Shown here one piece after another: positions 1 to 32,000 of a DNA stretch of 32,000 nucleotides (position 1 is the stretch's first letter; every line of letters begins with the position of its first letter). The notes beneath the pieces are model-generated. The model saw nothing but the letters and a program-made list of their open reading frames with translations. It had not been told where the DNA came from and did not search any database. A program made the position numbers and the translations under genes. The stretch lies in the NCBI RefSeq assembly GCF_001652585.1, contig NZ_LWLG01000019.1, forward strand, positions 1 to 32,000. The letters are read 5' to 3'. Origin of the DNA: Thermosulfurimonas dismutans. Lineage in GTDB: Bacteria > Desulfobacterota > Thermodesulfobacteria > Thermodesulfobacteriales > Thermodesulfobacteriaceae.

Positions 1-24
1 TATCATTTCCTTTAAACCCTTCAT
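1..24 (-). CDS. 5' end of an unidentified minus-strand gene running off the left edge (M-K-G-L-K-E-M-I...)
   Basis: Reverse complement reads AGGAGG-tatagag-ATG, so a strong SD sits 7 nt upstream of the ATG at 24..22. Only 8 codons are visible, so the product is unknown. Confidence 0.3.
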
Positions 25-171
25 CTCTATACCTCCTTATCCGATATTACTTCCTATTACTTTCTTAGTAATTCCCACAAACCTTGTCAATATATAAACT
101 AAATTTCCAATTTTCCATTAAATTAATTTACCTCTCAATCTGATATTTTATATAACAAATTTACTTAATAT

Positions 172-221
172 ATAACTACCTAATAATTGAAAATTTTAAT
201 TTCCAGATATTAGGTAGTTAT
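172..221. promoter_or_regulatory. Perfect 14-bp inverted repeat ATAACTACCTAATA / TATTAGGTAGTTAT separated by 22 nt, in a very AT-rich intergenic region
   Basis: Arms at 172..185 and 208..221 are exact reverse complements (checked by hand). The repeat lies downstream of the MerR-like gene and about 150 nt upstream of the leftward gene start at 24. Confidence 0.35.
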
Positions 222-366
222 CAATAGAGGGGAGGGGATATTTAAGTTAAGGGAGGCCCAACACGGAAACTTTGATCACGACTATCAAAAAATAAATTAT
301 TCCTTATATTTTGATTTCATTCACAGCAAGAAAAATTAATTATAGCAAATTTAAAACTAGTTTTCA

Positions 367-825
367 TTAAGAATTATTGTTTTTATTCTCTTTTTTCTTA
401 TCTTTATTTAATAAATAGGCTTTATCCCTTAAATATATCTCGCAACTTTCGCACCTCTGCATTTTTTTACAAGCTGAATTTACCAGCTGCCAGCATGGTT
501 TAGCCCTTTCACGGTAGGCCGTACATTCTCGCCGAACTTCTTCTGGACAGTCCTTGATGACCCAACATGGGGTCAATTCCAAAAGTTTTTTTATCCCTGG
601 AATACTAATACCTTCATCGTGAATAAAAGAACGCAGACATTTCAACCATTCAATATCATTATAAGAAAAATATCTCTTATTACCCTTTTTCACGGGCTTA
701 ACCAGGCCCTCTTGCTCATAGATCTTGAGAGTCCTGGGATTAACGCCCAAAATTTTGGCCGCGACCCCAATAGGAAACACAGGCTCATCCTTTTCAGGGA
801 CTACCTTTTCGAGCCATTTAGCCAT
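367..825 (-). CDS. MerR-family HTH transcriptional regulator with a cysteine-rich C-terminal domain (two PCW motifs)
   Basis: The N-terminus FPIGVAAKILGVNPRTLKIYEQEGLVKP...RYFSYNDIEWLKCLRSFI is a typical MerR HTH plus wing. The C-terminus TPCWVIKDCPEEVRRECTAYRERAKPCWQLVNSACKKMQRCESC carries 7 Cys. Confidence 0.8.
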   Translation of the reverse strand: MAKWLEKVVPEKDEPVFPIGVAAKILGVNPRTLKIYEQEGLVKPVKKGNKRYFSYNDIEWLKCLRSFIHDEGISIPGIKKLLELTPCWVIKDCPEEVRRECTAYRERAKPCWQLVNSACKKMQRCESCEIYLRDKAYLLNKDKKKENKNNNS

Positions 826-920
826 ACAACCCTCCCTGAAAAGAGATCATCTCCTTCTTAAATTAATAAACCTTTGAATCAAAAACAAGTGGAAAAAATT
901 TTTTCCACAACAAAAGAAAT

Positions 921-945
921 AAAAAAGGGGGCTTACGCCCCCTTT
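921..945 (-). terminator. Rho-independent terminator downstream of the cytochrome c3 gene
   Basis: The minus strand reads GGGGGC-GTAA-GCCCCC followed by TTTTTT. It sits 23 nt after the stop at 968. Confidence 0.75.
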
Positions 946-967
946 CAGGAAGCAGGCTACCTTATGA

Positions 968-1369
968 CTATTTCTTATGACAACCGGTGCATTTTACCGG
1001 ACCATGCTTCTTACCGGCTTTCTTCATAGACTTATGACACCCCTTACAATTAGCGTGCATGGCCTTCTTTACGGAGTTGAGCTTCTTGTTGGGGTGACTC
1101 TTGTTGTGACAGGTCTCGCATTTCTCGATCTTCATGCCCTCTTTGTAGGGTACCTGCTTCCAGTCCGCCGTTTTGCTGTGGTGACACTCTCCGCAATTGC
1201 CGTTGAGAATCTCTTGATGCTTATGATGCGAAAAGGTAACCGTGGTTTTTTTCATTTTTGGGGAAGGCAATTTGATAACCTCTGGGCCCTTATTACAACT
1301 ACCCGTACCAACCCCATAAACTCCCAAAATTAACCCTACGGCTCCCAACATCGCCAACCATTTACGCAT
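968..1369 (-). CDS. Tetraheme cytochrome c3 (class III), secreted
   Basis: Four CXXCH heme motifs are present (CGECH, CETCH, CKGCH, CTGCH), along with a signal peptide MRKWLAMLGAVGLILGVYGVGTGSC. The start was moved from 1522 to the ATG at 1369, which follows GGAGGAGGAG. A TTGACC-17-TATAAA promoter lies just upstream. Confidence 0.9.
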   Translation of the reverse strand: MRKWLAMLGAVGLILGVYGVGTGSCNKGPEVIKLPSPKMKKTTVTFSHHKHQEILNGNCGECHHSKTADWKQVPYKEGMKIEKCETCHNKSHPNKKLNSVKKAMHANCKGCHKSMKKAGKKHGPVKCTGCHKK

Positions 1370-1399
1370 AGCTCCTCCTCCTTTTTTAGTTTTATAAAA

Positions 1400-1428
1400 T
1401 TTATAACCCTGGAGATTCGAAAGGTCAA
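1400..1428 (-). promoter_or_regulatory. Sigma70-like promoter for cytochrome c3 (TTGACC - 17 nt - TATAAA)
   Basis: On the minus strand the -35 TTGACC is at 1428..1423 and the -10 TATAAA at 1405..1400, with a hand-counted 17-nt spacer. This lies inside the over-extended part of ORF 968..1522. Confidence 0.5.
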
Positions 1429-1499
1429 AAATCAAAAAGGGCGCTTTTTCCACTTTTAACAGATTTTTAACCCAAAAGAAACCCAACACCCTTTTTTGT

Positions 1500-2222
1500 C
1501 TAAAGAATCTTTGCCAAAACAAAACCTAATTCAAAAAGAAGATAGAAAGCCATAAAGATCAATATCTGAGACACAAAATCTCCCGGGACAAGGAAAAGAG
1601 CTAATAAATAGATACCACCTAGAAAATACCATTTTTTTCTTCCAAAAAGGCGACGAGAAATAATTTTAACCTTGGTCAAAACAGCCACCGCCAAAGGGAC
1701 CTCTGCCACCAGAGCCGAAACCAAAAGGGTTTTTCCAATGAAGGAAAGATAGTTCTGAACCCTGAGATTGGCCTCAAAATTAGTATAACCGAAAGATAGA
1801 AAGAACTTGAGAAGAGGAGGTAAAAAGACAAAATATCCTAGAGCTGTTCCTAGAACCATGAGGACAAATGAAAATATAAGGATCTTTTTGGCGAAACGTC
1901 TCTCATCCGGAAAAAGTCCCGGAGAAATGTAGGCCCAACCGTGATAGACCAGAAAGGGCAAGGTGAGGGTTAGGGCCAAAAAAAAGGTGGCCTTGATAGC
2001 GGCCATGATGCCCTCGGGAAGAGAGGTAAAAACCAGGTGGAGTTCTCTTGAACTCATGGCCTGTTTGTAAGGCCAAAGAAAAAAGACCGTAAGCTTAGGA
2101 AAAAAATAGAAAAGAAGACACCAGAAGAAAAAGAGGATCACAATGCAAAATAGCAGTCGCTTTCTTAATTCAGCAAGGTGGACTTCCAGAGGAAGACGAG
2201 GAAGGTCTCGACGGGGAATCAT
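1500..2222 (-). CDS. tatC: Twin-arginine translocase subunit TatC
   Basis: 240 aa polytopic membrane protein. The N-terminal HLAELRKRLL motif and overall TatC pattern are present, and it is adjacent to a TatB-like gene with a 4-nt overlap. Confidence 0.93.
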   Translation of the reverse strand: MIPRRDLPRLPLEVHLAELRKRLLFCIVILFFFWCLLFYFFPKLTVFFLWPYKQAMSSRELHLVFTSLPEGIMAAIKATFFLALTLTLPFLVYHGWAYISPGLFPDERRFAKKILIFSFVLMVLGTALGYFVFLPPLLKFFLSFGYTNFEANLRVQNYLSFIGKTLLVSALVAEVPLAVAVLTKVKIISRRLFGRKKWYFLGGIYLLALFLVPGDFVSQILIFMAFYLLFELGFVLAKIL

Positions 2223-2491
2223 TTTGGCTCTTTAGGTGCCGCACTAGTAGGGTTCTTGATTAGCTCGCCGGGCTTTAAATCCGAGGCTTCTACTTTAAGA
2301 TCTCCTATTTCCTTTTTGGCCTCTTCGATTTCATCCAGGGCGAGCTCTTTTTTAAGTTCTTCGGTAGCTCTCCGGAATTCCACCACCAGACGGGCTACGG
2401 CCCGGGCCATATCGGGCAGTTTCTCAGGCCCTACTACCACTAAGGCGACAATGAAGATGACCACCAGCTCTGGAAAACCGATGTTAAACAT
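2219..2491 (-). CDS. tatB: Twin-arginine translocase TatA/B-family protein (TatB-like, 90 aa)
   Basis: MFNIGFPELVVIFIVALVVVGPEKLP followed by an amphipathic helix is the TatA/B signature. The start was moved to the ATG at 2491 (M17 of the track ORF). Confidence 0.8.
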   Translation of the reverse strand: MFNIGFPELVVIFIVALVVVGPEKLPDMARAVARLVVEFRRATEELKKELALDEIEEAKKEIGDLKVEASDLKPGELIKNPTSAAPKEPK

Positions 2492-3605
2492 CGCGATAAA
2501 CCCTCTGATTCCTGCGTCCAATAGCACATAAGATCTCATAGCTTATAGTCCCGGCAAGTTCAGCTAGTTCATCCACCGGGACTTCCTCCTTAGGCCCTCC
2601 GAGGAGGATAACTTCTTCTCCAGGCAAGACCTCGTTTTCGATTTCGCTTACATCCAGAGTCAGACACCTCATAGAAATTGCTCCTATTACAGGGACTCGG
2701 CGACCTCTGAGCCAGGCAAAGCCCTTATGACTCAAACTACGTAGATAACCATCATCATAGCCCACCGGAACTAACGCCACACGACGCTCGGAAGGAGCCC
2801 GATAAAGAGGGCCATACCCTAAAGCCGCTCCTTTTTTCAAAGATCGAACTTGAAGTATTCGAGCTTTGAAGGTCATCACAGGTTTTAATTTAACATAGGC
2901 CCGGGCCTTGAAGGAGGGGTAACTGCCATAAAGACTAATTCCAGGACGGACCATGTTCCCCGAGGCCCCTCTTAAGAAAATGAGGCCAGCCGAGTTGGCC
3001 AGGTGAAAAAAACGGGGTTTCAAACCTTGACTTAATATCACTTGTTTAACCTCTAAAAAACATCTCTGTTGTTCTTGTGTGAGGGGATCATCTGGCTTTT
3101 CCGCACAAGCCAGATGACTCATTACTCCCGAAAGTTTTAAGTGAGGATTTTTGGAAAGAATTTCAAACACCCTCGGAAGTTCTTCCGGATCTATTCCGAA
3201 ACGGTTCATGCCGGTATTGATTTTGAGGTGGAATTCCATACTGAGGCCTTTTCTTTGGAGGAATTTTCCCAATTCTTCGAGCATTTTTACCGAAACCACC
3301 ACCGGAATGATTCTCAATTGATAAATCTCCGGGAGCCAATCCTTTTCAAAACCCGAAAGCAGAAGGATAGGGAGCGCCAGCCCGGCCTTTCTCAACCTCA
3401 AGGCCTCTTCCGGCTCGGAGACTCCAAAGCCATAGGCTCCTTCCTCGGCCAGCACACGGGCCACTTCCAGAAGCCCGTGTCCGTAGGCTTCACTTTTTAT
3501 AACCGGAAGTATAGCGATTTTGGGGGAAAGAAGAGCCCTTAAAGCCCTAAAATTAACCCTCAGAGCCCAGAGATTGATTTCCACCCATCGAGACCAGCGA
3601 ATCAA
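2484..3605 (-). CDS. alr: Alanine racemase
   Basis: Carries the PLP-lysine motif PVIKSEAYGHG and a C-terminal YEILCAIGRR-type tail. The likely start is the TTG at 3605 (MIRWSRWVEINLWAL), preceded by AGGAGG. The track start at 3662 is also a TTG and adds 19 residues, so the start is uncertain. Confidence 0.88.
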   Translation of the reverse strand: MIRWSRWVEINLWALRVNFRALRALLSPKIAILPVIKSEAYGHGLLEVARVLAEEGAYGFGVSEPEEALRLRKAGLALPILLLSGFEKDWLPEIYQLRIIPVVVSVKMLEELGKFLQRKGLSMEFHLKINTGMNRFGIDPEELPRVFEILSKNPHLKLSGVMSHLACAEKPDDPLTQEQQRCFLEVKQVILSQGLKPRFFHLANSAGLIFLRGASGNMVRPGISLYGSYPSFKARAYVKLKPVMTFKARILQVRSLKKGAALGYGPLYRAPSERRVALVPVGYDDGYLRSLSHKGFAWLRGRRVPVIGAISMRCLTLDVSEIENEVLPGEEVILLGGPKEEVPVDELAELAGTISYEILCAIGRRNQRVYRDV

Positions 3606-3706
3606 TAGCCTCCTTGGTTTAAGGACTATCCTTGATTTACCCCAATCTTTTTTGGTTGGCAAAACCCAAGAAGAGAGCTATTTTTGAAAAATCTAAGGAA
3701 ACGATC

Positions 3707-3734
3707 TTGACAAAGAAGTTAAAATACATATTAT
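3707..3734 (+). promoter_or_regulatory. Near-consensus sigma70-like promoter upstream of sufC (TTGACA - 16 nt - TATTAT)
   Basis: TTGACA at 3707..3712 and TATTAT at 3729..3734. The sufC ATG is at 3767, preceded by AAGGAG. Confidence 0.5.
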
Positions 3735-3766
3735 TAGATAAAAATACTCCACAAAAGGAGAAGTCC

Positions 3767-4519
3767 ATGGTCAAGGAACCCCTATTAGAGATTCAAGATC
3801 TATGGGTAGAGGTAGAAGGAAAAGAAGTCCTGAAAGGTGTAAGCCTTACCATTCCGAAGGGCGAAACTCACGCCCTATTCGGAAGGAACGGTTCTGGAAA
3901 GACCACTCTTCTTATGACCATCATGGGCTTTCCCACCTATAAAGTTAGACATGGCAAAATCATTTTCAAAGGCGAAGACATTACGCATCTTCCACCCTTT
4001 GAGAGGGCTCGTCGAGGCATCGGCATCATGTTTCAGAGGCCACCCACCATCCGGGGAGTAAAACTTCGTGAAATGCTAAAGTTGTGTGCTAAAGAGAACG
4101 GAATCAAAATCGAAGAACTGGCTCGGGAATTTGGTTTCGAGGGCTTTCTTGAACGAGATGTCAACCGAGGATTTTCGGGGGGGGAGCTCAAAAAGAGCGA
4201 ACTTTTACAACTATTGATCCAAGACCCGGATCTCGTTCTTCTTGATGAGCCGGAATCTGGTGTGGACATGGAAAATATTCAAGTAGTAGGACGCATGATT
4301 CGTAAGCTCCTCCAGAAAGACACCCATCGTCCGCGGACTAAAAGTGGACTCATTATCACCCACACCGGATTCATTCTTCAGTTCGTACCGGCAGATTTGG
4401 GCTACGTAATGATGGATGGCACCATATATTGTCAAGGTAACCCTCAGGAAATATTTGAGGGCATTCAAAAACACGGTTATGAGGAGTGTGTGTCATGCCT
4501 GAAAAGAATAGAAGCCTAG
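3767..4519 (+). CDS. sufC: Fe-S cluster assembly ATPase SufC
   Basis: Walker A GRNGSGKTTL, ABC signature FSGGELKK and Walker B LVLLDEPESGVD are present. The start was moved to the ATG at 3767, 6 nt after AAGGAG. Confidence 0.95.
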   Translation: MVKEPLLEIQDLWVEVEGKEVLKGVSLTIPKGETHALFGRNGSGKTTLLMTIMGFPTYKVRHGKIIFKGEDITHLPPFERARRGIGIMFQRPPTIRGVKLREMLKLCAKENGIKIEELAREFGFEGFLERDVNRGFSGGELKKSELLQLLIQDPDLVLLDEPESGVDMENIQVVGRMIRKLLQKDTHRPRTKSGLIITHTGFILQFVPADLGYVMMDGTIYCQGNPQEIFEGIQKHGYEECVSCLKRIEA

Positions 4520-5664
4520 AACCGAAGGTTGAGGAATTTAAGTCGGCCAAGGAAGGGAACATTCCCCGTTCTATAGAGGAGTTTACTCCCGAGGAGTGGG
4601 CTCGCCTCAAGGAGGTAGGCATTGAGCCGGATGCCTCCCGGGAGGGCGAATTCTTCCAAGCGGACGCTCGGGTAGTCCATTGCCGTAGTATTCCGGAGGG
4701 CCTTGAGCTTCTTCCGGTAACCGAGGCCCTCGAAAAATACGACTGGCTGTCGGATTACTGGTGGAAGTCGGTATCGGCGGATAAAGATGAATATACCAAA
4801 GCGACGGCCGAGGATCTTGATGACGGGTATTTCATTCGAGTCCTTCCAGGATACCGTCTGGTCTATCCCGTGCAGACCTGCCTTTACATCCGCACCCCGG
4901 GAGTAGTGCAGAAGGTGCACAATATTGTCATCGTGGAGGAAGGGGCAGAACTAAACCTCATCACAGCCTGTACTACCCATCCGGGAGTAAGATCCAGTTT
5001 CCACATCGGGGTTTCAGAGTTCTACGTCAAGAGGAATGCCAAACTCACCTTTACCATGATCCATAACTGGGCGGATGAGACCCATGTAAGACCTAGAACC
5101 GGAGTTATCGTGGAGGAAGGAGGAACTTACATTTCCACCTATGTCACACTCCATCAGGTAGCTACCATTCAAACCATGCCGGACTGCCGCCTGGTAGGGC
5201 CCGGAGCCAAGGCCACCTTTGGCTCGGTGGTAGCTGCTCCCAAAGGCTCGTATCTTGATCTCGGAGCTCGGGTCTCTCTTGAGGCTCCGGAAACGCGGGC
5301 CGAAATCATTTCTCGGAGCGTAAGCTACGGAGGAGAGAGTCTCGCCCGGGGACACCTTATTGGAAAGGCTCCAGAGGTAAAGGCCCATCTTGAATGCCAA
5401 GGGCTTATGCTTTCAGATGAAGGAGCCATCAAGGCTATCCCACAGCTAGATGCCTATTACTCCAATGTAGAAATGTCGCATGAGGCCGCGGTCGGCAAAG
5501 TAGCCCAGGAAGAGATCGAATACCTCATGGCCCGAGGCCTTTCAGAGGAAGAGGCCACATCTCTTATCGTACAAGGATTCCTCAATGTACGGATCGAAGG
5601 ACTTCCCGAAGAGCTTCAAAAGCGCATAGATAAAGCTATAGAGCTCGCCCGTGAAGGACTCTAA
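4495..5664 (+). CDS. sufB: Fe-S cluster assembly scaffold, SufB/SufD family
   Basis: The C-terminal region (...HEAAVGKVAQEEIEYLMARGLSEEEATSLIVQGF) is typical of SufB/D. It overlaps the sufC 3' end. The ATG at 4495 follows GAGGAG by 8 nt. Confidence 0.85.
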   Translation: MPEKNRSLEPKVEEFKSAKEGNIPRSIEEFTPEEWARLKEVGIEPDASREGEFFQADARVVHCRSIPEGLELLPVTEALEKYDWLSDYWWKSVSADKDEYTKATAEDLDDGYFIRVLPGYRLVYPVQTCLYIRTPGVVQKVHNIVIVEEGAELNLITACTTHPGVRSSFHIGVSEFYVKRNAKLTFTMIHNWADETHVRPRTGVIVEEGGTYISTYVTLHQVATIQTMPDCRLVGPGAKATFGSVVAAPKGSYLDLGARVSLEAPETRAEIISRSVSYGGESLARGHLIGKAPEVKAHLECQGLMLSDEGAIKAIPQLDAYYSNVEMSHEAAVGKVAQEEIEYLMARGLSEEEATSLIVQGFLNVRIEGLPEELQKRIDKAIELAREGL

Positions 5665-6748
5665 ATTAGAAGTGAAACCCTGGCTTAAAGAGCTCTCGCC
5701 TTATCCGCCGGGAAAAAGTCTGGCGGAGGTAAGGCGGGAGCTTGGCTTAAAAGGTCCCATTTATAAACTGGCTTCCAACGAGAATCCTCTGGGGCCTTCT
5801 CCCATGGCTCTTACGGCCATAAGGGAAAGGCTCTCCGAAATTCATCGCTATCCTGAGGCCTCCGGACGAGACCTTTCCGAGGCTCTTGCGAAACGTTTCG
5901 GAGTAAAGCCTGAAATGGTAGTCCTCGGGAATGGCTCCAACGAGGTCATTGATCTTCTCATAAGGGCCCTGGTTTCTCCAGGGGAGGAGATCATTTTGAG
6001 CGCACCTACTTTCCTCATGTATGAAAAATTCGGGGCTGCTGCCGGAGCAAAGTTTAGCAGAATCCCCCTCAAAGAGTTTAAACACGATCTTTCGGCCATC
6101 CTTGAAGCCGTAAACGAAAGGACTCGCATCATTTTTCTGGATCATCCCCACAATCCCACCGGCTCTGTCCTTGAAAGAGAACCCTTTGAAGACTTTTTGG
6201 CTAAGCTCCCCAGTAGCATTTTAGTAGTAATAGATGAAGCTTACGGTGAATTTGTAAGAGACGAAAAGGCCATCTCTGGAATAGAGTATCTCAAGAAAGG
6301 ATATCCAGTAGCAGTACTTCGAACTTTCTCCAAGGCTTACGGACTAGCCGGCCTTAGGGTAGGTTATGGTCTGATGTCGGAAACCCTTTCTCGGATCTTA
6401 AACGCCATGCGCCAGCCCTTCAACGTCAATATCCTGGCCCAGGTAGCGGCGCTTGCGGCCCTTGAAGATGAGGAACACCTTGAGAAAACCCTAAAGCTTA
6501 CCTGGGAAGGGCTGGATTACTTCTACCAAGAACTCCCTCGTCTGGGCCTAAGGCCCCTTCCATCTCAAGCCAACTTCCTTCTCGTGGATTGCCAACGATC
6601 TGCCAGACCTATCTATGAGGTCCTCCTCAGACGGGGTATCATCGTAAGACCTATGGAGGCTTACGGTTTTCCCAATTATCTAAGAATTTCCATCGGACTG
6701 CCTCACGAAAACGAAGCCTTAGTGGCGGCTTTAGAAGATATCCTATGA
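5651..6748 (+). CDS. hisC: Histidinol-phosphate aminotransferase
   Basis: LASNENPLGPSP and the PLP-lysine context TFSKAYGLAGLRVGY are present. The GTG start at 5651 is not well supported by an SD, so the start is uncertain. Confidence 0.88.
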   Translation: MKDSKLEVKPWLKELSPYPPGKSLAEVRRELGLKGPIYKLASNENPLGPSPMALTAIRERLSEIHRYPEASGRDLSEALAKRFGVKPEMVVLGNGSNEVIDLLIRALVSPGEEIILSAPTFLMYEKFGAAAGAKFSRIPLKEFKHDLSAILEAVNERTRIIFLDHPHNPTGSVLEREPFEDFLAKLPSSILVVIDEAYGEFVRDEKAISGIEYLKKGYPVAVLRTFSKAYGLAGLRVGYGLMSETLSRILNAMRQPFNVNILAQVAALAALEDEEHLEKTLKLTWEGLDYFYQELPRLGLRPLPSQANFLLVDCQRSARPIYEVLLRRGIIVRPMEAYGFPNYLRISIGLPHENEALVAALEDIL

Positions 6749-7437
6749 GTGTTCTTCCCAAAATTATTACTATAGACGGTCCTGCAGGGGCCGGGAAGAC
6801 CACTGTGGCCCGTATGCTGGCCCAGAAACTGAAATACGCCATTCTGGAGTCTGGAAGCATCTATCGGACCTTTACCTGGTTGCTCCTTTCTAAAAAACGG
6901 GAACTCCTTCCTCTGAGGAATGAAGCCAAAATCTTGGAGGTTCTTAAAGAGGAGATTCCCAAACTAGATATCAAGGCTGATTCTCAGGGGCTCAAAGTTT
7001 CTTACCAGGGAACGGACCTCACCCAAGAGCTTCGGGAACCTGAGGTGGAGGCCCATGTTTCCGAGGTAGCCGCTCTCCCTAGTGTGCGTAAGTTGGCCAA
7101 TGAAATTCTACAAAGGATTGCGGAAAATAGACCGATAGTGGCCGAAGGACGGGATATGGGATCGGTGGTCTTTCCGAAGACCAAGGCCAAATTTTTCCTT
7201 ACCGCCGATCCCCGTATCAGGGCTGAAAGAAGATATCTTGAATGGCAGGCCAAAGGTCTTGTAGCCTCGAAGGAAGAGGTCCTTTCCAAAATCAAAGAGC
7301 GGGACCATAAAGATTCTTCTCGTACGGAGGCCCCTTTAACGGTGCCAGAAGGGGCCATCGTTATAGACACCACCACTCTATCGCCTGAGGAAGTCGTAAA
7401 TCGCATTCTTGAAGCCCTGAAAAGTTCCCACCCTTGA
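6745..7437 (+). CDS. cmk: Cytidylate kinase
   Basis: ITIDGPAGAGKTT P-loop and the overall Cmk pattern are present, with an ATGA overlap onto the hisC stop. Confidence 0.93.
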   Translation: MSVLPKIITIDGPAGAGKTTVARMLAQKLKYAILESGSIYRTFTWLLLSKKRELLPLRNEAKILEVLKEEIPKLDIKADSQGLKVSYQGTDLTQELREPEVEAHVSEVAALPSVRKLANEILQRIAENRPIVAEGRDMGSVVFPKTKAKFFLTADPRIRAERRYLEWQAKGLVASKEEVLSKIKERDHKDSSRTEAPLTVPEGAIVIDTTTLSPEEVVNRILEALKSSHP

Positions 7438-7491
7438 AGCCTTCCCATATCTCTGGTATAAGCTCATCCAAAGTCTTTGGGAGGACAAATC

Positions 7492-9171
7492 ATGGAGGAC
7501 ATCCAAAGTATGGAAAGTTTTGAGGATTTTCTCAATCTCGAATCCGAGCCCCGTGTCCTTAGACGTGGGGCTGTCATAGAGGGAACGATTATCCGCATAA
7601 ATCCAGATTGGACCTTCGTGGATATAGGGTATAAATCCGAAGGGGCTGTCCCCACGCAGGAATTAAAAAGAATTGACGGTTCTTTGAGAGTCAACGAGGG
7701 CGACCGTATTGAGGTGTTGGTTGAAAGATTGAGGGGTGAAGACGGTCTAGTACGGCTTTCTTATGCCAAGATCCTTGAAAATCGGGCCTGGGAAAAAATT
7801 TTAAAAAGTTTGAAGGAAAAGACCCCCCTTTCGGCCTATGTAGTTCAACCCATAAAGGGTGGCTTCGAGGTCGAAATTGAAGGCGTGAGGGGTTTTCTTC
7901 CCTTTTCCCACGCCTATCTCAAAAGGCCGGCCAATCCCAATGAAATCGTCGGAAAAACTGTAAAAGTAGAGGTAATCTCGGCTTCGCGAAAGAGAAATAA
8001 TGTCGTAGTTTCTAGTAAAAACATCCTGGAAAAGGAAGCCGAGGCTCGCAAAAAGGCCTTGCTTGAGAAACTTAATGAAGGAGATGTGGTTGAAGGGATA
8101 GTCAAAAATATTGTAGATTATGGGGCCTTCATTGATATAGGAGGGGTTGAGGGGTTTCTGCATATCTCCGATCTTTCCTGGGGAAGGATAAAGCATCCCG
8201 GGGATCTCCTTAAGATAGGAGATCAAGTAAGGGTAAAGGTCCTCTCCCTGGATCGTGAAAAAGAAAGGATAAAGCTCGGCATCAAACAACTTACTCCTGA
8301 CCCCTGGGAAAGCGTAGCCGAACGGTATAAAGAAGGTGATAAAGTTCAAGGCCGAGTAGTATCTCTCACCTCCTTCGGGGCCTTTGTGGAAGTCGAACCC
8401 GGCGTGGAAGGACTCATCCACCTATCTGAACTTTCTTGGACCAAAAGGATCAAACATCCGAGAGATATGCTTTCCGTAGGAGATCAAGTTGAAACTGTGG
8501 TTTTAAAAGTAGATCCCGAAAATCGTAAGCTTTCTTTGAGTTTAAGACGTATCGAACCCAATCCTTGGGAAATTTTGGTCGAAAATATGCCTCCAGGCAC
8601 GGTTATTGAAGCCCTAGTTAAAACTGTAACGGATTTTGGGATTTTCGTAGAAGTTACTAAAGAGATAGACGGTTTTATCCATGTTTCCGATCTTTCCTGG
8701 GGAAGGATAGGCCATCCTTCTGAGAAGTTCAAACCGGGTGATGTAATTAAGGCCGTAGTCCTTAAAATTGACCCTGAGAAAGAAAAGCTAAATTTAGGTA
8801 TCAAACAGCTTTCGCCGGATCCTTGGGAGCTAGCTCCCGAGAAATACCCTGTGGGAAGTGTGGTCTCCGGGAAGGTTACCAAAGTTACAGATTTCGGAAT
8901 CTTTGTGGAGATCGAAGAAGGTCTTGAAGGTTTGGTACACGTTTCAGAGCTTGGAGAAGAAAAGATCAAAACTCCCGTAGGAGTTATTGAAGTTGGTCAA
9001 GAAGTAAAGGCCAAGGTCATAAGACTAGAGCCCGAAAAGAAGCGCATGGCCCTTTCCATTAGAAAATACAAAGAGGACGAAGCCCGTCAGGAATATCTTC
9101 ATCTTTCGGAAGAGCGCAAAGGCACCGGCGTTACACTGGGTACCTTTTTGAAAGAAGTCGTAAATAAGTAG
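7492..9171 (+). CDS. rpsA: 30S ribosomal protein S1 (six S1 domains)
   Basis: Repeated S1 OB-fold modules (G.V..V..FGAFV....EGL.H.SE). The cmk-rpsA order is the conserved arrangement. The ATG at 7492 is 7 nt after GGGAGG; the track start at 7477 is a TTG. Confidence 0.95.
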   Translation: MEDIQSMESFEDFLNLESEPRVLRRGAVIEGTIIRINPDWTFVDIGYKSEGAVPTQELKRIDGSLRVNEGDRIEVLVERLRGEDGLVRLSYAKILENRAWEKILKSLKEKTPLSAYVVQPIKGGFEVEIEGVRGFLPFSHAYLKRPANPNEIVGKTVKVEVISASRKRNNVVVSSKNILEKEAEARKKALLEKLNEGDVVEGIVKNIVDYGAFIDIGGVEGFLHISDLSWGRIKHPGDLLKIGDQVRVKVLSLDREKERIKLGIKQLTPDPWESVAERYKEGDKVQGRVVSLTSFGAFVEVEPGVEGLIHLSELSWTKRIKHPRDMLSVGDQVETVVLKVDPENRKLSLSLRRIEPNPWEILVENMPPGTVIEALVKTVTDFGIFVEVTKEIDGFIHVSDLSWGRIGHPSEKFKPGDVIKAVVLKIDPEKEKLNLGIKQLSPDPWELAPEKYPVGSVVSGKVTKVTDFGIFVEIEEGLEGLVHVSELGEEKIKTPVGVIEVGQEVKAKVIRLEPEKKRMALSIRKYKEDEARQEYLHLSEERKGTGVTLGTFLKEVVNK

Positions 9172-9185
9172 AATAAAAATTCCTC

Positions 9186-10064
9186 ATGAAAAAAGGGTTT
9201 TTATACGGATTGGCCTTTCTGGGGGGCGTCTTTCTATTTTTCATGGTTTTAGGTTTTTTACTATCCTTAGGTTTACAATTCCGAGGCCCCTCACATCGCG
9301 AAGCCATTGGTGTAGTTGAAATCAAAGGACTCATTACGGAAGCAGATGAAAAAATCAAAATCCTTGAAGATTTTCGGTATCGCAAAGATATTAAAGCCTT
9401 GGTGGTAAGAATAGACAGCCCTGGTGGAACTGTAGGGGCTTCTCAAGAACTTTACGAGGAACTCAGGAGGATCTCGCGACTAAAACCGGTAGTAGTTTCC
9501 TTAGGATCAGTAGCCACCTCTGGAGCTTATTACGCGGCTTTAGGAGGAACCAAAATCTTGGCTTCCCCTGGAACTATTACTGGTAGTATAGGTGTTCTCT
9601 TACAGATTCCCAACATAGAGGAACTGCTCAAGAAATTGGGCATCAAACCTGTAGTTCTCAAAAGTGGGAAATACAAGGATCTGGTATCTTACTATCGAAC
9701 TCCAAGCCCCAAAGAAAAAAAGATCCTAGAAGAAACTCTTTCGGAAGTACATGAACAATTTATGAGAGCCGTGGCGGAAAGGAGGAAAATACCCCTGGAA
9801 AAAGTGAAAGAATTAGCTGATGGACGAATTTTTACCGGCGAGAAGGCCAAGAAACTAGGCCTCATTGACGATCTAGGCAATTTTATGGAGGCGGTGGAGC
9901 TAGCTGCTAGACTTGGAGACTTAAAAGGAAGACCTCATCTGGTATACGGTAGCGGAAAGAAAGGCCTTCTGAAGAAACTTATTGAGGGTCAATTTGATCT
10001 ACCGCTAGAAAGTTTTTGGTTTTCTCCGTGGTATCTTTGGGATGGAGGTGCCACTCTTCTATGA
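9186..10064 (+). CDS. sppA: Signal peptide peptidase SppA (36K type, S49 family)
   Basis: An N-terminal TM segment is followed by RIDSPGG..., MGSVATSGAYY-like and GSIGV motifs typical of ClpP/S49 peptidases. Confidence 0.88.
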   Translation: MKKGFLYGLAFLGGVFLFFMVLGFLLSLGLQFRGPSHREAIGVVEIKGLITEADEKIKILEDFRYRKDIKALVVRIDSPGGTVGASQELYEELRRISRLKPVVVSLGSVATSGAYYAALGGTKILASPGTITGSIGVLLQIPNIEELLKKLGIKPVVLKSGKYKDLVSYYRTPSPKEKKILEETLSEVHEQFMRAVAERRKIPLEKVKELADGRIFTGEKAKKLGLIDDLGNFMEAVELAARLGDLKGRPHLVYGSGKKGLLKKLIEGQFDLPLESFWFSPWYLWDGGATLL

Positions 10065-11233
10065 AAAGACACGAACTGATCGAAAGGCTCACCGCTCATT
10101 TTCCCGAGTTGCGCAAAAGAGATCTTGAAAGTCTAGTTGAAGCTACCTTTGAAGAGATAAGTCGCTTCCTAAAGGATGGAGGACGAATAGAATTTCGCGA
10201 TTTCGGACGTTTTGAAGTTCATCATGGAAAAGAAAGGATTTTCGTAAATCCTAAGAATGGGGAAACTTATTATTTACCCGGAAATCAACGATTGGTCTTC
10301 AAAGTGGGCAAAGACCTTAAGGAAAGACTCAACACCCCCCCTCTAGCAGCCCTGGATCTGGGCACTCAAACTTTCAGGCTGGCTCTCGGTAAGAAAGAAG
10401 AAGGGGGGTTAAGGGTTATTGCTCGCTATCGAGAAAATGTCCGTTTGGGTGAAGGGTTGGCTAAGTCCGATGAGATTTCCGTTGAGGCCTGGCGCCGAGG
10501 AATCTCGGCCTTGAAAAATTTTTACCAAATTCTTGACACTCTCGAGGTCTCCCATTATCGAGCTATAGGAACTGCAGTTTTTAGAAGAGCAAAAAACATT
10601 TCAAAATTTATACAAGAAGCTAAGGGATTAGGAATTAAAATTGAAGTAATTTCTCCCGAAGAAGAGGCCTGGTTGGTTGTAAAAGGGGTAATGGCTGGTC
10701 TGAAACTACAAAGCGAACGGTTTCTTCTAGTAGATGCTGGAGGAGGAAGTACTGAAATTGTTTTTATTGAAAACGGAAAGAAAATTTGGGAAACGAGTCT
10801 TCCTCTAGGGGTGGTTACCTTAAAAGATCACCTCATCAAAACTTACCCCTTAACCCGAGAGGAATATCGAAGTTTAAGGTCTCATATAGGAAAAGTTCTC
10901 TCAGAGGTAGAATGGCCTAAAAACATAGATTTAGTGGTAGGTTGTGGAGGAAGCGCTAGTCTCTTAGGAGCCTTAGACCTCAAATTGGCTAAATATGTTC
11001 CGGAAAGACTTCATGGACACAAGATCTCTCAGAAAAAAATAGAATCCCTCGGTGAGTATCTCTGGGGGCTATCCCTCTCCAAAATTAGGCGTTTGAGGGG
11101 TATGGAAAGCGGTCGAGAAGATATTGCATTGCCAGGAATTTTAATTTATTCCGAGATATTAAGAAAAACTAACCAATCTCATCTTGTTATTAGTGAATGG
11201 GGACTCCTTGAAGGTCTACTCTTGTCTCTTTGA
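10061..11233 (+). CDS. Fusion protein: IHF/HU-like DNA-binding domain (about 95 aa) plus Ppx/GppA-family phosphatase domain
   Basis: The N-terminus MKRHELIERL...GGRIEFRDFGRFEVHHGKERIFVNPKNGETYYLPGNQRLVFKVGKDLKERLN matches the IHF-beta/HU pattern. It continues without a stop into AALDLGTQTFRLAL...VDAGGGSTE (Ppx/GppA ASKHA fold). The ATG at 10061 overlaps the sppA stop (ATGA). Confidence 0.8.
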   Translation: MKRHELIERLTAHFPELRKRDLESLVEATFEEISRFLKDGGRIEFRDFGRFEVHHGKERIFVNPKNGETYYLPGNQRLVFKVGKDLKERLNTPPLAALDLGTQTFRLALGKKEEGGLRVIARYRENVRLGEGLAKSDEISVEAWRRGISALKNFYQILDTLEVSHYRAIGTAVFRRAKNISKFIQEAKGLGIKIEVISPEEEAWLVVKGVMAGLKLQSERFLLVDAGGGSTEIVFIENGKKIWETSLPLGVVTLKDHLIKTYPLTREEYRSLRSHIGKVLSEVEWPKNIDLVVGCGGSASLLGALDLKLAKYVPERLHGHKISQKKIESLGEYLWGLSLSKIRRLRGMESGREDIALPGILIYSEILRKTNQSHLVISEWGLLEGLLLSL

Positions 11234-11268
11234 GCCAAAAAACTTATAAAATAAGGAGGGGTGCTTAG

Positions 11269-12744
<1,476 letters not shown>

Positions 12745-12746
12745 AG

Positions 12747-13952
12747 ATGCCAATTTATAGCTGGGTAGGTAAAACCCTTTCAGGAGAGGTCAGGCGGGGC
12801 GAGATGGAGGCCCCGGACCCCAAACTGGTAGAGGCTCGCCTAAGACGCCTCCAGCTCATACCGCTTAAGATTACCGAAAAAAAGGAATCTTTTCTGGCTC
12901 GCTTTCAACCTAAAAAGGTTAAGGGCAAAGAGGTGGCCATTTTTACTAGACAACTGGCCACCATGCTAGAATCCGGCCTTCCCCTAGTCCAGGCCCTTGA
13001 GGCCCTGGCCAGCCAACAAAAAAACCCTTACTTTCAGAAGGTTATCCGCAAGATAAAAACCTCCGTGGAGAGTGGCAGCAGTTTGGCAGAATCTTTGAGG
13101 GAATTCCCCAAGATCTTTGATGAGCTCTATTATCAGATGGTTAACGCCGGTGAGGCCGGAGGTAACCTGGATGAAATCCTGAAGAGAATGGCCACCTATC
13201 AAGAAAAAATTCTGGCCATCAAAGCCAAGATTCGTCAGGCTATGATGTACCCGGCGGTGATTATTTTTGTGACTATTGTCGTGCTTTCCATTATTATGGT
13301 TTACGTCATTCCTAAGTTTGCCCAGATGTTTGCTGAGGCTGGACAGGCCTTACCGCTTCCTACCCAGATTGTAATTGCAGCCAGCACTATCACCAAAAAA
13401 TATTTTCCATTTTTCATAGCCGGCCTAATAGGCTTTATCATTATTATTCGCCGTCTTTATCGCACAGAAAAGGGACGTTATAAAATAGACAAATTATTGC
13501 TTAGATTTCCTCTTTTCGGTGACCTCTTGCACAAGTCCGCCCTGGCCCGATTCTCAAGAACTTTAAGTAGTCTCATCGCCAGTGGGGTACCTCTACTTCA
13601 AGGACTTTCCATTGCAGGCAAGGTCTCCGGAAACCGTGTAATAGAAAAAGTAGTAGAAGAGGTGAGACTTAGCGTCTCCGAAGGACAATCCATTGCTGAA
13701 CCCATGGCTGTAAGCGGTTATTTTCCCCACATGGTAACTCAAATGATCTCCGTAGGAGAAGCTACCGGGGCCCTAGAACAGATGCTTGATAAAGTAGCCG
13801 ATTTCTACGAAGACGAAGTGGATCGTACGGTGGACACCATTTCCACCCTTATCGAACCCATCTTAATCGTTTTTCTCGGTGGCATCATCGGAGGTATCAT
13901 CATTTCTTTATATTTGCCTATCTTCAAACTTGCGAGTGTAGTAGGTGGCTAA
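12747..13952 (+). CDS. pilC: Type IV pilus assembly / type II secretion platform protein (PilC/GspF family)
   Basis: Two GspF repeats are present ([15 protein letters not shown]... and [15 protein letters not shown]...) with three TM segments. No pilB or pilT is adjacent. Confidence 0.9.
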
Positions 13953-14887
13953 AGGCCGACCTCTCTCAACTGTTTAAGGAGTTCCTTCTGTTTCTTGGTA
14001 AGCCTTTTGGGTATCAAAGGCTCCAGCTTAACGTAAAGATCTCCCTTAGAACCGTTTTCTCCTGGGAGCCCTAGACCCTTCAGTCTGAGTTTGGCCCCCG
14101 GCTTGGTCCCCGGAGGTATCTTGGCCTTTATCTTTTTCCCATACACCGTAGGGATTTCGACTTCCCCTCCCAAAAAGAATGAACTCAAAGGTACCTCTCG
14201 AGAAATAACGAGATCTCTGCCATCCCGTTCAAAAATGGGATGCGGCTCGATCTTGATCTTCAAGAAGAGATCCCGCCTTCGACCATCCGGCCCGATAGGT
14301 CCTTTGGCCGGAAGTCTCAATTTTTGGCCTTCTTTGACCCCGGGAGGAATATGAACTTTGACTTTCTCAGGTTTTCCTAAGGGAGCTATCGAAAGGATCT
14401 TTTCTCCTCCCTGAGCTACCTCCTCAAGGGTTACTGGTAACTCAAGAACCATTTCTTGTTCGAAATCGAATTGCCGAGACGAGCGAGGTTCATAAGTACC
14501 AAAGAGATCACTAAAGAAACCCGAAAGATCAAAGGTGAAACCCTTACTACTCCGCGTCCCCTCTCCGAAACGGAAAAACCTGCCGAAGTCGAAATCGATC
14601 CCGAGATCCCGAAAGATGTTCTCGAAATTGAAGCCTCGAAAGATATCCTCTTGAGAGTAGCGTTTCTCAAATTCCACAGATCCGAACATATCATACTGTT
14701 TACGCTTCTCGGGATCAGAAAGGACGGCATAGGCCTCATTAATCTCCTTAAACTTCTCCTCGGCCTCTTTATTGCCTCGATTACGGTCAGGGTGATACTT
14801 CAAGGCCAGGCGTCGATAGGCCTTCTTGATCTCTTCTTGAGTAGCGTTTCTGGGAACTCCTAAAATCTTATAATAATCCTTCGGCAT
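13949..14887 (-). CDS. J-domain co-chaperone, CbpA-like (DnaJ without zinc-finger domain)
   Basis: J-domain DYYKILGV...YHPDRN...[22 protein letters not shown] is present. There are no CxxCxGxG repeats, and DnaJ C-terminal beta domains follow. Confidence 0.85.
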
Positions 14888-14927
14888 GCCTTAAAGTTAA
14901 AACGGAAAAAGGACGAGTCAAGAAAAG

Positions 14928-15012
14928 GTGGCTCCCCGAGGGTTTAGGGGGGTGGAGGTGGGTTATCGTCTGAGGGTAGAGACGATGAGGGGGGCGTCCC
15001 TCAGGGAGCCAC
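14928..15012 (-). terminator. Long nested stem-loop between resB and the J-protein gene; probable intrinsic terminator or structured RNA element
   Basis: Outer arms 14928..14942 (GTGGCTCCCCGAGGG) and 14998..15012 (CCCTCAGGGAGCCAC) pair at 14 of 15 positions. An inner hairpin ATCGTCT/AGACGAT lies at 14965..14971 and 14980..14986. On the minus strand the structure is followed 1 nt later by TTTTCTT. Confidence 0.4.
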
Positions 15013-15040
15013 TCTAAATTTATACCACAACTGCAAATAG

Positions 15041-16321
15041 TCAAGTAAGGTCTATTAAGTATTTGTTAACGAATCTTTCGATCTGCTTTTTGAGATCTTC
15101 CCGGTAGCGTTTGCTATAACCTCCCACGATAACCCGAGAGCCCTTTTCGTGAGGTCTAATATAGACCCAAATTACCCGGTGGGTGAAAAAGAAAGCTGCA
15201 AAAATACCAAGGATCATTAATAGAAAACCTATCCATACCAGGATAGCGCCAGGATCCTTTCTCACCTGAAGTCCGGTCATAAAAATGGGCTTGGCTTCCA
15301 ACATCGAAAGAGAAATCTTATGGGGAGAAAAGGAGAGCTCCTGCCGATGGCCTTCAATCAACCAAATCATCTGGGGTTCATGCCCTTCCTTGGTTATCCA
15401 GACCTTGGCCATCCGGAAACCGTGTGCCTCTCCGTACTGGATCAGTCCAATAGTAAGGTCCTCTTCCTCCCAGCTTCCATCACGGAAAGGCTTAATCACT
15501 AAGTCTTTACTCTTGTTACCAATTTCAACCCTTATTTTAATAGCGGCATATTCTTGATAAGAAGATTGATAGAAACGGATTTTTTTATACTCCAAAGGAT
15601 GGTTTACCCTTATTAAATAGTTAAATGATTGGTTTCCATCTATAACGGTTACATGAGAACGATAATCCTTCGGCATGCCATTGGGATAAAATTCAATCTC
15701 GAACTTATCCAGTTTAATATAAAAGGGCAGAGAAATGTAACCCTTCTTTTGGAAAGGAAAAACCTTATTGCTCTTCTCTCCCTCAAGGATATTCATATAA
15801 CCTCGGTAGCCGTAAATAGCCCCAATTAGAGCTCCGATCACAATGACCAAAATGGATCCATGTACAAAATAGACCGAAAAATAGCTCCACCGGAAACGAT
15901 CTTTAACCCCCAAGAAACCCTCTTTAAGGGCCTTGATGTCAAACTCCTTTTCCAAGGAGCTTTTTAATTCCTCTGGGCTCTTAGAAGTAATAATTTCCTT
16001 ACGCATGGGCAACTTTTCAGGATCTATCGACCAAGGATCCCGACGATAGAGTCCTAGAGAAACCGGAAATCTCTTTGCGGAACAAAAGATGAGATTGAGC
16101 AAAAATACTGAAAGAAGTGCAATATACCACCAAGAATGATAAGCATCATAAAGCTGGAAAAAATTAATAATTTTGCCCCAGAAAGATCCATATTTGGCAA
16201 AGTAAAAACCGGGTTCCTTTCCTTGAGGAAGGATTGTTCCTAGAATAGAAGTTGTTGCCAGCGCCAAAAACAGGAAGATGGCCAGTCTGAGAGAGGAAAA
16301 AAAATCAACTATTTTTTTCAT
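15041..16321 (-). CDS. resB: Cytochrome c biogenesis protein ResB/Ccs1 (system II)
   Basis: The N-terminus [33 protein letters not shown] is the ResB signature, followed by a large periplasmic domain and a C-terminal TM. The start was moved to the ATG at 16321. Confidence 0.85.
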
Positions 16322-16478
16322 CTTGCACCTCTTCGTTCTCTTCTGATTTGATAGCCTTCTTGAAGTTTTTAATACCTTCTCCGAGACCTCTACCCAGTTC
16401 AGGCAAACGACTAGCCCCAAAAATAAGCACTATAATCAAAATGATAAGTAATAATTCCGGAAGACCTATGCCAAACAT
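16305..16478 (-). CDS. tatA: Twin-arginine translocase subunit TatA (57 aa; not in the supplied ORF track)
   Basis: Hand translation gives [62 protein letters not shown] lies 6 nt upstream of the ATG at 16478. The 3' end overlaps the resB start by 17 nt. Confidence 0.82.
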
Positions 16479-16538
16479 CCAAGCCTCCTAAAAAGGTTTA
16501 AAAACTTTCCCTGCATTTTAAAGCAGGAGGCGTTAAGG

Positions 16539-17006
16539 TCAAGGAAGGTAAGAAATGAGCTTCCCGGAAATGTAAAGGGCACACCCCCAGAAATCCTCTT
16601 CGCATTTTAGGATAACGTATCCCGGTTCTAACTCCGCCGAAAATGGGATCTTTTTTTCCAGTCGCAGGCGATCCAGGGTTAGACGGTCAAGGATCACAAT
16701 ATTACGGGTGGCAAAGCGTCCGAATCGCTGGAGGGCCGCACTGGTAGGTTTAAGGTAACCAGAAACCTTGCGCAGGAAAAGAAGCCCTGCGGTCTGGACA
16801 CGTAAACTCTGCAAGGCTTCGAAATGTTCTGTACGGGTAAAAAGCCAGTAATTTTTGGCCGTAGCCAGAAAAAGATAGGGCTCAAAAAGCGTGGGGCTGA
16901 ATCCAAAACGCTCCTCAAGGTATCCAAGGATATGGGCTCGTTCCTCGTCGGAAACCGGTCTCGGCCATGAGGCCCGGGGATCAAGTTTTTTGATCCTCCT
17001 TTTCAC
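16539..17006 (-). CDS. Hypothetical protein resembling the C-terminal (pre-PUA/PUA-like) region of RsmF-type methyltransferases
   Basis: GTGA overlap with the upstream methyltransferase gene. The combined length (309+155 aa) is close to my recollection of full-length RsmF size. The tail GYVILKCEEDFWGCALYISGKLISYLP resembles the PUA-like end of RsmF. The assignment is by pattern only. Confidence 0.5.
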   Translation of the reverse strand: MKRRIKKLDPRASWPRPVSDEERAHILGYLEERFGFSPTLFEPYLFLATAKNYWLFTRTEHFEALQSLRVQTAGLLFLRKVSGYLKPTSAALQRFGRFATRNIVILDRLTLDRLRLEKKIPFSAELEPGYVILKCEEDFWGCALYISGKLISYLP

Positions 17007-17932
17007 ACCTGCCTCCTCAATTTAACCACAAAAAAACCTACCGCCCCTATCTCATGGGCGTAAAATCGTTTGGCCTTAACGAGCTCAGGATGAAAGGGCT
17101 TGCCCTCCCATTCGGTAAGACCAGGGTGAGAGGGTAGGGGAGCCTCCCAGGAAAGGACCTCCGCCTGCCGTTTGCGTAAGAGATAGTCCACCACGGCCTC
17201 GTTCTCTTCTGGATTTATAGTACAAGTGGAGTAAACCAGTATTCCACCTGGCCTTAAAAGATCGTAGGCCCTTACGATAAGTCCTTTCTGAATAGCGGGG
17301 AGATTAGTGTGGCCCTCCTTATGGAAAAGGAGTTCTCCTTCGTAGCCTTTGCGGTATCTTCCTTCTCCTGAACAGGGGGCGTCCACCAGAACCTTGTCGA
17401 AGGTTGTCCCTAGGGGAAACTGTTCCCCCCGATAAACGGTAGTCACTACCGAGGCCACCCCGAGACGCCTTAGATTAGCCACTAAGGCCGTGATGCGATC
17501 CAGGCGCTTGTCGTTTGCCACCACTATAGCCTGATCCTCGGTTAGTTGGGCTATCTGAGTAGTCTTGCTACCCGGAGCAGCGCATAGGTCGAGGATGATT
17601 TCCCCAGGGCGGGGATCCAAAGCATAGACTGGAAGAGAGCTTGAAAGAGTCATGGGATAGATTAATCCCAAATAGTACTCGTCGGTGTTCCCCAAGGATA
17701 TATCTCTGGGTTCTACCCTAAAAAACCAGGGCACGGCCTCCACAGGCGTAACTTCAAATCCCTGCCTCGCTAGTCCTCGGACAACCCGATCAGGATCTTG
17801 GGTCTTTAAGGTATTGAGCCTGAAATAAAGAGGTAGGGGCTCGGAAAGAGCATTCAGAAAGCTCTCATAATTGGGAATAAGATCCTGATAGCGGGAAAAA
17901 TAATCCTCAGCTAGGCTAGAAGCCTTCTCCAT
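17003..17932 (-). CDS. RsmB/RsmF (NOL1/NOP2/Sun) family rRNA cytosine-C5 methyltransferase, catalytic part
   Basis: SAM motif DLCAAPGSKT, motif IV DAPCSGEG and motif VI YSTCT are present. Confidence 0.85.
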   Translation of the reverse strand: MEKASSLAEDYFSRYQDLIPNYESFLNALSEPLPLYFRLNTLKTQDPDRVVRGLARQGFEVTPVEAVPWFFRVEPRDISLGNTDEYYLGLIYPMTLSSSLPVYALDPRPGEIILDLCAAPGSKTTQIAQLTEDQAIVVANDKRLDRITALVANLRRLGVASVVTTVYRGEQFPLGTTFDKVLVDAPCSGEGRYRKGYEGELLFHKEGHTNLPAIQKGLIVRAYDLLRPGGILVYSTCTINPEENEAVVDYLLRKRQAEVLSWEAPLPSHPGLTEWEGKPFHPELVKAKRFYAHEIGAVGFFVVKLRRQV

Positions 17933-18572
17933 TCTTTAAAATCCTCTCAAGCTTCCGGTGATCCTCAACCACCAGATCCGCCTCTTGGAGATGATGCGGA
18001 GCAAGAGTGGTAGTAATGGCGATGCACAAAAGCCCTGCGGATTTAGCCGAACGCACTCCTGCAGGGGCATTTTCTACCGCCAGGGCCTCTTCCGCAGGGG
18101 CCCCAAGCCCCGAAAGCCCGACTAGATACGGATCAGGATAGGGTTTTCGGCGGGGTACTTGGTCCCCGGTAACGATAAAGTGGAAAAGGGAGGCCAAGGA
18201 TTTTGGAAAGACCTCATCTAAGATTTCCTGATGAGAGCTGGTAACCAGGGCCAGCTTGCGTCCTTCCTTTCTTAAATCTGCAAGGAGATCCGGCACTTCT
18301 GGAAAAGGTCGTACCTTGGCCTGGTATTTTTCTTTAAAGATCTTTTTTTGAAGGGAAAAGGCCTTCTTAAAGAATTCGGGCGTAGGTTCGATCCCCTGAT
18401 TTTCAAAGAGACTCCTTGCAGTCTCAAGTTCTATAGCACCCTCATGGAGGTAAATTTCTTCCTCAGGGATGTCCAGCCCCAGCATAGAGAAGGCCTCCCG
18501 CCAGGCCCTCACGTGCCAGGGCATACTATCAAGGATCACTCCGTCTAAATCAAAGAGAAGAACCGGTTTCAT
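17916..18572 (-). CDS. HAD-superfamily hydrolase (beta-phosphoglucomutase/phosphatase-like, subfamily IA)
   Basis: Motif I LFDLDGVILDS, motif II LVTSS and the C-terminal VENAPAGVRSAKSAG are present. Confidence 0.8.
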   Translation of the reverse strand: MKPVLLFDLDGVILDSMPWHVRAWREAFSMLGLDIPEEEIYLHEGAIELETARSLFENQGIEPTPEFFKKAFSLQKKIFKEKYQAKVRPFPEVPDLLADLRKEGRKLALVTSSHQEILDEVFPKSLASLFHFIVTGDQVPRRKPYPDPYLVGLSGLGAPAEEALAVENAPAGVRSAKSAGLLCIAITTTLAPHHLQEADLVVEDHRKLERILKNGEGF

Positions 18573-18856
18573 GAAACTCCTAAGGCCTTTTTAACTTCCT
18601 CCGGGGACTGTCCGTGGACAAGGATAATTTTATCCCGAGCCTTCTCTCCCGCAAGCATTTCAATTTCTTTTTTGCGGACTCCGAGCTTTTTGGAAAGGAA
18701 TTCGATAAGGGCCCGATTAGCCTTGCCCTCTACCGGCGGGGCCGCAACTTTTATCTTTAGACTCGCTCCGTGAAAACCGGCAAGCTCAGTCTTCTTCGCT
18801 CCCGGTTGAAGGTGGACTTTGAGAAGCACCCCCTTGGGATGAGCCTCGATCGCCAA
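18569..18856 (-). CDS. DUF167 (YggU) family protein
   Basis: LKVHLQPGAKKTELAG...LKIKVAAPPVEGKANRALIEFLSKKLGV matches the YggU pattern. The preferred start is the TTG at 18856, 6 nt after GGAGG. The track start at 18907 is also a TTG and would give a 122-nt overlap with DivIVA. Confidence 0.75.
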   Translation of the reverse strand: MAIEAHPKGVLLKVHLQPGAKKTELAGFHGASLKIKVAAPPVEGKANRALIEFLSKKLGVRKKEIEMLAGEKARDKIILVHGQSPEEVKKALGVS

Positions 18857-19262
18857 CTCGTTCCTCCAAGTGCTCGAGATAGGAAAGAAGCAAAGAGCGT
18901 AGATCAAGCCTTATCTTTTCTCTCATTTTCCAGAGCCGCTCAATATCTTCTTCTAAGGCTTTAGCCTCCTTTTCAGCCTCCTCCACTATCTTCCGAGCCT
19001 CAGCTTCGGCCTGGGCCTTTATGGTCTCCGAAAATTCATCCAGCTTGCGCAAGGCCTCTCGAAAGGCCTTGGCCTCGGCCATGAGTTCCTCTATCTCTCG
19101 GTCCTTACGGCTAAGTTCGTCCCTTAACTGATTATTCTCCCGAATAACCTCCTTTACAAAATCGGCCACCTCTTCAAGAAAGGTTCGGACCGCCTTCCGG
19201 CTGTAGCCTACCGGTACCACATTGAAGCTTTTTTCTCTGATATCTTTGGGAGTAAGACGCAT
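18786..19262 (-). CDS. divIVA: DivIVA-domain protein
   Basis: The N-terminus MRLTPKDIREKSFNVVPVGYSRKAVRTFLEEVA (DivIVA lipid-binding domain) is followed by a coiled coil. The ATG at 19262 overlaps the yggT stop by 1 nt. The yggT-divIVA neighbourhood is conserved. Confidence 0.82.
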   Translation of the reverse strand: MRLTPKDIREKSFNVVPVGYSRKAVRTFLEEVADFVKEVIRENNQLRDELSRKDREIEELMAEAKAFREALRKLDEFSETIKAQAEAEARKIVEEAEKEAKALEEDIERLWKMREKIRLDLRSLLLSYLEHLEERVGDRGSSQGGASQSPPSTGSEED

Positions 19263-19558
19263 CACCTTAACCTTACCGCCAGATCGTAAAGGCTCGGCAC
19301 CAAAAATTGCTGAAGGAAAATGATCAGCAAGATCACAATAAGTGGCGAAAGATCAATCCCCCCCAGAGGAGGCAAAAACCGTCTTACACGATAAAGGACC
19401 GGTTCGGTAATTTGATAAAGAAACCTCACTATGGGATTAAAAGGATCCGGATTGACCCAAGAAATGATAGCTCTAATAATGATGATCCACATATAGAAGG
19501 TCAACACCAGATCGATAACCTTGGCCAAAGCCGTGAGAAAATGTGAAATCACAAACAT
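19262..19558 (-). CDS. yggT: YggT family membrane protein
   Basis: 98 aa with two TM regions and the NPIVRFLYQITEPVLYRVRRFLP motif typical of YggT/Ycf19. Confidence 0.8.
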   Translation of the reverse strand: MFVISHFLTALAKVIDLVLTFYMWIIIIRAIISWVNPDPFNPIVRFLYQITEPVLYRVRRFLPPLGGIDLSPLIVILLIIFLQQFLVPSLYDLAVRLR

Positions 19559-20590
19559 CTATCCCCTCCCAAAAGGACACACCGGAAACCGACAATCTTT
19601 ACAATGGAGGCAATAACCTCCATGGCCTAGGGCTGCTAAGTCTTCCCGGGTAATGATCTCTCCTGCAATTACCCGGGGAAGGATTAAATCCAAGACGGTC
19701 ACCCCGTGATACATACCGCAGGCCGGTACTCCCAAGATAGCTCGCTCCCCCAGATAGGCCACTAAGAACATGTTCCCAGGAAGCACCGGCGCCCCGTAAG
19801 TGAAGAGCTCAGGATTGAGATCCGCCACGGCTTTTCGGGTAACATCGTCCGGATCTATGGACATCCCTCCAGTAACCAATACCACTTCCGCCCCTTGGGA
19901 AAGAAGGCCCGAGATAGCTTCCCTAATCCTTTCCCGGTCGTCCGGCACAAAGATCGGGCCCAAAACTTCAAGCCCAAAACCCGAAAGTTTAGGAATCATT
20001 ACCGGGGCAAAGGCATCTTTTATACGGCCATAGTAGACTTCGCTTCCCGTAATCACTAGTCCAGCCTTGGACATACTTCGGGGTAGAACTCTCAAAACTC
20101 CCGAACTCTCCGAAGCAATCTTTTCAACTTCCGAAAGTAGGCCTTTTTTCACCACCAACGGGATGGCCCGACCAGCGGCGAGTTTCTCCCCCTTCTTCAC
20201 CCAGAAATTTCCGTGCCGAGTAGTAAGGGCGATCTCCCCAAGAAGGTTTATACGGTAAAGCGCCTCGGTATCTACTTTAAAAAGGCCTTCTCTTTCCGCA
20301 TAAAAGGTGACTTTTCCCTCTCGTATCTCTTCGGAAAAGCCCACGCCATCCCCGGCAACCGCTTTGGCAAGCCTTATCGCGGCTTCGTCTTCGTGAAGCT
20401 CATCTGGCTCCATTTCAAGGACATAGATATGATACTTACCCAAGCGCTTGAGATGAGGAACATCTTCCTCACGAATAACATGACCTTTTTTGAAGGCCCT
20501 CCCCTTAAACTCTCCCGGCCTTATTTCCGTAATATCATGGGGAAGAACCATACCTACCGCTTCTTCTACCGGTATAGTCCGAGTCTTCAC
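19559..20590 (-). CDS. Molybdopterin-binding (MoCF-biosynthesis/MoeA-like) domain protein with C-terminal CX2CX2CX4CP motif
   Basis: The central region [17 protein letters not shown]...[15 protein letters not shown] resembles the MogA/MoeA MoCF-binding fold. The C-terminus is [13 protein letters not shown]. Confidence 0.6.
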
Positions 20591-21546
20591 TTACTTCTCT
20601 CCCCTTTTTTCTCGTAAGCCTCAATAATCTTTTGGACCAAAGAATGTCTGACTACATCTTTTTTGGTAAAAAACACAAAAGCAATACCTTCTACATCCTT
20701 TAGAATCTCCACCGCTTCTACTAGCCCCGAACGCTTAGGTTCCGGGAGATCTATCTGCGTAACATCTCCGGTTATAACCGCCTTTGATCCATATCCTAAA
20801 CGCGTTAGGAACATCTTCATCTGGTCGGAGGTAGTATTCTGGGCCTCATCGAGAATAATGAAAGCCTCGTTCAGGGTTCTTCCTCGCATAAAAGCCAAAG
20901 GGGCTACTTCAATCACACCTTTTTGTAGAAGGCGAGAGACCTTGTCGAAAGGAAGCATGTCGTAAAGGGCGTCGTAAAGTGGCCGTAGATAGGGATTGAC
21001 CTTCTCCGCTATGTCGCCGGGGAGAAATCCTAGTTTTTCCCCGGCTTCCACCGCCGGCCTCACCAAAATAATCCGGGAAACCTCACCCCGCATAAGAAAA
21101 GAAACGGCCATAGCCATGGCTAAATATGTCTTTCCGGTACCGGCCGGACCAACTCCAAAAACGATGTCGTTTTGTCGAATAGCTTCAATATAGCGTTTCT
21201 GGGCCACCCCCTTAGGGGTGATAACCTTGCGGCCTGAGGTCACAAAAACAGTATCCAAGAAGATATCCCGCAGGTTGGCCTTCGGATTTTCAGAAAGGAT
21301 ACGGGCGGCGTATTCTACATCACTGGGATAAAGGGTATAGCCGGCTTTAAGTAAGCCGTATAATTCCTCAAAGGCCCTATCCGCAAGTTCGGTATCTATA
21401 GGGTCTCCGGTAATAAGAACCTGGTTCCCACGGGCTGTGATCTGGACCCGAAAGGCCTTTTCCAAGGCCTTTAAATGGGCCCCACGCTCACCAAAAAGAT
21501 GGCGAGCCAGTTTGTAATCCTCGAAAGTTCTTTCAACTGTAACCAA
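20587..21546 (-). CDS. phoH: PhoH-family ATPase
   Basis: Walker [14 protein letters not shown], Walker B IILDEAQN and the DLP...SGL motif are present. TTG start with GGAGGTG upstream. Confidence 0.9.
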
Positions 21547-21580
21547 GTCTCCCTACACCTCCTACGTTATTTATTAAATT

Positions 21581-23356
21581 TTACACCACATAAATCAGAT
21601 TTTCAGCTCGACGCATTTTTTCGAGTTGCTGGTTATAAAAGTTAATTACTTCCCGTCGACTTATCATTCCGAGAAAAATCCGGGGATCTTCGGTTTTTAC
21701 AACCGGAAGTTGATCAATGTTCCGAATGGTAAACTTCCGCAAAACGGTATTGATATCTTCTTCGGGATGGGTGGTAATCACATCCCTGCGAGCAATATCT
21801 TTGATAATCAAAAGATCCCAAAGATCTTCATTTAGGAGATAGGGCCGAACATCATTAATTGAGAATATCCCCGAGAGCCGTCCTTCGGCATCCACCACTG
21901 GGAAATATTGCTGTTCCGTCCGGCCAAACAGTTTTACGAACTGTCTCAAGGTCATATCCTCTGGAATTACCGCCCAGACCTTTTCTGGCTGAAAGATATC
22001 TTTGACTTTGATGTCCGCCAGAATGTCGGTAAAGAATTCTCCGCGGTGAGCCGGCGAATGTACCCGGTTCGGCACCTGAGAGTCGTAGAGACTCTTTACA
22101 GGCAACGGGGAAGACAGGGCCGTCTGCACGATATAGGCCAGCATCACGGAAAGGGTCGTAGCCGGCATAAGGGCGAAGGCCCCTGTAATTTCAAGAACGA
22201 TAAAGATGTTGGCCATAGGGGCCCTGGCTGCGGCCCCAAAAACTGAGGCCATGCCAATCACCACGTAAGGAGCCGGAGGCTGATTAAAAAGATAGGCTAC
22301 GAAACCGCCGAGCATGCCACCTACAAAAAGGCTAGGGGCAAAATCTCCGCCTGAGCCGCCCGAGCCAATAGTAAGGGAGAAAGCCAAAATCTTGGCCAGA
22401 CATAGAAGAAGCATAAGTTTCCCGGGGAGCTCTCCATCGATGGCTTTCTGTAACCAGCCGTAGCCTATACCGAGCACCTGAGGCAAAGCCAATCCCATGA
22501 GTCCCAGGAGTAGCCCCCCAAACGCTGAACGCAGATAAAAGGGTAGGGGCAGACGCTCAAATAACCTTTGGGTATAGTGAAAAACCAAGGGAGCAATAGT
22601 CCCCACAATCCCTGCAAGCACTCCAAGGACCAAAAAACCTAAATACTGTTCCGGGGAGGTTATGGAAAGGTCCTCCGGGACCCGAAAGAGGGGTTCCCAG
22701 CCCACCACGAACCCGCTCACCAGATAGGCCACTCCCGCGGAAAAGATGCAGTAAATCAGGGCTTGGGTCTCGAACTCGATTTGACTATAAAGAACTTCTA
22801 CCGCAAAAAAGGCCGTCCCCATAGGCGAACGGAAAATGGCCGAAAGGGCCCCGGACATACCCATTAGGAGAAGGAGACGCCTTTCGCTAGAAGATCTTCG
22901 AAAAAGGGTCCCATATAGAGAACCAATGCCGGCCCCGATCTGTGAGGCTGGTCCCTCTCGACCGGCTGAACCTCCCGAACCTAAAGTGATGGCGGAAGCA
23001 AACATCTTCACCCAGGGTACTCGGGCCCGGATGTAGCCCTCAAGAAAATGAAAGGCCCTGATAGCAGCCTCGGTTCCGTGTCCTCGGGCTTCGGGAGCCA
23101 GGAGATATACCAAAAGCCCGGAAAGGAAACCTCCTATGGTGGTCACTAGGGGAATAAGGGCCAAGCCATATGGCCCTACGACTTCCTGAGGAAGGCCGCC
23201 TTCATTAGGAAGTCCAGGAGGATGATAGAGCGCAATTTTTCCTAAAAAGAACTCCTGGGAAAAATCTACCATGAGGCTAAAAAGCCGGGCGACAATGGCC
23301 CCTACTAATCCCAGGAAAACGGCATCCAGAAGAAGTCTGGCCTGCTTCCTTTTCAA
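21581..23356 (-). CDS. ClC-family chloride channel / H+-Cl- antiporter with C-terminal CBS pair
   Basis: GSGGSAGREGP and GGSGGDFAPSL selectivity-filter-type motifs are present in a polytopic membrane protein. Two CBS modules lie in the last ~140 aa. TTG start. Confidence 0.9.
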   Translation of the reverse strand: MKRKQARLLLDAVFLGLVGAIVARLFSLMVDFSQEFFLGKIALYHPPGLPNEGGLPQEVVGPYGLALIPLVTTIGGFLSGLLVYLLAPEARGHGTEAAIRAFHFLEGYIRARVPWVKMFASAITLGSGGSAGREGPASQIGAGIGSLYGTLFRRSSSERRLLLLMGMSGALSAIFRSPMGTAFFAVEVLYSQIEFETQALIYCIFSAGVAYLVSGFVVGWEPLFRVPEDLSITSPEQYLGFLVLGVLAGIVGTIAPLVFHYTQRLFERLPLPFYLRSAFGGLLLGLMGLALPQVLGIGYGWLQKAIDGELPGKLMLLLCLAKILAFSLTIGSGGSGGDFAPSLFVGGMLGGFVAYLFNQPPAPYVVIGMASVFGAAARAPMANIFIVLEITGAFALMPATTLSVMLAYIVQTALSSPLPVKSLYDSQVPNRVHSPAHRGEFFTDILADIKVKDIFQPEKVWAVIPEDMTLRQFVKLFGRTEQQYFPVVDAEGRLSGIFSINDVRPYLLNEDLWDLLIIKDIARRDVITTHPEEDINTVLRKFTIRNIDQLPVVKTEDPRIFLGMISRREVINFYNQQLEKMRRAENLIYVV

Positions 23357-23393
23357 AGAATAAGTACCTCCTTACCTCTTTGAAGTTCTCTCT

Positions 23394-23421
23394 AATATAC
23401 CTTTTTGACCTCTTTATCCAA
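23394..23421 (-). promoter_or_regulatory. Candidate promoter for the ClC gene (TTGGAT - 16 nt - TATATT)
   Basis: On the minus strand the -35 is at 23421..23416 and the -10 at 23399..23394. It lies in a divergent intergenic region shared with the flavin reductase gene. Confidence 0.35.
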
Positions 23422-23488
23422 GCCTGCTTGCTTTTTTAAGCTCTTTTGTGGTATGCTTTCATAAATTCTTGCTACGAGGAGGTAACCT

Positions 23489-23968
23489 ATGGGTCTCCAA
23501 AAACTCATAACCCAATATATTCCCCAGGGGGTTTATGTAATTACGGTAAGACATGGAGAAAAGATAAACGGCATGACTGCCGCTTGGGTGGGACAAGTCT
23601 CTTTCAAACCTCGGTTGCTCTCGGTAGCTATTGCGCCTCAACGTTATACCTATGAACTCCTCAAGGAATCCGGAGTTTTCTGCATCAACGTCTTAGGAGA
23701 GGATCAGGTCGACTTAGCCCGACATTTCGGTTTCAAATCCGGGCGGGACGAAAACAAGTTTGAGGGGGTTCCTTACCTAAACGCCCTTAAAGGTTCCCCA
23801 GTGCTCAAGGTGGCCATTGCTTATTTTGAGTGTACGGTAGTTTCTACCTGCGAAGCCGGTGATCACGTGCTTTTCATCGGAGAAGTCGGGGATTATGCTG
23901 TCCAGGTAGAAGGGGCCAAGCCTCTCATCTTCCGTTGGAACGATTATTTTGGAGGGGTGGAGGCTTAA
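23489..23968 (+). CDS. Flavin reductase-like FMN-binding domain protein
   Basis: NGMTAAWVGQVSFKPRLLSVAI...GDHVLFIGEV matches the flavin reductase (split-barrel) pattern. GGAGG lies 7 nt upstream. Confidence 0.8.
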   Translation: MGLQKLITQYIPQGVYVITVRHGEKINGMTAAWVGQVSFKPRLLSVAIAPQRYTYELLKESGVFCINVLGEDQVDLARHFGFKSGRDENKFEGVPYLNALKGSPVLKVAIAYFECTVVSTCEAGDHVLFIGEVGDYAVQVEGAKPLIFRWNDYFGGVEA

Positions 23969-24619
23969 ATGAGAAGGGAAGAAACTGCCGCGGGAGAGGA
24001 AATTTTAGTCCTCCATGAAAGATGGGTTAGAGTCGTACAAAAACATCTGCGCGAGATAGTAACGGCGATAGTAGCCATAGTCCTAGTGCTTTCACTCCTG
24101 ACAGGCTACCGAACTTATCATGAAAGAAAAGAGGCCAAAGCCGCTCTTCTTTACGCTCAGGCCATCTCTTTGAAAGATATGGAGGCCGCCCGAAAAAAAT
24201 TAGAAGAGGTGGCCCAAAAGTATTCCGGAACAGTAGCTGCCAGGGAGGCCCTTCTAAATCTCTGGGAGTTGTCTCTGGCGAAACGAAGCCCTGATCTCCA
24301 AACGAGACTTAAAGCTTTAAAAAGAAAAGCTCCTGGTGAACTCAAGTTTTCCTTCTCTCTGGCCGAGGGGTATCTCCTGGAAGAAAAGGGAAAATATAAG
24401 GAAGCCGAGCAAAAGTATCAAAAGGTTCTTAAAAAGGCTCCCTTTTCGGGCATAGTAGTCTATGCTGACTTGGCCCGAGTTTACGAGGCCTTAAAGGATT
24501 GGCCCAAGGCCCTTGAGGCCTATCGGAAGTATCTTGAACTCAAGCCTCCTTCAGGTGGCCTCCACTTTGTAGAATACAAACTTGCCAAAATAGAACAGGC
24601 CCTTTCAAAAACAAAATGA
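23969..24619 (+). CDS. Membrane-anchored TPR-repeat protein (YfgM-like)
   Basis: A single TM (IVTAIVAIVLVLSLLTGY) is followed by TPR-like repeats (YKEAEQKYQKVLKKAP..., WPKALEAYRKYLELKP). Confidence 0.55.
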   Translation: MRREETAAGEEILVLHERWVRVVQKHLREIVTAIVAIVLVLSLLTGYRTYHERKEAKAALLYAQAISLKDMEAARKKLEEVAQKYSGTVAAREALLNLWELSLAKRSPDLQTRLKALKRKAPGELKFSFSLAEGYLLEEKGKYKEAEQKYQKVLKKAPFSGIVVYADLARVYEALKDWPKALEAYRKYLELKPPSGGLHFVEYKLAKIEQALSKTK

Positions 24620-25107
24620 GCCTTCTCATTTTTCAGCGTCTAGCCGAAGAAAGGATCAGGGAAGCCATTCGGAAAGGAGAATTTGACAATCTCCCTGGCA
24701 AAGGCAAACCCCTAAAGCTTGAGGACCTGAGCCTCGTTCCGGAAGAACTTCGCTTGGCTTACAAAGTCCTCAAAAATGCTGGCTTTGTGCCCCCAGAAGT
24801 GCAACTGCAAAAGGAGATTCGCAATCTGGAAGATCTCCTTGAAACTTTGGGAGATGAAGAAGTGGAAAAGCAGTACCGGGTAATAAAACGACTTAATTTC
24901 CTTATCATGCAGTTGAATCAGTTCCAACGGAAATCCGTGTTGCTTGAAAAAGAGCAATATTATTACCAAAAAGTGGCCGAAAGAGTCGAACGTTTAAGGG
25001 CCAAAGAGAAAAAAAACGCCGGACGATCGATAGACTGGTCAAGCCTTTCACAAAAGGTAACGCTGACGAGATATCTTTCCGATTCTTCTTTAAAGAAGCG
25101 CTCCTAA
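24616..25107 (+). CDS. DUF1992 (DnaJC28-like) domain protein
   Basis: RLAEERIREAIRKGEFDNLPGKGKPL is the hallmark DUF1992 N-terminal motif. ATGA overlap with the upstream gene. Confidence 0.7.
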   Translation: MSLLIFQRLAEERIREAIRKGEFDNLPGKGKPLKLEDLSLVPEELRLAYKVLKNAGFVPPEVQLQKEIRNLEDLLETLGDEEVEKQYRVIKRLNFLIMQLNQFQRKSVLLEKEQYYYQKVAERVERLRAKEKKNAGRSIDWSSLSQKVTLTRYLSDSSLKKRS

Positions 25108-25111
25108 CCGC

Positions 25112-25139
25112 TTGACACCCAGAGCTAGTGGTTTAATGT
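25112..25139 (+). promoter_or_regulatory. Candidate tRNA-Pro promoter (TTGACA - 16 nt - TAATGT)
   Basis: A perfect -35 at 25112..25117 and a -10-like hexamer at 25134..25139, about 10 nt before the tRNA 5' end. Confidence 0.45.
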
Positions 25140-25148
25140 AAAGGGCGT

Positions 25149-25225
25149 CGGGACGTAGCTCAGCCTGGCAGAGCACTGGCTTCGGGAGTCAGGGGTCGCA
25201 GGTTCAAATCCTGCCGTCCCGACCA
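25149..25225 (+). tRNA. tRNA-Pro (anticodon CGG), 77 nt, CCA encoded
   Basis: Hand-folded cloverleaf with acceptor CGGGACG/CGTCCCG, D stem GCTC/GAGC, anticodon stem CTGGC/GTCAG with loop TTCGGGA (C34 G35 G36, G37), T stem GCAGG/CCTGC with loop TTCAAAT, discriminator A and CCA. Confidence 0.95.
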
Positions 25226-25229
25226 AAAA

Positions 25230-25666
25230 TTAACGATTTCTTGAGGACTTACGAAAGATTATTCCTTGCCTAAGGCACTTTTGGAACACCTGTCCTCTAA
25301 CTTCCCAGTAAGTCGCAAAAATTCTGTTGCAATTCATTCTCAATAAGGCGGGTTTCTTCAAATCCATTCCCGATTTTGGGCAATTATTCGCGATTTTCCC
25401 CCACACTCGTGGGCTTAAGGTTGCAAGTGAGAATATAATATCTTTTAAATACAGAAATGAGGAGGCAAGCATGGCTATTGATCAGGCTAGGCACATGAAG
25501 TTGAGTACATAGAACCGGCAAAGTTTTTCAGAAAATCAAATAACTTTTGAGCTGTCTTGAAATTTAGGCCCTTTCGGATAGCGGAGTCAACAAATTTTTC
25601 CCGGTGGAGCTCTAGCTCCTCCCTAAATTTTCTTCCCCAGGCCCGAGTGCTTTTGGTTAGTTGTGG
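25230..25666 (-). pseudogene. Decayed fragment of a DNA polymerase III alpha subunit (DnaE-like) gene
   Basis: Minus frame 25666..25487 reads PQLTKSTRAWGRKFREELELHREKFVDSAIRKGLNFKTAQKLFDFLKNFAGSMYSTSCA*. This matches the conserved DnaE block RRAMGKK..EEM..HRE.FV.GA...G.....A..LFD.L..FA.YGFNKSH. After a frameshift and in-frame stop, the similarity continues weakly (SIAMLASSFLYLK vs AYSLLSYQTAYVK; CPKSGMDLKKP vs ARALGIPVLPP) into track ORF 25230..25472. No start codon and no flanking polymerase domains are present. Confidence 0.6.
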
Positions 25667-25840
25667 TTATATTCTCAAATGTTAAGAAAACAGTTGCCTT
25701 ATTAAAAATGGATATATCGAGAGGACTTTGTAAAGGTCTCTAAAAAATAGATTTAATCGAGCTAGTTAAACATGAAATAGCACTCTATAGCTGGTAAAAC
25801 GGATAATAATGGCTAAATAGTTCTAAGGAGGCCCTAAGAT

Positions 25841-27262
25841 ATGTTTCCGGAATGGGGTTATTTACTGATGGGTTTTTTGATCGGAGGCGGGGCTTTGTGG
25901 TTACACGCCAAACGGGAAAGGAATGAACTTTTCCAGAAATTTGAAGGCCTGCAAGAAGAACTGATCCAGAAAAAGACGGAGCTGGCGCAGCTCAGTGAAA
26001 GATTGGCCCGAGAAGAGCAGTACAGAGAGAAGCTGGAGACGGAAAAGGCCGAACTCTTCGAGAGACTTGAGGAAGCCCAAAAGGAACTCGCCCTGCGGCA
26101 GGCAGAAATTGCCAAGCTCAAGGAAAGGATAACCCAGGAGGAAGAACATTTCCGGGAAAAACTCGAGATCATAGAGAAGGCCCAAAAGGAGCTGGAAAAC
26201 ACCTTCAAGGCCCTGTCTTCGGAGATTTTTCAGAAAAACACGGAAAATTTCTTAAAGCTAGCCCAGGATCGTCTTTCCGTTTTCAGAGAGGAAATTCAGG
26301 GGCAACTCAAAGCCAAAGAGGAGGCCATTGACCGGCTGACCCAGCCTATAAAGGAGGCCTTGGAGAAGGTAAACCGCGAAATCAAGGAGATGGAGGAGAA
26401 ACGAGAGGGGGCTTACAAAAGTCTTCAAGAGAGCCTCCGAAACCTGGTGGAGGTATATCTCCCAAGGCTTCAAAAAGAGACGGAAAATCTTTCGAGAGCC
26501 CTCAGACAGCCTAGAATAAGGGGCAGGTGGGGAGAAATTCAGCTAAAGCGTGTGGTAGAAATGGTGGGGATGCTTCCTAAGTGTGACTTTGAGGAACAGA
26601 CATCTTTTTCCACCGATGAGAGGACCCTCCGGCCGGACATGATCATCAGGCTTCCAGGAGGGAGGATTATTGCGGTGGACGCCAAGGTTCCCTTTGAGGT
26701 CTACATAGAGGCCATTGAAGAAGAAAACGAGGATGAGGCGCACAAAAAGATACAGGAATATGTGGCGGGGCTCAAAAACCATATTAAAAGTCTATCCCAG
26801 AAAAGATACTGGGAGGCGATAGAGTCCCGGTGGCAAAAGAGCCCGGAATTTGTCATTCTCTTTTTGCCGGCTGAAGGCCTGTTTTCGGCGGCTTTAAAGA
26901 GCGATCCCGAGATCGTGGAGTTCGGTGCCAAACACAAGGTCCTTCTGGCCACCCCGATAACCCTCATAGCCATCCTCAAGGCCGTGGCTTACGCTTGGCA
27001 GGAACAGGAGCTTGCCGAAAACGCGAGGGAGATCGCCCATTTAGGGAAGCAACTTTATGAGCGTCTTAGAGTTCTCACCGAGCACTTCAATGATCTGGGA
27101 AACAGACTAAAGCAGGCGGTAGAGGCCTACAACAAAACCGTGCGTTCTTACGAAAGCCGAATTCTGGTCACCGCCCGGAAGTTTGAGGATTTCCGCATGA
27201 TCTCCCCGGAAAAGAAAATCCCTGACTTAACCGAAATTTCCACCTATCCTTTGGAGAAATAA
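25841..27262 (+). CDS. rmuC: DNA recombination protein RmuC
   Basis: An N-terminal TM and a long coiled coil are followed by the C-terminal RmuC nuclease-like domain (RPDMIIRLPGGRIIAVDAKVP, FVILFLPAEGLFSAAL). AAGGAGG lies upstream. Confidence 0.9.
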   Translation: MFPEWGYLLMGFLIGGGALWLHAKRERNELFQKFEGLQEELIQKKTELAQLSERLAREEQYREKLETEKAELFERLEEAQKELALRQAEIAKLKERITQEEEHFREKLEIIEKAQKELENTFKALSSEIFQKNTENFLKLAQDRLSVFREEIQGQLKAKEEAIDRLTQPIKEALEKVNREIKEMEEKREGAYKSLQESLRNLVEVYLPRLQKETENLSRALRQPRIRGRWGEIQLKRVVEMVGMLPKCDFEEQTSFSTDERTLRPDMIIRLPGGRIIAVDAKVPFEVYIEAIEEENEDEAHKKIQEYVAGLKNHIKSLSQKRYWEAIESRWQKSPEFVILFLPAEGLFSAALKSDPEIVEFGAKHKVLLATPITLIAILKAVAYAWQEQELAENAREIAHLGKQLYERLRVLTEHFNDLGNRLKQAVEAYNKTVRSYESRILVTARKFEDFRMISPEKKIPDLTEISTYPLEK

Positions 27263-27367
27263 AAACTTTTCTATCCACTCGAAGATACGTTGTTCCCGTT
27301 CTGGTTTGTCTTTTTTGCAGGTCTATCACCGATGGAATGATATATGGTGGTAGCCTGGGGTCTACGC

Positions 27368-27396
27368 TTGAGATTGGGGCAGTTTGGGTGTATTAA
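27368..27396 (+). promoter_or_regulatory. Candidate promoter of the RHH-PIN operon (TTGAGA - 17 nt - TATTAA)
   Basis: Hexamers at 27368..27373 and 27391..27396. The antitoxin ATG is 20 nt downstream. Confidence 0.4.
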
Positions 27397-27416
27397 ATTG
27401 TAGTGGAGGTGATGAA

Positions 27417-27635
27417 ATGCGAGCAGTTTTGTCGGTAAGCCTTCCCGAAAAGCTGGCCAGGGAGTTGGAGGCTTTCGCCAAGGAAACCGGCCGCAATAAA
27501 AGCGATATCGTACGAGAGTCTCTAACCCTTTATCTCTGGGAAGCCCGGTTCAAGCGTCTTAGAAAGCAGCTCAGGCCTTTCGCCAAAAAGGCTGGTTTGA
27601 TGACCGAGGAAGATGTTTTTGAGCAGATTTCATGA
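27417..27635 (+). CDS. Ribbon-helix-helix (CopG-like) antitoxin
   Basis: LSVSLPEKLARELEAFAKETGRNKSDIVRESLTLYL is an RHH fold pattern. The ATG at 27417 follows GGAGGTG (track start at 27384 rejected). ATGA overlap with the PIN gene. Confidence 0.8.
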   Translation: MRAVLSVSLPEKLARELEAFAKETGRNKSDIVRESLTLYLWEARFKRLRKQLRPFAKKAGLMTEEDVFEQIS

Positions 27636-28033
27636 GGGTAGTCTTCGATACAAATGTTTTGGTGGCGGCTTTTGTCACGGAAGGATTATGTTCTGTGTTA
27701 CTCGCCCGTGCTCGTCGAGGAGAATTTGATCTTTTCGTTTGCCCGAAGATTTTGGAAGAATTTGAAAGGATTCTATCGGAAAAGATAAAAGTTCCGCGAG
27801 CCCTGATTGAAGAAGCTTTAAGTATGATCTTGGAAGCCTCCGAGATGATACAGCCCACTAGAGCCATTCAAGGAGTTTGCCGCGACGAAGATGATGACCA
27901 GATCCTGGCCTGTGCCCTTTCAGCCGAAGCGGATTACCTCGTGAGCGGGGATAAAGATCTTTTGGAGATTGGTAGCTTTGGAAACCTTAAAATCGTCCCT
28001 CCGAGAGATTTTGAGGCCTTGTTTGAGGATTAA
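27632..28033 (+). CDS. PIN-domain toxin (PIN_3/VapC-like ribonuclease)
   Basis: MRVVFDTNVLVAA (first acidic residue), CRDEDDDQILACA and VSGDKDLL (further acidic residues) are present, with typical TA operon architecture. Confidence 0.85.
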   Translation: MRVVFDTNVLVAAFVTEGLCSVLLARARRGEFDLFVCPKILEEFERILSEKIKVPRALIEEALSMILEASEMIQPTRAIQGVCRDEDDDQILACALSAEADYLVSGDKDLLEIGSFGNLKIVPPRDFEALFED

Positions 28034-28141
28034 GTATTGCCTAGTGATTCTAGTTTACGGTGCAACTCGCCCCTTTTCTATGGAACTCTTTTTTGTTATG
28101 GTTGGGAAAAGTCAGGGGGGTAAAACGGCCGTCCAAGGCGA

Positions 28142-28420
28142 ATGATAATCCCAGAACCCGGCCAGATAGTAAGGGTAAGGAACCAGACCTTTTTAGTTCA
28201 AGATGTTCACCCCTACTCAAACCCTGAGGCCACCTTTCACAAAGTCACCCTTGAGTCCTTGGAGGATCACCGCTTAGGCACATCCCTTGAAGTTATTTGG
28301 GAGCTTGAAGTCTCTCCCCGGGTCGAAGACGTGATAAGTTTTCCCGACCTTTCGGCCTGGGACCCTCCGGAAAGATTGGCCTCGGGTAAAAATATTTTGG
28401 ATCTGGAGTGGAGATCATGA
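28142..28420 (+). CDS. 92-aa protein resembling only the N-terminal domain of defence-island SNF2-type helicases; possible internal-deletion remnant
   Basis: [17 protein letters not shown]...[29 protein letters not shown]...DPPERL follows the N-terminal pattern I recall for SNF2 helicases encoded beside large methyltransferases. No ATPase motifs follow. The stop overlaps the hsdM ATG (ATGA). Confidence 0.45.
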
Positions 28421-30873
28421 ATAACGGAAAAATCACCTTGAAACAGCTCGAAACACACCTGTTTAAAGCCGCCGATATCCTGAGAGGCAAGATGGATGCC
28501 TCTGAATATAAGGAATACATCTTCGGCATGTTGTTTCTAAAGCGAGTTTCCGATGTCTTTGAGGCCAAGCAGGAAGAACTCAAAGAAAAGTTTAAAGCCC
28601 AAGGCTTTTCGGACCAGGAAGTAGAAGAACTTATCGAAGACCCCAATTTATACGCTGAGACCTTTTTTGTCCCTGAAAGGGCAAGGTGGAAGAACATCCT
28701 AAAACTTAAAGAAGATGTGGGAAACCAGTTAAACAAGGCCCTTTCCGCTTTGGAAGAACACAATCCCGAACTGGAAGGCGTTTTGAGGCATATAGATTTC
28801 AATGCGGTTAAGGGAAAAACCCGCCTCAAAGATCAGCAACTGGTGGATTTGATCCACCACTTCAATAAATACAGGTTAAGAAACGAAGATTTTGAGTTCC
28901 CTGACTTACTGGGAGCGGCCTATGAGTATCTGATTAAAGAATTTGCGGACTCTGCGGGCAAAAAAGGCGGCGAGTTTTATACTCCTTCGCAAGTAGTGCG
29001 GTTAATGGTGAGGCTTGTAAAACCGCAGGAAGGTATGACGGTGTATGACCCAACTTGTGGTTCCGGAGGTTTCCTCATCCAGGCAAGGCAGTATGTGGAG
29101 GAGCAAGGGCAGGATCCGAGAAACCTGGCTCTCTACGGTCAGGAATTGAATGGAGTTACCTGGTCGATCTGCAAGATGAATATGATTCTGCATGATATTC
29201 CCGATGCCTATATAGAGAATGAAGATACCATTACCACTCCTATGTTTGTTGAAAATGGATACATAAAGCGCTTCGACAGGGTTTTGGCCAATCCTCCTTT
29301 TTCTCAGAACTATAGCAAAGCAAACATGCAATATCCTGAAAGGTTCAAGTATGGCTTCACTCCGGAAAATGGAAAAAAAGCCGACTTGATGTTTTTACAA
29401 CACATGATCGCCAGCCTTAAGGATGATGGCGTTATGGCCACCGTAATGCCTCACGGAGTTCTTTTCAGAGGGGGGCAGGAGAAGGCCATTAGAGAAGGAA
29501 TTGTAAAGGATGACCTGATTGAGGCCATAATAGGCCTTCCCCCAAAACTTTTCTATAACACGGGCATACCTGCCTGCATCATAGTGATAAACAAGAGAAA
29601 GCCACCCCATCTCAAAGGAAAAATTCTCTTTATAAATGCTGATCGGGAATACGGAGAGGGAAGAAACCAAAACTATCTTAGGCCTGAAGACATTGAGAAA
29701 ATTGTTACCGTCTTTGAGGAGAAAAAGGAAATTCCGAAGTATTCAAGACTTGTGGATCTCAAGGAAATTGAGGAAAACGATTTTAACCTGAATATAAGAA
29801 GATACGTTGACAACTCTCCGGATCCTGAGATTGAGGACGTCCACGCCCATCTTGTCGGTGGAGTGCCCAAAAGAGAAGTAGAAATCTACAAAAAACAGAT
29901 GGAGAAGTTCAGAATCGGCCCGGAGGTTTTATTAAAGGAGAAAGATGACCGGTATTTTGAATTCAAAGAGATAAGCGAAAAAAACAAAATAAGAGAGATA
30001 GTTGAAAATCACAGTGGAGTTAAAGGAGTAATCTCAGAGCATTTTGAAAGGCTTTCCGAATGGTGGGAGAAGGTAAAAAAGGAGATAGAGGGTTTTCACG
30101 GCGGGAGCAACCTCTGGGATTTCAGAAACAGGGCAATAGCTGATTTGAAAGAAAAGTTACTGCCTCTTGGCGTTCTGGATGAGTTTCAGATTGCTGGCGT
30201 ATTTGTCAACTGGTGGGAAGCCCTGCGATACGACTTTAAGACCATCATTTCCTCCGGCTGGAGTAAAAGGCTGATTGAAGACGACAGGATTAAGAAAAAA
30301 TTCTTTTCTCAAGATTTAGAGGAGATCGAAGAGCTAGAGAGCAGGATTGCAGAAGTTGAAGGCGAACTGAACGAACTTCTAGATGAAGTTGAGGACTGGG
30401 ATGAGGAAGAATACGGAAAGAAGACCGCCAGTAAAGTGAAGAATTACCTGAAACAGATCGCCAAAGATTTGCGAGCCACTTTGCAGGAATCCGCCCTTAG
30501 AGAAGCCTCAAAGTGGGAAAGTTTGATCCAAAAAATAGAAAAAAAAGAAAGAGAACTGAGAAAGATTAAAAGAGACCTGAGAACAAAGGAGCAAGAGCTT
30601 GAAGAGAAAATAAAGCACAAGCGAGAATCTTTAACCGAAGGAGAGGCGAAAGAACTGCTCCTTGAGAAGTTTTACGATTTGATAAGCCAGCAGTTAGAGA
30701 AGTATCTGAATGCTGAAAAGAAAGACCTGATTAAGATTTTTGAGAAGCTGTGGGACAAATACAGCGTTTCACTGGAACAGTGGAAGAAAGAGCGAGATGA
30801 GGAAGTGCGAAAGCTTGACGATTTTCTGATAAGGCTGGGGTACTATGGAATATCTGCAAAAACTAGGACTTAA
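28417..30873 (+). CDS. hsdM: Type I RM-type N6-adenine DNA methyltransferase (HsdM family) with ~350-aa C-terminal coiled-coil extension
   Basis: HsdM N-domain [39 protein letters not shown] motif [13 protein letters not shown] and catalytic motif IV NPPF (29290..29301) are present. The ATG at 28417 follows GGAGTGGAG. The sequence after about residue 470 is coiled-coil and charged. Confidence 0.9.
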
Positions 30874-30892
30874 TGAGAGGTAGATTAAGCTA

Positions 30893-31057
30893 ATGAAATT
30901 TGTAAAAGAAAACAAGGTTATAACCCTGTCCTCCGCAAAAAATTTGATACCTGATGTTTCGGACAAGACACTTTATAGAGACTTGCAGGAGTTGGTTAGA
31001 AAAAAGATACTAAAAGAAATTGGTGAAAAGAAGGGAAGAAAATATGTTCCTGCATAA
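30893..31057 (+). CDS. Small (54 aa) winged-helix DNA-binding protein (not in ORF track)
   Basis: Hand translation gives MKFVKENKVITLSSAKNLIPDVSDKTLYRDLQELVRKKILKEIGEKKGRKYVPA*. The pattern is that of DeoR/Fic-C-terminal-type wHTH. The SD is weak (GAGAGG 12 nt upstream). Confidence 0.5.
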   Translation: MKFVKENKVITLSSAKNLIPDVSDKTLYRDLQELVRKKILKEIGEKKGRKYVPA

Positions 31058-31152
31058 CAGGAATTTATCAGACATAACAACCATATTTTGGGCATTTATA
31101 TGAATGGAACAAAATAAGGTGATATAGTTTAATAAGAGGAGAGATAACCGAA

Positions 31153-31968
31153 ATGTACGAAGACTGTTTTTTGGCTTACCTGGACATACTGGGTTTTAAG
31201 GATAAAATAAAAGAGACAGAAATAAACCTAAAAGAATTAAAAACTTTAATTGAAGCTTTAAAAATAAATACGAAGTTCACACAATCAGGTGGAAAAAAGA
31301 CAACAGCTAGTGGGACGCTCGAAATACGGAGTTTCTTCTTTTCAGACAGTTTCCTTTTCATGATGAAAGCAAACAAAGAAAATCTACCACATCTCTTTCT
31401 TATTATCCGGTATCTGCAAGATAGACTTTGGGAATACAAACTGTGTTTAAGAGGTGCTATGGTAAAGGGGAAGATGTACTGGCCTAATATAAGAGAGAAC
31501 ATAATTTTAGGTCCTGCTATGATTAAAGCTTATAAGCTGGAGTCTGAAGTTGCAATATACCCAAGAATAATTGTAAGCGAAGATCTATACCGCTACATCA
31601 AAGATAAGAAAATTTCTGCATATCCTGTGTCCGAAGAGGGGGAATTAAAAGAATTTATCAAAAAAGACAAAGATGGCGTTTATTTTTTTGATATACTTAA
31701 TCCAAATATTTTGAGAAAAAAAGGAGAAAAGATAATTACGATAAATGAAAGAGAAAACATGATAGATAATGATACAAAATACGGGAAGTCTTTTAGTATT
31801 ACATGGAATTCATCTGAAGTTAGTAATTACGAGAATATCATAACTACAGTAAAAGAAATAGTCAAAAATAGTAAGGGAAATCAAAATCCGGTGGTTAAGC
31901 AAAAATATAGTTGGTTGTCGTACTATTTAGAAGAAGTACAAGAAAGAGAAAAGGAGGGCAAGAAATAA
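31153..31968 (+). CDS. Hypothetical protein with class III nucleotidyl cyclase-like (palm fold) motif pattern
   Basis: AGAGGAGAG SD upstream. Motifs hand-aligned to the cyclase homology domain are FLAYLDILGF (metal Asp 1), EIRSFFFSDSFLF (Asp 2), LCLRGAMVKGKMY (R.G..G), and ILGPAMIKAYKLES...PRIIVSE (G..VN.A.R.E...I.VS, with Asn to Ile and Arg to Lys). The gene is very AT-rich. The coding call is solid, but the function is an inference. Confidence 0.6.
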   Translation: MYEDCFLAYLDILGFKDKIKETEINLKELKTLIEALKINTKFTQSGGKKTTASGTLEIRSFFFSDSFLFMMKANKENLPHLFLIIRYLQDRLWEYKLCLRGAMVKGKMYWPNIRENIILGPAMIKAYKLESEVAIYPRIIVSEDLYRYIKDKKISAYPVSEEGELKEFIKKDKDGVYFFDILNPNILRKKGEKIITINERENMIDNDTKYGKSFSITWNSSEVSNYENIITTVKEIVKNSKGNQNPVVKQKYSWLSYYLEEVQEREKEGKK

Positions 31969-32000
31969 TAGATAACATTTCTGAGGATTGTTCAAAGAAA

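What the first reader, a model, noticed from the sequence alone, without database searches (positions are those of the whole stretch)
31153..31968. Cyclase-like palm-domain protein in an AT-rich cassette next to hsdM, at the window edge
The first ~145 aa carry, in the correct order and spacing, the four blocks of the class III nucleotidyl cyclase homology domain. These are hhFhDIhGF (FLAYLDILGF, Asp11), a second Asp on a beta strand ~54 aa later (FFFSDSF, Asp65), R.G.h.G (LRGAMVKG), and G..h..A...ES....I.VS (GPAMIKAYKLES...IIVSE). The transition-state Asn and Arg of canonical cyclases are replaced by Ile and Lys, so the chemistry may differ or be lost. The C-terminal ~120 aa match nothing I recognise. 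The gene sits in the most AT-rich part of the window: hand counts of two 60-nt lines gave 20% and 40% G+C, against 63% for one guaB line. It lies directly after a type I-type methylase and a small wHTH gene, which is a typical slot for RM-embedded accessory defence genes such as prrC-like insertions. Stand-alone cyclases paired with an effector are the logic of Pycsar-type systems. Any effector here would lie beyond position 32000.
Basis: partly seen in the sequence, partly recalled or inferred. Interest (0 to 1): 0.72.

Follow-up and report, generated by a model that had tools for sequence, protein, structure and literature searches.

The report
Orphan cyclase-fold gene inside restriction operon
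This is a real 271-residue gene whose front half has the fold and metal-binding residues of adenylate/guanylate cyclases. It belongs to a very large, unnamed protein family that sits in bacterial anti-virus gene clusters, often wedged into type I restriction operons, but no experiment has shown what it does.

Summary
The ORF at 31153-31968 (+) is complete, has a strong ribosome-binding site, and is the most AT-rich gene-sized stretch of the window (32% vs 46% G+C).

- **Fold.** A confident AlphaFold model (pLDDT 93.6) matches only class III adenylyl/guanylyl cyclases among its 45 PDB hits with E <= 1e-3.
- **Conserved residues.** Asp11, Asp65 and Arg100 are essentially invariant in 249 relatives. 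The canonical transition-state Asn/Arg and the base-specifying residue are absent family-wide.
- **C-terminal half.** These 129 residues match no known fold but carry their own invariant residues (D172, D174, K251, W254).
- **Family.** It has no Pfam, NCBIfam or PADLOC model, yet about 14,700 clusters at 50% identity.
- **Context.** Relatives lie in defence islands. About a quarter sit hsdM -> gene -> hsdS inside type I RM operons, beside Schlafen-like, Fic, Hachiman, MNT/HepT, DISARM-like or MADS genes.
- **No partner.** No effector gene is conserved, so a Pycsar-type two-gene reading is not supported.
- **The "wHTH gene".** It is the 3' relic of a deleted Schlafen-like gene.

Verdict: an uncharacterised, stand-alone, cyclase-fold candidate defence enzyme of unknown chemistry. 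The fold is well supported; the function is inferred.

The parts
31153..31968 (+). Complete 271-aa gene (OAQ19970.1 / WP_068671705.1, 'hypothetical protein', Thermosulfurimonas dismutans). It is a stand-alone protein with a cyclase-homology fold.
   Evidence: ORF. The protein is 100% identical to P0001. The model has pLDDT 93.6.
31153..31578 (+). Residues 1-142: divergent class III cyclase-homology (palm) domain. It carries the metal-binding D11 and D65, the phosphate-type R100-G101, and G120, E130 and P137-R138.
   Evidence: All Foldseek PDB hits at E <= 1e-3 are class III cyclases. hhalign gives a colinear alignment.
31579..31965 (+). Residues 143-271: family-specific alpha/beta region plus a long helical hairpin. 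It carries conserved D172-x-D174-G175, D180, E192 (65% conserved, the weakest of these) and K251-Y252-x-W254. No known fold or family matches it.
   Evidence: Modelled alone, pLDDT is 88.2. The best Foldseek PDB hit has E = 1.1.
31134..31143 (+). Ribosome-binding site AAGAGGAGAG, about 10 nt upstream of the ATG.
   Evidence: Read directly from the sequence.
30848..31057 (+). 3' relic of a Schlafen AlbA_2/HATPase_c_4/wHTH gene, with an in-frame TAG at 30881-30883. The 54-aa 'wHTH ORF' at 30893-31057 is its tail.
   Evidence: L066 ORF 10..495 ends ...[32 protein letters not shown]...KYVPT, and the window reads [22 protein letters not shown].... The L066 ORF matches HATPase_c_4 at 6.8e-21. Intact 531/541-aa versions lie upstream of the gene in L003 and L002.
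28408..30873 (+). hsdM, the type I RM methyltransferase subunit (821 aa). Its last 8 codons run into the relic.
   Evidence: Pfam N6_Mtase 1.5e-109 and HsdM_N. PADLOC MTase_I. TIGR00497 is above its cutoff.
31962..32000 (+). Start of an ORF that runs off the window (reads EIIDNISEDCSKK). It corresponds to the short hsdS-5'-like stub ORFs that follow the gene in close relatives.
   Evidence: One search gives the frame translation. Compare L066/L067 MVDDISEGCSKK..., L060/L068 MVDDIPEGRRRVRLGG..., and true HsdS N-termini LPEGWRRVKLGE / VPEGWKRVRLGE.

Best explanation
The gene encodes a stand-alone member of a very large, unnamed family: a divergent class III cyclase-homology palm domain fused to a family-specific C-terminal domain. 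It travels as a single-gene cargo module of defence islands and is very often inserted between hsdM and hsdS of type I RM operons.

Most likely mechanism (inferred): an NTP-using, two-metal-ion enzyme. D11 and D65 would hold the metals and R100 the triphosphate. The partner-subunit residues of canonical cyclases (base-specifying Lys/Glu, ribose Asn, transition-state Arg) would be replaced by family-specific invariant residues (E130, R138, D172, D174, K251, W254). The product is therefore probably not an ordinary 3',5'-cNMP. It would act on its own, as an abortive-infection or back-up defence module, with no dedicated effector gene.

Shown: the fold, the conserved residues, the family size, the genomic context, and the absence of a conserved partner.

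Inferred: catalysis, the substrate, and the anti-phage role.
For: Fold:
- AlphaFold model with pLDDT 93.6 and pTM 0.91.
- All 45 Foldseek PDB hits at E <= 1e-3 are class III cyclases, including CyaB 3r5g and Ma1120 4wpa; target-normalised TM-scores of the top ten run 0.17-0.58, reaching about 0.6 on stand-alone catalytic domains.

Sequence:
- hhalign pairs D11, D65, R100 and G120...E130-S131 with the cyclase motifs.
- PF00211 gives sub-threshold hits in 4 of 111 relatives, and 9e-4 over residues 19-165 of the TPR-fused relative P0233.
- UniRef names relative P0103 'Guanylate cyclase domain-containing protein'.

Conservation: D11 98%; D65, R100, G101, E130, P137 and R138 100% (rounded); S64 98%; D172 93%; D174 96%; K251 98%; W254 96% of 249 relatives.

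Family size: 14,734 representatives at 50% identity with E <= 1e-3, and 9,376 with E <= 1e-10. The same profile hits no PDB cyclase even at E <= 10, so these are family members and not ordinary cyclases.

Context:
- hsdM, hsdS or hsdR lie within 5 genes in about 15 of 63 loci, in the order hsdM -> gene -> hsdS.
- The commonest Pfam families among 137 immediate neighbours are Methylase_S, N6_Mtase, HsdM_N, ResIII, Eco57I, DEAD, SLFN_AlbA_2 and Fic.
- Other neighbours include Hachiman HamA plus a helicase, ORF6N, MNT/HepT, DISARM-like MTase plus SNF2, MADS mad3/mad8, PDC-S41 and SIR2.
- Homologs occur as solitary 'hypothetical proteins' on plasmids and in two PHROG families.

No conserved partner gene.

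Both copies of tandem paralog pairs (L013, L014, L045, L056) keep the LD.LG, FSD, RG and YPR motifs that contain D11, D65, R100 and R138. This fits the dimeric working unit of this fold.

Low G+C (32% vs 46%) fits horizontal acquisition.
Against: - No experiment and no characterised homolog exist.
- Sequence-level similarity to cyclases is below every curated threshold. The hhalign probability is only 3%.
- The residues that canonical cyclases need for ribose positioning and transition-state stabilisation are missing, so the protein could be inactive or do different chemistry.
- The defence role rests on guilt by association only.
- The window ends 32 nt after the stop codon, and its own genome could not be retrieved, so the true downstream gene is unseen.
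- I could not read model coordinates, so it is untested whether the conserved C-terminal residues reach the D11/D65 site.
Confidence: 0.55

Rival explanations
1. Pycsar- or Panoptes-like two-gene signalling system. The cyclase-fold protein makes a cyclic nucleotide that controls a membrane (or other) effector encoded just beyond position 32000.
For: In the 81%-identical relatives L060 and L068, a 112-aa protein with three predicted TM segments follows the gene, after a 44-aa ORF. Cyclase plus small TM effector is the Pycsar and Panoptes architecture (papers listed; Pycsar from my own knowledge).
Against: - The TM gene is found only in L060 and L068. L069 goes straight to hsdS, and L066/L067 carry a 737/936-aa PHP-like ATPase instead.
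- None of the 59 genome loci has a conserved TM or other partner.
- An hsdS-5'-like stub separates the gene from the TM gene, which suggests an independent insertion.
- The window's last 39 nt resemble the L066-type stub (ISEDCSKK vs ISEGCSKK), not the L060 type.
- No PADLOC PycC model matches.
- The canonical cNMP-forming Asn/Arg are absent.
Confidence: 0.1
2. Catalytically inactive pseudo-cyclase. The palm domain only binds a nucleotide (or a phage protein) as a sensor, and the novel C-terminal domain is the actual effector or interaction module.
For: The family lacks the Asn, the Arg and the base-specifying residue of active cyclases. A class III cyclase-like ATP-binding protein without cyclase annotation (6yii) is among the fold hits. 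The C-terminal domain has its own near-invariant acidic DxDG motif and K/W pair.
Against: Near-absolute conservation of both metal-binding Asp residues, the neighbouring Ser/Gly and R100 across about 250 very divergent sequences is what one expects of a working two-metal site, not of a decayed one. The C-terminal domain has no similarity to any known toxin or nuclease fold.
Confidence: 0.15
3. Not a defence gene. It is an accessory or regulatory factor of methylation-based systems (for example a modulator of restriction or methylation), or a generic mobile-element gene with another role.
For: It is repeatedly placed inside methyltransferase-containing operons: type I RM, a DISARM-like MTase/SNF2 pair, and MADS. 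No phenotype is known.
Against: About three quarters of loci have no RM gene nearby. Examples are solitary copies on Bacillus, Acinetobacter and rhizobial plasmids, copies next to integrases, and L061 beside outer-membrane genes. The same hsdM-hsdS slot holds unrelated, known defence cargo (Hachiman, MNT/HepT, Fic, Schlafen-like), which argues for a cargo slot and not a functional partnership.
Confidence: 0.12

Closest known systems
Class III adenylyl/guanylyl cyclase catalytic domains (Pfam PF00211), e.g. P. aeruginosa CyaB 3r5g, M. avium Ma1120 4wpa, Synechocystis Cya2 2w01
   Same: The palm fold. The first metal-binding Asp sits in a hh.DI.GF strand, the second Asp on the beta2-beta3 hairpin, the Arg-Gly on beta4, and G....A...ES on helix 4, all in the same order and spacing.
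   Different: - It falls below the Pfam threshold.
- It lacks the ribose Asn, the transition-state Arg and the base-specifying Lys/Glu.
- It has FSDS instead of GD.
- It carries a 129-residue C-terminal domain of unknown fold with its own invariant residues.
- It has no sensor or membrane domains.
Pycsar pyrimidine cyclases (PycC) with PycTM/PycTIR effectors
   Same: A class III cyclase-fold protein encoded in defence islands. A small TM protein follows the gene in two close relatives.
   Different: There is no PADLOC PycC match. No effector is conserved across the family. The catalytic Asn/Arg are absent.
Cargo embedded in type I RM operons: PrrC/RloC anticodon nucleases, and DarTG2 in the EPEC RM island (PMC12255303)
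   Same: The same genomic logic: an unrelated defence module inserted between hsd genes and co-oriented with them.
   Different: A completely different protein fold and presumably different chemistry. No evidence that the RM complex controls it.
mCpol / Panoptes (OptS) minimal Cas10-type palm cyclases
   Same: A small palm-domain nucleotide-cyclase-like protein in defence loci.
   Different: - None of the 50 fold hits shown is described as a Cas10/mCpol structure; the 45 with E <= 1e-3 are all class III cyclases.
- It has no GGDD-type motif.
- It has no obligatory 2TM-beta or CARF-TM partner.

Membership tests
Class III nucleotidyl cyclase homology domain (PF00211 / PROSITE PS50125) | beta-alpha-alpha-beta-beta-alpha-beta palm fold superposable on solved class III cyclases | tested here: met
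   Foldseek against the PDB: all 45 hits with E <= 1e-3 are class III cyclases. Best E is 2.2e-05 and TM-score is up to about 0.6 on the target. Model pLDDT is 93.6.
Class III nucleotidyl cyclase homology domain (PF00211 / PROSITE PS50125) | Match to the curated sequence model above its gathering score | tested here: not met
   The window protein has no PF00211 hit even at E <= 1. Only 4 of 111 relatives hit, with best E of 9.4e-4. P0233 scores 19.3 bits against a cutoff of 21.9. Neither phmmer nor the family profile finds any cyclase in the PDB sequences.
Class III nucleotidyl cyclase homology domain (PF00211 / PROSITE PS50125) | Two metal-binding Asp residues (beta1 and the beta2-beta3 hairpin) and the phosphate-binding Arg of the R.G motif | tested here: met
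   D11, D65 and R100-G101 are aligned to the cyclase residues by hhalign. They are 98-100% conserved in 249 relatives.
Class III nucleotidyl cyclase homology domain (PF00211 / PROSITE PS50125) | Transition-state Asn and Arg on helix 4 (G..VN.A.R.ES) | tested here: not met
   I124 and K128 occupy these positions in the window protein. Across the family, position 124 is I 55%, V 25%, N 12%, and position 128 is K 36%, E 24%, R 7%. The N...R pair occurs in 6 of 249.
Class III nucleotidyl cyclase homology domain (PF00211 / PROSITE PS50125) | Base-specifying Lys (ATP) or Glu (GTP) four residues before the second Asp | tested here: not met
   The aligned position is F61. It is variable in the family (R, T, S, F, W).
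Class III nucleotidyl cyclase homology domain (PF00211 / PROSITE PS50125) | Dimer with active sites at the interface; conversion of NTP to cNMP plus PPi | not testable with these tools
   Only single chains can be modelled, and no coordinates or assays are available. Tandem paralog pairs in four loci hint at dimers.
Pycsar (PycC + effector) | Match to PycC models | tested here: not met
   PADLOC-DB: 0 families at E <= 1.
Pycsar (PycC + effector) | Adjacent, conserved cNMP-activated effector gene (TM or TIR) | tested here: not met
   No conserved neighbour in 59 genome loci and 7 close metagenomic loci. A TM gene follows only in L060 and L068. For the window itself, the downstream DNA lies beyond position 32000 and could not be fetched.
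GGDEF / Cas10-mCpol palm cyclases | GG[DE][DE]F or GGDD hairpin motif, with closest structural neighbours among GGDEF/Cas10 | tested here: not met
   The hairpin reads F-S-D-S. In the PDB, the 45 hits with E <= 1e-3 are all class III cyclases, and none of the 50 hits shown is described as a GGDEF or Cas10/mCpol structure. In the viral library, GGDEF proteins score only E = 0.04-0.1.
Cargo gene of a type I RM operon (PrrC/DarTG-type placement) | Located between hsd genes, on the same strand | tested here: met
   In the window, hsdM ends at 30873 and the gene starts at 31153 on the same strand, with an hsdS-5'-like stub after it. The order hsdM -> gene -> hsdS(-hsdR) is seen in L002, L003, L013, L014, L017, L034, L045, L054, L056, L060 and L069.
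Anti-phage defence system | Protection against phage when expressed | not testable with these tools
   Only context evidence exists. No description was found in the papers searched.

The most novel reading that the evidence does not exclude
This is the founding example of a new, very widespread class of single-protein immune enzymes found in bacteria and archaea. A C1-like cyclase palm is completed by a novel C-terminal domain instead of a second cyclase subunit. It makes a non-canonical nucleotide product, or nucleotidylates a target, and needs no separate effector. It would serve as a back-up layer carried inside methylation-based defence operons.
Probability: 0.3. Interest if true: 0.8.

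Novelty: new variant of a known kind. Interest (0 to 1): 0.62.

Why it matters
Nucleotide cyclase-fold enzymes are central to bacterial immune signalling (Pycsar, CBASS, type III CRISPR, Panoptes). In all of those, the cyclase is wired to an effector.

This family differs in four ways:
- It is very large: about 9,400 to 14,700 clusters at 50% identity, across bacteria, archaea, plasmids and phages.
- It has no Pfam, NCBIfam or PADLOC model.
- It keeps the metal/triphosphate half of the cyclase site but has replaced the other half.
- It has no conserved partner gene.

If it is an active defence enzyme, it would show a new way of using the cyclase palm and would fill a sizeable annotation gap in defence islands.

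The comparative data also give a clear picture of the hsdM-hsdS junction as a cargo slot. It carries recombination scars: hsdS 5' stubs and a truncated Schlafen-like gene.

Tried and rejected
- **Curated libraries.** Pfam, NCBIfam and PADLOC searches of the protein found nothing. PHROGs gave only two 'unknown function' families.
- **PDB sequence searches.** Searches with the protein and with the family profile found no cyclase.
- **Weak 'YlcJ-like' Pfam hits.** Eleven relatives hit it, with best E of 0.006. YlcJ is a small E. coli protein known only from a small-protein screen, so I treated these as spurious.
- **Seeing past position 32000.** The exact protein and a neighbouring PIN protein are not in the gene-position index. 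The first genome-collection scan found no relative of the protein, and the genome's contig is not among the loci returned by either scan.
- **Conserved TM effector.** Rejected.
- **Conserved small antitoxin-like ORF.** Rejected.
- **The 54-aa ORF as a Fic C-terminal remnant.** Rejected: there is no similarity to the L001 Fic protein. It is the tail of a HATPase_c_4/wHTH gene instead.
- **CHD extending to about residue 217.** The idea that the C-terminal strands are simply the rest of the cyclase-homology domain is not supported. The C-terminal 129 residues alone match no PDB fold.
- **Phage records.** tblastn found no match.
- **Literature.** Searches for mCpol/Panoptes, Pycsar-like cyclases, RM-embedded systems and DefensePredictor systems found no description of this family.
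Full report
**1. Observation**

The window comes from Thermosulfurimonas dismutans: the protein is 100% identical to OAQ19970.1 / WP_068671705.1, annotated 'hypothetical protein'. The ORF 31153..31968 (+) is complete. It has 271 codons, an ATG start and a TAA stop 32 nt before the window end. An AAGAGGAGAG ribosome-binding site precedes it at 31134-31143.

- FLAYLDILGF, with D11
- FFFSDSF, with D65
- LRGAMVKG, with R100-G101
- GPAMIKAYKLES...IIVSE

The ORF is 32.1% G+C against 46.0% for the window. The lowest-G+C 816-nt windows of the whole 32 kb start at 31041-31181. The first 500 nt of the window are locally even lower, at 27%.

The upstream gene is a bona fide type I HsdM.

**2. Is it cyclase-like?**

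Curated sequence libraries are silent. Pfam, NCBIfam and PADLOC give nothing, and PHROGs gives only two 'unknown function' families. PDB sequence searches, with the protein or with a 111-sequence profile, find no cyclase.

Structure is clear. With a 111-sequence alignment (A1), AlphaFold2 gives pLDDT 93.6 and pTM 0.91. Foldseek against the PDB returns 45 hits at E <= 1e-3, and all of them are class III adenylyl/guanylyl cyclases. They include CyaB 3r5g (2.2e-05), Ma1120, soluble AC, sGC, Cya2, Rv1900c and CyaC. The viral structure library gives only generic cyclase and GGDEF proteins.

I then built a small alignment of real cyclase domains recovered from the PDB search output and compared profiles. 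hhalign gives a weak (E = 0.014, probability 3%) but fully colinear 134-column alignment. It pairs:
- D11 with the beta1 Asp
- D65 with the GD Asp
- R100 with the Arg of the R-I-G motif
- G120...E130-S131 with G..VN.A.R.ES

Three further weak sequence links exist. PF00211 hits 4 of 111 relatives sub-threshold. It hits residues 19-165 of a TPR-fused relative at 9e-4. UniRef calls the Clostridium gelidum relative P0103 'Guanylate cyclase domain-containing protein'.

Conclusion: the N-terminal ~142 residues are a divergent class III cyclase-homology domain. This rests mainly on fold, plus motif register.

**3. What is conserved and what is not**

In 249 relatives, including representatives at 50% identity, the following are 93-100% conserved:
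- D11, G14, S64, D65, R100, G101, G120, E130, P137, R138
- D172, D174, K251, W254

These include the 'C1-type' half of the cyclase site: the two metal-binding Asp residues and the triphosphate Arg.

The 'C2-type' half is missing across the family:
- The ribose Asn position is I or V in 80% of relatives and N in 12%.
- The transition-state Arg position is K, E or other, and R in only 7%.
- Only 6 of 249 relatives carry the N...R pair.
- The base-specifying Lys/Glu position (F61) is variable.

The C-terminal 129 residues fold confidently on their own (pLDDT 88) but match no PDB fold; the best E is 1.1. They carry the DxDG/D180 acidic motif and the K251-Y-x-W254 helix motif. I could not access model coordinates, so it is untested whether these residues complete the active site.

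**4. The family**

A full HMM scan of 1.84 billion cluster representatives finds 14,734 proteins at E <= 1e-3, 9,376 at E <= 1e-10 and 1,632 at E <= 1e-30. Almost all are 230-330 aa single-domain proteins. The same profile does not hit PDB cyclases even at E <= 10, so these are family members and not ordinary cyclases.

Hosts span many groups:
- Bacteria: Campylobacterales, Aquificales, Acidobacteria, Planctomycetes, Bacteroidota, Firmicutes, Melainabacteria, Proteobacteria, Myxococcales
- Archaea: Methanosarcinaceae, Methanocorpusculum
- Plasmids of Bacillus, Acinetobacter and rhizobia

Rare fusions add C-terminal TPR repeats (P0233) or an N-terminal nitroreductase-like domain (L022). Other extensions are unannotated.

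Four loci carry two tandem paralogs. Both copies keep the LD.LG, FSD, RG and YPR motifs that contain D11, D65, R100 and R138. This fits the dimeric nature of this fold.

**5. Context**

I examined 59 genome loci, 7 close metagenomic loci and the window. HsdM, HsdS or HsdR lies within five genes in about 15 of these 63 loci with a detected copy. The order is consistently hsdM -> gene -> hsdS (-> hsdR) on one strand.

Among 137 immediate neighbours, the commonest Pfam families are Methylase_S (8), N6_Mtase (7), HsdM_N (6), ResIII (5), Eco57I (5), DEAD (4), SLFN_AlbA_2 (3) and Fic (3). Next come the Schlafen-group-3 helicase, DUF4391, HSDR_N, integrase and RhuM.

Individual loci show more defence genes nearby:
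- Hachiman HamA plus a helicase inside the same RM operon (L003)
- An ORF6N-domain gene (L002)
- MNT/HepT (L060)
- A DISARM-like methyltransferase and an SNF2 helicase flanking the gene (L004)
- MADS mad3/mad8 (L005)
- PDC-S41 and a ThsA-like SIR2 (L041)

Other copies are solitary on plasmids or beside integrases. L061 sits beside outer-membrane genes.

The family is a defence-island resident. Embedding of unrelated defence modules in type I RM operons is established, for example DarTG2 in EPEC (PMC12255303).

**6. Is there an effector?**

The window's own downstream DNA could not be obtained. The closest relatives, at 81-85% identity in the locus searches, show three different arrangements:
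- L060 and L068: gene, a 44-aa ORF, a 112-aa protein with three TM segments, hsdS, MNT/HepT, hsdR
- L066 and L067: gene, a 53-aa ORF, a 737/936-aa protein with a PHP-like N-terminus (WDLHVHTPFSY) and weak AAA_23/mad8 similarity, then hsdS
- L069: gene directly followed by hsdS

The short ORFs after the gene begin MVDDIPEGRRRVRLGG or MVDDISEGCSKK. They resemble true HsdS N-termini (LPEGWRRVKLGE, VPEGWKRVRLGE). I read them as hsdS 5' stubs left by later cargo insertions (inference). The window's last 39 nt read EIIDNISEDCSKK in the corresponding frame, which is closest to the L066 type.

Across the 59 genome loci there is no conserved TM gene, no conserved small ORF and no conserved larger neighbour other than hsd genes. 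A Pycsar- or Panoptes-type 'cyclase plus dedicated effector' architecture is therefore not a property of this family. It remains a minor possibility for the L060/L068 sub-lineage.

**7. The 'wHTH gene'**

In L066 the gene upstream of the cyclase-fold gene ends ...[70 protein letters not shown], and it matches HATPase_c_4. L003 and L002 carry intact 531/541-aa genes of this family, which clustered together; L003's was scanned and matches SLFN_AlbA_2 + HATPase_c_4.

The window reads [22 protein letters not shown]... from 30848, with TAG in place of CAG at 30881-30883. This frame overlaps the last codons of hsdM.

The 54-aa ORF is therefore the tail of a Schlafen-like gene. Most of that gene was deleted, which fused its remnant to the hsdM 3' end. 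The cyclase-fold gene is intact without it, so it does not depend on that neighbour.

**8. Mechanism and verdict**

Best-supported reading (confidence about 0.55 overall): a stand-alone, horizontally mobile, cyclase-fold enzyme that acts as single-gene defence-island cargo.

| Claim | My estimate |
|---|---|
| Fold homology to class III cyclases | about 0.9 |
| Defence role | about 0.55-0.6 |
| Genuine NTP-dependent catalysis | about 0.5 |
| Ordinary cNMP synthesis | at most 0.2 |

Rivals are a two-gene signalling system with an unseen effector (0.1), an inactive nucleotide-binding pseudo-cyclase whose C-terminal domain is the business end (0.15), and a non-defence accessory of methylation systems (0.12).

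I found no description of this family in the libraries or papers searched. That is absence of evidence within those sources only.

Novelty: a new variant of a known kind (cyclase-fold defence-island enzymes). It is notable for its size, its missing half-site, its novel C-terminal domain and its lack of an effector.

Noticed in passing
window 30848-31057: The '54-aa wHTH gene' is the 3' remnant of a Schlafen AlbA_2/HATPase_c_4/wHTH gene, with an in-frame TAG at 30881-30883. A deletion fused it to the end of hsdM, whose last 8 codons (GISAKTRT*) come from the relic read in another frame.
   Followed up: yes
window 31962-32000; L060 10821-10955; L066 1470-1631: Short ORFs directly after the cyclase-fold gene start like HsdS (DIPEGRRRVRLGG / DISEGCSKK against LPEGWRRVKLGE). 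They look like hsdS 5' stubs left when further cargo was inserted at the hsdS start. The L060 44-aa ORF may be a mini-hsdS lacking both target-recognition domains.
   Followed up: partly
L060 10952-11290 and L068 1694-2032: A 112-aa protein with three predicted transmembrane segments and no Pfam match lies just downstream of the gene. It occurs only in the two 81%-identical relatives. It could be a lineage-specific effector or unrelated cargo.
   Followed up: partly
L066 1653-3866; L067 1681-4491: A 737/936-aa protein has an N-terminal PHP-like motif (WDLHVHTPFSY). It shows weak AAA_23 (E = 1e-3) and MADS mad8 (E = 3e-6) similarity. It sits between the cyclase-fold gene and hsdS, and is a possible further defence cargo.
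   Followed up: partly
L013 2063-3858, L014 8946-10741, L045 9944-11540, L056 3174-4761: Two tandem paralogs of the family sit between hsdM and hsdS. Both keep the LD.LG, FSD, RG and YPR motifs that contain D11, D65, R100 and R138, which suggests heterodimers in these lineages.
   Followed up: partly
L003 6541-19473: One type I RM operon carries four cargo units between hsdM and hsdR: a Schlafen-like gene, the cyclase-fold gene, hsdS, then Hachiman (HamA plus a helicase).
   Followed up: partly
P0233 (627 aa) and L022 9362-10735: Rare fusions of the family domain exist. One has C-terminal TPR repeats and one has an N-terminal nitroreductase-like domain. L029 and L049 carry an unannotated ~330-aa N-terminal extension.
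   Followed up: partly
window 27384-28033: An RHH (CopG-type) antitoxin and a PIN_3 toxin overlap by 4 nt, forming a VapBC-like pair. They lie between RmuC (25841-27262) and the RM operon. The accessory island seems to start right after rmuC.
   Followed up: partly
window 28142-28420: A 92-aa ORF with no Pfam match overlaps the hsdM start by 13 nt. It may be another gene fragment.
   Followed up: no
window 1-500: This stretch is only 27% G+C, locally even lower than the region under study. It was not examined.
   Followed up: no
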